Shown: positions 1 to 64,000, counted from the first letter of the stretch. The stretch is DNA of 64,000 nt from an uncultured Bacteriovoracaceae bacterium (GCA_964012805.1 CAXGUD010000010.1:1-64000); one strand, 5' to 3'. Numbers and translations are program-made. The notes: generated from the sequence alone by a model not told the origin.

Positions 1-79
1 CCATTCCAAAACCAGGCATTCCACCCATTCCAAAACCAGGCATTCCACCCATTCCAAAACCAGGCATTCCACCCATTCC
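1..79. repeat. 24-bp coding tandem repeat, about 3.3 copies visible, encoding MPGFGMGG on the minus strand
   Basis: ccacccattccaaaaccaggcatt exact at 21-44 and 45-68, partial copies at 1-20 and 69-79. Confidence 0.95.
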
Positions 80-1090
80 GCCTAAACCTGCACCTATACC
101 GCCCTGAATATTTATTGGCCGTCCACTTAGAAGACCTCCGAGAAGACCTAAGCCTGTTCCGAGAGCCCCTCCGCCAGGGTTAAACCCAATACTTGCATTA
201 AAGCCTGTCCCTGCTCCATAGCCTCCCATTCCACCATAACCAAAATTGGGTCCCAGCATAGACCCCATAAAACCGCCTGAGTAACCAGCTTGAAGGAAAG
301 GGTTACCAGTACCACCAAAGGCACCACCCATCATCCCTCCAAAACCTGCATAAGCACTTAGAGGAGAGCCCATACATTGGCCATTAATATCGATTAAAGT
401 ATTAAGGTCGGCACCAGAGAAACCTCCGACCCCTTGAAAAGTTTCCTTCATACCCGCTAGACATGACTGATTTATTTGTGTCATCACATCACTTGACATA
501 GGAGGAGCACCGTATTGCTGCAAACTTTGCTTGTAGGCTTCAACCCTCTTTGTACATTCCTGTTGAGCACCAATGAGAGAAGTCTGCATTGTTTCGGCCA
601 ATTGAGCTTGAGTATTAATTGCTAGCTCGTTAGCTTGCGATAAATAATTCCCGAAACGAGTCGTACATGCCTCTTGCCCTTTTGCGTAGGCACTTGCCCA
701 CTCTTTAGCATTTTTAGACTGATAATAAGACCCAATCCAAGTTGACCCAACCATGGCCAGGGGAGCAGCTATAGCGCTTAAAGCATCAACCGCTGTGTCC
801 CAAGGATTGCTTTTTTCAACGTTATTAAAAAGACACTCCACACAATCTACATTACCTCCAGCGCCCCTAGCAATCTCCATCCTGATGCAGGCCCTGTATT
901 CATCTTCATAGCCTTCCCCTATTCCACTACAAAACCCAGCAATGCTATCCGAATCCTCAGCCATTCCATCTGAGACATCTTGCGCCAACAATATAGAGTG
1001 TTGGAAAAGCGCTAAACTCAAAAGAAGATGAAAAAAAATCTTTATTTTATTAACACAATCACTTAAATGTACTTTTGGTTTGGAAATCAC
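1..1090 (-). CDS. Secreted Cys-containing protein with Gly/Met-rich low-complexity tail (3' end outside window; not in ORF track)
   Basis: Translated by hand: AGGAGG RBS, GTG at 1090, open frame to position 1. Signal-peptide-like start (KIKIFFHLLLSLALFQHSILLA), DCVEC, helical Gln-rich core, then GGMPGFGM repeats. Confidence 0.85.
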   Translation of the reverse strand, partial: MISKPKVHLSDCVNKIKIFFHLLLSLALFQHSILLAQDVSDGMAEDSDSIAGFCSGIGEGYEDEYRACIRMEIARGAGGNVDCVECLFNNVEKSNPWDTAVDALSAIAAPLAMVGSTWIGSYYQSKNAKEWASAYAKGQEACTTRFGNYLSQANELAINTQAQLAETMQTSLIGAQQECTKRVEAYKQSLQQYGAPPMSSDVMTQINQSCLAGMKETFQGVGGFSGADLNTLIDINGQCMGSPLSAYAGFGGMMGGAFGGTGNPFLQAGYSGGFMGSMLGPNFGYGGMGGYGAGTGFNASIGFNPGGGALGTGLGLLGGLLSGRPINIQGGIGAGLGGMGGMPGFGMGGMPGFGMGGMPGFGM

Positions 1091-1134
1091 TTTCTGCCTC
1101 CTAAGGCAAAAAAACTATTTTTCTTCTCCTAAAT

Positions 1135-1161
1135 AAATCGGATTTTTTTAAAAATTCTTTA
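1135..1161 (-). promoter_or_regulatory. sigma28/FliA-type promoter for the Gly-rich protein gene
   Basis: Minus strand TAAA-N15-TCCGATTT versus consensus TAAA-N15-GCCGATAA; 45 nt upstream of the start. Confidence 0.65.
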
Positions 1162-1182
1162 TTTTTAGAAGGACTTGGCAAA

Positions 1183-1767
1183 ATGGAAATAAACTCAAGT
1201 AACATACTAGAATGGTCTATTTTAATTTTTTTACTCTTAGGTCTTTTTTATGGAGCATTGGCCATTAAAAATGAAAAAAGGGTATTTCTTCAAAACCTAA
1301 AAACTTTCCACATAAAGCAATTTAAACTTAAAATACCTTCCTGGTGGGGGCTAGAGAAAGACACCGTCTCTCCTACAAAATCATCTTTTATTCGAAAAGA
1401 TACAAGGTATGACTGGAGGGCCAGTTTTGAATGGTTCAACCTTGAAGACAAGGATAAAGACCTTTCAGGAAGAGACCTTTTTATTGAAATAATCAAAAGT
1501 AAGGAAATCTTTTTTGATGAAGTTGGGAGTGTCATTCACACAAGACCTTTCCCTCAGTTTGATAGACCACACCTCCAAACAGCAAGGGTAGAAGGAATGG
1601 CCACTCAGTTCGGAACGGAGAGGATCTATTACGATGCTTTTATCGTGCTTGATAAAAGAGTCAACGGTTACCTTCTTTGTGAAAGCAGAAGCTCGGTACT
1701 CAATGGAATGGTTGAGGGCCCCTATTTTGAAGAGGTTATAAAAAGTATTGAGATAAAAAATATTTAA
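1183..1767 (+). CDS. Hypothetical protein with N-terminal membrane anchor (possibly PsbP/DcrB-like fold)
   Basis: 194-aa ORF with one hydrophobic N-terminal helix; fold guess from FKLKIPSWW and terminal FEEVIKSIEI is weak. Confidence 0.6.
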   Translation: MEINSSNILEWSILIFLLLGLFYGALAIKNEKRVFLQNLKTFHIKQFKLKIPSWWGLEKDTVSPTKSSFIRKDTRYDWRASFEWFNLEDKDKDLSGRDLFIEIIKSKEIFFDEVGSVIHTRPFPQFDRPHLQTARVEGMATQFGTERIYYDAFIVLDKRVNGYLLCESRSSVLNGMVEGPYFEEVIKSIEIKNI

Positions 1768-2696
1768 GGAGGACACTGCTCATTAGAATAGCCTGGACCA
1801 CTGGTATTCAGCTGAGGGATCTGAGACTCAGAGTCCCATTTTAATTTTAAAGTGCTATCAGTTGCGACCTGAATGCCTACCTTCACACATTGGGCAGAAG
1901 GCAAGTGGTAATCTGGGCAAACAGTTGTAGCATCTGATCCATAAACATCCTTGTTTTCACAAAAGAAGTCCCAATAAATATTGTCAATTGAAAGAACAAA
2001 CCTATCGGAGTCCTTTGGAACATCCAAAGATAGTATAGAAGAACAAGATCCTACGTTTATTGACTCACCTTGTGTTACAGGAACATCATATTGCTTTACA
2101 AACTTCCTCACCCCAGGGTTACTATTATCCACTCCATACAGGGAAACTTTTAACCTCATCTTAGTAAAAAAATATTTCGAGTCTTGGCTTGAGCAAGTTA
2201 CACCATTAACATCCTTTAGTGTGTTGTCAGTAGGTCTCTTATAGGCCAAGAAGCGAACTTGGAGAACAGAGTCTGATTTAAATCTTTCCTTAAGGCAATT
2301 TACATTTTCAGAGCTCCAAACTTCATTTGCGCCAGCAGCTTTCCCTCGAAGAACAAGGGAGAAGTCATGCAAAGACCTTAAATAAGAACTTCTCACCTGT
2401 TCAGGGTCCTCGATAGTACTCCAAACTCCTCCCACATTCACCTGAACTCCATGAGAAACTCCGGTAGCTACACAAGAAGGATCAAGTTCTGGTGGAGGTA
2501 CTTCGTTATTACACCCTTCACAATTGTTATTCCCGCCAGAGGATCCTCCAGAATTACCTTCAGATGATTGGCCTGACGATGAGTCTCCTTCTTTTTTTGG
2601 CCCTAAATCAGGTCCGCAGCCAGAAGCAATAAAAATAAGTAAAGTGAACCCAACGATCAGCTTTTGCAAAGAAAACTTTCTCATAGCAAGCTCCAT
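1764..2696 (-). CDS. Cys-rich hypothetical lipoprotein
   Basis: Lipobox IASG-C, Ser/Gly linker, about 10 further Cys; real start may be ATG 2684. Confidence 0.75.
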   Translation of the reverse strand: MELAMRKFSLQKLIVGFTLLIFIASGCGPDLGPKKEGDSSSGQSSEGNSGGSSGGNNNCEGCNNEVPPPELDPSCVATGVSHGVQVNVGGVWSTIEDPEQVRSSYLRSLHDFSLVLRGKAAGANEVWSSENVNCLKERFKSDSVLQVRFLAYKRPTDNTLKDVNGVTCSSQDSKYFFTKMRLKVSLYGVDNSNPGVRKFVKQYDVPVTQGESINVGSCSSILSLDVPKDSDRFVLSIDNIYWDFFCENKDVYGSDATTVCPDYHLPSAQCVKVGIQVATDSTLKLKWDSESQIPQLNTSGPGYSNEQCPP

Positions 2697-2743
2697 AAAA
2701 GTCTGAAGATTCCATTATTCAGTCTAATTGAATTTCACCTGAT

Positions 2744-2770
2744 GTATCGGTTAATTTTGGATTCTCTTAA
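2744..2770 (-). promoter_or_regulatory. sigma28/FliA-type promoter
   Basis: Minus strand TTAA-N15-ACCGATAC upstream of the lipoprotein gene. Confidence 0.6.
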
Positions 2771-2798
2771 ATGGGACCTAAGAGGCATGGTCCCATTT
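2769..2798 (-). terminator. Hairpin, probable terminator after the DUF507-like gene
   Basis: Perfect 10-bp inverted repeat aaatgggacc/ggtcccattt with 10-nt loop; weak U tract. Confidence 0.5.
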
Positions 2799-2830
2799 GT
2801 AGAGGACTTTAAGAAAGGTAAGGGCTGTCT

Positions 2831-3283
2831 TTAATTTTTTTTGGGATTAAAAAACCTAATCTTTTTAATAAGAAAATTTGTTATTTCTTCATCTGTTCCA
2901 AAAACATCGTCAATTAAATCAGACTCAAGAAGAAATTTATTTACGCGTAAGGCAACTTGCCTCAGAGACTCAACAAGGTACAACCCACCTATATTTTCGC
3001 CCTTAAAAGATTTAATTATTTCTTTTCTGGCATGGTTAAAAACTTCAGACTCAGTTACATCCTCAGGAACATTTTCAGCTCCCATTTTGTCTTCAACTTC
3101 TTCAATGGCCTGGTCTTTGATATCCTCATCAGTCGCAAAACTTACTCCATATTCCGTAGCAAGTGCGTCAATAAGTTCAAGCCTCTTTTCAATATCGAAC
3201 TCAATTATTTTATGTTCCTTAAGATGATTGACTGTATACAGCGCAAGCGTCTTTAAGGTTTCAAAATCAGTTTTCATAAACAT
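2831..3283 (-). CDS. DUF507-like protein
   Basis: 150-aa acidic helical protein with the two-repeat pattern recalled for DUF507; follows murJ. Confidence 0.55.
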   Translation of the reverse strand: MFMKTDFETLKTLALYTVNHLKEHKIIEFDIEKRLELIDALATEYGVSFATDEDIKDQAIEEVEDKMGAENVPEDVTESEVFNHARKEIIKSFKGENIGGLYLVESLRQVALRVNKFLLESDLIDDVFGTDEEITNFLIKKIRFFNPKKN

Positions 3284-3332
3284 TCCTTACTAATTTGACT
3301 TCGGACCCAGTCTACCTTATTTAAGTGCCACT

Positions 3333-4928
3333 CTACAACACTCTTTTTGAGATGAATTTTTTTAATTCGCTATACTCACCCATAGAAAGGAGTGAGAAAG
3401 TATAAGCTAAAAAACCAAAAATTCCTATCAAACAAAAATAAAAAATCTTCCATAAAAAGGGAAGAGAATAATCAAAAAAGTCATGCACCACCCAATTGAC
3501 GGCTAAATAAACCATAACGCCTGCCACCATAATCTTAAAAATTCTTAGATTAAAGAAGAAACTTAAAGGTAAATTGAGAAGCCTTTTGAGCAAAACAGAC
3601 TGACATACAACATTTACACACATAGACAAGCTAGTTCCTAAAGCCAGAATGTGAAAGCCGAACCGGTCTACAAGTGTCAAACAGAAAATAACATTTAGCC
3701 CAATACACACCATCGAAATGACCACAGGTATCCTAGGTTTATCCAAAGCATAAAAGGTTGGTGCAAAAACCTTGTAACAACCATAAAAAGGAAGGCCAAG
3801 AAGGTACATTTTTAAAGCAAGGGTTGATTGAACTGTATCACTTGGCAAAAAAGCACCTCTTTCAAAAATTAAATGAATTGAAGGCTTTGCCATTGCATAA
3901 AGAAGAGCAAAAGAGGGAATTAAAACCAAAAATGAAACTAAATAACTAGTTTTGAGAAAAGAAATGGCCTTCTCTTTTTCTCCCTTCTTCCATGACTCAC
4001 TGAAGTGAACTAGGTTTGAGCCCGCTATAGAGACACTAAGAACCCCTACAGGGAATTGAAATAACCTAAAGGCGTAATTAAGCCAAGAGACAGCACCAAC
4101 AACTGTTCCAGTCGCCAAAATGGTTGTAATCAAAATATTAATTTGAGTCGCAGCAATTCCTATTGTTCCAATCCCAACCCTTCCAAACACTTTTTTTGCA
4201 TCGTCAGTTAAAATTTTGCCAGGCTTAAGCGGCCTAAAGTTTTTGTAATAGATAAAGGGAATCTGAATAACTAGTTGAATAACTCCGCCGAAAAGAACGC
4301 CTAACCCCATTGATAAGCCTGGGTGGAGGTCTCTTTTCTCCAAAAAAGAGGGTAAAAACCATATTGATAAAATCATAACAAGGTTGAAAAAGGCAGGGGC
4401 CAAAGAAGGCATAAAAAAAACTTTAAGAGTATTCAGGACTCCCATAACCAAAGCTGCCAGAGAGATAAGTGTCAAAAATGGGGCCATAATTCTAACTAAC
4501 TGCACAGCTAAAGAGTATTGCTCCTGGCTTTTTTCAAAAGATGAAGCATATAAACTGACAAGCTCTGGCGCAAAAATAATAATTCCAATGGAGATAATAC
4601 CTGTCGAGATTAAAAGAAGCGTGGCAACAGATGCAAAAAGCTGCCTAGCCTTTTTTTCGTCTTTAGTAATAACATCTGTAAAAATGGGAACGAAAGCTGA
4701 AGAAAAAACTCCCTCTGCAAAAAGATCTCTTAAAACATTTGGAATGCGGAAAGCGACATTAAAGGCATCCGTTACAATAGAAGCACCGAACATTGCTGCC
4801 ATGACTTGCTCTCTAACAAGACCTAACACCCTGCTAGAAAATGTAGCGATGGCCATCTTGGCCATGGAAAGGACATAAGAGAGATTCATCCTCTTGCGGC
4901 CCCTTTCGCCCTTTATTGTCATTTCCAA
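3333..4928 (-). CDS. murJ: Lipid II flippase MurJ (MviN)
   Basis: SRVLGLVRE, AFRIPNVLRDLFAEG, multiple TM helices. Confidence 0.95.
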   Translation of the reverse strand: MEMTIKGERGRKRMNLSYVLSMAKMAIATFSSRVLGLVREQVMAAMFGASIVTDAFNVAFRIPNVLRDLFAEGVFSSAFVPIFTDVITKDEKKARQLFASVATLLLISTGIISIGIIIFAPELVSLYASSFEKSQEQYSLAVQLVRIMAPFLTLISLAALVMGVLNTLKVFFMPSLAPAFFNLVMILSIWFLPSFLEKRDLHPGLSMGLGVLFGGVIQLVIQIPFIYYKNFRPLKPGKILTDDAKKVFGRVGIGTIGIAATQINILITTILATGTVVGAVSWLNYAFRLFQFPVGVLSVSIAGSNLVHFSESWKKGEKEKAISFLKTSYLVSFLVLIPSFALLYAMAKPSIHLIFERGAFLPSDTVQSTLALKMYLLGLPFYGCYKVFAPTFYALDKPRIPVVISMVCIGLNVIFCLTLVDRFGFHILALGTSLSMCVNVVCQSVLLKRLLNLPLSFFFNLRIFKIMVAGVMVYLAVNWVVHDFFDYSLPFLWKIFYFCLIGIFGFLAYTFSLLSMGEYSELKKFISKRVL

Positions 4929-5077
4929 AACTCTGCTCCAAAAAACTCATTAAGTGTTTTACGCATTAAAGACTGTATGATAATCCTCAAGCTTAGTAAG
5001 TTTTTTTTACCCTTATTTTGCAAAAATTCATAACAGATTTTTTGTATGTGAACTTCGAAGAAAGGAGCTGGTTAAAA

Positions 5078-7093
5078 ATGGAAGCCACACAAAGTTTTTT
5101 TACTTATAGTCCAGTCATTGGGCTGGTCGGTTTTGTCTTTGCACTCATGACTTATGCATGGGTTGTTAAACAACCTGCAGGTAATGCAAAGATGACTCAC
5201 ATTGCAACACTTATTGAAAACGGTTCAATGACATTCCTAAAAAAGGAATACATGATCCTTATCGGTTTTCTTGTTGTTGTTGCTGCTCTCCTTGGAGCAA
5301 AACTCGGAACAAACAGCGCGATTTGTTATCTCGCTGGGGCTTTCATGTCTATGCTTTGTGGCTATATCGGGATGAAAGCTGCAACCAAAGCAAACGTAAG
5401 AACAGCTGAAGCTGCAGCTCAAAGTGGTCAGGGTAAAGCTCTTTCTGTCGCCTTTTTTGGTGGATCTGTTATGGGTATGGCCGTTGCTTCTCTAGGTCTT
5501 CTAGGAATTGCTCTTGCCTATAAATTTCTAACAAGTGGAAGTGCTATTGAAGCACTTAACGGTTTTGCGATGGGTGCGTCATCAATAGCTCTTTTTGCTA
5601 GAGTTGGTGGTGGTATCTACACAAAAGCTGCTGACGTTGGTGCTGACCTCGTTGGTAAAGTAGAAGCTGGTATCCCAGAAGATGACCCTAGAAACCCTGC
5701 AACAATTGCAGATAACGTTGGTGATAACGTTGGTGACACTGCTGGTATGGGTGCTGATATTTTTGAATCTTACTGCGGTAGTGTAATCGCAACTATGTTC
5801 ATCGGATCAACTTATGCTGCAGCTAACGCAAATGGCGCTAGCGGGGCTGTCATTCTTCCAATCATTATAATAACAATAGGTCTTCTTGCTTCTGTCCTTG
5901 GGATTTTAGCGATGAACACTCTAAAGGGTTCTAACCCAGCAATGGCCTTAAGAGTAACTCCCATTATCAGCCTAGGGGCCCTCTTTCTTGGTGCTTATTA
6001 TGCTGTAAATGCAATGGGCTTCACAATTTTTCCATATGCCATGGGTCCATTTTACGCAATGATTTTAGGAGCACTTGCTGGACTCTCTATTGGGCTTGTA
6101 ACTGAATATTATACCTCTGGAGACTTTAGTCCTGTTAAGAAAATTGCTGAAGCTGGTAAAACTGGTTCAGCTACAAATATTATCCAAGGCCTTGCCGTTG
6201 GTATGTATTCTTGTATCATTCCTATCCTTATTATCTGCCTAACAATTTATTTTGCTTACCACTTTGCTGGTCTTTACGGAATTGGGATTGCTGCAGTTGG
6301 TATGCTTGCAACAACTGGTGTAACCATGACAGTTGATGCTTATGGACCAATCTCAGACAATGCTGGTGGGATTGCAGAAATGAGTGAACTTGGTCCAGAG
6401 GTTAGGGCCATTACAGACGGTCTTGACTCTATTGGAAATACAACAGCAGCTATTGGAAAAGGTTTTGCTATCGGTTCAGCTGCTCTGACAGCACTTGCTA
6501 TGTTCTCAGCTTACGCATCAGCTGTCGGTCTTGAATCTATCAATATTATGACACCTCAAGTTGTTATTGGTCTTTTCATTGGTGGGGTCCTTCCTTTCTT
6601 CGTCGGTGCCAATACAATGAACTCAGTAGGTTCTGCTGCAGCTATGATGGTTCAGGAAGTAAGAAGACAGTTCAGAGAAATCCCTGGAATCATGGAAGGA
6701 AAAGGTACTCCTGACACAGAGAGATGCGTTGCCATTGCAACACAGGCTTCTCTTAAAGAAATGATTGCACCAGGTATCGTTGCTGTTGCAGCTCCTATCG
6801 CCGTTGGGTTCCTTCTCGGTAAAGAAGCCCTTGGTGGGACTCTTGCTGGTGCTACTGTAACAGGTGTTCTTCTTGCTCTTTTCATGGCCAATGCTGGCGG
6901 TGCTTGGGATAATGCTAAGAAAGCAATTGAACAAGGACAAGTTGAAGGTGAAAAGAAAGGGACAGAAGCTCACGCTGCTGCTGTAACAGGTGATACTGTT
7001 GGTGACCCATTCAAAGATACTTCAGGTCCTGCAATGAACATTCTCGTAAAGCTTATGTCCATTGTTGCCCTTGTTATTGCTCCACTTCTTTAA
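5078..7093 (+). CDS. hppA: Membrane-bound pyrophosphatase, K+-dependent, probably Na+-translocating
   Basis: [48 protein letters not shown] favours ATG 5078 over TTG 5018. Confidence 0.95.
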
Positions 7094-7120
7094 GAGCAAA
7101 ACAAAAAATTAAAATAAATA

Positions 7121-7153
7121 AAAAAAGCCTCGATTTTCTCGGGGCTTTTTTTT
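7121..7153 (+). terminator. Rho-independent terminator after hppA
   Basis: aaaaaagcctcga-ttttc-tcggggc followed by T tract. Confidence 0.85.
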
Positions 7154-7244
7154 GCCTAAAAAAATTTAAGATTTCCCATCCAATGGTATTACTCCTATAA
7201 TAACGAGGTTTTTTTAGTACACCTTTTTATTTTGGAGCACTCTC

Positions 7245-8192
7245 ATGACCCCTTTCATTCTTATCTCTGACGGTTTTGACAAAGAGCTTTTTCAAAAGCT
7301 GAAAGAAAATAACCATTTTCAAGTTCACCCTGAATCCAAAGTTAACAAAGAAGAGCTTATGGGACTTCTTCATAAAGTCGAGGGGCTCGTCATTAGATCA
7401 GCAACAAAAGTGACTGAAGAAATATTAGAACACGCACCAAATCTAAAATATGTCATCAGAGCAGGGGCGGGCACAGACAATATTGATAAAAAATCATGTG
7501 GACTTAAAGGGGTTAAGGTTTCCAATACTCCAGGGGCCAATACAAATGCAGCGGCTGAACACGCCATTGCCCTTATGTTTACTCTTTTAAGAAACACTGC
7601 TGAAGCTCATCATTCAATGAAAAATGGCCTTTGGGAAAAATCGAAGTTTGGAGGCCTTGAACTAACAGGAAAAAGAATTGGAATTTTGGGGATGGGTCGA
7701 ATTGGTCAGACTCTAGCAAAAAGACTAAGTGGCTTCGAACCACAGATTTCTTTTTATGACCCTTTTAAAATAGAAATCTCAGACCCACAAATTAAGCAAG
7801 TGGATAAAATGGAAGAAATCTTTCAAACCTGTGACATCATCACTATGCATCTTCCCCTCCTCGAAGAAACGAAAAATCTTATAGATAATAAATTTTTATC
7901 ATTAATGAAAAAAGATGCTCTTCTCATAAATGCTTCTAGAGGTGGTATTATCAACGAAGAAGACCTTGCCAAAGCCCTTAAAGAAAAGAAAATTAGAGGT
8001 GCTGCTCTAGATGTTTTTTCTGAGGAACCTCTACCCGAAGAATCTCCTCTAAGAAAAGTTCCTAACCTCGTTCTAACTCCCCATCTCGGAGCGAGTACAG
8101 CGGAGTCTCAAAAAAGAGTAGGGGAGATGGTTCTTGACCAACTGGAAAAGTTCTTTGTTCACAACACGCTATTAAATGAGGTAAAAGCATAA
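7245..8192 (+). CDS. D-2-hydroxyacid dehydrogenase, SerA-like, without regulatory domains
   Basis: RAGAGTDNID, GMGRIG, NASRGG, LTPHLGAST; only 315 aa. Confidence 0.85.
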   Translation: MTPFILISDGFDKELFQKLKENNHFQVHPESKVNKEELMGLLHKVEGLVIRSATKVTEEILEHAPNLKYVIRAGAGTDNIDKKSCGLKGVKVSNTPGANTNAAAEHAIALMFTLLRNTAEAHHSMKNGLWEKSKFGGLELTGKRIGILGMGRIGQTLAKRLSGFEPQISFYDPFKIEISDPQIKQVDKMEEIFQTCDIITMHLPLLEETKNLIDNKFLSLMKKDALLINASRGGIINEEDLAKALKEKKIRGAALDVFSEEPLPEESPLRKVPNLVLTPHLGASTAESQKRVGEMVLDQLEKFFVHNTLLNEVKA

Positions 8193-8198
8193 AAATGA

Positions 8199-9515
<1,317 letters not shown>

Positions 9516-9518
9516 GAC

Positions 9519-10817
9519 CTATATTAATTCGTCGACAAGCTTCCCACTGAGAGCTCCATTTGAAGCTTCTTCAATAAAAACCTTTCGGATTTGATTTGAG
9601 AGGTCTTCTTCTGTATCCACAGCAAACCTAACAAAATTAGAAGTATATCCCTCAAAAAGACCTTCTTTATTTCTTCTTTCAAAAAGAACTTCATTAAACT
9701 TACCAACCATTGCCTCAGAAAAGGAAATCAATTTTTGGTTTCCAAGATTATTCACAAGAGAAACCCTATCCTTTTTTATTTCCCCAGAAATATGGCCAGG
9801 CAGGTTAGAAGCTGTTGTTCCTTGCCTTTTAGAATAGGGAAAAGCGTGGAAATGAGTTATAGGTAAGTCCTTTAGCAATTGATAGGTATCATTGAAGTCT
9901 TCCGTATCTTCGCCAGGATGACCCAAAATAATATCAGCTCCAATAGCACAGCTTGGGAAAGCCTCTTTTAGCTTAAAGATAACGCTCTTATACTGTTGGA
10001 CATCATACTTCCGCCTCATGGACTTCAATATTGTATCGGACCCACTTTGAAGAGGAACATGAAAGTGGTCCAAAACTTTGGGGGAGCTTTTTAACACCTC
10101 TAGAAGCTCATCAGTAAAAGTGTTAGGTTCAACGCTTGAAAGTCTGAACCTCTCAAGGCCTTCAATATTCAGAATTTCTTTTACTAAACTCGCTAAGGAT
10201 GTTCCTGAAGTTGCTTCATACTCACCAATGTTCACGCCCGTTAAAACAATTTCTTTAAAACCCTTGTGAACAAGGTCTTTGGCCCTAGCAACAGCGTTTT
10301 CCAAAGAAATAGTGCGGGATCGACCTCTTGCAGCAGGTATAATGCAAAATGAACAAACGTAGTTACAACCATCCTGAATTTTTAAAAAAGCTCTTGTATG
10401 CTTATCAACAGTCGTCGTTCCAGCACCATAGAACTCTTTTGATTTTTTGATCTTTATAATAGGAGTTTTTGATTCTTCTTTTAGATAGTCAAAAACCTTA
10501 TACTTTTCCGAAGTTCCTAAAATAAGGTCAACGCCTTCCATTTCAGCAACTTTACCAGATTCCATTTGAGCATAACACCCCACAACAACAACTTTACCAT
10601 CAGGGGAACTCTTATTGGCCTTTCGGATGATATTCCGACAGGTGGAATCAGCACCATCTGTCACAGTACAAGTATTAATAAAAACCACATCAGCTTTCTC
10701 ACCAAAAGGAACTATACTGTACCCACGGTCGACAAAGTCCTGCGCAATAGAGCCTGTTTCTGAGAAGTTCAGACGGCACCCTAAAGTATGTAATGCGACC
10801 TTTTTATCCATTTTCAT
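9519..10817 (-). CDS. mtaB: tRNA t6A37 methylthiotransferase
   Basis: TLGCRLN, NTCTVT, radical-SAM CNYVCSFC, RAFLKIQDGC. Confidence 0.9.
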   Translation of the reverse strand: MKMDKKVALHTLGCRLNFSETGSIAQDFVDRGYSIVPFGEKADVVFINTCTVTDGADSTCRNIIRKANKSSPDGKVVVVGCYAQMESGKVAEMEGVDLILGTSEKYKVFDYLKEESKTPIIKIKKSKEFYGAGTTTVDKHTRAFLKIQDGCNYVCSFCIIPAARGRSRTISLENAVARAKDLVHKGFKEIVLTGVNIGEYEATSGTSLASLVKEILNIEGLERFRLSSVEPNTFTDELLEVLKSSPKVLDHFHVPLQSGSDTILKSMRRKYDVQQYKSVIFKLKEAFPSCAIGADIILGHPGEDTEDFNDTYQLLKDLPITHFHAFPYSKRQGTTASNLPGHISGEIKKDRVSLVNNLGNQKLISFSEAMVGKFNEVLFERRNKEGLFEGYTSNFVRFAVDTEEDLSNQIRKVFIEEASNGALSGKLVDELI

Positions 10818-10953
10818 TAACTCTTTTATTACTTTTTAAACCTCGAAAACTAGTATGGGCCCTGAACTTTGTCAAAAACCTGGAGTCCAAGGTTTACTAT
10901 TTTTACAGGGCTCCCAGCTTTCGAAAAATTTATATTTACCATATAAAAAGACA

Positions 10954-10982
10954 TTGACAAGATAACAGCTATCACCTATCTT
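10954..10982 (+). promoter_or_regulatory. sigma70 promoter of the tRNA-Lys/Glu operon
   Basis: TTGACA-N17-TATCTT. Confidence 0.75.
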
Positions 10983-11005
10983 TCATTCCACGAAAGCAGT
11001 TCAGT

Positions 11006-11082
11006 GGTCCCCTAGCTCAGTTGGTTAGAGCATCTCCCTTTTAAGGAGAGGGTCCTGCGTTCGAGTCGCAGGGGGATCACCA
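11006..11082 (+). tRNA. tRNA-Lys(UUU)
   Basis: Cloverleaf; anticodon arm TCTCC-CTTTTAA-GGAGA, TTCGAGT T-loop, CCA end. Confidence 0.97.
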
Positions 11083-11118
11083 ATAACTTTCAGCATAATA
11101 AGCCAAGTCTACAGTTAT

Positions 11119-11196
11119 GCTCCTATCGTCTAGCCTGGTCTAGGACTACGCGTTTTCATCGCGTCAACAGGGGTTCGAATCCCCTTGGGAGTGCCA
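11119..11196 (+). tRNA. tRNA-Glu(UUC)
   Basis: Anticodon arm ACGCG-TTTTCAT-CGCGT, TTCGAAT T-loop, CCA end. Confidence 0.97.
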
Positions 11197-11201
11197 TATT
11201 A

Positions 11202-11234
11202 AAAAGCCCGAAACTTTATTTCGGGCTTTTTTTT
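11202..11234 (+). terminator. Rho-independent terminator of the tRNA operon
   Basis: aaaagcccgaaa ... tttcgggc followed by long T tract. Confidence 0.9.
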
Positions 11235-11420
11235 AAAATGTTTTTCAATAAAATTTATTTAAATAGAAAGTTAGACTAACAAAGCCTCTGGCAAACCTAG
11301 ACTCAAGCGCCAACAAAGTATTCAAGAATTAAAAAAGTCAGCTTTTTTCAAAGAGTATTCAAAAAAAATAAATATCTTCTTAACCTTTAATTTAATCCTC
11401 CTATTAACCGAAATAGGGTT

Positions 11421-12641
11421 ATGGGTCTTAAGTTATTTAGTTTAGAAAATGACATTAAAAATTTACACAAATTCGATAAGCTGGATAATTTAATATTTAT
11501 TATAATTAATGGAGCGGCCCTCTTATTTTCTGTTTTAAATGCTTATTCAATAGAAAAAGATTTTACAAAGCTAGCTGCTGAAATTGGATCCCTCATAATT
11601 TATCTAATTTCATCACTCTTTATCTATAAGCAAAAAGACTCAATAACCCCTAAATTGTACCGTATTTTATGCCTTTCAACCCTGACTCTGATCATAGTAA
11701 TTGATATAAAGTCTTTCCACTCGTTTCACGTATTATTTCTTTTCTTCTTAAGCCTAAATTTCAAAAAATATTTAGAAATATTATTCTATCCTATTTTATG
11801 TTTTATTATATTTATCGTTAAGCTTGAAACCTCGCTCTTTGATAAGTTTACAATCTCTCTTTTTTCTATTTTCTCTCTTGTTATTCTTATACTTGCATTA
11901 ACAGATAGAAGAGGGAAAAAAGTAAAAAAAGAAATCATGATTATGAATGAAGCGACAAAACTTGCTGCTCTTACAGAAATGAGCAATGGCGTGGCCCATG
12001 AAATTAATAATCCACTTACAATTATCGCTGGCATTATTCAAATCATGGAGATGAAGATGGAAAGTAATAAGCTAAAAGATAATGATCTAAAAAATCTTCT
12101 TGAAACAGTCTCTGCTGCAACAGAAAGGGCCAGTCATGTTGTAAGAAGCTTGGAGGAGTTTTCTCGCGATGGTAGCAAAGACCCCCTTCAAATTATATCC
12201 CTTAAAACTTTGTGTTTAGACTCAATTGATATTTTCAAAGAGAGGTGTAAAAAATTAGATATTAAAATAAAGGTTGACCACCTAAAACCTCTTTTCATTA
12301 ATTGTAAAGCTATCCAAATTATCCAAACTCTTTTTCATCTCATAAGTAACAGTCTTTTTGAAATAGTTAACTTGGAAGATAGGTGGATTGAATTTGAATC
12401 GAAGGAAGATGATACCTTAGTCTATTTAAGGCTTACTGATAGCGGCTTTGGTATTCCTCAAGAAGTAGTCAAAAATATGTTTGAACCCTTTGTCAGCCAA
12501 AAAACTGATAATCAGGAAGCAACAGGACTAGGACTTAGCATAGCTAAAATTATTTTAAGCGAACATAAAGGAGATATCTCATATGAACTTTACAGGGGTC
12601 ATACGAGTTTCCTCCTAAAGTTTCCTAAACCAAAAGTTTAA
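11421..12641 (+). CDS. Orphan membrane sensor histidine kinase
   Basis: Several TM helices, H-box AHEINNPL, G1 DSGFGI, FEPF, G2 GLGL. Confidence 0.85.
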   Translation: MGLKLFSLENDIKNLHKFDKLDNLIFIIINGAALLFSVLNAYSIEKDFTKLAAEIGSLIIYLISSLFIYKQKDSITPKLYRILCLSTLTLIIVIDIKSFHSFHVLFLFFLSLNFKKYLEILFYPILCFIIFIVKLETSLFDKFTISLFSIFSLVILILALTDRRGKKVKKEIMIMNEATKLAALTEMSNGVAHEINNPLTIIAGIIQIMEMKMESNKLKDNDLKNLLETVSAATERASHVVRSLEEFSRDGSKDPLQIISLKTLCLDSIDIFKERCKKLDIKIKVDHLKPLFINCKAIQIIQTLFHLISNSLFEIVNLEDRWIEFESKEDDTLVYLRLTDSGFGIPQEVVKNMFEPFVSQKTDNQEATGLGLSIAKIILSEHKGDISYELYRGHTSFLLKFPKPKV

Positions 12642-12646
12642 GGCCT

Positions 12647-12988
12647 TTACAGATTATCTAAAAATTTGTTTTCAGAATCAACAAGGATACACTTAGGTTC
12701 AACTGGTTTATCAGAAAAAGTAAAACCTATAATAATAACTTCCTCACCAGCTTTTATTAAATGTGCAGCAGCACCGTTCATGCAAATTTTCCCGCTTCCT
12801 CTCTCACCTTTTATAGCATAAGTTTCAAGCCTAGAACCGGATGTATTTGAAACGACAAGAACTTTCTGTCCTTCCCACAAATCAATCTTTTCCATCAAGT
12901 CTTCATCTATAGTGATGCTACCAATGTACTCAAGATTAGCTTCAGTTACTGTTGCCTTATGAATTTTGCTCTGTAAAAGTTCTCTCAT
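12647..12988 (-). CDS. panD: Aspartate 1-decarboxylase
   Basis: SKIHKATVT, YIG-SITID cleavage site, NGAAAH; ATG 12988. Confidence 0.95.
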   Translation of the reverse strand: MRELLQSKIHKATVTEANLEYIGSITIDEDLMEKIDLWEGQKVLVVSNTSGSRLETYAIKGERGSGKICMNGAAAHLIKAGEEVIIIGFTFSDKPVEPKCILVDSENKFLDNL

Positions 12989-13222
12989 TTGTCCCCAACC
13001 CACAGTTTTGTTCCTTTATAATGACACACTGGCTTTTAATACAAGAGTTACTGTAAAGCAAAAAAAAACTGCTATTCACGACGTGTTCAATAGAGTCTAT
13101 TGATTGCAGAATTTCCAATAAATAAAATTAACTATTTATGAGCTTTTTTCCTTGAAAAATATTCAGATTAAGTCTAAACAATGTAGCTTTAGAAATAGGT
13201 TTCCGTCACTTTGGAGTTAACT

Positions 13223-13486
13223 ATGTCCCTAGAAAATGAGTTTGAAGAATCTTCGAAAAAAGTTCACTCACTTAAATCAAGGCCTAGTAATGACGATTTA
13301 CTAAAGCTTTACTCACTTTATAAGCAAGGGAAGTTTGGCGACAATAATGAAAAAAAGCCTGGCATGCTTGATATAAAAGGCAGGAAAAAGCATGAAGCTT
13401 GGAATAACTTAAAAGGTATGGAGCAGGAAGAAGCTAAAAAAGAATATATCAGTTTTGTTAAACAACTTATCCAAAAAGACTCGTAG
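13223..13486 (+). CDS. Acyl-CoA-binding protein (ACBP)
   Basis: LLKLYSLYKQG, KPGMLDIKGRKKHEAW; GGAG RBS before ATG 13223. Confidence 0.92.
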   Translation: MSLENEFEESSKKVHSLKSRPSNDDLLKLYSLYKQGKFGDNNEKKPGMLDIKGRKKHEAWNNLKGMEQEEAKKEYISFVKQLIQKDS

Positions 13487-13604
13487 CAAAAACGCCTATT
13501 ACATTACTCAGTCTTTTCATTTAATTTGTACAAGAAATGATTGTCATACGATCTCATTGGTTTATCATTAATGAGCAAAGCAAACAAAAACTACAGGAAG
13601 TCTC

Positions 13605-15887
13605 ATGGATTCAAAAAAAGAAAGCTTTACTAAATTGGCACTTGATTATCATTCAAAAGGTCGTCAGGGTAAAATTGAAGTCGTACCAACTAAACCATGC
13701 ATAACGGTTGATGACCTTTCTCTTGCCTATACACCTGGGGTTGCTGAGCCATGCAAGGAAATAGCTAAAGACCCTAATAAAGCTTTTAATTATACAACAA
13801 AAGGGAACCTTGTTGCCGTTATATCCAACGGTACAGCTGTCCTTGGCCTTGGAGATATTGGACCCCTGGCAGGTAAACCTGTTATGGAGGGTAAAGGTGT
13901 TTTATTTAAAAGGTTTGCCGATATTGATGTCTTCGATATTGAGATAGACGAACCTACAGTTGACGGAATGGTGAAAATAATTAAGGCATTAGAACCAACG
14001 TTTGGTGGAATTAACCTTGAAGATATTAAAGCTCCGGAATGCTTTGAGGTCGAACAGCAGCTTATTGAAAAAATGAATATTCCAGTTTTTCACGATGACC
14101 AACATGGGACTGCTATCATTGCTTCAGCTGGCTTTTTGAATGCTGTCGAAGTCCAAAATAAAAAAATGGAAGATTTAAAAGTAGTTTTTAATGGAGCTGG
14201 AGCTGCCTCAGTAGCTTGTGCAAACCTCTTCTTTGAAATGGGTGTTAAAAGAGAAAACCTAATTATGTGCGACTCAAAAGGAGTCATCTTTAAGGGCCGA
14301 ACAGAAAGGATGAATAAGTATAAAGAAGCATTTGCCGTTGAAACTGATAGGAGAACTCTTAGTGAGGCCTTAGATGGAGCAGATGCATTTATTGGTTGCT
14401 CTGTTGCCGGAGCTGTAACAAAGGATATGGTCAAATCTATGGCCCCTAAGCCAATTATTTTTGCTATGGCAAACCCTACTCCTGAAATTTTTCCAAGTGA
14501 AGTTTTAGAAGTTAGAGATGATGCTGTTATGGCAACAGGCAGGTCTGACTTTCCAAACCAAGTCAATAATGTTTTAGGGTTTCCTTTTATTTTTAGAGGA
14601 GCACTAGACGTTCATGCAAAAAAAATAAACTTAGAGATGAAAATGGCTGCTGTAAAAGCCCTTGCTAATCTGGCAAAAGAAGAAGTTACAGATGAGGTGA
14701 GGATGGCTTATGGAAATGAACACTTTTCATTCGGACCAAATTATATAATCCCAAAACCTTTTGATAAAAGGGTTCTAACAAATGTAGCTCCCGCGGTTGC
14801 TGAAGCTGCTATAAAAAGTGGCGTAGCAAGAACTTCTCTGGATGATCTAAAAAATTATGCTAGGGATTTAAGTGGCAGACTGGATGTTTCTGCAACCTTT
14901 ATGAAATCAATTAGAGATAACCTGTCTACAAAAGTTCAAAACTTTGGAAAAAAAGTAAGAATGGTATTTGCTGCAGGTTCAAACTCAAGAGTCCTTTATA
15001 CAGTTCAATCTCTCCGCGAAGAAAACCTAATTGAACCAATCCTGATTGGAAATAAATCAAGAATTCATAAAAAAATAGACTCCCTTAATCTTGATAACTT
15101 AAAAGATATCCAAATTGTCGAACCAGAATCTCATGAATTGTTTAAAAAGTTTACAGGAGAATTCTATAAAAACAGACAAAGAAAGGGTATCAGTAAAGCA
15201 TATTCTCAAGAACTAATGTCCCAAGCGAATTATTTTGGCTCTATGCTTGTTAATGAAGGACTTGCAGATGCTCTTATAAGTGGCCCTACTCAAACTTTTC
15301 CAGAATGCTTTATTCCAGTTATGAATGTCATTGGAACAAGAGATGATTCAAAATCGACAGGAATTTTTATTCTTGTTTTTAAAGATAAAGTTCTTTTCTT
15401 AGCTGATTGTACTGCTCAAATAGATCCATCTTCTGAAGACTTAGCAGAAATTGCAAACTCTACAGCTACAATGTACAAGAAATTAATGAAAAGGGAGCCT
15501 AGGGTTGCCTTTTTGAGCTTTTCTAATTTTGGCTCGTCGAACCACCCAAAGAGTAAAAAAATTCAAGATGCTGTTAGTTTAACAAAACAACAGTCTCCTA
15601 ATTTGATTGTAGATGGGGAACTACAAGCTGATGTTGCAGTAAACAGCAGCTTACTTAAAAACCTTTTCGACTTTTCAAAATTAGATGAAGCTGCTGATAT
15701 TCTTATTTTCCCAGATTTAAACTCGGCCAACATTAGTTACAAGCTTCTTTCTCAATTGAGCGAAGTACAACCTATAGGACCAATTTTGGCTCCAATGAAT
15801 CAAGCGGTTAATATTGTACAAAGAACATCAACGGTAAGTGAAATAATTAGCATGAGCTATTTAACAGGGCTTCTGTCATTTCAGTAA
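13605..15887 (+). CDS. maeB: NADP-dependent malic enzyme fused to a phosphotransacetylase-like domain
   Basis: [25 protein letters not shown]-terminal DGELQAD PTA-like domain; 760 aa. Confidence 0.95.
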
Positions 15888-15911
15888 TTTCTTTTAAAAA
15901 CTGGAGCCATT

Positions 15912-16307
15912 ATGAGAAAAAATTGTAAGGTAATCAATACAAGTCATGCCCCTGAGGCAATAGGAACCTATTCGCAAGGAATCCATCTAGGAAATATCAT
16001 TTACTTTTCGGGCCAGATCGGTCTAAATCCATCCTCAATGGAACTCGAAACAAAATTTGAAGACCAATTGGCACAAACTCTATCAAATATTAAAGGTTTG
16101 TTGGAATCTGAGGGGTTGAATACTAATCATATTATAAAAACAACGATATTTTTAACAGACCTTTCCGAATTTCCTAAAGTTAATAAAGCCTATGAGGAAT
16201 TTTTTTCAAAGCCTTTTCCGGCCAGGAGCTGTGTTGAAGTTAGTGCTCTTCCAAAGGAAGCCCAAATTGAAATAGAGGTTATAGCAGCTAAAGATGGACC
16301 TATTTAA
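15912..16307 (+). CDS. RidA/YjgF family enamine deaminase
   Basis: APEAIGTYSQ, SGQIG, PARSCVEVSALP. Confidence 0.92.
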   Translation: MRKNCKVINTSHAPEAIGTYSQGIHLGNIIYFSGQIGLNPSSMELETKFEDQLAQTLSNIKGLLESEGLNTNHIIKTTIFLTDLSEFPKVNKAYEEFFSKPFPARSCVEVSALPKEAQIEIEVIAAKDGPI

Positions 16308-16932
16308 GAAAAAAAGAAATTATAAGAGGCTTTTTCTCACAATTTTTGCTTCGGTGACTATCCTTTATGCGACTCTTGGTCTTTACTTCCTCCACACTTC
16401 ACACACTGAAGAGCAAAAAACAAGAAAAGCTTTTTTTCAAAATTCACCCAACTTGATTGCTGTATTCACAGGGGATACAGGTCGTATACCTTTTGCTTTA
16501 AAAACAGCAAAAAGCTTTAATTTTCCACCGCTATTTATAACAGGAGTTTCATCCAAACTCGCAACAAAAAAAATCCTTCATTCTCTTGAAAAGAAAAATC
16601 TCAAAAACTTTTCTAAAGTAAAGTTTGATTATCAGGCAAAAAATACACTAGAAAATGTAATCTATACACTTTCCTTTGCCAGAAAAAATAAAAACTATAA
16701 AAGGATTCTCATTATTTCTCATGATTATCATATCTTAAGAATTAAGCACATTATCGAAAAGATGACATCTAAGCAGATTGTACCCGAATTTTACTATTTT
16801 GGAATTTCTAAAAATTATTTTAACTTTAGAAATTTAAAAATACTCTTTAAAGAAGTTTATAAGGTGGTTCGAACGTATGCGTTTCTCTCTCTGTGGGAAC
16901 AAGAATTAACTCAGCCAATTCCTCTGAATTAA
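16294..16932 (+). CDS. YdcF/DUF218 (ElyC/SanA-like) protein
   Basis: N-terminal TM helix, VFTGDTGRI, NTLEN, SHDYHILR. Confidence 0.75.
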   Translation: MDLFKKKRNYKRLFLTIFASVTILYATLGLYFLHTSHTEEQKTRKAFFQNSPNLIAVFTGDTGRIPFALKTAKSFNFPPLFITGVSSKLATKKILHSLEKKNLKNFSKVKFDYQAKNTLENVIYTLSFARKNKNYKRILIISHDYHILRIKHIIEKMTSKQIVPEFYYFGISKNYFNFRNLKILFKEVYKVVRTYAFLSLWEQELTQPIPLN

Positions 16933-19127
16933 ATTCTATGGACACTTATGACTTCACTAAGTCCTTCAATACAACCAATTACTTTAAGTAATTCACTATA
17001 ATCTTTAACTTCTATTTCAAAAATGAAGCTTCCCTTTTTATCAAGAAGGCTTTTTGCCATCGCGCTTTTTATATTGATTCCAATATTGTTAATACTTTTT
17101 GAAATTTGGGATAAAATTCCAGGCTTATCATGTGTGATAACTTTTATATTCACTGGGTGTCTAAACTTAAATTCTTCATTCCAATCTGCGGGAATACATC
17201 TATCCACAGAGACTTTATCAATAACGTTACACTTTTTCATATGAACAGTTATTCCTCTTCCTCTGGTAACAAAACCAATGATCGGATCACCTGGAATTGG
17301 ATTACAGCATTTTGCAACACGGATCATAAGATCATCCATCCCATCAACAATTATTGCATTATCCTTATTTGACTTCTTTTTAACAGATCTACTTAGCTTT
17401 CTAGAAAAGGTTGTTATTTCTTCTATCTTATCTTCAAAATTCTCATCAACGACTTTATCTTTTATTGAAGGAATGGATTTTAAAATAGTCTTCGTTTGTA
17501 AGCGACCTGACCCAATTGAAATAAAAAGCTCATCATCACTTTTCAATTTAAATTCTCTAATGATCCTTTCAATATCTCCATTTTTAACTAATGCTTTTAT
17601 TGATGTTGAAAATACTTTTAAAGATTTTTCAAAGACTTCTTGACCTAATTCTCTATGTTTTGCTCTTTCAACTTTATGAAGCCATTGCTTGATTCGAGAC
17701 TGGGCCCTCCCAGTTTTAGCAATTTTTAACCAATCCTTTGAAGGCGTTTGCGTCTTTGAAGTTAGAATCTCAACAGAATCACCAGATTTAAGGGTATATT
17801 TAAGAGGAACCATTTTGGAATTAACTTTGGCCCCTACGCAATGATTACCAACTTCGGTGTGTATTGCATAAGCAAAGTCTAGAGGCGTAGCTCCATACCT
17901 TAATTCTCGAACATCACCCTTTGGAGTGAAAATAAAAATTCCACCTGAATCTAAATCTGACTTGACCGCTTCCATAAATTCACTAGAGCTTTCAACATTT
18001 TTATTAAACTCTAATAACTCTTCTACCCACTGAAGCTGACTTTTCGTAGACCCGCTAACAAGTCCCTCTTTATATTTCCAATGAGCTGCAACCCCAGTCT
18101 CGGCAACCTCATCCATATCATGCGTTCTAATTTGAATCTCAATTCTTTCAGCACCAGGACCAATAACAGTTGTGTGAAGACTTTGATAGTTATTGACTTT
18201 TGGAATAGCAATATAATCCTTAAAACGACCTGGAATTGGAATAAATGAAGAATGTATAATACCTAAGGCTTTGTAACATTCAGTTATATTACTAACAATC
18301 AATCTAAAAGCGAGGATGTCCTGAATCTGTTCGAAATCAACACCTCTAGAAATCATCTTTTTATAAATAGAATAAAAGTGCTTAGGTCGTCCTCTTACCT
18401 CTACTTTTAGAGAGTAACTAAGAAGCTTTTCCACCATCTCATCTTTAACAGACTTAATATAAAGCTCTCTCTCGGACTTTTTCATTGCCACTTTTTCGGC
18501 AAGTTTATAGTAAGTTTCAGGCTTTAAAAACCTTAGGCATAAATCTTCAAGTTCAGCTTTAACAGAATTGATTCCAAGCCGACTCGCCAGAGGCACATAT
18601 ATATCAAGTGTCTCTTGTGCTATCTTCTTTTGCTTTTCATCTGAAACATATTGAAGAGTCCTCATATTATGCATTCTATCGGCCAATTTGACGATAATAA
18701 CTCTCAGGTCCTTGGCCATAGCAACAACCATTTTTCTGAAGTTTTCCGCCTGAGACTCTTCTTTAGTTTTAAATTTAATTTTTGATATTTTTGTTAAACC
18801 GACAACTACCTGAGAGATAGACTCCGAGAACTCCTTTTCAATATCCTCTGGAGTAACATCACAGTCTTCTATAGTATCGTGAAGAAGGCCCGCAATAATA
18901 CTATCCAAATCCATTCTCAGCTTTATCAGAGTGCTGGCCACATTTAGTGGGTGGGTTATATAACTCTCTCCAGAACTCCTCTTTTGGCCTTTATGGGCCC
19001 TATCAGCAAAGTGGAATGCCTTTCTAAGCATAACAAAATCTGCATCAGGATAATAAGCTTGAACCCTTCTAACAAGGTCTTCTACTTTTACATCTCTTTC
19101 GTGAGAAAAATCTAACGGTCGATGCAA
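16929..19127 (-). CDS. spoT: Bifunctional (p)ppGpp synthetase/hydrolase (long RSH)
   Basis: HD motif LLHDTIED, KLADRMHN, KDYIAIPK, YQSLHT, TGS and ACT domains; TTG start. Confidence 0.95.
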   Translation of the reverse strand: MHRPLDFSHERDVKVEDLVRRVQAYYPDADFVMLRKAFHFADRAHKGQKRSSGESYITHPLNVASTLIKLRMDLDSIIAGLLHDTIEDCDVTPEDIEKEFSESISQVVVGLTKISKIKFKTKEESQAENFRKMVVAMAKDLRVIIVKLADRMHNMRTLQYVSDEKQKKIAQETLDIYVPLASRLGINSVKAELEDLCLRFLKPETYYKLAEKVAMKKSERELYIKSVKDEMVEKLLSYSLKVEVRGRPKHFYSIYKKMISRGVDFEQIQDILAFRLIVSNITECYKALGIIHSSFIPIPGRFKDYIAIPKVNNYQSLHTTVIGPGAERIEIQIRTHDMDEVAETGVAAHWKYKEGLVSGSTKSQLQWVEELLEFNKNVESSSEFMEAVKSDLDSGGIFIFTPKGDVRELRYGATPLDFAYAIHTEVGNHCVGAKVNSKMVPLKYTLKSGDSVEILTSKTQTPSKDWLKIAKTGRAQSRIKQWLHKVERAKHRELGQEVFEKSLKVFSTSIKALVKNGDIERIIREFKLKSDDELFISIGSGRLQTKTILKSIPSIKDKVVDENFEDKIEEITTFSRKLSRSVKKKSNKDNAIIVDGMDDLMIRVAKCCNPIPGDPIIGFVTRGRGITVHMKKCNVIDKVSVDRCIPADWNEEFKFRHPVNIKVITHDKPGILSQISKSINNIGINIKSAMAKSLLDKKGSFIFEIEVKDYSELLKVIGCIEGLSEVISVHRI

Positions 19128-19128
19128 A

Positions 19129-19704
19129 CTAAACTCCTAAAACTTTTCCAACAATTTCTTTTAATCTCGCGTAAGAAGACTCAAATTCATCATTTACTAA
19201 ACAATAATCATAATCGTTTTTTCTGAGAATTTCCTTCTCAGCATTATTTAAACGCCTTTTAATTACTTCATCCTTGTCTGTTGCTCTTCCACGGAGCCTC
19301 TTCTCTAAATCTTCCAGGGAAGGTGGCGCAATAAAAATAATGTTGGCCTTCTTCCCAAAGTAATCCTTAAAGCTGTCAGCACCTTGAACGTCAAGGTCAA
19401 AAATAAGACTTTGACCCTTTTTCAAGGCCATATCAATAAATTCTTTAGAAGTCCCATAATAATTGCTATGTACTTCTGCCCACTCGATAAAAACTCCCAT
19501 TTCAATCATTTGTTTAAAGGACTCAACTTCAGTAAAAAAGTAATGGGTCCCATCAACTTCACCTTCTCTTGGAGGCCTTGTTGTGTGTGAAACAGACTCC
19601 ACAAGACCAGGAAAATCCACTTTTAAACGACTTATAAGGCTTGATTTGCCCGTTCCTGAGGGAGCTACTATAACGACAATTTTCCCCCTTTCAATATCTG
19701 CCAA
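19129..19704 (-). CDS. gmk: Guanylate kinase
   Basis: APSGTGKS, SHTTRPPREGEVDG. Confidence 0.96.
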   Translation of the reverse strand: MADIERGKIVVIVAPSGTGKSSLISRLKVDFPGLVESVSHTTRPPREGEVDGTHYFFTEVESFKQMIEMGVFIEWAEVHSNYYGTSKEFIDMALKKGQSLIFDLDVQGADSFKDYFGKKANIIFIAPPSLEDLEKRLRGRATDKDEVIKRRLNNAEKEILRKNDYDYCLVNDEFESSYARLKEIVGKVLGV

Positions 19705-19722
19705 ACTGATCCCCTTTCTATT

Positions 19723-20604
19723 TTACTCCAGATTAAGAGCTTGTTCCCTTATTTTTTCGAGTTGAACCTTCATTTGTATAACAGCTTGGCTTACTTCTTC
19801 TAAGACTGATTTAGAGCCTATTGTGTTAACTTCTCTGCCTAGCTCTTGGATGAAAAACTCTAACTTCCTTCCAACCTCTCCACCATTTTTCAGCATTTCA
19901 TCAAGCTTTTCCAGGTGGCTCTTCAACCTATCTACTTCTTCAGAAACATCTAACTTCTCTAGAGTGTAAATGACCTCCTGCATAAATCGACTCTCATCAA
20001 TTTTATAATCCTTTGAAAACTCTTTTTCAAATTTTTCTCGGAACTTATTCTTAACAGGGGTAGAAAAGTCGTGAACTTTTTTTTCAATTTCTTCTAAGTA
20101 GGATTTAAAAGAGTTTAGGTGATCTCCAATAACCTTGATCATCCTTTCACCCTCTTGAATCCTTGTTTCTTTTAATAAATCAAGGGCCTTTGAGAAGGTA
20201 GAAAAAACTAGTTCCTTAACAATTTCTATTTCTTTTTCATTATCCTGATCTTGAAAGAATTCACTTCTCAAAAAGTCAGTGGCTTGAAAAGAAAAACTAG
20301 ATGAAGAATCATTCTCTATTTCTTTCATATCCTTAATAAAGCTCTTCACTTTTTCTTTATCTATATGTGCAAAGGAATTCTCTTTGGAAACTTTTCTTAG
20401 ATTAAAATATAAATCAAAGCTACCTCTTTTAAAAACTTCTCCTAATTGCTTTTTAAGGGAATTCTCAAAACTACTTAAAATAAATGGTGCCTTAAACCTA
20501 ATGTCTCGAAACCGATGATTCACACTTTTCATTTCTACAGTTAGAGAATAGGAATCATTATTGCTTTCTGACCTGCCGAAGCCGGTCATAGATTGGAAAG
20601 ACAT
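19723..20604 (-). CDS. yicC: YicC/YloC family endoribonuclease
   Basis: SMTGFGR, KSVNHRF, GRKLEFFIQELGREVNTIGSK, EKIREQALNLE. Confidence 0.93.
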   Translation of the reverse strand: MSFQSMTGFGRSESNNDSYSLTVEMKSVNHRFRDIRFKAPFILSSFENSLKKQLGEVFKRGSFDLYFNLRKVSKENSFAHIDKEKVKSFIKDMKEIENDSSSSFSFQATDFLRSEFFQDQDNEKEIEIVKELVFSTFSKALDLLKETRIQEGERMIKVIGDHLNSFKSYLEEIEKKVHDFSTPVKNKFREKFEKEFSKDYKIDESRFMQEVIYTLEKLDVSEEVDRLKSHLEKLDEMLKNGGEVGRKLEFFIQELGREVNTIGSKSVLEEVSQAVIQMKVQLEKIREQALNLE

Positions 20605-20664
20605 TCGATAAACCTCTCAATTTTTAAATTAAATGATTAAAGAAGGAATCTTTTCTTTGAATCC

Positions 20665-21657
20665 TTAATGAGAATCAAAGGCCACCTGGCAAATTGTTTC
20701 GTTACCCATGTTTCTGAACTTTTTAAATCTAGATTCTGTAAGTTCCTTCGTTCCTATACCAGCTAAGGAATCCAACTCTTTTGATAACCTTTTTTTCATA
20801 GTCTCAAAAACCTTTTGGTGATCCCTATGAGCTCCACCAATCGGCTCTTCAATAGTTCCGTCAATAACACCTAATTCCTGTGCTTTTGATGGGGAGAGCT
20901 TTAAAGCTTTAGATGCGGTTTCTCCCTTTTTTGGATCTGCCCAGAGGATAGATGCACAAGATTCTGGAGAAATAACGGAATAGATAGAGTACTCCATCAT
21001 CAAAACTTTATCAGCAATTGCTATACCCAAAGCACCTCCTGATCCACCCTCGCCGATAATGACTGAGACAATAGGTACTTTTATATCAAACATCTCAGCC
21101 AAATTCTCGGCTATGGCCGAGGCCTGACCACGCTCTTCAGCTCCAATTCCTGGATAAGCACCTGGCGTATCAACAAAAGAAATAATTGGGATGTTGAATT
21201 GATCTGCAAGCTTCATAATTCGAATTGCTTTTCTATATCCCTCAGGTCTTGGCATTCCAAAGTTTCTATGGACTTTGTCCTTAGTTTTCCTTCCTTTTTC
21301 AATTCCTAAAACAGCAACTTTTCTACCATCTAAGTAAGCAAAGCCAACTATAATTGAAGGATCATCAGCAAACTTTCTATCCCCATGGAGTTCATGAAAA
21401 TCACTGAGAACCTCCTTAATATAATCAGAAGCATGAGGTCTATTTGGGTGCCTTGAAAGCTGAACTCTTTCCCATGGAGATAGATTTCCATAAATTTCAG
21501 TAATTAATTTATCTACCTTTTTTTGAAGAGCACCTACTTCAGAAGACAAATCTAAGTGAGGCTTCCCAGAAACCCCTCTCAAATCTTGTATTTGATTTTC
21601 CAATTCCCTTACAGGTCTCTCAAAATCTAAAGTGTAATTTCCAGTATGAACGCCCAT
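20665..21657 (-). CDS. accA: Acetyl-CoA carboxylase carboxyltransferase alpha subunit
   Basis: LSRHPNRP, FGMPRPEGYRKA, DTPGAYPG, GEGGSGGA. Confidence 0.97.
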   Translation of the reverse strand: MGVHTGNYTLDFERPVRELENQIQDLRGVSGKPHLDLSSEVGALQKKVDKLITEIYGNLSPWERVQLSRHPNRPHASDYIKEVLSDFHELHGDRKFADDPSIIVGFAYLDGRKVAVLGIEKGRKTKDKVHRNFGMPRPEGYRKAIRIMKLADQFNIPIISFVDTPGAYPGIGAEERGQASAIAENLAEMFDIKVPIVSVIIGEGGSGGALGIAIADKVLMMEYSIYSVISPESCASILWADPKKGETASKALKLSPSKAQELGVIDGTIEEPIGGAHRDHQKVFETMKKRLSKELDSLAGIGTKELTESRFKKFRNMGNETICQVAFDSH

Positions 21658-21786
21658 TTATTACCTCTCACGATGACCTGTCCTTGATGGCCAACTTTTT
21701 GATTACAATAGATCAAAAATGTACATGATTGTCCAAATTAGACTAAAAGGTCAACATAAGACTAAAGAGAAAAATGTCAAATTTAA

Positions 21787-22440
21787 CTAAAAATCCCAAC
21801 CTTGGACAATTCCAGATTCAAAAAAGACATTTTTTCTTGACCTGCCGTGATAAAAAGTCCATTTCTCGTTCTGCATCTGAGGGTTTCCTGCATATTCCAC
21901 CCTTTCAGGAGATCCCCAAGACCTCCTAACCGCGCCCTTTGTCATACCAACAAAGAGCTGCCTTTTTTTAATCGCCCTTCTTTCCAAGCTAGAGTAGCCT
22001 GTATCCTTAAAATCCAGCCTTCTCAAATCTCCTCTCTTTCTAGATAAATAACCTAAGCGGTCTTCTATAGGAAGGTTGAGGTAATATATTCTTTCTGAGT
22101 CACTATCAAACAACTCCCCATTATTTCTATAGCGCCTGGATTCTTTTTTGCTTAGCCGCCTTTCCTTATAGTCGAGCTCTTTTGATAGATAGTCATTTAA
22201 CTCTCGTTTTTGACGTTTTTTATGAGTTAGAGGTGTTCTTCTTCCAATCTCTCTCCTAGAACGAAATTGTTTTCCTGAATCTCCAGGGACAACTTCAAAG
22301 TCCTTCCTTGGAACAAAAAAACCTTCCTTAACCTCATCCATTTCTTTCAAAAAAGTTCTTTGATGAAGCCAACTAGAACAACTTGTACTGATAAAAACGA
22401 TTATGCATATAATAAAATTGCTTCTGAGACTTAAGAGCAT
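21787..22440 (-). CDS. Basic lipoprotein with C-terminal SmpA/BamE-like domain
   Basis: Lipobox ISTS-C; GMTKGAVRRSWGSP...EKWTFY. Confidence 0.7.
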   Translation of the reverse strand: MLLSLRSNFIICIIVFISTSCSSWLHQRTFLKEMDEVKEGFFVPRKDFEVVPGDSGKQFRSRREIGRRTPLTHKKRQKRELNDYLSKELDYKERRLSKKESRRYRNNGELFDSDSERIYYLNLPIEDRLGYLSRKRGDLRRLDFKDTGYSSLERRAIKKRQLFVGMTKGAVRRSWGSPERVEYAGNPQMQNEKWTFYHGRSRKNVFFESGIVQGWDF

Positions 22441-22473
22441 TTTTTGAAGTCCTAGTTAAGATGACAATCTTTT

Positions 22474-22500
22474 TTATCGGAAACACAAGGTAATCATGAA
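22474..22500 (-). promoter_or_regulatory. sigma28/FliA-type promoter (weak -35)
   Basis: Minus strand TTCA-N15-TCCGATAA, 34 nt upstream of ATG 22440. Confidence 0.5.
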
Positions 22501-22575
22501 TAAAAGAAGGTGCTGAAAAGTCATTGGGTACTTTTTTCCAATAAACATAAGGGAAACTAATTAAAATACATCTAA

Positions 22576-23502
22576 ATGCCGTTAGAATATAAGATTCATA
22601 TTGGAGGATTAAACTTGCAAAAATTAATTGATAAAATTAATGCCATTCTTCTTAAAATTTTTGCAATAGTTAAATCTACTATCAAAAAAGCAACTCCGAA
22701 CATAGTAAAAGACTTAAAATTAAAGTTCCGTAAAAAGAAAGAAGAAAAAAAGAAAGAAATCATAGAAAAAATGGGTGATATTAAAGATAAGACGGTTACT
22801 TTTTCAAATAAATCCCAAAAAGAATTAAAAAATATTAAAAGAGTTACCTCAAAAAAAGTCCGACAAACTAATGAATGGATCGAAAACTTTAGCTTTAAAA
22901 AAATTGATTTCAAAGAAATATTTAAAAGCCTTTATTCATTTATTTCAATCCTTTCAAAAAAAGTAATTACTTTTTTTAGGAAGATGCCTAAAGAAAAATT
23001 AAAGAATATCTTAATAGCCTCTTCATTATTAACAATTATCCTTCTTATTGGATACAACTCACTAAATCAAATTGTAAAAGAAAGAACGGGAAAAGACATT
23101 TTTACGCTTAAAAAAGAAAAGAAAAAAGGTCCTGATACGTCAGACTACATAAAAAGACCTGATTATTTTTTAGGAGAGAAAAAACAATTTTCTTTACAAA
23201 ATATAGACCTCCCTATTTATGTTGAAAGCATTAATGCCATAAGGATGCTTACCTTTGATTTTACGGTTGAAGGCTCTAATAGATATATCGCTGCATATTT
23301 TAGTTCAAGGGTTAATGAAAACCTCATTAAGGATCAGCTAAATAATAGTGTCCAACCAATTGTTCCAACCTTTCCTCTCAAAGAAGAAGGAAAAAGAATT
23401 ATAAAACTTAAAATTAAAGAAGAAATTAATGTTCTTGTTCAAAGATTGAAAATAAAAGGACACATATCAAAAGTTTATATAAATAATGTTCTTGCTAATT
23501 AA
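22576..23502 (+). CDS. Single-pass membrane protein with FliL-like C-terminal domain
   Basis: Lys-rich N-terminus, one TM helix, C-terminal EEGKRIIKLKIKEEIN...ISKVYINN resembling the FliL end motif. Confidence 0.55.
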   Translation: MPLEYKIHIGGLNLQKLIDKINAILLKIFAIVKSTIKKATPNIVKDLKLKFRKKKEEKKKEIIEKMGDIKDKTVTFSNKSQKELKNIKRVTSKKVRQTNEWIENFSFKKIDFKEIFKSLYSFISILSKKVITFFRKMPKEKLKNILIASSLLTIILLIGYNSLNQIVKERTGKDIFTLKKEKKKGPDTSDYIKRPDYFLGEKKQFSLQNIDLPIYVESINAIRMLTFDFTVEGSNRYIAAYFSSRVNENLIKDQLNNSVQPIVPTFPLKEEGKRIIKLKIKEEINVLVQRLKIKGHISKVYINNVLAN

Positions 23503-23510
23503 AAAATAAA

Positions 23511-24848
23511 TCAACACAAAAGATTAATACTTCTAACAAAGCTCCTTAATGTATTCTTTGAAATATTTAAAACTCTTGAAGCTTCATCTAAATTCTCCCT
23601 ACAATATTTAAATACATTAAATGCATATCTTTTCTTTACTTCTTCAAGAGTTAAATGAGGCCTACTTGATAAAGCTGTTTTAAAAAAATCTCTTTCATGC
23701 TCTACAAGGTCTTCATCAACTGAATCAAATTCTATTTTTTTACCCTTACTCAAAAGCTTCTTTTTTTTCAAATGGGATATCAGTTGTCTTATATTTCCAG
23801 GCCAAGACAGTTTTTTATAATAGTCCTGAAGAGAAGGATGGATATAAATACCCTCTCTTGAAGAAAAATCCTTGCAAATTGTCTCTAATAGTAAAGAATC
23901 ATCTCTTAATGGTGGAAGAGATAGCTTTACGCCCGAACTTATTCGATAAAAAAAGTCCTGCCTCATTTTCCCGTTATGAACAAGATCTTTTAAACTTTTT
24001 CCTGAAGCAAAAATAATTTTTACATCAGTTTTTTTGAGCTTTTCACCACCGACTTGTCTAAATTCATTCGTATCTAAAAAAAGAAGTAGCTTGGTTTGTA
24101 TATTTATGGGCAAGGAATCAATTTCATCCAAAAACAAAGTCCCCTTGTCAGCAAAAAGAAAAGCTCCTGGCTTCGAACCAAAAGCACCAGTAAACGCCCC
24201 TTTTATATGCCCAAAAAGTTCTGATTCAATGAGATTTTCTGAGTAAGAAGCCAGGTTAATTTGAACAAACTCTCCATTTCTTTGACTCTTTTCATGAATA
24301 ATTTTAGCAAGCCTGGACTTACCTGTCCCTGTCTCTCCTTCAATAAGAATATTCAAGTTTGAATTTAATATACTCGGGTTTTGAAGAAGCTCATTTTCTT
24401 TAGAGTTCAAACTTTCTTCATTTGAAGATTTAAACTCCAACCTGTGAAAACCTAAGTCTACAATATCACCCCTTTCTATAAATGAACTGTAACTTAAAAC
24501 TCCATTTATTTTAAAAGGGCTTTCCGAATAAGAATTTAGAAGATAACGTCCACCCTTTTCAGCATTCTTTAAAAAAACGGGTTTAAGAGTTAAAGAAAAA
24601 GATACCTCATCACCCATTAAGTTTGGTAAATAAATATTGAAACCTTTAACCTCTGTATCAAAGCTCTTTGAAGAAAGAAAAGAAAACTGAGTTCTATTGA
24701 GAATTATCTTTTTAGCCTTGCCCTGCATTGGTTTTACTAGCAAAATATCTCTATACCGAGCTCCATTGTAATCTAGTGAGCAAGCGTCCATTTTTCTCCA
24801 AAATGGTGAGGAAATTTTACTCAAATTATCTTGAAACTGCTTTTCCAT
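23511..24848 (-). CDS. sigma54-dependent transcriptional activator with degenerate FHA-like N-terminal domain and Fis-type HTH
   Basis: GETGTGKS, GAFTGA, LFLDEID, WPGNIRQL, C-terminal HTH; FKING...GDIVDLG is FHA-like. Confidence 0.9.
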   Translation of the reverse strand: MEKQFQDNLSKISSPFWRKMDACSLDYNGARYRDILLVKPMQGKAKKIILNRTQFSFLSSKSFDTEVKGFNIYLPNLMGDEVSFSLTLKPVFLKNAEKGGRYLLNSYSESPFKINGVLSYSSFIERGDIVDLGFHRLEFKSSNEESLNSKENELLQNPSILNSNLNILIEGETGTGKSRLAKIIHEKSQRNGEFVQINLASYSENLIESELFGHIKGAFTGAFGSKPGAFLFADKGTLFLDEIDSLPINIQTKLLLFLDTNEFRQVGGEKLKKTDVKIIFASGKSLKDLVHNGKMRQDFFYRISSGVKLSLPPLRDDSLLLETICKDFSSREGIYIHPSLQDYYKKLSWPGNIRQLISHLKKKKLLSKGKKIEFDSVDEDLVEHERDFFKTALSSRPHLTLEEVKKRYAFNVFKYCRENLDEASRVLNISKNTLRSFVRSINLLC

Positions 24849-24901
24849 AAATTCTCCTTTTTACAATTGGTTTGAAAGTAAAAGATTAATTTCCAGGTTT
24901 A

Positions 24902-24918
24902 TTCAAAAGAAGTGCCAA
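24902..24918 (-). promoter_or_regulatory. sigma54 (-24/-12) promoter
   Basis: Minus strand TTGGCAC-TTCTT-TTGAA; one mismatch to TTGGCAC-N5-TTGCA. Confidence 0.6.
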
Positions 24919-25111
24919 AACCCATACAACGCAATTTTAAATATTTAGAAGGAAGGTCATTGGTCTACTTTTTGGACTGGAACAAAGGCATTATAAATAA
25001 ATTTTATTTATTTCACTTTTTCACCTAATCAACTTCACCATTTGTATAAGAGAGGTAAGTGTATTATAACTGCCATCATTTGATTCATCGTTTCAAAAAG
25101 GAAAGAACCTT

Positions 25112-25783
25112 ATGTCCTTCGAGATAGTTAAAGGAAGCACAAAATTTAAATACGCCTTTAATGATCCATCCCAGTTAAAACAATGGATGTTAAATGAAAA
25201 GCCGCTCCTAGGACTCTGCTTTGCTGGTAGATCTAATGTGGGCAAGTCAAGCTTGATTAATTCATTATTTGGGAAAACTACTGCTAGGACCTCAAAGACA
25301 CCTGGTCGAACAAGGTCCATTAACATTTTTTCTTTTGATATTCTTCATAAAGCGAATGATGAAAAAAAAGTCTTTGGCCCTTTTTTCTTAATGGACCTAC
25401 CTGGTTATGGCTACGCCAAAGTCTCCAACGAGATGTCAAAAAACTGGGATGAAATTTTAGGTTTATTTTTTAGGTATTGTCCATCAACAGTTAGAGTACT
25501 CAATATACAGGATGCCAGGCACCCTCTACAAAGTGCCGATAAATCTTTTGCGGACTTTATTAAAAAGTTTCACCAACTTAACTCTATTTTAATTCTAAAC
25601 AAAATGGATAAGCTCAAAACTCAAAAAGAAAGAGCACAGTTAAAAAAATCTAAAAAGACGATAAGCGAAAAGCTCGCTCAGTTCAAAGAAATCCACTATG
25701 TTTCAGCGGAAAAACAAACAGGTTTAAAAGAATTAGAGCAGTCTTTAATTACCTTTTTCTTGAATAAAGACGCTCTAAGTTAA
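25112..25783 (+). CDS. engB: Ribosome biogenesis GTPase YihA/YsxC
   Basis: GRSNVGKSS, SKTPGRT, DLPGYGYAKVS, NKMD. Confidence 0.93.
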   Translation: MSFEIVKGSTKFKYAFNDPSQLKQWMLNEKPLLGLCFAGRSNVGKSSLINSLFGKTTARTSKTPGRTRSINIFSFDILHKANDEKKVFGPFFLMDLPGYGYAKVSNEMSKNWDEILGLFFRYCPSTVRVLNIQDARHPLQSADKSFADFIKKFHQLNSILILNKMDKLKTQKERAQLKKSKKTISEKLAQFKEIHYVSAEKQTGLKELEQSLITFFLNKDALS

Positions 25784-25809
25784 CCAAATTAACGAAAAAC
25801 AAATAAAGG

Positions 25810-26118
25810 TCACCCTTCCTTATCTTTTTCAGAAAACTTAATTTTGTTCACTTCTGACTCAATATCTCCAAGCTCTTCTTGGAGGTCATCAATTTTTTCA
25901 ACAAATTCGCCCAATCTGGGGTCCTCTAACGAAAGACTCTCACCCTTCAGGCCCTTATATACAAGTTTACCCAGCTCCTCATATGCTTCATGAAGCTCAG
26001 AGCTAGTTTTTGAGGCAGAAATCATTTTTTTACCAATTTCAGTAGTTTTCTTTAATTCTTCTTGAGCATGCTGCAAAACTTGCATTACTTTCTTGCTCCA
26101 ATTAGGATTGTTATCCAT
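25810..26118 (-). CDS. Small amphipathic coiled-coil hypothetical protein
   Basis: 102-aa all-helical ORF, GGAG RBS upstream. Confidence 0.7.
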   Translation of the reverse strand: MDNNPNWSKKVMQVLQHAQEELKKTTEIGKKMISASKTSSELHEAYEELGKLVYKGLKGESLSLEDPRLGEFVEKIDDLQEELGDIESEVNKIKFSEKDKEG

Positions 26119-26255
26119 TGTTTACTCCCATATACACAGAGACCTTTTTAGGTGATAGAATAATAAGAGAAACTGAAAAGTCCAGTAATGACTCAATGTT
26201 TTGTAAAGAACGCAACTCCCCTTTGAGCAAAAAATAAGCCAAATCCGGTACTATT

Positions 26256-27134
26256 ATGGAAATTGCAAATAAACTTAGAAAATTAATACCACTTTCTTCT
26301 GAAATACCAGAGGAAAAAATCAATGACCTTTTTCAAGAGCTCTTTGAAAAATACCCTGACGGTGAGGACCCATGGGGTTTAAACCTTGAAAAAACACAAA
26401 AAGTCGTTGAAACACTTTACCCGCTCTACAAGGACTACTTTAAAGTCAGAGTGTTTGGTAAAGAAAACGTCAAAAATAAGCCCTATATTGTTGTTGCAAA
26501 CCACTCTGGCCAAATAGCTATAGATGGCCTTTTAGTAGGGCTGGCCTTTGGATTAGATATTTATCCACCACGGATACTGAGAGGCATGATTGAAAGGTTT
26601 GTTACCAACTTACCTTTTCTGGGTACTTGGACTGCGGAAGCGGGTGCTGTCCTAGGTGATAGACAAAATTGCCTTCAATTGTTGAAGCGTGGAGAAAGTG
26701 TCCTCGTTTTTCCTGAAGGAGTTGATGGGGTTGCCAAAAGTACTCCAGATTATTACAAATTACAGAAATTTACGAAAGGTTTTTATAGGATCGCACTAAG
26801 TTCTCAAGTCGAAATATTGCCAGTTGCAGTTATCGGTGCAGAAGAAACCTATCCTTACGTATATCAAGCCAAAGGTATTGCTAAAAAGCTTGGCCTACCG
26901 GCTTTACCTCTTTCTCCAAGCATGCTCCTTGGGCCTTTGGGTTTTCTACCACTGCCTTCCCCAATTGATATTTACATAGGGAAACCAATTACACCCCCAG
27001 CTGACTTACACGGGGAGGAGCAAGATAGAGATATTAGGGAACATATTTACCAAGTTGAGAACCAAATTAAAGAAATGATTGAAGAGGGCAGAAAAAATAG
27101 AAGACCTTTCTGGGCCGTAAAAAAAGAAACCTGA
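26256..27134 (+). CDS. Lysophospholipid/MGAT-like acyltransferase (Rv0502-like)
   Basis: DPWG, NHSGQIAIDG, LVFPEG, PVAVIGAEE, LPLP. Confidence 0.88.
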   Translation: MEIANKLRKLIPLSSEIPEEKINDLFQELFEKYPDGEDPWGLNLEKTQKVVETLYPLYKDYFKVRVFGKENVKNKPYIVVANHSGQIAIDGLLVGLAFGLDIYPPRILRGMIERFVTNLPFLGTWTAEAGAVLGDRQNCLQLLKRGESVLVFPEGVDGVAKSTPDYYKLQKFTKGFYRIALSSQVEILPVAVIGAEETYPYVYQAKGIAKKLGLPALPLSPSMLLGPLGFLPLPSPIDIYIGKPITPPADLHGEEQDRDIREHIYQVENQIKEMIEEGRKNRRPFWAVKKET

Positions 27135-27166
27135 CCAATTCTAGAAAAGTAAGGTATGAAAAAAAG

Positions 27167-28135
27167 ATGAAATCATCAAAACCAAAATCTATTCTTATCA
27201 TTGGAATGGCCGGTGGATTGGCAAAAATTACGGCCCACCTTCTTGCAAAAAAATACCCGACTATTCCAATCTTGGGGGTTGATCCAAGACCCATTAAAGA
27301 CGATTTCCACTTAGACAATCTAGAGCTCTATCAACTCCCCTACACTAGAGGGAACTTTGAAAAGCTTTTTCGGGATAAAAAATTTGATACTGTGCTTCAC
27401 TTAGGAAGGATGAGTCATGTAAGCACAAACCCGGGCTATAATATCAGAAAGAGGCTAAACCTCAATATTATGGGAACAAACAGAATTCTAGACTTGTCCC
27501 TAAAGTTTAAGATAAAGAAGGTTATTGTCCTTAGTACATTTCACGTCTATGGAGCACTGCCAGATAACCCAACCTTTTTAAAAGAAGATGCTCCACTTAG
27601 AGGAAGCTTTAATTACCCTGAGTTGAGGGATGTGGTCGAAATGGACCAAATGACAACAAACTGGATGTGGAAACACCAAAACAAAATAAACGTTGTCGTT
27701 CTAAGACCCTGTAATATTATTGGTCCTCAGATAAAAAATGTCATAACAAAATATTTAACAACTTCTGCAATTCCAACGCCTATGGATTTTAATCCTATGT
27801 TTCAGTTTATCCATGAATATGACATGGCAAACTTGATTACAGAATCCATTGAAAAGGTCCCTACAGGGACATTTAATGTTGCCAATAATGATGTCTTGTC
27901 CATTAGGGAAGCAAAAAGTATAGCAACACATTCACCCCAATACTCACTCCCCCTCTTCCTCGTAAGTCCCCTTGCAAAAGCACTTAATAAGACGGTTCTA
28001 AACCTTCCTGAGTACATTCTAGACTATATTAAGTTTCCATGCGTTATAAGTGGGGATCAAATCCTCAAACACTTTTCTAAAAGCCCTATCAGATACTCAA
28101 GTAGGGAAGCATGCGAACTTCTAACCCTTGACTAA
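27167..28135 (+). CDS. Atypical extended SDR / NAD-dependent epimerase family (Rv0501-like)
   Basis: Rossmann start IIGMAGGLA, NIMGT, STFHVYGA; no canonical YxxxK. Confidence 0.82.
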   Translation: MKSSKPKSILIIGMAGGLAKITAHLLAKKYPTIPILGVDPRPIKDDFHLDNLELYQLPYTRGNFEKLFRDKKFDTVLHLGRMSHVSTNPGYNIRKRLNLNIMGTNRILDLSLKFKIKKVIVLSTFHVYGALPDNPTFLKEDAPLRGSFNYPELRDVVEMDQMTTNWMWKHQNKINVVVLRPCNIIGPQIKNVITKYLTTSAIPTPMDFNPMFQFIHEYDMANLITESIEKVPTGTFNVANNDVLSIREAKSIATHSPQYSLPLFLVSPLAKALNKTVLNLPEYILDYIKFPCVISGDQILKHFSKSPIRYSSREACELLTLD

Positions 28136-28168
28136 AAGCGTATTCTTTACGAAAAAGACACCCCTGTA

Positions 28169-28197
28169 TTGACAGGTTTATTATCATTTCCTAGTAT
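28169..28197 (+). promoter_or_regulatory. sigma70 promoter of tRNA-Leu(CAA)
   Basis: TTGACA-N17-TAGTAT. Confidence 0.7.
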
Positions 28198-28233
28198 CTG
28201 CTTTCGTGAATTTCCAGATTCTCTGGTACGAAT

Positions 28234-28317
28234 GGCTTTGTGGCGGAATGGTAGACGCGCTTGATTCAAAATCAAGTATCTTCGGGTGTGAGGGTTCAAG
28301 TCCCTCCGAAGCCACCA
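28234..28317 (+). tRNA. tRNA-Leu(CAA)
   Basis: Anticodon arm CTTGA-TTCAAAA-TCAAG, long variable arm, TTCAAGT T-loop, CCA. Confidence 0.96.
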
Positions 28318-28395
28318 CGACACCCCTTTATTTTTAGTTGAGCGCAATTTAACCTTTGAAAGGCCTTTACCTTTTTAAAAACGGGTGGACTGTTT

Positions 28396-28968
28396 ATGAA
28401 AAATATTAATGAACTTATAAAGAAAAGAAGAACAATTCATAGCTATTCAACAGAAACTATCGATGAAGTCTTAATTAAAGAAGCAATAGATTGCGCTCTC
28501 TATGCTCCAAACCATAAGCTAACTTTTCCGATGCGTTTCACTATTATTCCTAAAGAGTTTAGAAAAGCCTTAGCAAATATTTCTTTAACGATAAGAAAAA
28601 AAAAGGGGAGGGTTCTTACCCCAGAAGATGAAGCAAAAATTATTCAAAAGTTTGAAAAGCCATCTCATATTCTAATCGTTTCACAAGTTAAACACCCTGA
28701 CCCCGTAATTTTAAAAGAAGATTATGCAACTCTTGCTATGGGTATCCAAAATTTTTCACTTTATTTATGGGAAAAAGGATACGGAACAAAATGGTCTTCT
28801 GGATCTATTATAAGAGAAGACGAGTTATACTCACTTTGCGGAATAAACCCAAAAGAGGAGTCTATTGAAGCCCTACTTTGGGCGGGCGGTGCCGAAAAAG
28901 AGCCCTCTCCTCCAAAAAGGCCTTCAGCTAATGATATGACGAAAACCCTTGGTTCCCCAAATTCTTAA
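28396..28968 (+). CDS. Nitroreductase family protein (YdjA-like)
   Basis: RRTIHSY, APNHKLTFP, EDYA, GYGTKWSSG. Confidence 0.88.
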   Translation: MKNINELIKKRRTIHSYSTETIDEVLIKEAIDCALYAPNHKLTFPMRFTIIPKEFRKALANISLTIRKKKGRVLTPEDEAKIIQKFEKPSHILIVSQVKHPDPVILKEDYATLAMGIQNFSLYLWEKGYGTKWSSGSIIREDELYSLCGINPKEESIEALLWAGGAEKEPSPPKRPSANDMTKTLGSPNS

Positions 28969-28987
28969 ATTAAAAACAGGAATTCCT

Positions 28988-29521
28988 ATGCCTTTTCTTC
29001 TACTAAAGTCACTTCACATAATTTTTGTTGTTACTTGGTTTTCAGGTTTATTTTATATTGTTCGCCTTTTTATTTACCACACTGAAAGTAATGATAAACC
29101 AGAACCTGAAAAGTCCATTTTGCAAAATCAATTTAAGATAATGGAACAAAGGTTGTGGTACTTTATTACCTGGCCGTCGGCTATCTTAACTCTCATACTC
29201 GGCCCTTCACTCTTGTTTTATTTTTGGCCTCTTAGTGACAAACCTTGGCTTATTGTTAAACTTCTTTTTGTTTTAATGCTCTTTCTCTACCATCTTGGGT
29301 GCCACCATATATTCAAAGAGCTTAAAAATAATAACTTCCAATACAATTCTACTCAATTAAGAGTATGGAACGAAGTTGCAACAATCCTATTATTTGCAAT
29401 TATTTTTCTTGTTGTTTTAAAAAATCTGGTCAGTGTGGGGTGGGGGATGCTTGCTCTTCTGATTCTCGCCCTTTCGATGATGATGGGAATAAAAATCTAC
29501 AAAAAAAGAAGAGAAAACTAA
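28988..29521 (+). CDS. hemJ: Protoporphyrinogen oxidase HemJ
   Basis: KSLHIIFVVTWFSGLFYIVRLFIYH, MEQRLW, RVWNEV; ATG 28988. Confidence 0.92.
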   Translation: MPFLLLKSLHIIFVVTWFSGLFYIVRLFIYHTESNDKPEPEKSILQNQFKIMEQRLWYFITWPSAILTLILGPSLLFYFWPLSDKPWLIVKLLFVLMLFLYHLGCHHIFKELKNNNFQYNSTQLRVWNEVATILLFAIIFLVVLKNLVSVGWGMLALLILALSMMMGIKIYKKRREN

Positions 29522-29642
29522 GTTTTAACCCTTTTTATAGAGGGTTAGCCACATTTAAGGGGAATGATAGTAAATGTTAGTATGAGGAAATATCATCAGA
29601 ATCTAAAATAAGAATTAAGTCTATAACAAAGGAATTGTTATT

Positions 29643-30977
29643 ATGCCTAATTTCTCTTTAAATGTCTTACTCGTATTAGCATGTTTTTTAATCACTCTCT
29701 CAACAAATGCCTTTTCGACGACTCCTCCTCATTCAAAAAACCGAATTATTGTGAAGTTTTTAAAAGATAAAATCCCAAATGATCTCGCTAATAAGAAAGG
29801 GCTTATTTATAGGAAATTATTTCCCCATGTCTATACAGTCTCAGGAAAGACCATAGATCAAATGGAAAAAATTTTTAAAGAAAATAAAAACGTAGATTAT
29901 GTTGAAAAAGATTTTAAAGGAAACAAAAACAAATTCAAAAATATAATTCCAACTAATCAACAATCATTTTTGTCAGAACCAAATACGGCTTCATTTTTTA
30001 AAGATCCAATGGCACAAAAACAATGGCACCTCAACTCCTCTAAAAAATATGGTTCTTCAATAGAAGAGGCTTATAAAAAAAGAATCGGTGATAAAAAGGA
30101 GGAAGTTATCGTAGCAATTGTTGATACAGGAATTGACTATAAACACGAAGACCTCATCAATAATATTTGGATAAATAAAAACGAAATTCCAAACAATCAA
30201 AAAGACGATGATGGAAATGGCTATATTGACGATTATTACGGGATCAATACTCTTATCAGAGATAGCGAAGGAAAAGCGACAACAGACCCCATGGATACTC
30301 ATGGACATGGAACTCACGTTGCAGGAATTATTGGAGCCGTACAAAACAATGGGAAAGGAGTTGCTGGAATTTCAGAAAAAATTAAACTCATGGGTATTAG
30401 AACGGTACCAAGCAGAGGAGATGAAAAGGATGTCGATGTTATAGAAGCCTTCATTTATGCTGCCAAAAATGGTGCGAAAATAATAAATTGTTCTTTTGGA
30501 AAAAATCATAATGAAGGCGGCAAGTCTGTCCAGGAAGCAATTGATTATATTTTCAAAGAGTATGGTGTCCTTGTCATTGCAGCATCTGGTAACTCAAGAA
30601 GAAGCATCGATAGAAGGCCTGTTTACCCGGCATCTTTTACAAATGACAGTTTGCTAGTAGTCGCATCAAGCCAAAAAGGTAAAGGGCTGTCTTATTTTTC
30701 AAATTATGGTTCAAAATCTGTTGATTTAGCTGCTCCAGGGTCTAATATTTTATCTACTTACCCAGGAAACAGATATGTAAGCTTATCTGGTACATCCATG
30801 GCTTCACCTGTAGCGGCTGGAGTTGCAGCTGAATTATTATCACGAAATAATAAATTAGATGGATTAGAAATAAAGGAAATTCTAATGCAATCTGTTTCAC
30901 CCGAGAAAAGTTATAAAGGTAAGCTTCTTGCCGAAGGAAGAGTCGATTTGGAAAATTCACTAAAGTACAACGAATAA
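29643..30977 (+). CDS. Secreted subtilisin-like S8 serine protease
   Basis: Signal peptide, prodomain, AIVDTGID, HGTHVAG, GTSMASP triad. Confidence 0.95.
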   Translation: MPNFSLNVLLVLACFLITLSTNAFSTTPPHSKNRIIVKFLKDKIPNDLANKKGLIYRKLFPHVYTVSGKTIDQMEKIFKENKNVDYVEKDFKGNKNKFKNIIPTNQQSFLSEPNTASFFKDPMAQKQWHLNSSKKYGSSIEEAYKKRIGDKKEEVIVAIVDTGIDYKHEDLINNIWINKNEIPNNQKDDDGNGYIDDYYGINTLIRDSEGKATTDPMDTHGHGTHVAGIIGAVQNNGKGVAGISEKIKLMGIRTVPSRGDEKDVDVIEAFIYAAKNGAKIINCSFGKNHNEGGKSVQEAIDYIFKEYGVLVIAASGNSRRSIDRRPVYPASFTNDSLLVVASSQKGKGLSYFSNYGSKSVDLAAPGSNILSTYPGNRYVSLSGTSMASPVAAGVAAELLSRNNKLDGLEIKEILMQSVSPEKSYKGKLLAEGRVDLENSLKYNE

Positions 30978-31012
30978 ATAATTTAATTCTTCAAAGAAGG
31001 GTAAGTATTTAC

Positions 31013-32848
31013 CTACCCTTCTTTATTCAATTGAGATTCAAATTTTTTTTCACATTCATCAATTTTGGCCTCTAAATCGAAAAACTCTTCGTAGGAACTT
31101 TCAATCAGAGACTCTAAATCATTAATTTCCCTGGATAACTGAGATATTTTTTTACCTTCTCCACCACTAGAGAGTGAAATAATTTCGCTATTTTTGTCCT
31201 CTAGGCTCTTCTCATTTTTATGTATATCTTTTTCTAGTTTTTCTCTTTTTCTCTTTAAAGGGTTTAATTCTTTAGATCTTTCTTTAATAATTTCTGCTCT
31301 TTCTTTCTTACTTAGCTTCCAATTTGTTTTTTTTGGTTTTTCGGAGCTAAATTGAGAACCATCTTCTTCATCCCACCCTATTTTTTCAAGAAATTCATCA
31401 TAATTTCCTTCAAATATTTCAATTTTATTTTTTTGAAAAATTATTAGTTTTTGAGCAAAGCTTTTTAATAATTTTTCATTATGAGTAACAATTAATGAAG
31501 CACCTTGAAATGAGTTAATCTCATTGGTCAAGACTTCAACTGATTCCATATCAAGATGATTTGTAGGCTCATCTAAAAGAAGTAGGTTTGTTTCTGAAGC
31601 GAGTATTTTCCCTAAAAGAACACGACTTTTTTCTCCCCCTGACAAAATAGAAATCTTTTTGTGGGCCAAATCTTCAGAGAACATCATCGTTCCACATATA
31701 CCTCTAACAGCACTTTGAGAAAGATCTGTATTAGCAGAAAAAATTTCATCAATAATGGTATTTTCAATATTTAATCTATTAATATTTGTTTGACCAAAAT
31801 GTCCTTTCACCAAATTGGCATGCGAAGTAACTTTTCCACTACATGGACTCAGCTCTTGGGCCAAAATATTTAGTAAAGTAGATTTACCCTTACCATTTTT
31901 TCCAATTATACCAATCCTGTCTCCCTTTTTAATGGATAAGTTAAAGTTTTCAATAACATGAGGACCATTATCATAATTGAAATTCAGGTCTTCTATTTTC
32001 ATAAAGTTTTTTGAAGGGCAATCTTTATAGGGAAACTTAAAACCAAAATGGATGTTTGATGAGTTCAATTCAATAAAGTCCATTTTTTCAAGTTGCTTTA
32101 ATTTTGATTGAGCTTGTTTTGCCTTAGAAGCTTTTGCACCAAACCTATTTACAAAACTTTCCAGGTGTTCTTTCTTTTTTAGTTGGTTTTCTAGAGTTTT
32201 TTCTCCAATTTTTTTATCTAGATCAACTCTTTCATAAAAAGATTTGGTATTTCCTTTTATTTTTTTTAACCCCCCATCGTAAATACCCATAACATGATCT
32301 ACACATTGATCCATGAAGCCTCTATCATGTGTGATTAAAATAACTTCACCTGAAAAATCCTTTATAAATCTCTTTAGCCACCTAAGGCTCAATATATCCA
32401 AATAGTTTGTAGGTTCATCCAGTAATAGTAAGTTTGGGTTTTTTAATAAAACTTTGGTCAACTCAATCCTAATTTGATACCCACCAGAAAATGAGGAGGG
32501 AGGTCTTTTCAAATCTTCCTCAGAAAAGCCTAAACCGAAAAGTATTTTCTCAGCCCTAAAATAATCAAACTTTTCATCCTCCTTCAACTCCTGAACACAC
32601 TCTTCCTTTAAAGTCGGTTTGGAAAAATTAAGGTGTTGGGTTAAACTTCCCACTGTGTAGCCTTTGGGTAGCCTTATACCGCCAGAATCTGAAGATAAAT
32701 GTCCTTCAATAATCTTTAAAAGAGTCGATTTTCCCGTACCATTCCTACCAACAAGGCCCACTTTTTCTTTTTGCTTGAGAGAAAAAGAGACGTTTTCAAA
32801 TAGTATTTGACTTCCAAAAGTTTTAGATAGGTTGGAAACTTGAATCAT
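31013..32848 (-). CDS. ABC-F family ribosome-associated ATPase
   Basis: Two ABC domains (GRNGTGKST, GKNGKGKST; DEPTN twice), no TM, C-terminal coiled coil; ATG 32848 preferred over TTG 32893. Confidence 0.93.
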   Translation of the reverse strand: MIQVSNLSKTFGSQILFENVSFSLKQKEKVGLVGRNGTGKSTLLKIIEGHLSSDSGGIRLPKGYTVGSLTQHLNFSKPTLKEECVQELKEDEKFDYFRAEKILFGLGFSEEDLKRPPSSFSGGYQIRIELTKVLLKNPNLLLLDEPTNYLDILSLRWLKRFIKDFSGEVILITHDRGFMDQCVDHVMGIYDGGLKKIKGNTKSFYERVDLDKKIGEKTLENQLKKKEHLESFVNRFGAKASKAKQAQSKLKQLEKMDFIELNSSNIHFGFKFPYKDCPSKNFMKIEDLNFNYDNGPHVIENFNLSIKKGDRIGIIGKNGKGKSTLLNILAQELSPCSGKVTSHANLVKGHFGQTNINRLNIENTIIDEIFSANTDLSQSAVRGICGTMMFSEDLAHKKISILSGGEKSRVLLGKILASETNLLLLDEPTNHLDMESVEVLTNEINSFQGASLIVTHNEKLLKSFAQKLIIFQKNKIEIFEGNYDEFLEKIGWDEEDGSQFSSEKPKKTNWKLSKKERAEIIKERSKELNPLKRKREKLEKDIHKNEKSLEDKNSEIISLSSGGEGKKISQLSREINDLESLIESSYEEFFDLEAKIDECEKKFESQLNKEG

Positions 32849-33139
32849 ATCACTTGCCAATTTTTTAGGTTTATTTATCACTTTTTCTAACATAGTTTTT
32901 TATAAACAAAAAAATAAAATTTATTAAACTACTTATAATTTTTTTTATCTTTAAAATTATGGATATCCCATAAATTTTATTCACCTACCTAATAATTTTA
33001 AATGCCTAAAAAAGTATGATTAAAACTACAATAATTTAAACAAAAAAGAGGTAAAAAATTCTTTTGAAATGAATTCAACTTCAACATAAAATTAAGAAAT
33101 GGGTGCTAGACCCCCCAAAATATTAGAAAGAAGAGTTAA

Positions 33140-33805
33140 ATGCACTTAACAATTGTTGATGATCTTGAAGAAAACCTTGAGCTTTATAAAGATGTCTTAG
33201 AGGCGGACTTTAAACTCAAGTTAATTCAGCAGCCCTTAAAACTCTTCGAATATTTAAATGACTCAAAGACTGATCTTCTTCTCCTAGATTTTCATCTTCC
33301 AAATATTGATGGATTTGAACTCTTCAGAAAAATAAGGAAGACTCATAAAAAACTTCCCATTATTTTCATTACTGGAGATCCCTCAGAGGAGACAATGATA
33401 AATGCACTTAACCTTGGAGCTGTTGATTTTTTAAGAAAACCTGTTTCGATTCCAGAGCTAGTTGCAAGAATTAAGAACAAAATTATGACTTCTGAAAAAG
33501 GCCCTACAACAGAAGAAGACACTATAAAAATTGAAAACTTCACTCTCTTTTGCGACATGCAACTTGCCCAAATAGATGATAAGAAGGTTCAGCTTACCCC
33601 AATTGAGTTTAAATTTATTCAACTCCTTGCTAAAAACCCCAATAAAATATTTAGCAGAGACTATATAACAAACCTATTATGGCCAGATGTTCATGTCCAA
33701 AACCAAAATATTGACACGCACCTCTCAAATTTAAGAAAAAAGCTCAAACCATTTTCAAAACAAATAAAAACAATCAAATCTAGAGGCTATATTCTTCGAA
33801 TTTAG
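33140..33805 (+). CDS. Orphan OmpR/PhoB-family response regulator
   Basis: VDD, LLDFHLP, FLRKP receiver; LTPIEF...IDTHLSNLRKKL winged helix. Confidence 0.93.
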   Translation: MHLTIVDDLEENLELYKDVLEADFKLKLIQQPLKLFEYLNDSKTDLLLLDFHLPNIDGFELFRKIRKTHKKLPIIFITGDPSEETMINALNLGAVDFLRKPVSIPELVARIKNKIMTSEKGPTTEEDTIKIENFTLFCDMQLAQIDDKKVQLTPIEFKFIQLLAKNPNKIFSRDYITNLLWPDVHVQNQNIDTHLSNLRKKLKPFSKQIKTIKSRGYILRI

Positions 33806-33904
33806 CACCAATTTATCTCTTCTCCCTCTTGATCGCTCCATCTCTTTATCGTAGGGTACCCCTCAAATTACAAAACATAATATTCTTTCTCTAGGAATTG
33901 CGCA

Positions 33905-35833
33905 ATGAGACATACCGGTCAAGTTCTTATAACTTGCTGCCTTCTAATAATCCTTTCTTTGGAATCTTTAGCTTCTAGCGAAAGCCAAATACGATTAAAG
34001 TTCCTTAAAAAGAAAGAGGAAAGAAAAAAGAAGGCCTGGAAAAAAGTATTCTCCCAAATATTTGCGAAAAATATAAAGAGGGAACTCTCAATAAATGGCA
34101 AAGAAAGAGACCCCCTGCCTTTAACCTATCAATCGCTCTATTATAACCCTGAAGACTTTCCAACACTTTTTTCTAAAATTGGAGAAAGTGAAAGTACGAT
34201 TCAGGCTTTTGAATCAAGAGAACGCCTTTTATCTAAACCAAAAAGGTTTCGATATTTATTAAGACATTCTATACCCAGCTTTAAATTCAATAGAGGGGCA
34301 AGAAACCTTATAAAAAGCTATAACCGCTACTATAAAAGAGACTCTAATCAAATAAATCCACAAAACTTCTTTGAAAACCCTCTTGGGCAAAGGCTTATGC
34401 ATGAATTAAAAGACACACTCTTTATTGTCCTCTCTGGATTTGGATCCCACCTCATAGATGAAGCTCCTTTTCAAAGTGTGCTCCAAGAAATTAACCGTTA
34501 TTATGGAAGAAACTTACCCAACGGGTCTAGACCTATCTATTATCCTTTACCAGCAGAAAATAGGTTTCAACCTCACGAACTCTTCTACAATGTAGATCAA
34601 AAACAAATAAAAATGGACATAGTCTACCCTATGGGAAGCGAGTGGGGAGATACACTTGGTCCTCATGCCATGAATGCAGAAAAATTGAATAAGTGGATTT
34701 CTTCATTGCCTGAAATCTATAAGGAAAAAGAAATAGTCTTTATTGGATATAGTAAGGGTCTAACTGTTGCTCTTGAATTACTTAAAAAAGATCTGGACTT
34801 ACAAAAAAGAACACGGGCCGTTTTTTCATTATCAGGACCTCAGCAAGGTTCACTTAGCCTTCAACTAATCCTAAAAGATCTAATGAAAGTCACAGGCACA
34901 TCTTCTAACGAAGACCTATACAAGCTTCTTACCGACCAAAATTTGAAAACCTTTTTAGCTGACTTAAAAATTAATTACGAAAGTAAAAATCAAAACGAAT
35001 ATCATAAACTCTTAGAAGTCCTTTATAAAATAGAAATGGGTCATCTACCTGAAACTTTATTAGATAAGGTGAGTTCTTTCCTCTCAGAAGATTCACTTTC
35101 TATCTTTAAAGGAGCAATTGAGCAATCGCCAACATACAGAGCAAAATGGAACTTAGAAAACTTAAATGATTCAGTTTTCAAATTTCCCCTAACCATCTTT
35201 TCAACTTCTTTCATTACAAATGTTAAAGACTTTTTTCACAAATTTGACTCCTCCTCAAATACTTATAAATTCAACAATGAAATAGTTCCCAAAATACGGC
35301 CCGACCTCTTTAAAAAAGTTAACATAGAATGGTCATCTTACGATTTTGGAAATGATTTAGTAAAAAATATAAACCAGTTTGTTGATTGGAAAAGGTTCAG
35401 TATGGATTCGTTCCTTCTTCATTTAACTTCTCTTGCAGCATTTGAAAGAAGTCCTTATGGAATGATGGATACTCAAGTAACCTGGCCTGACTCTAAATCA
35501 TTTTTTTTAGACCCAAGACCATTAAAAGCACAATTTACGGAAAATGAAATCTCAAGAATTTATGACAAACTAAATCTAAATTGGGATAAACCACACTTTG
35601 ATGAATTTAACAACGCTCCAAGAAATAAGCTTATTCCAGAAGAATTCCGAAAAAACCTCAAATTTATTGATCTTGGAGAAGTCAGAGGATCTCACTGGAG
35701 TATTCCTTTTACTCAGGCGATAAGAATTCCTAACAGTCATCCTATGTTGAGTTTTAAAAACCAATTCCCGCGAAAAGAGTTTTTACTTTCAATTATTCAA
35801 ACTTATGCTCTTTATAAAAAGGAAAATAATTAA
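33905..35833 (+). CDS. Secreted alpha/beta-hydrolase (lipase-like)
   Basis: Signal peptide, LSGFGSH, nucleophile elbow IGYSKG, SGPQQGS, MDTQV, GSHW. Confidence 0.75.
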   Translation: MRHTGQVLITCCLLIILSLESLASSESQIRLKFLKKKEERKKKAWKKVFSQIFAKNIKRELSINGKERDPLPLTYQSLYYNPEDFPTLFSKIGESESTIQAFESRERLLSKPKRFRYLLRHSIPSFKFNRGARNLIKSYNRYYKRDSNQINPQNFFENPLGQRLMHELKDTLFIVLSGFGSHLIDEAPFQSVLQEINRYYGRNLPNGSRPIYYPLPAENRFQPHELFYNVDQKQIKMDIVYPMGSEWGDTLGPHAMNAEKLNKWISSLPEIYKEKEIVFIGYSKGLTVALELLKKDLDLQKRTRAVFSLSGPQQGSLSLQLILKDLMKVTGTSSNEDLYKLLTDQNLKTFLADLKINYESKNQNEYHKLLEVLYKIEMGHLPETLLDKVSSFLSEDSLSIFKGAIEQSPTYRAKWNLENLNDSVFKFPLTIFSTSFITNVKDFFHKFDSSSNTYKFNNEIVPKIRPDLFKKVNIEWSSYDFGNDLVKNINQFVDWKRFSMDSFLLHLTSLAAFERSPYGMMDTQVTWPDSKSFFLDPRPLKAQFTENEISRIYDKLNLNWDKPHFDEFNNAPRNKLIPEEFRKNLKFIDLGEVRGSHWSIPFTQAIRIPNSHPMLSFKNQFPRKEFLLSIIQTYALYKKENN

Positions 35834-37533
35834 TGAAAACCTTAAAACTAACTTGCTTAATTTCATTAATTTTATTCTCTTTTTCTTCAAAAGGAAAATT
35901 CAGAAAAACTTCTGACGCTCATTTCTTTAAGGCACCTAGCTCTGCTAAAGATGCTATAAACTTGCTTAATAAATTAACTTCGTCTATGTCCTATGGGATA
36001 TGGACAAACCAGATTTTAAATGGCTCGGGAAATAAATATTTGTCCAGCCCGTTATCCTCTGAAATAGAATCTCAGCAGTTTTTGAGGATTTTTTCTCTTT
36101 TTGATCTGGCCCTTACAACTGAAATGAAAAAGTGGGAAGCAGAATCAAAAGAGCCAAAACACTTTCTATACCTTTTTGCTCCTATGGAAAAGAGATATAT
36201 GGATGACTTCCAAAGCCTACCTGATCATCCTCTTATATCAAAAACAAAAAAAGCGTCAGAAGTTTTCTTCCCAAGGTTCATGAAATGGCCTTTCAAAAGA
36301 ATCTCCTCAGGAGATATTGTCCATAAGGACCAAAAAACTACTTTTTCTTTAGACTTTCAAAACAAATTAAACCAAGGTTTAGAAAAAAGATTAGAATTCT
36401 TCTGGAAACACGTAGAAAACCTTTACTTTAATAAAGATGGAAAGAAAAACCTACAGGATCTTTACTCACTCTATCAATCACTATTTATTCCCTTTGCTAT
36501 ACTCTGTGAAATGCAAGTCGATAAAGAAAAGGGAAGTTCTTATAAATTGTCCCTTTTCCTTCCCTCACTTTTTAGCTTTGAGAAAAGTAATAATCCAACT
36601 CTTTTGCCTTTAGTTTTAAAACCAGGGATCGAGATGAATCTCCCTATAAATGTTGAGACCCCAATGGCAAAGTTTTTATCAGTCAATTACCTCAAAGAAG
36701 GTGTCAATAATCAAAATATGTTTCAGCATGCTAGAAAAAAGCTTATTAAAATAGAATTGACGAAATATTTTAATAAACAAGATGAAATTTTAATGAGCAT
36801 AAAATTTGGTTCCCTTTGGAAAAAACAAGTTATAAAAGCACAAAAACCACCATCAAAAGTTAAGAAGTTTTTCAGTAGGTTTAAAAGGAAAAAAGTAAAA
36901 TTGCATGAGCCAATAGGGCTATATCCAATAGATATGGAGACTATGACTGATGGGATCGGCTTAGATGGCTTTGTAAATTTTCCTTTCCTAAAGGAAAAAT
37001 CAAAAGTTAATAAATATTTTAATCAATATAAAATGAGAGTTTTTATAAACCGATTAAATATTAATTTAAAAAGACCTAAACAAAAATCCCTAGAAGATTC
37101 ATTCAAGAAAAACCTCACATTTACTACTTTATTTGACAAAAAAAACAGCCTTATTTCATTTCGTCTAAATAAAGAGGCAGAAAAGAAAAGCCAGGTCTTC
37201 TTTTTAGAAAAAATTTTAGGGTTTACATGCATACCTAAACCTATAGCAACTCAGAGATTTTATTTCAAAAACAGTAAATTTGAGTGCTATCAGGACCTTT
37301 CAACAATCAAGGACTTTAAAGCAACATATTCAAATGATATTTTAAAAAGAACAAAGCGGTTTGGCGTCAAAGGTTTATCTTTACTTAATTTTAGACACAC
37401 TCTCAACGACCTTTCTAATCGAGATATCGTTGAGGAGCTTAAAGATAAATCTCCTGAGTTAATACAAGATGTTCTAAAAACCGTTAAAGAATCCTATGAT
37501 GGCTTTAATCTAACAATAGGAACTTTTCCTTAA
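35833..37533 (+). CDS. Secreted hypothetical protein translationally coupled to the lipase-like gene
   Basis: TAATG overlap at 35831-35835; signal-peptide-like N-terminus; no recognisable motif. Confidence 0.7.
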   Translation: MKTLKLTCLISLILFSFSSKGKFRKTSDAHFFKAPSSAKDAINLLNKLTSSMSYGIWTNQILNGSGNKYLSSPLSSEIESQQFLRIFSLFDLALTTEMKKWEAESKEPKHFLYLFAPMEKRYMDDFQSLPDHPLISKTKKASEVFFPRFMKWPFKRISSGDIVHKDQKTTFSLDFQNKLNQGLEKRLEFFWKHVENLYFNKDGKKNLQDLYSLYQSLFIPFAILCEMQVDKEKGSSYKLSLFLPSLFSFEKSNNPTLLPLVLKPGIEMNLPINVETPMAKFLSVNYLKEGVNNQNMFQHARKKLIKIELTKYFNKQDEILMSIKFGSLWKKQVIKAQKPPSKVKKFFSRFKRKKVKLHEPIGLYPIDMETMTDGIGLDGFVNFPFLKEKSKVNKYFNQYKMRVFINRLNINLKRPKQKSLEDSFKKNLTFTTLFDKKNSLISFRLNKEAEKKSQVFFLEKILGFTCIPKPIATQRFYFKNSKFECYQDLSTIKDFKATYSNDILKRTKRFGVKGLSLLNFRHTLNDLSNRDIVEELKDKSPELIQDVLKTVKESYDGFNLTIGTFP

Positions 37534-37545
37534 AAAGGAATTATT

Positions 37546-38658
37546 CTATATCTTTAAAGCGTTCTCTATTTCATTAAAGATAAGATCTTTCGCCTTATTT
37601 TCCATCTTTTTCACACCTGGTCCCCTATAAGCCAGGTTCCTTCTATCTGCTACACTTTTTTCAAGCTTGGAAATGCTTCTGAAAAAAGTGTCTGCGTCTA
37701 AAAAGTCTTCTTCAATAATTTCTGAACCACACGTATTCTTTGCTTCCATAGCATTATGAAATTGTTCATTTTTTTGGGCAATTTTTAGAGGTATAAAAAG
37801 ACTTGGCTTTTTCAGAGCGAGAAGCTCAGATACTGTCCCAGCTCCCGCACGGGATATTACAATTGAGCTCGCCTTAAATAAATCAACAATTCCTTCATCT
37901 AAAAAGTCAAAAGATTGGTAATCAGCACAATTAAGAGCTTCAAAGTCCTTTTTAAAGTTTTTTCCAACTTGATGAAAAATGGTAAAGCGTTTTTGTAATT
38001 CTTTCTTATTTTTTAAAATTAGGTTATTAATCAAAAGAGATCCATTTCCTCCACCAGTTGCAAAAAGAATGGGTTTTTCGTTTTTCTTAATATCAATACC
38101 ACAAACCTCATCTCTTTTAATGAAACTCTGAAAGCATTCATCTCTTAAAGGATATCCAGAAAAAACGACCTTATCGTTTTTAAAATAGCGTCTAGAAGAC
38201 TCAAAGCTTATAAAAACTTTATCAGCGAAAAAAGAAGATATTCGATTGGCCAACCCCACACGACTCGTCTGCTCATGAATAAAAACCTTCTTACCTGTCA
38301 AAAAGCCGGCAATGACAACAGGTACGGACACAAATCCTCCTGTGGAAAAAATTAGGCAATTCTTTTTTGAAAACTTCATCAAATAAAGAAAAGATTGAAT
38401 TGTTCCTACAAGAAGTTTAAAAATATCAAAAAAGTTTTCCATGGAAAAGTAACGCCTTAACTTTCCCGTATAAATTGCCTTATAAGGAATTTCAACATTG
38501 CTGATAAGTTGACCCTCAATTCCATTTATTCCACCAATATAGCGGACGGAAACTGAAGGAAAATCTGACCTGAGGTTTTTAATTAAAGTAATGGCAGGAA
38601 TGACATGACCACCACTTCCTCCTCCAGTAAAAACAACAACCTTTTTGGTCATAAACAA
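37546..38658 (-). CDS. murG: Undecaprenyl-PP-MurNAc-pentapeptide GlcNAc transferase
   Basis: TGGGSGGHVIPA, GKLRRY, STGGFVSVP, HEQ, SRAGAGT. Confidence 0.93.
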   Translation of the reverse strand: MFMTKKVVVFTGGGSGGHVIPAITLIKNLRSDFPSVSVRYIGGINGIEGQLISNVEIPYKAIYTGKLRRYFSMENFFDIFKLLVGTIQSFLYLMKFSKKNCLIFSTGGFVSVPVVIAGFLTGKKVFIHEQTSRVGLANRISSFFADKVFISFESSRRYFKNDKVVFSGYPLRDECFQSFIKRDEVCGIDIKKNEKPILFATGGGNGSLLINNLILKNKKELQKRFTIFHQVGKNFKKDFEALNCADYQSFDFLDEGIVDLFKASSIVISRAGAGTVSELLALKKPSLFIPLKIAQKNEQFHNAMEAKNTCGSEIIEEDFLDADTFFRSISKLEKSVADRRNLAYRGPGVKKMENKAKDLIFNEIENALKI

Positions 38659-38668
38659 AGCTTCCTTT

Positions 38669-39586
38669 TCAAAATAGTCCTAATTGAACAGTTTCCTTTA
38701 ACAAAGCTGGCGATCTTATTTCTTTATTATTAGAAACTATTTTAAAGTTTTTGACAAAGTCCATGGCCACATCAACGCAATCACCCTCAACGGGTTGATG
38801 AAAAAAGAAAAAAGCTTCTTCCAAGCCTTGATCAAGCCATTTTGAAATTAAATGTGCCCATTCCTTAGACCTATTAAAGTCACTTTTATGAAGTCCATTA
38901 CCAGTAAACCTAATCATGACTTGTTGGCTTGTTAATGCAGTATGACACACGTCCCTACGTCCCGCGACATCTGTGCATGCTAAAATAACCCCAAAAGCTC
39001 TCATATGGTCTACTAATTTTTTAAAATTCTTAGAAAAAAACCACTCAGGGTGCCTGAACTCAACCGCTAATTTCATATTTTTAGGAAAAAGACGAATAAA
39101 TTTTACTAAGGCCTTCCACCTACTCAAATCGAAATAAGGGTTCAGTTGAAGAAGAAGTGGCCCTAGGTGCTCACCAAAAAGTTCCATTGCCGTAAGAAAG
39201 TCCTTTAAAAGAGGGTCCTCTACACCTAAGTTTCTTTCATTGGCCAAGGCCCCGGGGATTTTTGGACAAAATTTAAAACCTTTAGGGACTTTAGCACACC
39301 AGTCCAAAATAGCACTGTTAGAAGGAAGAGCATAGTAAGTAGAATTTAACTCAATGCTCTGAAAATTTTCTGCGTATAGAGTTAAATAATCTTCGACCTT
39401 TGTTAACTTAGGATAGATTTTTCCAATAAAACTTCTATCTCTCCAAACCGGGCACCCCAAAAAAATTTTAGTTTTTACATTTCCTTTTGTATTTAAGCCT
39501 TTAAGAAAACATTCATTATCCCCATTAAAATTAAAAGGTAAATTAAATTTAATGCCCTCAATATTATGAACTTTTCCAAATTTCAT
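38669..39586 (-). CDS. DUF72 (YecE-like) protein
   Basis: LGCPVW, ELNSTYYALP, FKFCPKIP, LLQL, AVEFRHPEWF, DVAGRRD. Confidence 0.88.
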   Translation of the reverse strand: MKFGKVHNIEGIKFNLPFNFNGDNECFLKGLNTKGNVKTKIFLGCPVWRDRSFIGKIYPKLTKVEDYLTLYAENFQSIELNSTYYALPSNSAILDWCAKVPKGFKFCPKIPGALANERNLGVEDPLLKDFLTAMELFGEHLGPLLLQLNPYFDLSRWKALVKFIRLFPKNMKLAVEFRHPEWFFSKNFKKLVDHMRAFGVILACTDVAGRRDVCHTALTSQQVMIRFTGNGLHKSDFNRSKEWAHLISKWLDQGLEEAFFFFHQPVEGDCVDVAMDFVKNFKIVSNNKEIRSPALLKETVQLGLF

Positions 39587-39597
39587 TTAATGCCTAT

Positions 39598-40335
39598 CTA
39601 AATATGATCGGAGACATGCTCGGGTAAGGACCAATCTACCTTTTTTAGGCCCATTTTATCTAAGTAAAGATTTACCTTAGAAAAGTGCTTATTGCCCAAA
39701 AACCCTCGATGAGCAGAAAAAGGTGAGGGATGAGGTGACTCTAAAACTAAATGCCTTTTTCTATTAAGTTTCTCGCCTTTCCTTTGAGCATGGGCCCCCC
39801 AAAGAAGAAAAACAAGATTCTCTTTTTGCTCATTAAGTATTTCTACCACTTTATCTGTAAAGTGCTCCCAACCCTTATTTTGATGGGATCCGGCCTTGCT
39901 TTTCTCAACGGTTAGAACATTATTAAGCATGAGAACACCTTCTTTGGCCCAACTTTCTAAATATCCATGACAGACAGGTTTTATACCTAAATCAGACTCC
40001 AGTTCTTTGTAAATATTTTGAAGACTTGGAGGAACCCTAACACCTGGCCTTACTGAAAAGCTTAAACCATGAGCTTGACCCGGTCCGTGGTAAGGGTCTT
40101 GACCAATAATAATGACCTTTACTTTTTGAAAGGGAGTTAAGTCAAAAGCTGAAAAAATATCTTTTCCATGAGGGTACAAAATCTTTTTTTGAGAAATTTC
40201 AGCAGCTAGAAAAGCTCTAAGGTTAACCATGTAATCTTTAAGAAATTCCTCTCCCAAAACATCCATCCAATCAGAGGGAAGCGGATTTTTCCCTTTTAAG
40301 GACCGTTGTTGACTATTTTTTGCATCCAATAGCAT
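39598..40335 (-). CDS. ung: Uracil-DNA glycosylase, family 1
   Basis: GQDPYHG, PPSLQNIYKEL, HPSPFSA. Confidence 0.97.
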   Translation of the reverse strand: MLLDAKNSQQRSLKGKNPLPSDWMDVLGEEFLKDYMVNLRAFLAAEISQKKILYPHGKDIFSAFDLTPFQKVKVIIIGQDPYHGPGQAHGLSFSVRPGVRVPPSLQNIYKELESDLGIKPVCHGYLESWAKEGVLMLNNVLTVEKSKAGSHQNKGWEHFTDKVVEILNEQKENLVFLLWGAHAQRKGEKLNRKRHLVLESPHPSPFSAHRGFLGNKHFSKVNLYLDKMGLKKVDWSLPEHVSDHI

Positions 40336-40451
40336 AAAAAACTCCTTTCAAAACAGAGAAGAAGTTCTTATCAGGAACATTATTTTTTGGCAAAATCTGC
40401 ATCGCACCAAATTCCTTCTTATTTCTGTAACTTATCGTGAAGTTTATTTCT

Positions 40452-43400
40452 TTAAAGAGTGAGCTCTATAATAAATTGCGTCCCTTTATCCTTATTGGAA
40501 ACAACCTCTAGTTCAGCCCCTAGAATCTCTATATTTTTCTTAACAACATCCATCCCAACACCTCGGCCAGAAATTTCTGAGACCTCTTCTTTTGTACTAA
40601 AGTTAGGAAGAAAAATTAATTCCAATTTATCTTTATCGCTCATATTAATTAGATCATCTTTAGTCATTACATTATTTTTGATAGCTTTTTCACAAATTCT
40701 ATTGATATCAATACCTCCACCATCATCTTTAAGTATAATTTGCAAAATACTTTCACTTTTTTTCAAACATTCAATTTCAATTACACCCATTTCATCTTTA
40801 CCATTTAGAGATCTTAAAGATGGGACTTCTATACCATGATCTATCGAATTCCTGACAAGGTGAGTAAGGGCATCTTGCAAAAGACCTAATCTCTCTTTTT
40901 CTAGACTTTCCTCATCACCCACAACTCTAAACTTAACTTTTTTTCCCAAGGATTTAGAGACATCTTTTACAACGGGTCCAAACTTTAAAAAAGAATATTT
41001 AATAGGAAGATAAAGTAATTTATCAAAGCTCTTATTTAAATCTTCTAAATCAAACTTTTTTCCTTTTTCAATAAGGCTAAACAAATAATCAAATGAATCA
41101 TTAAAATTTTTAACTAAAACTTCGTATGTTTTTGGTTTAATTTGTTTTTCTTGATCATCATAAAATGAAGAGAAATAATTAAGGCCTTGAATTATATCAA
41201 GATTCTTTAAATAGTTAATACCTGAAGAATAACGACAGCCTGAAACCCACTCAATTATATCTAAAACAGGAATTTTTTCTTGTTTCAAAAACGACTTTAA
41301 AGATTTAATATTTTCCTCACCTATACCTTTTTTAAATTCAAAATACATTTCATTAATTTGCTTTGAAATGCTTTTTTGAATTAAAAGTTTTTTTAAGACT
41401 TTTTGCCTTTCAACCTGAAATATTTTTTCCAATACTTCAATCACATTTTTAGTTGGAATTCCCTTCTGATTTAATGACCTAAGAAAAATGATTAAAACTG
41501 AGTCGCTATTTAATTTTTCAATTTTTTTTATTTCTTCTTCTTTATTCAAAGTATTTACTATTTCAATTCTTTCCTTTTCATTATAAATTTTATTATTTTC
41601 TAAAATCATAATAAATGAAAGGTACTCCCATATTTCCCTTAACTTATTTAAAATAATATCTTTATTAATTATTTTTTCTTCATAACAGGAATAAAGCTCC
41701 CTTAAAGTAGCTGGAATGTATTCTATGCCAAGATCAAATGCCTTTGAATGAAGTCTGTAAATATTTTGAGGTATATTTACACTTGGATCCTCTTTTAGAA
41801 GATTTTGAGTAACCTCATAAATGTCGAAAATTAAATTTGAAAATTCTTCCCTTTTAAATTCAAACTCACTTAATTTATCTGAAGATAAGTATATATGATA
41901 AGAAATATTATTAATATCTTTAAGAGGTCCAAAAAATAGATCATCCCATTCTTGTATATTATCTTCACTAAAATTTTGATCAAATAATAAAATACCTCCC
42001 TCAAACCTATGGATAGTGTCTGAAAGGATTCTTTCATCCATCCCTCTTGAAAGACCTTTCAGGTTATGACTTAATATTAGTAATTCTTCAATTATCTTAT
42101 TTCTTATTTTTTCATCTCTCTGAGTATTTAAAACAAACTCTTTAAGGTCTTCTTTTTCAATAGGATTATTTAAGTTTATTTCATCATTAAGTAATTGAGA
42201 TATTAAGTATTCAAAGTTTTTAAGTTGTTCATGGAGTTTTTGTTTAAATTTAATATCGTCATCAAACTCAAAAGCAAAAACATTTTTTGCTGCTTTTAAA
42301 TATTCATTCAACTGCCCCTGTAGCCCATACATACCTTGAACTATTCCATTTAAATAATCCCAATTAAATTCAACACTATCATGCCCTTCATTTATAATTG
42401 ACACAATCATACTTTCGACTTTGTGGGCTTCTTTAGATATATGACTTAAATTAAAAACTCTTGCAGTACCTTTAACTGTATGAAGATGACGAAACAATAA
42501 ATTAACATCTCTTAATTTTTCTTGTCTTTCCATCTGGGACCTCATCTGCTTTGCGATCCCAATAGATTCTAGTATTATTTTGGTCGCACTCGAAAAGAAT
42601 TGACTTAAGTCCTCTTTTTTATTTGAAGCTAGGTCTTGTAATATTTCAACATTTTTTAAAGATGCTATTTTTTGTTCCTCAACTTCTTTTTCTAATTTTT
42701 CTACTTCTGTAACATCTTCAATCACAAACATGACTCTCTCTATCAGATTTTCCTGATTGTAAATAGGACTATATGATAGTCTTAATACTTTTTCTTTTTG
42801 ATCATCGATTCTAAATATCAACCTAGAAGGAAAATGATCCTTTACCATCATCCATTGCAAGTCATCTGCACCAAATATAATTGAAAAAGAAAACTTAATT
42901 GTAGAATAAACCTCGCTTTTTTTATCTAAGCTAGAAAATAAACTATCAAAAACATCAAGGCCTTCAACTTTTCGTTCGAAAATGTCTTCTGAGTATCTCG
43001 ATACTGGACTAAGGATCATCCCACTTTTATCTACTGTAAACACAGCTTGCTTCATATTATTAAGTAAATTAGAAATATCATTTAAAGCTTTTGATAAATC
43101 TAACGTCCTTTTTTTGACTTTTTCCTCAAGATTAGAATTTGCTTCTTCTAGCTGAACCTTAGCAATAGCTAGCTTTTCAGCTTTTTGAAGAGCGTCTTTT
43201 TTTAATGAGTTAATTATATCGGCTAAGCCAAGTGCAAGTAAAACTACTTGAATTGAAGCACCTATATATAATCCTTGGGTAAAAATAAAAATCGAGGGAA
43301 CCATTCCCAAATTATTTAATACCTTAAAAACAGCACCGACTATAAATACACCAAAAGCAACTATATAAAAATAAGACGGGCGATAACCTTCTTTAACCTT

Positions 43401-44402
43401 AAGTAAAACTCCTGGTACTACAATTAAAGCCTCTACTAAAAATAACATTAGAGAATATTTTAATAAAAATGTATAAGAAAAGAGTGGTGATAAAAATAAA
43501 AAGACTAAAGCTCCGTAAAGAAAGGCATTTAAAGCCAAAGATAACCTAGGCATTCCATCTTTAAAGTTAAGATAAGATTTAGAAAAAAGCCCCCAAGAAA
43601 TTAAAACGAAAAGACCAATTAATGGTATACCTCTATTTTGTAAAAATGGAGAAAAAGGATAAATATACTGATATCCAAATCCATTCATACCCATAAGAAG
43701 TAAAAGAATGGAAGTTAAGAAAAAAACATAGTGAATAAAAGAGATATTTTTGGTAGAGAAATAAACAAATAAGTTATAAAAAATCATTACAACAAAAAAA
43801 CCACTAAAAATTCCAAAACCATAGTTCGTGGAGGCTTCACTCTTGTAAAACTCAGTAGGAGAATAAATTCTTAAAGGAATTTGTATAGAACCTCTTGATT
43901 TTAATTTTAAAAAATATATGGAATCATTACCTGGTTTTATTTTAAAAACAAAACCTCGATGTTCTATTTCTCTTTCTTTGAATAATTTTCTATCTCCCGT
44001 ACGGAAAACTTTCCATTTACCATCTACAAATTTGTAAAAGTTAACATGATCAAGATAATGGTAGTCCAAAACTAAAAACCAATCATTTATTTTTGATTTA
44101 TTTTTTAATCTAAACTCAACCCAAAAAGTAGAAGGATTAATACCAAAGTTCGGAATTTTTTTTCTTTCGCTCTTAAAATCTAATTCACTTCTTTTTTTTA
44201 TAAATTCTTCTAACTTCAATTCCCCATTCTTATCTTCAAATATTTTGATATCTTTCCAAGCTTGGTAAGTTTCTTTTTGATCATTTAATTGAATATATCC
44301 CCAAGCATCTCCCAAAATTAGGAAAATAAGACAAAAAATAAATATATTTTTTATAAAATAAAAAATCATTTTTCTCTTTTTAAAAACTCCAGTGAACATC
44401 AT
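40452..44402 (-). CDS. 7TM-DISM membrane sensor fused to HPt domains and a CheA-type HATPase (no CheW domain)
   Basis: 7TMR-DISMED2-like N-terminus (PNFG, FWVEF, YLDHVNFY, TGD), 7 TM segments, HTVKG and HNLKG, HLVRNSIDHGIE, DDGGG, SGRGVGMDVV. Confidence 0.88.
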   Translation of the reverse strand: MMFTGVFKKRKMIFYFIKNIFIFCLIFLILGDAWGYIQLNDQKETYQAWKDIKIFEDKNGELKLEEFIKKRSELDFKSERKKIPNFGINPSTFWVEFRLKNKSKINDWFLVLDYHYLDHVNFYKFVDGKWKVFRTGDRKLFKEREIEHRGFVFKIKPGNDSIYFLKLKSRGSIQIPLRIYSPTEFYKSEASTNYGFGIFSGFFVVMIFYNLFVYFSTKNISFIHYVFFLTSILLLLMGMNGFGYQYIYPFSPFLQNRGIPLIGLFVLISWGLFSKSYLNFKDGMPRLSLALNAFLYGALVFLFLSPLFSYTFLLKYSLMLFLVEALIVVPGVLLKVKEGYRPSYFYIVAFGVFIVGAVFKVLNNLGMVPSIFIFTQGLYIGASIQVVLLALGLADIINSLKKDALQKAEKLAIAKVQLEEANSNLEEKVKKRTLDLSKALNDISNLLNNMKQAVFTVDKSGMILSPVSRYSEDIFERKVEGLDVFDSLFSSLDKKSEVYSTIKFSFSIIFGADDLQWMMVKDHFPSRLIFRIDDQKEKVLRLSYSPIYNQENLIERVMFVIEDVTEVEKLEKEVEEQKIASLKNVEILQDLASNKKEDLSQFFSSATKIILESIGIAKQMRSQMERQEKLRDVNLLFRHLHTVKGTARVFNLSHISKEAHKVESMIVSIINEGHDSVEFNWDYLNGIVQGMYGLQGQLNEYLKAAKNVFAFEFDDDIKFKQKLHEQLKNFEYLISQLLNDEINLNNPIEKEDLKEFVLNTQRDEKIRNKIIEELLILSHNLKGLSRGMDERILSDTIHRFEGGILLFDQNFSEDNIQEWDDLFFGPLKDINNISYHIYLSSDKLSEFEFKREEFSNLIFDIYEVTQNLLKEDPSVNIPQNIYRLHSKAFDLGIEYIPATLRELYSCYEEKIINKDIILNKLREIWEYLSFIMILENNKIYNEKERIEIVNTLNKEEEIKKIEKLNSDSVLIIFLRSLNQKGIPTKNVIEVLEKIFQVERQKVLKKLLIQKSISKQINEMYFEFKKGIGEENIKSLKSFLKQEKIPVLDIIEWVSGCRYSSGINYLKNLDIIQGLNYFSSFYDDQEKQIKPKTYEVLVKNFNDSFDYLFSLIEKGKKFDLEDLNKSFDKLLYLPIKYSFLKFGPVVKDVSKSLGKKVKFRVVGDEESLEKERLGLLQDALTHLVRNSIDHGIEVPSLRSLNGKDEMGVIEIECLKKSESILQIILKDDGGGIDINRICEKAIKNNVMTKDDLINMSDKDKLELIFLPNFSTKEEVSEISGRGVGMDVVKKNIEILGAELEVVSNKDKGTQFIIELTL

Positions 44403-44603
44403 CGTCAGGAATATATCTTTAAAAAAAACAATCTCTTTTTAAAAAATAGAAGGATCAATTTTTCCTATTTTTACCCATTATTAAAAAAAAGTTCTTTGGT
44501 AAAAAATAAACCTAATTATTTTCAATTATTTATTAATCTTAACTTTTTTGAATCTCTTGCAAATTAATTGATCAAATTACTTTTTTAAAAGAGGAGTTCT
44601 TCA

Positions 44604-45125
44604 TTGAATTTTGTAAAATTAATTGTCACTTTACTTATCATTATGAACAAAGCTTCAGGGATTTCTGCTCTTGAAGGGCTTAGTATTCTTGAGAAAAGCA
44701 AATTAAGAAATATAAAATTAAATATTTCTCCAGATAAAAAAAATCAGGATCCTTATTATATCGCTACTTTGAATAAAGTACTCGAACAAAGTATTCAAAT
44801 GTTTCTCAATAAATATGACGATGGGAACCAGGCGCCACTTGATATATACTATGATACTGCAGCTTTAAAGTTTTCCGCTTTAGAAGAGAAATATAAAAAT
44901 AACTTAGAATTTGAAAGTTTCTTAAAATCAGAATTTAGATCCTTTATTAACTCACCAGATACAACTCTTTCTTTAATTAAAAAAAATGAAGACAACTTAA
45001 CTAATTTCAGTCTATCTAACTTTTGGATATTCAACCTTAAAATCCCTCAACTATCCGACTTTAGTTTTTGGTGTGTTATTTCAAAAACAGGGACCGAGCC
45101 TCCTTTCGTATTTGGAATGAATTAA
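44604..45125 (+). CDS. Secreted hypothetical protein
   Basis: GAGGAG RBS, TTG start, signal-peptide-like N-terminus. Confidence 0.65.
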   Translation: MNFVKLIVTLLIIMNKASGISALEGLSILEKSKLRNIKLNISPDKKNQDPYYIATLNKVLEQSIQMFLNKYDDGNQAPLDIYYDTAALKFSALEEKYKNNLEFESFLKSEFRSFINSPDTTLSLIKKNEDNLTNFSLSNFWIFNLKIPQLSDFSFWCVISKTGTEPPFVFGMN

Positions 45126-45235
45126 AAAGGGTGAAGGCTTATTTTCACCTTCCTAGAGGTTAATTTTTAACCTATTATGGAATCCATATAGCTTTGAAAA
45201 TAAATCATGTTCAGATTCTTTTAAGGACCAATAAA

Positions 45236-46291
45236 ATGAAGAAAAAATGCTTAAATTTGGTACTTTTACTCGTATTGATGTCTTTTTTTGGATGCTACCA
45301 ATCCAAAACTCTTGATTCATATCAAGTAATTCATCTAACGATTGCTGCCCCAGGCCCAAAAAACCATTCTTACATGACTGCAGGAGCACTAAGTCAATTG
45401 TTTAACCAAAAATCTAAGGTTCATAAGCTAAAGCTTGCTGTAGACCCCTCCAATAACCAAGATGAATCCCTTGAGAATTTAAATAACGGTCAAGTTCAAT
45501 TTGCGCTTTTGAAGTCTGACAGGCAACACGAAGCTTACAAAGGGTTAGGAAAATGGAAAAAAAGAGGAGCCCAACCAAAACTTAGGGCCATTTTCTCTCT
45601 TTACGATAACCCATTGACTTTAATTTCATCTTCTAGAGCTCGGGTAACCGAGTTTTCTGACCTTAGAAATAAAAAAATAGCCTTAGGACCTAAAGCCTCT
45701 GCCTCTACTGGCCACTATCTAAAGACTCTTGAAACTTTAAATCTCAATAAGGAGGACTACAGAGGCTTTTATTTTAAAGAAAAAGACCTTTCAGGGAAAT
45801 TACAAGATGAAATTATTGATGCATTCTTCCTTATTGACTCTCATCCCTCTAAATACTTCCCTCAGCCAGATGCTTATGGAAGAAACCAATATAAAGTCCT
45901 TTCATTTGACGAACCAGAACTTAATAAGATGATTGAGAATTATCCTTATTTTACAAAACTAACGCTCCCAAAAGACTTTCACCCGGCTCTATCCAATAAC
46001 TCTGATATTGAAACACTTTCAATAAAAACAGCTCTAATAACTTCTGCGGATACACCCAACCATATTGTCTACTCGCTTACCAAAGAGATTTTCGAAAACC
46101 TAAATATTCTCAAAAATAAATCAGAAGTCACTTTAAACTTAGAAGTAGAAGAACTTTTTAAAGGCTTAACCATACCTCTCCACCCTGGAGCGTTGATGTA
46201 TTTTAAAGAAAAAGGCTTAATACATAAGATAGATCAAAAACTCTTACCAAAAAGCCAAAAGCTAAATAAAACAACGATATCAAAGATATAA
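45236..46291 (+). CDS. TAXI-family TRAP solute-binding lipoprotein (orphan)
   Basis: Lipobox FFG-C after ATG 45236; ESLENLNNG, LRAIFSLY, SDLRNKKIALG, IPLHPGALMYFKE. Confidence 0.85.
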   Translation: MKKKCLNLVLLLVLMSFFGCYQSKTLDSYQVIHLTIAAPGPKNHSYMTAGALSQLFNQKSKVHKLKLAVDPSNNQDESLENLNNGQVQFALLKSDRQHEAYKGLGKWKKRGAQPKLRAIFSLYDNPLTLISSSRARVTEFSDLRNKKIALGPKASASTGHYLKTLETLNLNKEDYRGFYFKEKDLSGKLQDEIIDAFFLIDSHPSKYFPQPDAYGRNQYKVLSFDEPELNKMIENYPYFTKLTLPKDFHPALSNNSDIETLSIKTALITSADTPNHIVYSLTKEIFENLNILKNKSEVTLNLEVEELFKGLTIPLHPGALMYFKEKGLIHKIDQKLLPKSQKLNKTTISKI

Positions 46292-46470
46292 TTATAATCA
46301 AAAAGTTACTTTTTCCTAAAAAATAAGTCCTTTTTGGATCCTCTATTTTTTGTAAATTAGTCAAACCATTCATGCTTAAACAAGTAGACTTTTTTTACCC
46401 TTCCGTACTAAAAAGGCGCTAAAGAATAGAGTTTTCTACCTCCTTTTTATTGATTGACAGGATACTTTAG

Positions 46471-47625
46471 ATGAAAAATGACCAAAATTTATTAAGCTCA
46501 GCTGAATACAACCGTTATAGCCGCCACATGACTCTTCCAGAGGTTGGAGCTGAAGGTCAAAAAAAGCTAAAAAAAGCAAAGGTTCTAGTTGTTGGTGCCG
46601 GGGGTCTTGGTAGTCCAATTATACTTTATTTAGCAGCTGCAGGAATTGGTACTATAGGCATCATTGACTTTGATTTAGTAGATGAAACAAATCTTCAAAG
46701 ACAAGTTCTTTATAATATGGCCAATATTGGTACCTTAAAAACAGAAAGTGCGAAAGAGAAAATTCTTCAACTGAACCCTCACATCAAAGTAAACACCTAC
46801 AATGAGGGGCTTACGGCAGATAATGCACTTTCTATAATCAGCGAGTACGATGTAGTTTTGGATGGAACAGATAATTTCTCTTCACGTTATTTGGTTAATG
46901 ATGCCTGTGTACTTTTGGGAAAACCAAATGTCTATGGAAGTATCTATCGCTTTGACGGACAAATTTCGGTTTTTAACCATGAAGGTGGCCCTTGCTATAG
47001 ATGCCTTTACCCTTCTCCCCCACCACCAAACCTAATTCCCTCTTGTGCGGAAGGTGGTGTCCTTGGCATACTACCGGGCATTATAGGTACCCTACAAGTC
47101 AACGAAGCATTAAAAATTATTTTAGGAATTGGCCAGTCATTGAAAGGACGCTTTATTCTTTTTGATGCACTTAAAATGGAATTCAATGAAATGAAAGCAC
47201 AAAAAAACCCTCAGTGCTCTATTTGTGGAGAAAAACCAACAATAAAATCCCTTATGACAGAAACTCAATATAGTTGTGTAACTTTGGATTCAAAAAAAGA
47301 GGCAAGTCACCAAAAAATTTCGGTATTCAACTTAAAAGAACGCATGGATCGAAGAGAGAGTCCATTAATTATTGATGTAAGAGAAAGTTTTGAACTAGAA
47401 ATAGTTAGATTAGAGGGCTCTAAACACATTCCATTAAAAGAACTTAATAATCAAATTTTAAATTACGACTCTAATAAAGAAATTATTCTTCTTTGTAAGT
47501 CAGGAATAAGGTCTTCAATTGCCTGTGAAGAACTCAAGAAAAACAACTTCAAAAATGTAAAAAGTGTAGACGGAGGAATTTTGGCTTGGGCCAAAGAAGT
47601 TGATACAAGTCTAATGACCTACTGA
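46471..47625 (+). CDS. moeB: MoeB/ThiF adenylyltransferase fused to rhodanese (MoeZ/MoeBR type)
   Basis: RYSRH, GAGGLG, NLQRQ, CYRCLY, SCAEGGVLG, rhodanese CKSGIRS. Confidence 0.92.
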   Translation: MKNDQNLLSSAEYNRYSRHMTLPEVGAEGQKKLKKAKVLVVGAGGLGSPIILYLAAAGIGTIGIIDFDLVDETNLQRQVLYNMANIGTLKTESAKEKILQLNPHIKVNTYNEGLTADNALSIISEYDVVLDGTDNFSSRYLVNDACVLLGKPNVYGSIYRFDGQISVFNHEGGPCYRCLYPSPPPPNLIPSCAEGGVLGILPGIIGTLQVNEALKIILGIGQSLKGRFILFDALKMEFNEMKAQKNPQCSICGEKPTIKSLMTETQYSCVTLDSKKEASHQKISVFNLKERMDRRESPLIIDVRESFELEIVRLEGSKHIPLKELNNQILNYDSNKEIILLCKSGIRSSIACEELKKNNFKNVKSVDGGILAWAKEVDTSLMTY

Positions 47626-47930
47626 CATCAAATTTGAATACAAAACTGAGAGGTTTTAGATTACAATGCCATCTTTTTGCTCGAACAAAGTAATCAAAAC
47701 CTTTCTAAATAAATTAAATACAAATTGTATTTATAAACATTCATTAATCAGTCCTTCCAAGCTTAAATATTCAATTAAGTTTAATTTTTTAGCCTAAAAA
47801 GCCAACAAATTAGGTACTTAGGTCCGAAAAGGAGAAAGATTTAATATTATAAAAAAGGTTTTTATAAATTAAATATAGAAATGGATCGATCTCCCTTAAA
47901 TTGATCTACTCAATTATAATTGTTTCTTAA

Positions 47931-48350
47931 ATTGCAACCACAATTGGTTCCATTTTATTTTTATATCTTGAAAAAGAGTGTGCCAAAAATGGTAAAGAAG
48001 AAAATGGATCCTTGAATATTTCTTTTGAACGAATGGAAGATAAAGATAAATTTAAAATTATTATTGAAGATGATGGACAAGGAATTGATCATAATAAGAT
48101 TATAAATATCGCTTCCAAAAATAAGTCCCTTGGCCATATTAATTTTGAAGCGATTTCCCAACAAGAAGCTATAAATCTCATTTTTGAAGATAATATTTCA
48201 TCCAAAAGCAATGTTGATTTAATTTCAGGAAGGGGTGTTGGCATGAAGGCACTTAGAAAGGAAATCGAAAAAATGGGAGGGTCAATTCAAGTTAAAAGTG
48301 AGTTAGGAAAATTTACAAGATTTGAAATAATTCTTCCTCTAATAGCATAA
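47931..48350 (+). pseudogene. Remnant C-terminal half of a CheA-type HATPase
   Basis: Frame open from TAA 47928: KNGKEENG...EDDGQGID...SGRGVGM...GKFTRFEIILP; N-box, dimerisation and HPt parts missing. Confidence 0.75.
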
Positions 48351-48662
48351 TTATTATCCACCAACATTAATCCACAAAAAAATATTTAAATACTTTTTAA
48401 ATCATAAGATGCTTTTTAAATTTCTAAAAAGCTAGTATTTTAATCTAAAAACTCAAATTTCACTATAGGCTTTTTATTTTTAAAATATTTAAAGCGGAAA
48501 GAAAAATCACCGCTACTTTTGTTTAAATCTTCTTGTTAGGGATAAAGAATGACTTTTTCTCTATTTCTTAATTGAATCAATTGAAAGGTTAAAAAAGGAT
48601 ATATTCCCCTCAAGAGCAGGACAAAGTTACAAATTTAATTAAATAAAGATTCTGTCAGAGTT

Positions 48663-48682
48663 AAGGTCACTGAAGGTCACTG
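48663..48682. repeat. 10-bp tandem direct repeat
   Basis: aaggtcactg twice, in an AT-rich intergenic region. Confidence 0.6.
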
Positions 48683-48802
48683 TCGTTTATTATTTTCAAT
48701 TTTGAAGAGTATTGATAAATAATCACTCCAGATTTCACCCACAAGTTTTAAAGAATTGAAAAAAACCTTTAACTATTTTTTCAGATTTCTATTCCAATCT
48801 GG

Positions 48803-49783
48803 CTATAAAACCTCTTTTGAAGAATCGTATTCGTAAACATAGCTATAAGGCCCACTACAATTATTTGTACAACCACCTATAAGGTAAATTTTCCCATCTA
48901 CAGTTGCAGCACACTGGCCCATTAAATTTTTAGGCATATTAGTTTTGTAACTCCAAGAATCCGAAGTCGGATCGTAGGCTAAGACGGTGCTTAATGTTGA
49001 AGAAGATGATATACCTCCAAATATATACAGAACTCCATTTAAAACTGCCCCAGAGTGTTCTGATAGGCTTATCGGAGGATCAGTTATGAGATCCCAGGAT
49101 CTTGAATTAGAATCATAAACCTCCGAGGTCTCTGCACCAGTTACTCCATCTGCAACGTAAATTTTATTATTAATAACTCCGCTAGCAAAAAATTGCCTAG
49201 CTCCTGAAGAGTTATTCCTTACCGCCAATGAGTCTGAAGTATGATGATACTCCTCAAGTCTAGCCGATGCTCCTCCACTTTCACCTCCTATAAGATGAAT
49301 TTTTCCGTTGGCAGTTTCTGCCCTTAAACCATACCTACCAACAGTCATCCAATTTTTGGAAGACCACGAGTTAGAAGAAATATTATATTCTTCTACAGTT
49401 CTACCATCGTTATCATCTATGTTTCCTCCAAAAGCATATATCTTGCCATTCGTTAGTCCGACACCTGGCGCCCCCCTTGATTTTGACATAGAGGCTCCAG
49501 CCGTCCAAGTATCTGAAATAGGGTCATAAATCTGAACCGTATTTAAAAAGCCTTCTGAAGACTCCCCTCCAACTACATAGATTTTTTTATCATGAACAAC
49601 ACAGCCTCCCCTATAAAAAGCTGATGGAATACTTGTTTTCTGAGTCCAAGGTCCATTATTTTTTTTATAGAAATCTCCATTTTTAAGGGAACTCTCTAAA
49701 TAAGAATCTCCCCAATCGGCAAGACAACCACCTAAGCAAAATAAAAAAATAATGCCTATGAATAGACTGTTTTTTCTAAACAT
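48803..49783 (-). CDS. Kelch-repeat beta-propeller lipoprotein
   Basis: Lipobox LGG-C; six repeats of type KIYVVGG...YDP..DTW. Confidence 0.88.
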   Translation of the reverse strand: MFRKNSLFIGIIFLFCLGGCLADWGDSYLESSLKNGDFYKKNNGPWTQKTSIPSAFYRGGCVVHDKKIYVVGGESSEGFLNTVQIYDPISDTWTAGASMSKSRGAPGVGLTNGKIYAFGGNIDDNDGRTVEEYNISSNSWSSKNWMTVGRYGLRAETANGKIHLIGGESGGASARLEEYHHTSDSLAVRNNSSGARQFFASGVINNKIYVADGVTGAETSEVYDSNSRSWDLITDPPISLSEHSGAVLNGVLYIFGGISSSSTLSTVLAYDPTSDSWSYKTNMPKNLMGQCAATVDGKIYLIGGCTNNCSGPYSYVYEYDSSKEVL

Positions 49784-49829
49784 ATAATCTCCAAAAAAAT
49801 ACTCTCTTGCCTAGAAATAAGCATTTCCT

Positions 49830-50411
49830 TTAAAATTCTAAATTGAATTTTAGTTGATAAATAGGCTTTAGAAAATTCGTAGTTCTAATCATTATTGTCC
49901 AAGAAGATTTCCCGTCACTTCCTATTAAATAGTCCCACCAATTATCACCACTTTTATCTCCAAATTGATAACCAATATCCAAAAGAGGTGTGTAAATATG
50001 GACTTGAGAGTCGCTAGATTTAAAACCCAAGGACCATCTCTCCAAACCTGCTCCCATTTGAAAACCGTGACCGAAGAAAGGAGTGTAATAAATGCCCATA
50101 ACATTTAAAAAAATTGACCTTACCTCTTGCATAACTGGAGTGCCTGAACTTGAATCCTTATAATAGAACGTGTCCATTGAACCTTCTTTTCCAAGCATGT
50201 ACTTACCCTCAAAGTAGTGACCACCAAGATTAACTCCAAATGACCACCCCCAAGTATTCCAGGAAATATCTATTTGATCAGACTTAGAGTGGATGTTTGG
50301 AATAACCTTACCCAAAGACATTGAAACTTTTTCCACTTGAAAACTAGTCACACAGCTTGAAAATAAAAATACAAAAGTTAACAGTTTAAATAAAAGCCTC
50401 ATATAAGACAC
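49830..50411 (-). CDS. Hypothetical lipoprotein with beta-barrel-like sequence
   Basis: Lipobox FSS-C; Gly/aromatic beta strands; ends YQLKFNLEF. Confidence 0.6.
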   Translation of the reverse strand: MSYMRLLFKLLTFVFLFSSCVTSFQVEKVSMSLGKVIPNIHSKSDQIDISWNTWGWSFGVNLGGHYFEGKYMLGKEGSMDTFYYKDSSSGTPVMQEVRSIFLNVMGIYYTPFFGHGFQMGAGLERWSLGFKSSDSQVHIYTPLLDIGYQFGDKSGDNWWDYLIGSDGKSSWTIMIRTTNFLKPIYQLKFNLEF

Positions 50412-50596
50412 TCTAGAAATAAAATGCTTCCATTAGGTTCCTTAAATTCTTACTTAGAAGATCTTGTTTGTCATATTGCATCTATAAAAACTCAGAAGAT
50501 TGTTTCGAAGAGAAAAAGCCAAAGGGCACTTTTTCCACGAGGAAAAAAGTCTTTACCACAGGTCGTTATAATCTTGGGGTTTTAACAGAAAAGTGA

Positions 50597-50679
50597 TGGT
50601 GCCCAGGAGAGGACTTGAACCTCCACGCCGAAGCACTAGATCCTAAGTCTAGCGTGTCTACCAATTTCACCACCTGGGC
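50597..50679 (-). tRNA. tRNA-Leu(UAG)
   Basis: Reverse complement GCCCAGG...CTAGA-CTTAGGA-TCTAG...TTCAAGT...CCTGGGCACCA. Confidence 0.96.
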
Positions 50680-50730
50680 ATTAAGAGAGTCTCTTTTAGC
50701 TTACTTTTTCATAAACTGACAAGACTTTTT

Positions 50731-51708
50731 TTAGTTAATAGGGTTATAGCACCTATAATAATGGCTACCAGAAGCATCCGTCCGACTAGGATAAGCTGTT
50801 TTACACTCATCAGTTGCTTTCCAGCACCTTGGGTGGAAATGACAACCTGCCGGAGGATTCATTGGAGAAGGAATATCACCTTCCAATAAAATTCTATCCG
50901 TCTTTCTGGATGGGTCGGCTACAGGAATCGCTGAAAAGAGGGCCTTTGTATAGGGATGCCTCGAATCTCCGTAAAGCTCTGAAGCTTCAGCTAATTCAAC
51001 CATATTCCCTAAATACATAACAGCAACTTTAGTAGAGATATATTCTACAACCTTAAGGTCGTGAGCAATAAACAAGTAAGTCAACCCGAGATCTTTTTGA
51101 AGGTCTGTTAAAAGGTTGATAACCTGTGCTTGGACAGAAACATCCAACGCAGAAACTGGCTCATCACATACGATAAAGTCAGGCTCTACAGCTAATGCTC
51201 TAGCTATACAGACACGTTGCCTTTGCCCCCCAGAAAACTCGTGAGGGTATTTATTGAGAGCATCTTTTGGTAGTTGAACCTGATCTAGAAGCTCATAAAG
51301 CCTCTTTTGACGCTCTTTTTTTCCTTCAAAAAGGTTATGGATTCGAAGTGGTTCAGAAAGAATTGAACCGATAGTCATCCTAGGATTCAATGAAGCATAA
51401 GGATCTTGAAAAATAATCTGAATTTTTCTCCTAAGTTCCCTCATTTCCTTAGGGCCATAGTTTAGAATATTTTGACCATTATAAAGGATCTCTCCAGAAG
51501 TAGGCTCAAGAAGGCGAAGAATACAACGACCTAAAGTTGTTTTCCCACAACCTGACTCTCCTACAAGACCAAGAGTCTCTCCCCTTTTAATTTTAAAGCT
51601 AACGTCGTTAACAGCTTTAACTGCTCCAACTTCGCGACCAAAAAGACCACCCTTTATTGGAAAACGCTTTGTAAGATTATTGACCTCTAATAAATATTCT
51701 GAACTCAT
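50731..51708 (-). CDS. oppF: Oligopeptide ABC transporter ATPase
   Basis: [29 protein letters not shown]-terminal Cys motif. Confidence 0.92.
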
Positions 51709-51726
51709 CTAAATTCCTCTTTTAAA

Positions 51727-52719
51727 TTAATGAGAAGGATTAAAACAACTCACCTTATGGTCTGCCTTATAATTACTAAGAACAGGAACACCTTTAGCTC
51801 CTCTACATTCATCAATCACTCGCGGGCATCGATCTTGAAAACTGCAACCCGAAGGCAATTCAAATAGAGAAGGAACCATGCCCTCAATAGTCCTAAGACG
51901 CGCTTTATGTTCATCTTGAGTTGAATCAAAGGATGGAATTGAGTCCATCAGTCCTATTGTGTAAGGGTGTTTTGGATCTTTAAAAAGCGTCTGAACATCA
52001 GCTCTTTCAACGATTCTGCCACAGTACATAACTGCTACATCATCGCAAGTCTCTGCAACAACTCCCAAGTCATGAGTGATAAAGATAATGCCCATGCCAA
52101 GCTCTTTTTGAAGCTTATTCATTAAATCAAGAATTTGGGCCTGGATTGTTACATCAAGGGCAGTCGTTGGTTCATCAGCAATTAAAATATCGGGCTCACA
52201 AGCAAGAGCAATTGCGATCATTACCCTTTGCCTCATCCCACCTGAAAGTTGATGAGGATACTCTTGAAACCTCTGCTCTGGCGAAGGGATCCCAACAAGC
52301 CTAAGCATATCAACTGCTTTGTCTGCCATTTCTGCTTTAGAAAGGTGAGACTGGTGAAGCTCTAAAACTTCGATAATCTGATTTCCCACAGTAAAAACAG
52401 GGTTGAGAGACGTCATAGGCTCCTGAAAAATCATAGCGATTTTATTTCCCCTAATATGCCTCATATCATCAACAGACTTATCAAGAAGATTTTCACCTCT
52501 ATAAAGAATTTCACCACCACTGACGTTACCAGTTGGCTTTTGAATAAGACCCATGACAGATAAAGCCGTCACAGACTTCCCAGAACCAGACTCTCCAACT
52601 ATTCCAAGAGTTTTTCCTTTATAAACCTCAAGGTTAACTCCATTAACAGCGGTAATTTTTCCTCTATCTGTTCTAAAATCAACTACTAAATCTTTAACTT
52701 CTAAAATTAACTCGGACAT
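51727..52719 (-). CDS. oppD: Oligopeptide ABC transporter ATPase
   Basis: [26 protein letters not shown]. Confidence 0.92.
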
Positions 52720-52746
52720 ACGAACCCTTTAGGTTTTAATCGTTAT

Positions 52747-53688
52747 TTATTTTCCTTTAAGTTTTGGATCCAGAGCATCCCTTAAAGCGTCTCCTAAAAT
52801 ATTAAAGGCCAAAACAATGACAAACATTGCAGCCGTTGCAGCTAATAATTGCCACCAAACACCTCTTGCCAGCTCTAGCTTGGCATCATCAATCATAATT
52901 CCCCAGCTAGGCCTATCCTGAACTCCAAGACCAAGATAAGACAAAATAACCTCACTCTTAATGGCCGTTTGGAAGGTCAAAGAAAAGTTAATAATCACGA
53001 GGTGAAAAACATTCGGTAAAATATGAAGGAAAAGTCTTCTCGAATGACTAGCACCTACGGAGTAAGCAGCATGAACATACTCTCTATTCTTATGCCTAAT
53101 AACATCCGCTCTAATTAAACGGCAGAGGGAAACCCAACTTGTTAAGCCAAGTGCCAAAAAAACTGCGATAATCCCTTTCCCTAATATAAAGGTGATCGCC
53201 ATTAAAAGCATGATTCCAGGAATTGAAGAAAAGGTTGTATAAAACCAAACAATTATTTCATCGACTTTTCCACCAAAGTACCCAGCAATGGCACCTAAAA
53301 TTACCCCAATAACCATTGTAACGAGCCCTGTCGCAAACCCAACGAGCATCGCGACCTCAGTCCCTTTAATCATCTTGTAAAAAACACTCCTTCCAAGAAT
53401 GTCCGTTCCAAAGAGATGCTCAATAGAAAAGGAGGCTGCCTGACCACTCATCCACTTTACCCAAAAGGGCGAATCATAGGCGGGACCAATCTCTTTCGCC
53501 CATTCGCCACCGATCAAACCAGTGAAGGATAGAAAAGCAATCAGTATATAAAGGACAACAATGGACAAAGAAGCCATTGCCATCCTATTTTTTTTCAAAG
53601 AATCAAATGCATGGGCCCAAAGAGATTTTGACTTTTTCTCTTTCTCTTTCGGCTTCGAGTTCATTGTAATCGTAATTGTATCTTCCAT
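52747..53688 (-). CDS. oppC: Oligopeptide ABC transporter permease
   Basis: FGTDILGR, EAA-like EYVHAAYSVGA, LGDALRDALDPK. Confidence 0.92.
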   Translation of the reverse strand: MEDTITITMNSKPKEKEKKSKSLWAHAFDSLKKNRMAMASLSIVVLYILIAFLSFTGLIGGEWAKEIGPAYDSPFWVKWMSGQAASFSIEHLFGTDILGRSVFYKMIKGTEVAMLVGFATGLVTMVIGVILGAIAGYFGGKVDEIIVWFYTTFSSIPGIMLLMAITFILGKGIIAVFLALGLTSWVSLCRLIRADVIRHKNREYVHAAYSVGASHSRRLFLHILPNVFHLVIINFSLTFQTAIKSEVILSYLGLGVQDRPSWGIMIDDAKLELARGVWWQLLAATAAMFVIVLAFNILGDALRDALDPKLKGK

Positions 53689-53712
53689 ATTTTAACCAAT
53701 CTCTCTCAACTT

Positions 53713-54654
53713 TTATGACAAGCGCACTCTTGGATCAACGACCGTATAAAGCACATCAGTGATTACACTAAAAACAATGTAGGCAATAGCACTTAAAATA
53801 GTCATGGCCTTAATCACGGGAAAGTCAGACGAGTTTATTGCACTCAAAGTCATCCCACCCAAACCTGGAATACTAAAGAAAGCCTCTAAAAGAAGCGCTC
53901 CCAAAATCAAAAAAGGTATCTGGATAACAATCTGAGTGATAATGGGAATCATAGCGTTTTTCAGTACATGCTTAAAAAGGATAACTCTTTCTCCAACACC
54001 CTTAGCTCTCGCTGTCCTGACATAGTCTTGGTAAATCTCATCCAGAATGACGGTTCTATAGAACCTTACATCTCCCCCCAAAGAGAGTATCAACCAAATA
54101 ATTAGGGGAAGCATAATGTATTCTATAAAATCGGGAAACCCACTCTCAAAACCTGCAATTGGAAACATCCCCCACTTATAAGCTAGAAGCCATTGGAAGA
54201 AGAGGATGTACGCAAGAGAAGAAATACTCATTAAAGCAACACAAAGAAAAACACCCGCTTTATCGATAAACTTTCCTCTAAAATAAGCTACAAGAAGAGA
54301 GATCGATAAAGCTACAGTTGATGCAATAACAAAGCTTGGTAGAGAGATCGTCAAAGAAGGGACCGCTCCCTGCTTTATCATGTAAAAGATCTCTTGCTTA
54401 GTAGACCAAGAACGGCCGAAATCAAAAGTAAAAGCGGATTTTACAATATCTAAATACTGTAAAATCCATGGTCTATCTAAACCTAGCTCTCGCCTCAGTT
54501 CAACAATTTGACTCGCAGTCGCGTGCTTCCCCAGTAAGAGAAGCGCGGGATCCGGAGAAAAAACATTAAATAGAATAAAGATGATGAAGCAGACCCCTAG
54601 AATCACAGGGATCACGTACAACAATCTTCTTAAAACATATGCCCAAAGGTTCAC
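53713..54654 (-). CDS. oppB: Oligopeptide ABC transporter permease
   Basis: LGLDRP, DYVRTARAKG, DPRVR; GTG start. Confidence 0.92.
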   Translation of the reverse strand: MNLWAYVLRRLLYVIPVILGVCFIIFILFNVFSPDPALLLLGKHATASQIVELRRELGLDRPWILQYLDIVKSAFTFDFGRSWSTKQEIFYMIKQGAVPSLTISLPSFVIASTVALSISLLVAYFRGKFIDKAGVFLCVALMSISSLAYILFFQWLLAYKWGMFPIAGFESGFPDFIEYIMLPLIIWLILSLGGDVRFYRTVILDEIYQDYVRTARAKGVGERVILFKHVLKNAMIPIITQIVIQIPFLILGALLLEAFFSIPGLGGMTLSAINSSDFPVIKAMTILSAIAYIVFSVITDVLYTVVDPRVRLS

Positions 54655-54666
54655 TTTCTTCTTCCT

Positions 54667-56442
54667 TTAAAGCTTTTCCAGCCCTTTAACTTTTTCTTGA
54701 AGGTTCACATCCCAATACTGAACATGACCATGATTAAAATCTGAAGGCACATAGTTTTTAATCCATGAATGCTTCACGACATAACTTTGTCTATGTACAC
54801 CATAAATCCAAGGAACTTCTTCAGCAGCCATCTTGTACATAGTTTCATACATAGAGGTTCTCTTTGGTGAGTCCTGAAGAATAGAAGCAACTTTAAACAA
54901 CTTATCAAATTCAGGGTTGCTGTAACCAGAACCGTTTGCACCTGGAGACCTGTTAGGTCCAAAAAGAAGTTGTAAAAAGTTTTCAGCATCTGGGTAGTCC
55001 GCACCCCAAGCGATTCCATAAAGCATCACTTGTCTCTTGGTAATTTTCTCTTGGAACTTTGGCCATGTGCTTGTTTGTAATTTTATTTTAAGGCCAATTT
55101 TTGCCATTTGCTTTTGGAAAAATTGTGCTTGCTGACGACTTACCGTGCTTGAAAGACTATCGTAAGTGATTTCAGGTAAGCCCTTTCCTTCAGGGTAACC
55201 AGCTTTTGCAAGCTCTTCTTTTGCCTTTTCAACATTTTGACCAATATAAGGGTTCTTATAGTCCTTAATATAGCCTGCAATTCCTGGAGGAATCACCGAG
55301 TGAGCTGGCAGCGCCGTATTGTTGTAAAAGAGCTTATTAGATTCTTGTACATTGTAAGCCAAAGACATAGCTCTTCTTAAATGAACATTTTTAAGAAGTT
55401 CATTATCATGATTGAAGGCAACATAAGTGACATCCAAAGAAGGAGAAATCATAAGGCCAATACCTTTTTTGGCCATATCATCAACTAAACCTTGAGACGG
55501 GGTAATAACAGAATCGAAGTTGTCTTTAGGTATACTCAAAAAGTCGATTCCACCTTTTAAGAATTTCAACCAACGAGGCTGAGGCTCGCTCATAATGTGA
55601 ACAGTCACTTTATCTATGATAGGAAGAGTCTTTCCTGCGTATTTCTCAATACCTTTTCCCTTAAACTCTGCGCTAACTTCGCTTGGAAATAGTTTTTTTC
55701 TAAACTTTGGGTTCCTCTTATAAACAATCTTTTTTGTTTGATTAAATTGAGGAAGAATAAAAGGACCTGTACCAACTGGGTGGTTAAGGAACTCTTTTTT
55801 GTAATGCTTAACAACTTCTTCAGGCACAACAAAAGTAAAAGGCATTGCGAGAGCATAAAGGAACTGAGGAAAACTCTTGGATAGCTTAAACTTCAAAGTA
55901 TACTTATCGATAGCTTGAAGACCTTCGATTTTTTCAGAGTAGTCTACTTCCTTCTTATCAGTATACTTTTTTCTCCACTCATTAAGACCTGCAATTTTAC
56001 CGTCTAAAAGCCACCAGCCCAAAGACTGTAACTTAGGATCAGCTAGCCTCTTAATAGAATAGACAAAATCCTTGGCTTCGAGCTCTCTTCCTTTGCCTTC
56101 AGAAAAAGCCTTATCATCATGGAAGAAAATACCTTTTTTAATTTTAAAGGTATAAGTTAACCCATCTTCTGATACGCTTGGAAGCTTCTCAGCAAGATTA
56201 GGAACTAGTGTGTAAGGTCTTCTAAATGGGTGATACTCTAAAAGCCCTTCATAAACTCTAGCAATTTCACCACTAGAATAGGCATCGTTTGCGTAAATTG
56301 GATCCATTCCTTTTACGTCAGCACCTATAACTAAGTTTAGGGCCCTTTCATTAAGATCAACTTTCTTTTTAAAACAACCTGTAGAACTTAACAAAACTCC
56401 TAAAAGCACAAGCCAAGTTCTTATTCCATTTGATAATTTCAT
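54667..56442 (-). CDS. oppA: Peptide ABC transporter substrate-binding lipoprotein (SBP family 5)
   Basis: Lipobox STG-C, YEGLL, PVGTGPF, WGADYPDAENFL. Confidence 0.9.
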   Translation of the reverse strand: MKLSNGIRTWLVLLGVLLSSTGCFKKKVDLNERALNLVIGADVKGMDPIYANDAYSSGEIARVYEGLLEYHPFRRPYTLVPNLAEKLPSVSEDGLTYTFKIKKGIFFHDDKAFSEGKGRELEAKDFVYSIKRLADPKLQSLGWWLLDGKIAGLNEWRKKYTDKKEVDYSEKIEGLQAIDKYTLKFKLSKSFPQFLYALAMPFTFVVPEEVVKHYKKEFLNHPVGTGPFILPQFNQTKKIVYKRNPKFRKKLFPSEVSAEFKGKGIEKYAGKTLPIIDKVTVHIMSEPQPRWLKFLKGGIDFLSIPKDNFDSVITPSQGLVDDMAKKGIGLMISPSLDVTYVAFNHDNELLKNVHLRRAMSLAYNVQESNKLFYNNTALPAHSVIPPGIAGYIKDYKNPYIGQNVEKAKEELAKAGYPEGKGLPEITYDSLSSTVSRQQAQFFQKQMAKIGLKIKLQTSTWPKFQEKITKRQVMLYGIAWGADYPDAENFLQLLFGPNRSPGANGSGYSNPEFDKLFKVASILQDSPKRTSMYETMYKMAAEEVPWIYGVHRQSYVVKHSWIKNYVPSDFNHGHVQYWDVNLQEKVKGLEKL

Positions 56443-56597
56443 AAGTCAGTTCTCCACTTTAAGTACATTAATTGTCTTACTTGGATTCACGGCGATAAGC
56501 CAACATCACGCATGTATACAAAAGAAATTATCATTTTGCCAATTTTGAGTGAAAAAACCGTTGGCGAATAAGACACAGCGAGGCATAAAAAAATCAG

Positions 56598-57323
56598 TTA
56601 ATATGCGCATGAAGTCATATACTTCTCGATTGTTAAAGGTCTCTCACCTTGACTATACGTATAAAATGAAAGTGTCCATTTTGAAAAAAACTTTTCCTTC
56701 TCTCTATCAAAAGTTAACTTCAAACCCCCTTTACGACTTAAAAAGCTAAAATAAAAAGAGAAGTGATTAATAGATGTTTCCCAACTAAAAGAGTGACTCA
56801 GAGGTTCATAAACACACTCGCCTTCTACCAATCCATTTCCCCGGGACAACTCAGTGCACCTAACAAAGGTATCAAAATACTTTGCTTCCTTAAATGAATT
56901 GAGAAGGAAGAGAAATTCTCCTAACTTCTTCATATAAGGAGAAAAAAAACTCCTGAAGTCCTTTTCCTCTCCCTTTTGACTTTCCTTTTTAATTCGATCA
57001 AACAAAGAACCTTTGTAATTTATTTGCTCTTTAAGGGCTTCCTTGTAAAAAATTGAAAGTCCTTCCTCACCATGAAAAGGAAAATGATAAGAAACATCCA
57101 GTCTTTTTGTATTAAGATCTAAAAGAGATTCAAAAGAAAAAGTTTGCCTCTCACCCTTTGTGTAAAACCGTCCTCTTCCTTCGCCAGATAAACAAACCTT
57201 ACTCAGACCGCTTTTTAATAAGTCAAAAGACTTATCTTCCAGATTTCTTCTTTTAAATGTTTTAGTGGAGCAACCTGAAATGAGTAGGAAAAGGAAAACA
57301 GAAAAATATACTTTGATAATCAA
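56598..57323 (-). CDS. Hypothetical lipoprotein, possibly LolB-fold
   Basis: Lipobox ISG-C; beta-rich; directly downstream of the TPR lipoprotein gene. Confidence 0.6.
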   Translation of the reverse strand: MIIKVYFSVFLFLLISGCSTKTFKRRNLEDKSFDLLKSGLSKVCLSGEGRGRFYTKGERQTFSFESLLDLNTKRLDVSYHFPFHGEEGLSIFYKEALKEQINYKGSLFDRIKKESQKGEEKDFRSFFSPYMKKLGEFLFLLNSFKEAKYFDTFVRCTELSRGNGLVEGECVYEPLSHSFSWETSINHFSFYFSFLSRKGGLKLTFDREKEKFFSKWTLSFYTYSQGERPLTIEKYMTSCAY

Positions 57324-57345
57324 GAAGCTTTCCTATGGATGATCA

Positions 57346-59220
57346 TTAATTTGAAGCTGGAATTCTTTTGGGCCCCACCACATTTCTTCTATCCTGCAAG
57401 TTTTTTATCAAACCTGCAACCTCTCTTCTCTCTTCATCAGTCTTGCTCGCTTTCATGGCTTCACGATAAAACTTTAGGGCCAAAGCATAATTTCTTTTCT
57501 TTAAATAAATAGTAGCTAAATGCTTAGCAATAACAAAATCTGATTTTACAAGATCCCAAGCCTTTTTGATTTCTTTCAATGCTTTATTTATTTTTCCTGT
57601 TTTGTAGTAAAACCAACCTAAAGAATCTCTGATATAGCCATCGTTTGGCCTTAAACGAACAGCCTTTTTAATATAAATAAAAGCTTGTGGTAAATTCTCA
57701 TTTTTTTCTAACATTGAGTAACCCAGAAAATTTAAGGCATGAGGATTTTCTGGATTTTTATCTAGTATCATTTCAATAATTTCTCTCGCCTTCTTATAAT
57801 TTTTATTTTTTTCATAGAGGGAAGCCAAATAATATTCATGATTTTCACCAAAACCTTCTTCACTCTTAAGAGAAGACAAAGCCTCTATTGCCTTTTTATA
57901 GTCCCTGATTGTTTCATAAAAGCTCGCTATTATTGAACCAAGTTCCAATTTCAAAAATTGGAACTCTTTTGACTTGTCTCGAGTATAGAGTATGAACTTT
58001 TTTACAATTTCATGATCTATATCCTTTTGCCCAAAATGAACTGCTTTCTCCATCAATATGTTAGAAATTTGAACAATTGATTCTTTGAAATAGATGTTGT
58101 TTTTTTTGATCTTTTCAAAATAGGATATGGCCTTATCATAATCTTTTGTTTTCTTATGCAGAACACCCAAATAAAACAAAACTTTTGCTGAACTTGGAAC
58201 TTCCTGAAGAAGCTCTCTAAAGATGCTTTTTGATTCATCATATCTTTTTACATCTATGTAAAATAAACCTAGCCTAAGTTTTAAATTAAGATCTGTTGGA
58301 TCTATTCTAGTCAAAGTCTCAACATAAGGTATTGCTTCTTTTTTATTGTTTAACTTTAAAAGAACATTAACAATCTTCCTCAGAACGGGATAGGCAGCTG
58401 GGTCACGCTCTAGATATTTCTTATAAGCTAAATAGGCTTCTTTTGACTTCTTATCAGTCTCTAAAACTTTTCCCAATTCTATAACAGCAGGATAGTATCT
58501 AGGGTTTAGTTTTAATGACCTCTTGAAAAGTTTTTTTGCCTTTTTCGAATGTCCCTCCTGAAGAGCAATCTTTCCCTCATAATAAAGGAATAGATCCTTT
58601 CGGTCCGTTTTATTCCCGCATCTTTTCAAAGTGACTTTAGCTTCTCTGAGTTTTTTGGAAATTTGATATGATTTCACGAGAAAAATACAGGCTTCGACCA
58701 TCTTTTCTCCACCATCACTTATTATCTCCTTATAGACCTTTTCTGACTTTTTAGCTTCACCAATAGAGCTATATATTCCTCCTAAAATAAGGCCAATATT
58801 TGAATAATTTCCATGGGATTTGTAAAGCTTCTCTAACTCCTCTTTAGCTTCTCCGTATCTACCAACTTTAATCAATTCAATGGCAAACCTTTTTTTTAAA
58901 TAGGGCTCATTAGGAGTAAGTTTTAACAGGGCATTAAAGTACAATATTGAAGTTTTATAATCTGACCTAAAAGAAGCATCTGATGCTTTAAGAAAAAGTT
59001 CACCTGAAAGAAGTTTAACTTTTTCTTTTCCTTCTTTTTTTGCCTCTGCAACCCTCATATCCAAAGCTGCCACCAAGTCTAACTCTGATTGAGTCTTTTT
59101 TACTGAACTCTTTGACACTTCTGCTTTAGTTGAAGCAGATTTCTTTTGTTTCTGCATAGACTTCTGTGGAGTCGAGCAGGAGGCGAGAACCAAAAGAAGA
59201 AAGAGGGCTATATTTTTCAT
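57346..59220 (-). CDS. TPR-repeat lipoprotein (PA4667/LbcA-like)
   Basis: Lipobox LAS-C, many TPRs, ALNFLGYSM and YIRDSLGWFYYK. Confidence 0.85.
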   Translation of the reverse strand: MKNIALFLLLVLASCSTPQKSMQKQKKSASTKAEVSKSSVKKTQSELDLVAALDMRVAEAKKEGKEKVKLLSGELFLKASDASFRSDYKTSILYFNALLKLTPNEPYLKKRFAIELIKVGRYGEAKEELEKLYKSHGNYSNIGLILGGIYSSIGEAKKSEKVYKEIISDGGEKMVEACIFLVKSYQISKKLREAKVTLKRCGNKTDRKDLFLYYEGKIALQEGHSKKAKKLFKRSLKLNPRYYPAVIELGKVLETDKKSKEAYLAYKKYLERDPAAYPVLRKIVNVLLKLNNKKEAIPYVETLTRIDPTDLNLKLRLGLFYIDVKRYDESKSIFRELLQEVPSSAKVLFYLGVLHKKTKDYDKAISYFEKIKKNNIYFKESIVQISNILMEKAVHFGQKDIDHEIVKKFILYTRDKSKEFQFLKLELGSIIASFYETIRDYKKAIEALSSLKSEEGFGENHEYYLASLYEKNKNYKKAREIIEMILDKNPENPHALNFLGYSMLEKNENLPQAFIYIKKAVRLRPNDGYIRDSLGWFYYKTGKINKALKEIKKAWDLVKSDFVIAKHLATIYLKKRNYALALKFYREAMKASKTDEERREVAGLIKNLQDRRNVVGPKRIPASN

Positions 59221-59272
59221 AAATTAGGGCCCAAAAGTCCTGGGAGACCTATTTTTCCCAGGCTGCTCTCTT

Positions 59273-59299
59273 TTATCGGTCAAAACCTATTTTTTTTTA
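59273..59299 (-). promoter_or_regulatory. sigma28/FliA-type promoter of the TPR operon
   Basis: Minus strand TAAA-N15-ACCGATAA; one mismatch to consensus. Confidence 0.72.
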
Positions 59300-59434
59300 A
59301 TCATTAACGATCTGTAATCACAGGAATCCTTTGTTTTTTAAATAAATTTTATTTTTAATAAAAGACTTAAAAACTCTTTCAGGATTAACGCCATGAAATT
59401 AATGCACTTAATTATAGCTTTCCTTTAAAGATTG

Positions 59435-59464
59435 TTGACATGATTAGGCAAAACCTGTTATTGA
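59435..59464 (+). promoter_or_regulatory. sigma70 promoter upstream of the PhaR-N gene
   Basis: TTGACA-N18-TATTGA with extended -10 TG. Confidence 0.5.
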
Positions 59465-59660
59465 AGTCGAAGCAAAGCATTAATTTAATAGCATAAACTA
59501 AAAAAATGCTTAACATTTTTGGCTTTTTCAGGCTTTTAACCCTGCAATTGAGAAGTTTTTGGGTTACCTATGCTTACGAGGAAGAGTTTACGCTTGAAAT
59601 AGCTGATTTAATTTAAAACTTTATTAATTTATTACGACACTAGAAACAATGAGGGAAAAA

Positions 59661-60062
59661 ATGAGTGAAGTGAGGATTATTAAGAGATACCAAAACAGAA
59701 AGCTTTATGACACACACCAAAGCTGCTATGTGACTCTTGAAGAGATTGCCCAAATTATCCGTGAAGGTCACGAAATTCAGGTAATTGATAACAAAACTAA
59801 AAATGACATTACCTACATGACTCAAATCCAGCTTTTATTTGATCAAGAAAGAAAGTCAAGTAAACCAGGAAATGTAGACCTTCTAAAAAGAGTTATTAGA
59901 TGTACAGAAGGTACTTTTACAGGTTATATTAAAGGCTTAGAAGGCTATGAAGAAGTTGAGGTTTCTGGAGAAGCAGCTGAAGCTGTTACTCAAGAGTTTC
60001 AATCAATGATGGGAAATAGCGAAACGCAAAACTCTTCAGTAGAAACAAGCCCTCTAAACTAA
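59661..60062 (+). CDS. PhaR-type (PHB accumulation regulator N-terminal DNA-binding domain) protein
   Basis: RIIKRYQNRKLYDTHQSCYVTLEEI...VIDNKTKNDIT; acidic tail; GAGGG RBS before ATG 59661. Confidence 0.9.
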   Translation: MSEVRIIKRYQNRKLYDTHQSCYVTLEEIAQIIREGHEIQVIDNKTKNDITYMTQIQLLFDQERKSSKPGNVDLLKRVIRCTEGTFTGYIKGLEGYEEVEVSGEAAEAVTQEFQSMMGNSETQNSSVETSPLN

Positions 60063-60090
60063 ATATTCAACCACTAACTTGGGACCATGA

Positions 60091-60792
60091 ATGGTTAAGA
60101 GTTATCTTGAAAAAAGATGGTTTAATTTCTATAAAGCTCCAAAGGCACTTTCAATAAGTGTCCTCGGAGCTATTTTATCATTTAATTGCTTTTCACAAGC
60201 AACTATAAAACCAAACATCATTAATTTAACATCTCAAAAGACGTCTAGATCGGTTTCAAAAGACATACCTGAAACAAACTCTAGAGTATCTGCAAAAGAT
60301 TTAAAAAGGCACTCTATAGGTGTTGGAATAGGTCAAACATTTTTGAGTAGTGAATTAGGGCAAAATGGTGACGACAGCATAACCCTTGATCTCTATTATG
60401 ATTACAGCGCTAGCTACTCTTTTGATCTTATTATTAACCTTCATCATTCCTCTCATCGAATCATAAAAAGGGAGGCAACGATTACAGGCTTGGCAGTGGG
60501 CGTAAAAGGAAGGCTATTCCAGTTTGATGCTTTTTCCCCCTTTCTTCTTGGTGGTCTCGGCTTCTATGCTCCAACTGTAACAAGACTCAAAAATAATGTA
60601 CTTGAAAAAACCCCCTTCTCTATTGCCTTTGGTAGCCATTTTGGAGCAGGAGGGGAATTAAAACTTAATGAGCAATTCAAAATAGCAGGGCTTATTCATT
60701 TTCATAACCCATTTGACATAAAGCAAGATTTGGACAAAGAACTTGAAGGCTCTTATTATAAGCTTCTATTAAACACCCACTACACGTTTTAA
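60091..60792 (+). CDS. Outer-membrane beta-barrel protein (8-strand type)
   Basis: Signal peptide, amphipathic strands (SPFLLGGLGFY, FGSHFGAGGELKL), terminal HYTF. Confidence 0.75.
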   Translation: MVKSYLEKRWFNFYKAPKALSISVLGAILSFNCFSQATIKPNIINLTSQKTSRSVSKDIPETNSRVSAKDLKRHSIGVGIGQTFLSSELGQNGDDSITLDLYYDYSASYSFDLIINLHHSSHRIIKREATITGLAVGVKGRLFQFDAFSPFLLGGLGFYAPTVTRLKNNVLEKTPFSIAFGSHFGAGGELKLNEQFKIAGLIHFHNPFDIKQDLDKELEGSYYKLLLNTHYTF

Positions 60793-60794
60793 AA

Positions 60795-61595
60795 TTGTTT
60801 CCAAAATATAAAAGACTTTATTTTTTTACTGGTAAAGGAGGTGTTGGCAAAACATCCTTTGCACTCGCCCTTACGAAATTTTTGCAAAAAGAGGGAGTAA
60901 ATGTAGCCTATTTTAACTTTGATCAAACTCAACCTAAAAAGTTAATTTCTCTCCTTAAAGTTCCAACAATAAACCAAACAACAGAAGAAAGTGCCGCAAT
61001 CTATATCCAAAACAAGCTTGGCTCTAAAACAATTGCGAACTGGATTCTTAAAACCACTTTTTTTAAGTCTCTTTTAAATATAACCCCTTCCATTGGCTAC
61101 ATGATCAGCCTAGGGCACATCATAAACCGCCTAGAGGAGGACCCTTCCCTAACAATTGTCATAGATGCCCCTGCTTCTGGTCACACTTTATCCCTCTTTA
61201 ATTCAACCCATAATTTCAGAGAAATGTTCAAAGTCGGCCCACTTGTCGAAGATATTCATAAAATGCATAACTTTCTTGAGAAAAGTGAAAACATAAAAGT
61301 CTGCATTCTTTGCCTTCCTAACATAATGAATGTCCAAGAGGCTCTAGAGTTAAAAAAAGGCTTAAGTAGTTTAAAACTCTTTGAAGGAAACCTTATCCTT
61401 AACGAGCTTCTTGCAGGACTCAACCATAATGAACTAGAAGCTTTACCCAACTTTTTAAGGGAAAAAATAAGTATTGAGCAAAACTTAAAAAAGCAATATG
61501 AAAAAGATTTTACTGAAGTTGTGCCTTTTCTAAGCAGTACTGATTATGCTGATATTGTCACTTCATTAATAAACATGATGAGGACTATAGCTTGA
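60795..61595 (+). CDS. ArsA/Get3-family ATPase, BagA (Rv3679)-like subunit
   Basis: TGKGGVGKTS, DAPASGH; lacks the switch-I DPA motif. Confidence 0.85.
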   Translation: MFPKYKRLYFFTGKGGVGKTSFALALTKFLQKEGVNVAYFNFDQTQPKKLISLLKVPTINQTTEESAAIYIQNKLGSKTIANWILKTTFFKSLLNITPSIGYMISLGHIINRLEEDPSLTIVIDAPASGHTLSLFNSTHNFREMFKVGPLVEDIHKMHNFLEKSENIKVCILCLPNIMNVQEALELKKGLSSLKLFEGNLILNELLAGLNHNELEALPNFLREKISIEQNLKKQYEKDFTEVVPFLSSTDYADIVTSLINMMRTIA

Positions 61596-62683
61596 TTAAA
61601 CAAACCATTTTAATAAAACAGCTAGAAATTTTCTGTGGAACAGGTGGAGTTGGAAAAACGACCCTAGCGACATCAAGAGCACTTTTCCTTGGATCAAAAG
61701 GTAAAAAGGTGCTTCTTATCACTATCGACCCTGCAAAAAGATTAAAACAAATCCTAAATATTAAAGACCAAAATGCGGGAAAAGTTGAAAATATTTCTTC
61801 AAACTTGTTTACAGGTTTTGAGGAAAATAATTTTTCTATTTCTGCCCTCCTCATGTCACCAAAGGAAACACTGCGCAAAATCCTAAAAGCAGATACTATT
61901 GATAATAACGTATTAAACATACTAACTAGACCCCACGGTGGAATGAATGAAATCCTCTCACTTATAGAGGTTCAGTTTCATATTGAAAGTGGAAAATACG
62001 ATACGATTATTCTAGATACGCCACCAGGAAAACACTTTATAGACTTCCTCCAATCATCCAGAAAAATTTCAGATTTTTTTGACAGTAGTTTTGTTGAGAT
62101 CTTTAAATTTTTAGGAAAGCCAATTATATATCCAAAAGGGCCTGCTCAGAAGCCTACAAAGAAGCTGTTAGGCAAGCTTATTTCAACTGGAATCAAAAAA
62201 CTCTTAAAATATCTTGATCAAGTAACTGGTGAAAAATTTGTCCAAGACTTTATTGAAGCAGTTTCAATTCTCTACCAAAACAAAGCACCCTTTCTGGAGG
62301 CTTTAGAGCTCGAAAAACAGCTTCGCACTTTTGAGTTTTGTAACTGGTTTCTTGTGACCTCCGTTGAACAATCGAAATTACAAGAAGCTGCAGAGTTTCA
62401 ATCTCACACTGAGACATTTCACAAATCCAATTTCTTCTTCCTAATTAATAAATCTCTTGAAAATCATATCAAAGAATGGGATATCCCTTCTAAAGGCTCA
62501 TCTCTTGGAAAAGAATCTAGAGAGAAGCTTGCTTCTTTAAAAGAATCTATGATTTCTAAAGAGGAGAAAACGATCAAGTTTGCTAAGACCCAATTTAGCC
62601 AGTTTATTATCTTCCCAGAAATTATTGATGCAAACCCTGTAAAGCATGTTGGGGATCTCTCTAAAACTTGGAAAAATAATTAA
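61592..62683 (+). CDS. ArsA/Get3-family ATPase, BagB (Rv3680)-like subunit
   Basis: CGTGGVGKTT, ITIDPAKRL, LDTPP; TTGA overlap with the previous stop codon. Confidence 0.85.
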   Translation: MIKQTILIKQLEIFCGTGGVGKTTLATSRALFLGSKGKKVLLITIDPAKRLKQILNIKDQNAGKVENISSNLFTGFEENNFSISALLMSPKETLRKILKADTIDNNVLNILTRPHGGMNEILSLIEVQFHIESGKYDTIILDTPPGKHFIDFLQSSRKISDFFDSSFVEIFKFLGKPIIYPKGPAQKPTKKLLGKLISTGIKKLLKYLDQVTGEKFVQDFIEAVSILYQNKAPFLEALELEKQLRTFEFCNWFLVTSVEQSKLQEAAEFQSHTETFHKSNFFFLINKSLENHIKEWDIPSKGSSLGKESREKLASLKESMISKEEKTIKFAKTQFSQFIIFPEIIDANPVKHVGDLSKTWKNN

Positions 62684-62715
62684 ACCCCTCCTAAACCAAA
62701 AAATTGGAGAAAAAC

Positions 62716-64000
62716 ATGAAAGGCGCCAAATTAAACATTCTTGATGCGATAGGCAACACTCCTATTGTAAAACTCAATAAAGTCGCAACTGGAGTTCAAT
62801 CTGAAATCTATGTAAAGTTAGATTTTCTCAACCCTGGCGGATCCATTAAAGATAGAATTGGTGCATACATTCTTGAAAAGGCAGTCAAAAATGGAGACCT
62901 AAAACCAGGTGGGACTGTCATTGAGGGAACCTCTGGTAATACTGGCGTTGGACTAGCTATGTATGCAGCAGTTCATGGCTACAAATGTGTTTTTGTTCTG
63001 GCAGATAAACAATCAAAAGAAAAGATTGATAATTTAAGGGCCTTCGGAGCAAAGGTTATAGTTTGCCCAACCAACGTGGAACCCGAAGACCCTAGATCAT
63101 ACTATAGCGTTTCAAAAAGGTTATCAGAAACAATTCCAAACTCTTATTACGTCAACCAGTACGAAAACCTATGGAACCGAGAAACACATTTTAAGACAAC
63201 AGGCCCAGAAATTTACAACCAGACAGAAGGAGACTTTGATGTCTTCATGGCCGGCGTTGGTACAGGGGGTACAATTTCTGGAATTGGTGCTTATTTAAAA
63301 ACAGTCATGCCAGAGGTAAAAATCATCGGTGTCGATTGTGAAGGTTCAATCGTTGCTCACTACGCTAAAACGGGTGAGATGTGCGAAGCTAAACCATACG
63401 TCTTAGAAGGCCTTGGAGAAGATTTCATACCAGGCAATTACAATTTTGATGTCATTGATGATTGGGAAGTCATTGGTGATAAGGAGAGCTTTTTAATGAC
63501 GAGAGACCTCTTAACACATGAGGGTATCTACGCTGGAGGAAGCTCTGGAGGAGCCGTAAGAGCTGCTATAAAGTATGCTGAAAAACTCGCAGAACCAAAA
63601 AAAATTCTAGTGCTTCTTCCCGATTCTGGTAACAGATATGCATCCAAAATTTTTAATGACGATTGGATGAGTGACAATGGCTATAAAGACTCTTCTTTTA
63701 ATGTAACAATTCAAGAAGTCCTAACAACTTTGAAAAAAGAGACGACACCTCTAATATCAATCAATGATACCTCGACTATTGGTGAAGCCATTAAGGTTAT
63801 GGATGAAAATGGTATTTCTCAACTCCCAGTATATGGCTCTGGCCATCTCGAAGGTATCGTTTCCGAAAGAAACTTATTGAAGCCTGTCTTTGATGGGGAG
63901 TTCAAGCTCAGCGACTCAATATCCTTAGCTTTTAAGTCTGACTTTAAAATCATAGACATAGGAGAACTTCTCTCCAACGTTGCTGATTCCTTACTCCAAG
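62716..64000 (+). CDS. Cysteine synthase / cystathionine beta-synthase with C-terminal CBS domains (partial; not in ORF track)
   Basis: GGAG RBS, ATG 62716; IGNTPIVKL, NPGGSIKDR, TSGNTG, GVGTGGT, then CBS-type TIGEAIKVMDENGISQLPV. Confidence 0.92.
   Translation, partial: MKGAKLNILDAIGNTPIVKLNKVATGVQSEIYVKLDFLNPGGSIKDRIGAYILEKAVKNGDLKPGGTVIEGTSGNTGVGLAMYAAVHGYKCVFVLADKQSKEKIDNLRAFGAKVIVCPTNVEPEDPRSYYSVSKRLSETIPNSYYVNQYENLWNRETHFKTTGPEIYNQTEGDFDVFMAGVGTGGTISGIGAYLKTVMPEVKIIGVDCEGSIVAHYAKTGEMCEAKPYVLEGLGEDFIPGNYNFDVIDDWEVIGDKESFLMTRDLLTHEGIYAGGSSGGAVRAAIKYAEKLAEPKKILVLLPDSGNRYASKIFNDDWMSDNGYKDSSFNVTIQEVLTTLKKETTPLISINDTSTIGEAIKVMDENGISQLPVYGSGHLEGIVSERNLLKPVFDGEFKLSDSISLAFKSDFKIIDIGELLSNVADSLLQ

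Follow-up and report, generated by a model that had tools for sequence, protein, structure and literature searches.

We analyzed a 64,000-nt stretch of DNA (the window) from an uncultured Bacteriovoracaceae bacterium (GCA_964012805.1 CAXGUD010000010.1:1-64000), a marine predator whose genome is 100% complete. The locus of interest, at 59661..62683, carries four genes on the + strand, and was compared across ~170 loci and, within the phylum (Bdellovibrionota), 91 genomes. The locus and its surroundings are laid out as follows:

57346..59220, − strand: TPR-repeat lipoprotein, 624 aa, lipobox LASC; divergent from the PhaR-N gene and its partner in unit 1 (below)
59221..59660: AT-rich intergenic region of 440 nt that separates the divergently transcribed TPR and PhaR-N genes
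59661..60062, + strand: PhaR-N-type DNA-binding protein, 133 aa; PF07879 match
60091..60792, + strand: small outer-membrane barrel protein; PF13505 (weak), AF2 model, Foldseek
60795..61595, + strand: BagA-like Get3-fold ATPase subunit, 266 aa, TTG start; PF02374, NF053622
61592..62683, + strand: BagB-like Get3-fold ATPase subunit, 363 aa, TTG start; PF02374, NF053621
62704..64000, + strand: cystathionine beta-synthase (CBS)-type gene with PALP and CBS domains, continuing past the window to contig position 64089
contig 64107-65267, beyond the window: cystathionine gamma-lyase-type gene; PF01053 (Cys_Met_Meta_PP), E 1e-154

The ORF listing agrees with the original prediction of a co-oriented four-gene set, with gaps of 28 nt and 2 nt and a 4-nt overlap between BagA and BagB. 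The PhaR-N ORF spans 59649-60062 (137 aa), and its probable start is at 59661, with GAGGGA 5 nt upstream. A cysteine synthase gene had been placed 32 nt beyond the string; the distance holds for an ATG start at 62716 (a TTG start at 62704 gives 20 nt), but the identity does not, as the gene is of the CBS type, with PALP at E 7e-78, CBS at E 2e-10, and 473.5 bits versus 510 for TIGR01137 on a sequence that ends at the window edge.

The whole string is likely transcribed as one operon with the PhaR-N gene first. No convincing intrinsic terminator was found within it: terminator-like sites on the + strand number 4 versus a shuffle mean of 3.5, and include one that precedes the string (59120-59139) and, within the BagB gene (61954-61970), a weak 5-pair stem. 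No such site was found between BagB and the CBS-type gene. RNA-library contigs on PhaR-N, the barrel, the BagA/BagB junction and the CBS-type gene are short pieces for which DNA carry-over is possible, and a further contig weakly spans 59483-59633 of the 440-nt intergenic region, which presumably holds both promoters. Consensus promoter-like sites occur in this region (59221..59660) at chance level only, and no Rfam family matched it. Since no conserved operator-like word upstream of PhaR-N rose above shuffled controls across 29 such regions, control by the PhaR-N protein is an assumption.

Two conserved units and their joining

Comparison of gene neighborhoods confirmed the tight packing and the synteny in relatives that had been predicted, but did not sustain the claim that the four genes form one system, as PhaR-N/barrel and BagAB are separable units. 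Judged by sequence comparison, unit 1, consisting of the divergent TPR lipoprotein gene and PhaR-N followed by the eight-stranded outer-membrane barrel, is independently conserved. The barrel family (profile A3) occurs in 28/91 phylum genomes, and outside the window's family all 15 hits, from seven other Bdellovibrionota families, lie directly downstream of PhaR-N with a TPR624-like gene divergent upstream of the pair. The TPR lipoprotein matches TPR families, and its homologue stands divergent beside PhaR-N in 13/13 assessable same-family loci and in L048. In those seven families BagAB is separated from the pair by 12 kb or more, or is on a different contig, and one family (f3) has the barrel in 3/5 genomes and BagB in 0/5. 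Unit 2, BagA followed by BagB, is likewise conserved in its own right: BagB is present in 86 of the 91 phylum genomes, and BagA sits directly upstream of it in 40/40 phylum loci and in 72/80 loci of other phyla.

The string that joins both units was found only in the window's family, in 15/15 assessable loci including its own. It is complete in 13 of 14 same-family loci (a contig end truncates the 14th), in L171 and in the window, and the gap from barrel to BagA is 13 nt or less in 11 of the 14 loci that show both genes. Because the string recurs in 13/14 same-family loci and L171, the four-gene arrangement is, on this comparative evidence, beyond chance. PhaR-N lies within 10 kb of BagAB in 30/86 genomes, all within four families, and is distant in most families; three other Bdellovibrionota families, Myxococcota and Desulfobacterota also have it next to BagAB, with no barrel gene. 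Among the 15 PhaR-N/barrel loci of other families, Hsp33 is within one gene of the barrel in nine, and in four f14 loci it is on the same strand and abuts the barrel. GroEL is nearby in five PhaR-N/barrel loci.

The PhaR-N protein and the outer-membrane barrel

PHB_acc_N is the DNA-binding domain of the granule-sensing regulator PhaR. The protein encoded here matches this domain (PF07879) with 91 bits (E 5e-26) over residues 10-69 of the 137-aa ORF. A conserved, short helical stretch and an acidic linker follow, and the C-terminal tail, VETPxTLN, is conserved; in the AF2 model residues 1-65 are confident and the tail is disordered. It is 65–83% identical over most genera of the window's family (alignment A6), and since the PhaR-N family is near-universal in the phylum (87/91 genomes) and mostly single-copy, it is probably a general regulator. 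The name PhaR-N regulator is therefore apt, with PF07879 behind it, but the storage-sensing role attached to it has no basis here, because the C-terminal, granule-binding domain of PhaR (PF05233) gave no match in this protein at E <= 0.01. Compared with the PhaR-PhaP circuit (TIGR01848), the locus shares the N-terminal DNA-binding domain and a regulator gene that directly precedes the gene for a structural protein abundant in a hydrophobic compartment, a phasin there (an arrangement also found in L078) and an outer-membrane barrel here. It differs in the missing PF05233 domain, in a TIGR01848 score of 80.5 bits that stays under the cut-off of 109.45 and covers only model positions 1-84, and in the absence of PHA synthase and phasin from the window's genome, with none over cut-off in the 91 phylum genomes.

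The barrel protein, encoded by a single-copy gene in the window's genome, has a signal peptide (hydrophobic N-terminus), a conserved periplasmic stretch (KPNIxxLTSxxTAxKVxxxIP), an eight-stranded beta-barrel over approximately residues 72–233, where AF2 pLDDT exceeds 93, and a C-terminal end of ...YTF. Its PF13505 (OMP_b-brl) score of 23.6 bits is under the Pfam gathering threshold of 28.7, and many close homologues have a precomputed PF13505 match. There are 254 homologues, and every named one comes from Bacteriovorax-like organisms. The best Foldseek matches were OmpA-TM, Ail, NspA, OmpX and OmpW (E 1.6e-8 to 1e-6), the first four with probability 1.00, E 1.6e-8 to 2e-7 and TM on target of 0.65–0.78, and with these four the barrel shares a signal peptide and an aromatic residue at the C-terminus. 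Identity to them is just 7–15%, the periplasmic OmpA_C domain of OmpA is missing, and, unlike them, the barrel here has the conserved periplasmic N-terminal stretch, a gene always tied to PhaR-N and many invariant polar residues. The number of the latter is unusually high (H74, D95, N116, H118, S120, H122, K139, D146, H205, Q212 and K224); an H-x-S motif among them prompted a comparison with the lipid A deacylase PagL (2erv_A), which ranked 48th (E 6e-4, TM on target 0.62). As modeled, the protein has a generic OmpA/OmpX-like eight-stranded fold, in accordance with the outer-membrane barrel of the original prediction, and shows no sign of a lipid channel.

The BagA/BagB pair and its thiol-gene neighbors

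Both ATPases match PF02374 (ArsA_ATPase), and their best NCBIfam names are BagA and BagB; for the BagA-like subunit PF02374 and NF053622 are the top matches, yet they stay far under cut-off. Against the solved structures, profile A1 (BagB-like) found Rv3680 (6bs3_B) at E 4e-70 and 240 bits, far over the next match, and profile A5 (BagA-like) found Rv3679 (6bs3_A) as one uninterrupted match of 151.9 bits, whereas ArsA, the top match when summed, divides into halves of 83 and 87 bits. The BagA-like subunit has a deviant Walker A (GKGGVGKT), an ArsA-type DxPxxGH signature and a degenerate switch I (alignment A5), and in the BagB-like subunit the P-loop, G-T-GGVGKT, is without the first (signature) lysine, switch I reads TIDPAKRL, Walker B reads DTPP and a helical insert is conserved. 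All 24 BagA-like sequences compared carry GKGGVGK, and the 18 BagB-like sequences carry G[TSP]GGVGK. None of these 24 or 18 sequences shares an invariant Cys column (A5, A1), which makes redox switching in the manner of Get3 or Hsp33 impossible and agrees with the predicted BagAB-like ATPases with no ArsA-type Cys cluster.

By sequence, the pair is distantly orthologous to mycobacterial Rv3679/Rv3680, though not equivalogous by NCBI's rule: the BagA-like protein scores 49.6 bits against NF053622 (cut-off 400) and the BagB-like protein 82.9 bits against NF053621 (cut-off 521). As in M. tuberculosis (Rv3679/Rv3680; PDB 6BS3-6BS5), which provides the best single-domain solved-structure matches, the genes are adjacent and overlapping with A before B, metalloid- or zinc-binding cysteines are absent, and the P-loops are asymmetric, A keeping GKGGxGK[ST] and B lacking the first lysine; the Rv3680 P-loop in the printed alignment, GaGGVGKT, shows the same loss. 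BagA here is shorter (266 aa versus 340 in the solved chain). The neighbors also differ, being PhaR-N, the outer-membrane barrel and reverse-transsulfuration genes here, whereas BagAB of Rhodococcus, like that of M. tuberculosis, is surrounded by genes for a class A PBP, an MBL-fold hydrolase and a RidA-like protein. With Get3/TRC40 the pair shares the SIMIBI-class fold, a helical insert, a deviant Walker A and, as predicted, function as a dimer. However, Get3/TRC40 is a homodimer whereas BagAB is a predicted heterodimer of two diverged subunits, the CxxC zinc site is missing from both proteins here, and their TIGR00345 (Get3) scores, 34.1 and 76 bits, stay under the cut-off of 135.

On gene order, the steadiest partners of BagAB in the phylum are glutamate-cysteine ligase, CysZ and reverse-transsulfuration genes rather than lipid genes. 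GshA (PF08886, glutamate-cysteine ligase) is found downstream of BagB and co-oriented with it in 38/60 loci (10/15 same-family loci and 28/45 in other families), and CysZ is found between BagB and GshA or directly after BagB in nine. Of the 15 other same-family loci, 14 have a CBS gene after BagB or GshA (the exception, L037, has GshA and no CBS match), and all 15 have a gamma-lyase-type gene downstream, which follows CBS in most. Genomes with CBS directly after BagB lack GshA entirely (4/4 tested), and the window's genome has lost glutamate-cysteine ligase. With a PF08886-type model, which covers that ligase family only, GshA was not found near BagAB in 80 loci of other phyla. Nutritional co-regulation could account for the adjacency, as could synteny inherited within a single phylum.

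Interpretations of the four-gene string

We give an even chance to the reading in which two older units have been joined, in this family specifically, into a PhaR-N-headed operon that couples a chaperone ATPase to thiol supply. In such an operon, the PhaR-N protein encoded at its head probably acts as the controlling regulator. BagA and BagB are predicted to pair as an asymmetric heterodimer resembling 6BS3, in which BagA would give its signature lysine to BagB's nucleotide site. A helical groove, opening and closing as ATP is bound and hydrolyzed, would hold a hydrophobic or otherwise aggregation-prone client. The barrel and TPR lipoprotein would be envelope members of a PhaR-N regulon rather than physical partners of the cytoplasmic ATPases. 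Since BagAB travels with cysteine and glutathione genes in the phylum, its role is likely stress protection and not fat storage, and a chaperone and cysteine supply on one transcript suggest a role against thiol-reactive or proteotoxic stress in the course of predatory growth; Hsp33 takes the equivalent slot in other families. Published work implicates bagAB in the protection of M. tuberculosis from glycerol-derived and nitric-oxide toxicity, and bagA/bagB insertions in M. smegmatis are reported to give citrate tolerance (PMC10597346); Get3 is also described as a stress holdase (PMC3613179; bioRxiv 10.1101/2024.07.10.602939).

Alternatively, BagAB could be a true Get3-like targeting factor that delivers neighbor-encoded envelope or membrane proteins to the inner membrane, the thiol genes being passengers, which we consider rather unlikely. 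Its clients would be the barrel precursor here and, in other families, a lipoprotein and CysZ. The Get3 fold with a conserved helical insert in both subunits and the presence of the barrel in the BagAB operon of the window's family are consistent with this. So are further envelope genes in or next to BagAB operons: ~10 loci encode a conserved lipoprotein of ~350 aa between BagB and GshA, CysZ recurs in a similar way, L047 has LpoB and TPR proteins, and five actinobacterial loci have a class A PBP downstream. However, the barrel and lipoproteins have, by sequence, ordinary Sec/Lol-type signal peptides, the barrel travels with PhaR-N and not with BagAB, and a conserved receptor candidate is absent beside the pair. 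To our knowledge, BagAB has no Get1/2-like receptor, and we know of no published mycobacterial BagAB work that names a tail-anchored client.

The original prediction, that the four products act as a single dedicated system to traffic or store prey-derived lipid or other hydrophobic storage material, we regard as improbable. In that proposal PhaR-N is the sensor of the storage surface, BagAB the carrier of lipid or coat proteins and the barrel an outer-membrane channel. Besides the kinship of PhaR-N with granule-sensing PhaR, its support comes from lipid-gene neighbors in Desulfobacterota and delta MAGs. A Desulfobacteraceae locus has the order PhaR-N, phasin (PF05597, E 3e-21), BagA, BagB, with the phasin in the barrel's slot; in another such locus patatin and WS/DGAT flank the PhaR-N/BagAB module, and in a delta MAG a PlsC-type acyltransferase adjoins PhaR-N. 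The PhaR-N proteins of those phyla have weak phasin-like C-termini (29.5 bits in L066, over cut-off), and in other Bdellovibrionota families a lipase/palmitoyl-thioesterase-like hydrolase directly precedes BagA in 8/45 loci. Against this, no storage-polymer or storage-lipid synthase was found in the window's genome. The absence of phaC and arsB noted for the window extends to that complete genome, where the proposed check for phaC found neither PhaC_N (PF07167) nor class III PhaC (TIGR01836), and phasin (PF05597) and ArsB (PF02040) were also without a match; WS/DGAT gave none in a search whose control was silent. These genome-wide searches covered the five families just named. Across the phylum PhaC_N is over cut-off in 0/91 genomes versus 87/91 for PhaR-N. 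The proposal is further weakened by the lack of the granule-binding half of PhaR, by the separability of the two units, by a narrow, generic barrel (OmpW-like matches are no better than OmpA, and FadL is a poor match), by cytoplasmic ATPases with no membrane segment to reach an outer-membrane protein, and by thiol genes as the steadiest phylum neighbors (38/60 loci).

Finally, that the pair is a split ArsA energizing arsenite or antimonite efflux is hardly credible: PF02374 on both proteins, the DxPxxGH kept in BagA and ArsA as its top summed PDB match would fit, but neither subunit has an invariant Cys to make up the ArsA cysteine triad for metalloid binding, the TIGR04291 scores, 46.4 and 62 bits, are far from the cut-off of 650 and belong to two separate genes rather than fused halves, ArsB is absent from the genome, the pair occurs in 86/91 phylum genomes with non-ars neighbors, and its best single-domain structural relatives are Rv3679/Rv3680.

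Gene string and its order within the family

The ORF listing bears out four co-oriented genes on the plus strand, laid out as follows:

59649–60062 (+), ORF of the PhaR-N protein, with a probable start at 59661 and GAGGGA 5 nt upstream of it
60091–60792 (+), ORF of the barrel protein, 233 aa, with a sub-threshold match to OMP_b-brl
60795–61595 (+), ORF of the BagA-like ATPase, 266 aa, matching ArsA_ATPase
61592–62683 (+), ORF of the BagB-like ATPase, 363 aa, matching ArsA_ATPase

The first two gaps measure 28 and 2 nt and the two ATPase genes overlap by 4 nt, in accordance with the original prediction, which had also placed a cysteine synthase gene 32 nt further on. That distance holds for an ATG start and shrinks to 20 nt for a TTG start, and the gene itself is better described as cystathionine beta-synthase type, since it combines a PALP and a CBS domain and has cystathionine beta-synthase as its closest match, at 473.5 bits (cut-off 510). 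It ends at contig position 64089, and a cystathionine gamma-lyase type gene (Cys_Met_Meta_PP) begins after another 17 nt. Further upstream of the string, the window carries an Opp/Dpp-type peptide ABC transporter (50731–56442, minus strand; SBP_bac_5, two permeases, two ATPases), whose binding-protein gene shows conserved synteny among relatives, along with a sulfur-carrier activating enzyme of the ThiF-rhodanese (MoeZ-like) type (46471–47625, plus strand).

Given the tight spacing and the absence of a convincing terminator, the four genes probably form one operon. The sole plus-strand terminator-like site inside the string is a weak 5-pair stem at 61954–61970, within the BagB gene, and the promoter and terminator scan yielded no more than chance; Rfam gave no match near any gathering score over 59000–64000. 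Three RNA-labelled marine libraries contributed seven short contigs, in which DNA carry-over is possible, touching 59483–59830, 60373–60785, 61524–61669 and 62979–63222; a fourth run had none on the string. These pieces exist as contigs only and so do not demonstrate co-transcription. One metatranscriptome contig spans 59483–59633, which is 30–180 nt 5′ of the PhaR-N start, and would imply a long leader if it derives from RNA and not from DNA carry-over. The window's DNA was found again in marine metagenomes, and its nearest homologues carry the source names Bacteriovoracaceae and Halobacteriovorax.

Within the window's GTDB family the gene order is fixed. A TPR-repeat lipoprotein gene on the minus strand, diverging from PhaR-N, barrel, BagA and BagB on the plus strand, is complete in 13 of 14 loci, the fourteenth being interrupted by a contig end, and a fifteenth locus (L171) has the identical order; no more than 13 nt separates the barrel gene from BagA in 11 of the 14. 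What follows BagB varies. The cystathionine beta-synthase type gene abuts BagB in the window and in five relatives' loci, while a PF08886 glutamate-cysteine ligase gene (gshA) stands there in 10 of the 15 loci and is itself followed by the synthase-type gene in all cases except L037, where no match to that gene was found. A gamma-lyase-type gene lies downstream in all 15. The junction between BagB and the synthase-type gene in the window (62683–62704) is thus the ligase gene's place in most relatives. No PF08886 ligase was found anywhere in the window's genome or in three relatives with the same abutting arrangement, and a control genome has one; in the window's own genome the search's control was silent, and the absence held on re-testing with a relative's GshA protein. 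The window therefore represents a derived state from which gshA has been lost. In one further locus (L043, from a 66% complete genome, G010), BagA, BagB, GshA and the synthase-type gene are each in pieces, for which frameshifts or poor assembly may be the cause.

The encoded proteins

To our knowledge, BagAB is a Get3-like ATPase pair from mycobacteria whose structure has been solved and whose function is unexplained. Profile comparisons place the two ATPases of the string in this type. With an 18-sequence BagB-like profile, Rv3680 (6bs3_B) scores 240 bits (E 4e-70) and leaves ArsA and Get3 far behind, and a 24-sequence BagA-like profile finds Rv3679 (6bs3_A) with 151.9 bits in one stretch, the 177 bits of ArsA with that profile being two halves added (83 and 87 bits). 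The top NCBIfam names agree, at scores well short of the cut-offs (BagA, 49.6 bits against 400; BagB, 82.9 against 521). The BagA-like proteins keep GKGGVGK and a DxPxxGH signature. In the BagB-like proteins the P-loop reads G[T/S/P]GGVGK, the first lysine being lost, and TIDPAKRL and DTPP are present; Rv3680 shows the same lysine loss in the printed alignment. As the original prediction had said, the ATPases lack an ArsA-type metal-binding cysteine cluster: no cysteine is invariant in either alignment (24 BagA-like and 18 BagB-like sequences), which together with the best matches to Rv3679 and Rv3680 argues strongly against both an arsenic pump and a zinc-linked Get3. We infer that BagA and BagB form a putative asymmetric heterodimer that would act as an ATP-driven chaperone.

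The PhaR-N protein matches PHB_acc_N in Pfam at E 5e-26, has a conserved C-terminal tail and is 65–83% identical across most genera of the window's family, compared with 40–52% for BagB there. Its fold had no Foldseek match at E ≤ 1e-3 (top, the ExbD periplasmic domain at E 0.1), and the best VIA-align Z for its N-terminal domain was 4.6, under the meaningful level. The window's genome also holds a second PhaR-N paralogue of 127 aa (contig C8:104480–104659; fetched locus L010:1333–1716, minus strand), immediately 3′ of a gene that fuses DAHP synthase with chorismate mutase, and sharing with PhaR-N a helical ‘EGTFTGYIKxLEG’ stretch; the family's other genomes carry a single copy.

By analogy with PhaR and phaP the string may be under PhaR-N control, though no operator was found. 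When 10–16-nt words from the window's intergenic region between the TPR lipoprotein and PhaR-N genes were searched in 28 orthologous regions, they matched or hardly exceeded the shuffled maxima and only AT-rich words scored, and an alignment of eight upstream regions had no conserved block. The word GGGTTGACA, which resembles a −35 box, recurs in 4 to 6 of the 15 upstream regions compared. Among the literature matches listed, none joined PhaR with Bdellovibrio or Myxococcus, or PhaR or phasin with ArsA or Get3.

The barrel protein, encoded by a single-copy gene, has a signal peptide and scores 23.6 bits with OMP_b-brl against a cut-off of 28.7. An AF2 model predicts a confident 8-stranded barrel (pLDDT above 93, residues 72–233) that matches OmpA-TM, Ail, NspA, OmpX and OmpW in Foldseek; its Atlas look-alikes are generic OMP_b-brl clusters only. 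A PagL-like enzyme was considered because of H118-x-S120; PagL ranked only 48th in Foldseek. Invariant polar residues are many for a small barrel (H74, D95, N116, H118, S120, H122, K139, D146, H205, Q212, K224), and a periplasmic stretch, KPNIxxLTSxxTAxKVxxxIP, is conserved.

Two separately conserved units across the phylum

Across 91 Bdellovibrionota genomes, which are related and therefore give non-independent neighbourhood counts, PhaR-N occurs in 87, mostly as a single copy, and BagB-like genes occur in 86, so that BagAB orthologues are nearly universal in these predatory bacteria. Only family f3 has no BagB, and four of its five genomes carry PhaR-N. The barrel family is narrower: it occurs in 28 genomes, the 13 from the window's family without exception plus 15 from f3, f10, f13, f14, f17, f18 and f20. 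In each of those 15 the barrel gene lies directly 3′ of PhaR-N, and a gene like that of the TPR lipoprotein diverges 5′ of the pair in all 15 fetched loci (for example L172:2887–7002, in the set L172–L186), while BagAB sits elsewhere or, in f3, BagB is missing. At 9 of the 15 loci Hsp33 is no further than one gene from this unit, and in the four f14 loci it is co-directional and abuts it; GroEL is near the unit in 5; the window genome's own Hsp33 is on a different contig.

The ATPase pair keeps different company. A further 40 loci, all but one from outside the window's family, have BagA 5′ of BagB without exception. In 25 of them, and in 38 of 60 once the initial 20 loci are counted, a co-directional ligase gene, detected with the PF08886 family model only, lies 3′ of BagB, sometimes adjoining it and sometimes separated from it by genes for a conserved ~350-aa lipoprotein, CysZ or both. 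Some further loci have the synthase-type gene after the ligase, and in some a gamma-lyase-type gene is next. The ~350-aa lipoprotein has a lipobox and no Pfam family; families f9, f12 and f16 encode it 3′ of BagB and ahead of CysZ or GshA (L133:4780–5904, L135:7007–8122, L137:7048–8100 and about 7 more), and it is absent from the window. In 30 of 86 genomes, from four families only (f1, 13/13; f4, 12/13; f7, 4/6; f15, 1/3), PhaR-N and BagB are no more than 10 kb apart; on four contigs that are complete or long, the distance is 0.2 to 3 Mb.

Comparative gene order thus resolves the string into two separately conserved units, PhaR-N/barrel and BagAB. The original prediction had treated the four genes as one system whose synteny should extend to relatives; the order is kept in the window's family, elsewhere the units are mostly apart, and the claim of a single system does not stand. 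A neat four-gene ‘system’ may be two older units placed end to end.

Stress protection, lipid storage and protein targeting as possible roles

The links of BagAB vary by lineage and comprise glutathione and cysteine genes, the PhaR-N regulator and, via PhaR-N's own unit, Hsp33 and GroEL. These associations point to stress protection over arsenic or fat storage. One paper states that bagAB was implicated in shielding M. tuberculosis from glycerol-derived and nitric-oxide toxicity and describes citrate tolerance from bagA/bagB insertions in M. smegmatis (PMC10597346). In view of the physical link of BagAB to the supply of cysteine and gamma-glutamylcysteine, of the Hsp33 and GroEL genes in the corresponding position in other families, and of the phenotypes reported from mycobacteria, we suggest that the predicted BagAB chaperone protects from thiol-reactive or proteotoxic stress rather than serving lipid storage.

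The lipid trafficking or storage function first proposed for the string is a minority alternative. A lipase/palmitoyl-thioesterase-like hydrolase is encoded 5′ of BagA in 8 of 45 loci outside the window's family, and lipid-type neighbours occur in Desulfobacterota, where one Desulfobacteraceae MAG has PhaR-N, phasin, BagA and BagB in that order (L078:3583–6584) and a second has patatin, PhaR-N, BagA, BagB, WS/DGAT and a second PhaR-N (L129:4223–11732). The window's genome, 100% complete by marker genes, has no PHA synthase, neutral-lipid synthase or ArsB. The original prediction had proposed looking there for phaC, and a genome-wide search found no PhaC_N, class III PhaC or phasin (PF05597); WS/DGAT (PF03007) was likewise not found, in a search whose control was silent, and a single weak PHB-esterase family match lies elsewhere in the genome. 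PhaC_N exceeded its cut-off in none of the 91 phylum genomes. A Get3-like targeting role for BagAB is another alternative, consistent with envelope genes within BagAB operons, and arsenic handling is the weakest.

The PhaR-N domain is commonly taken as a marker of PHA metabolism. Annotation calls for caution here, since PhaR-N is a single-copy core gene in this phylum sample, which has no PHA synthase. A broader proposal, which we consider improbable as it stands, is that in PHA-less phyla (Bdellovibrionota, perhaps Myxococcota) PhaR-N would respond to exposed hydrophobic surfaces as a general sensor-regulator and head a proteostasis/envelope regulon with interchangeable members (an outer-membrane barrel, a TPR lipoprotein, Hsp33/GroEL and BagAB), with BagAB an ATP-driven holdase for thiol-damaged or hydrophobic proteins tied to cysteine/gamma-glutamylcysteine supply. 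If true, it would supply the missing function of mycobacterial BagAB and account for the glycerol and nitric-oxide phenotype.

A BagB scan beyond the phylum (5-row alignment, one genome per species) confirmed at least 526 relatives among 600 matching stretches. The best 80 of these at least 526 loci are mostly from Actinomycetota, with Myxococcota, Desulfobacterota, Acidobacteriota and others, and 72 have an adjacent BagA/BagB-like ORF pair. PhaR-N lies within about 2.5 kb of BagAB in 8 of the 80 (Myxococcus, Archangium, a Myxococcales MAG, the two Desulfobacteraceae MAGs, two ‘delta’ MAGs and one Pseudomonadota-labelled MAG) and in zero actinobacterial loci, absences in high-GC loci being weak because ORF calling there is crude. 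The PhaR-N C-termini there have coiled-coil or phasin-like stretches. Archangium has a ParA-like gene separating PhaR-N from BagA, and a PlsC-type acyltransferase adjoins PhaR-N in one delta MAG. The Rhodococcus locus (L113) encodes an MBL-fold hydrolase, a RidA-like protein, BagA, BagB and a class A penicillin-binding protein in this order; such a protein, with a PASTA domain, is encoded 3′ of BagAB there and in four other actinobacterial loci (L097, L099, L118 and L122).
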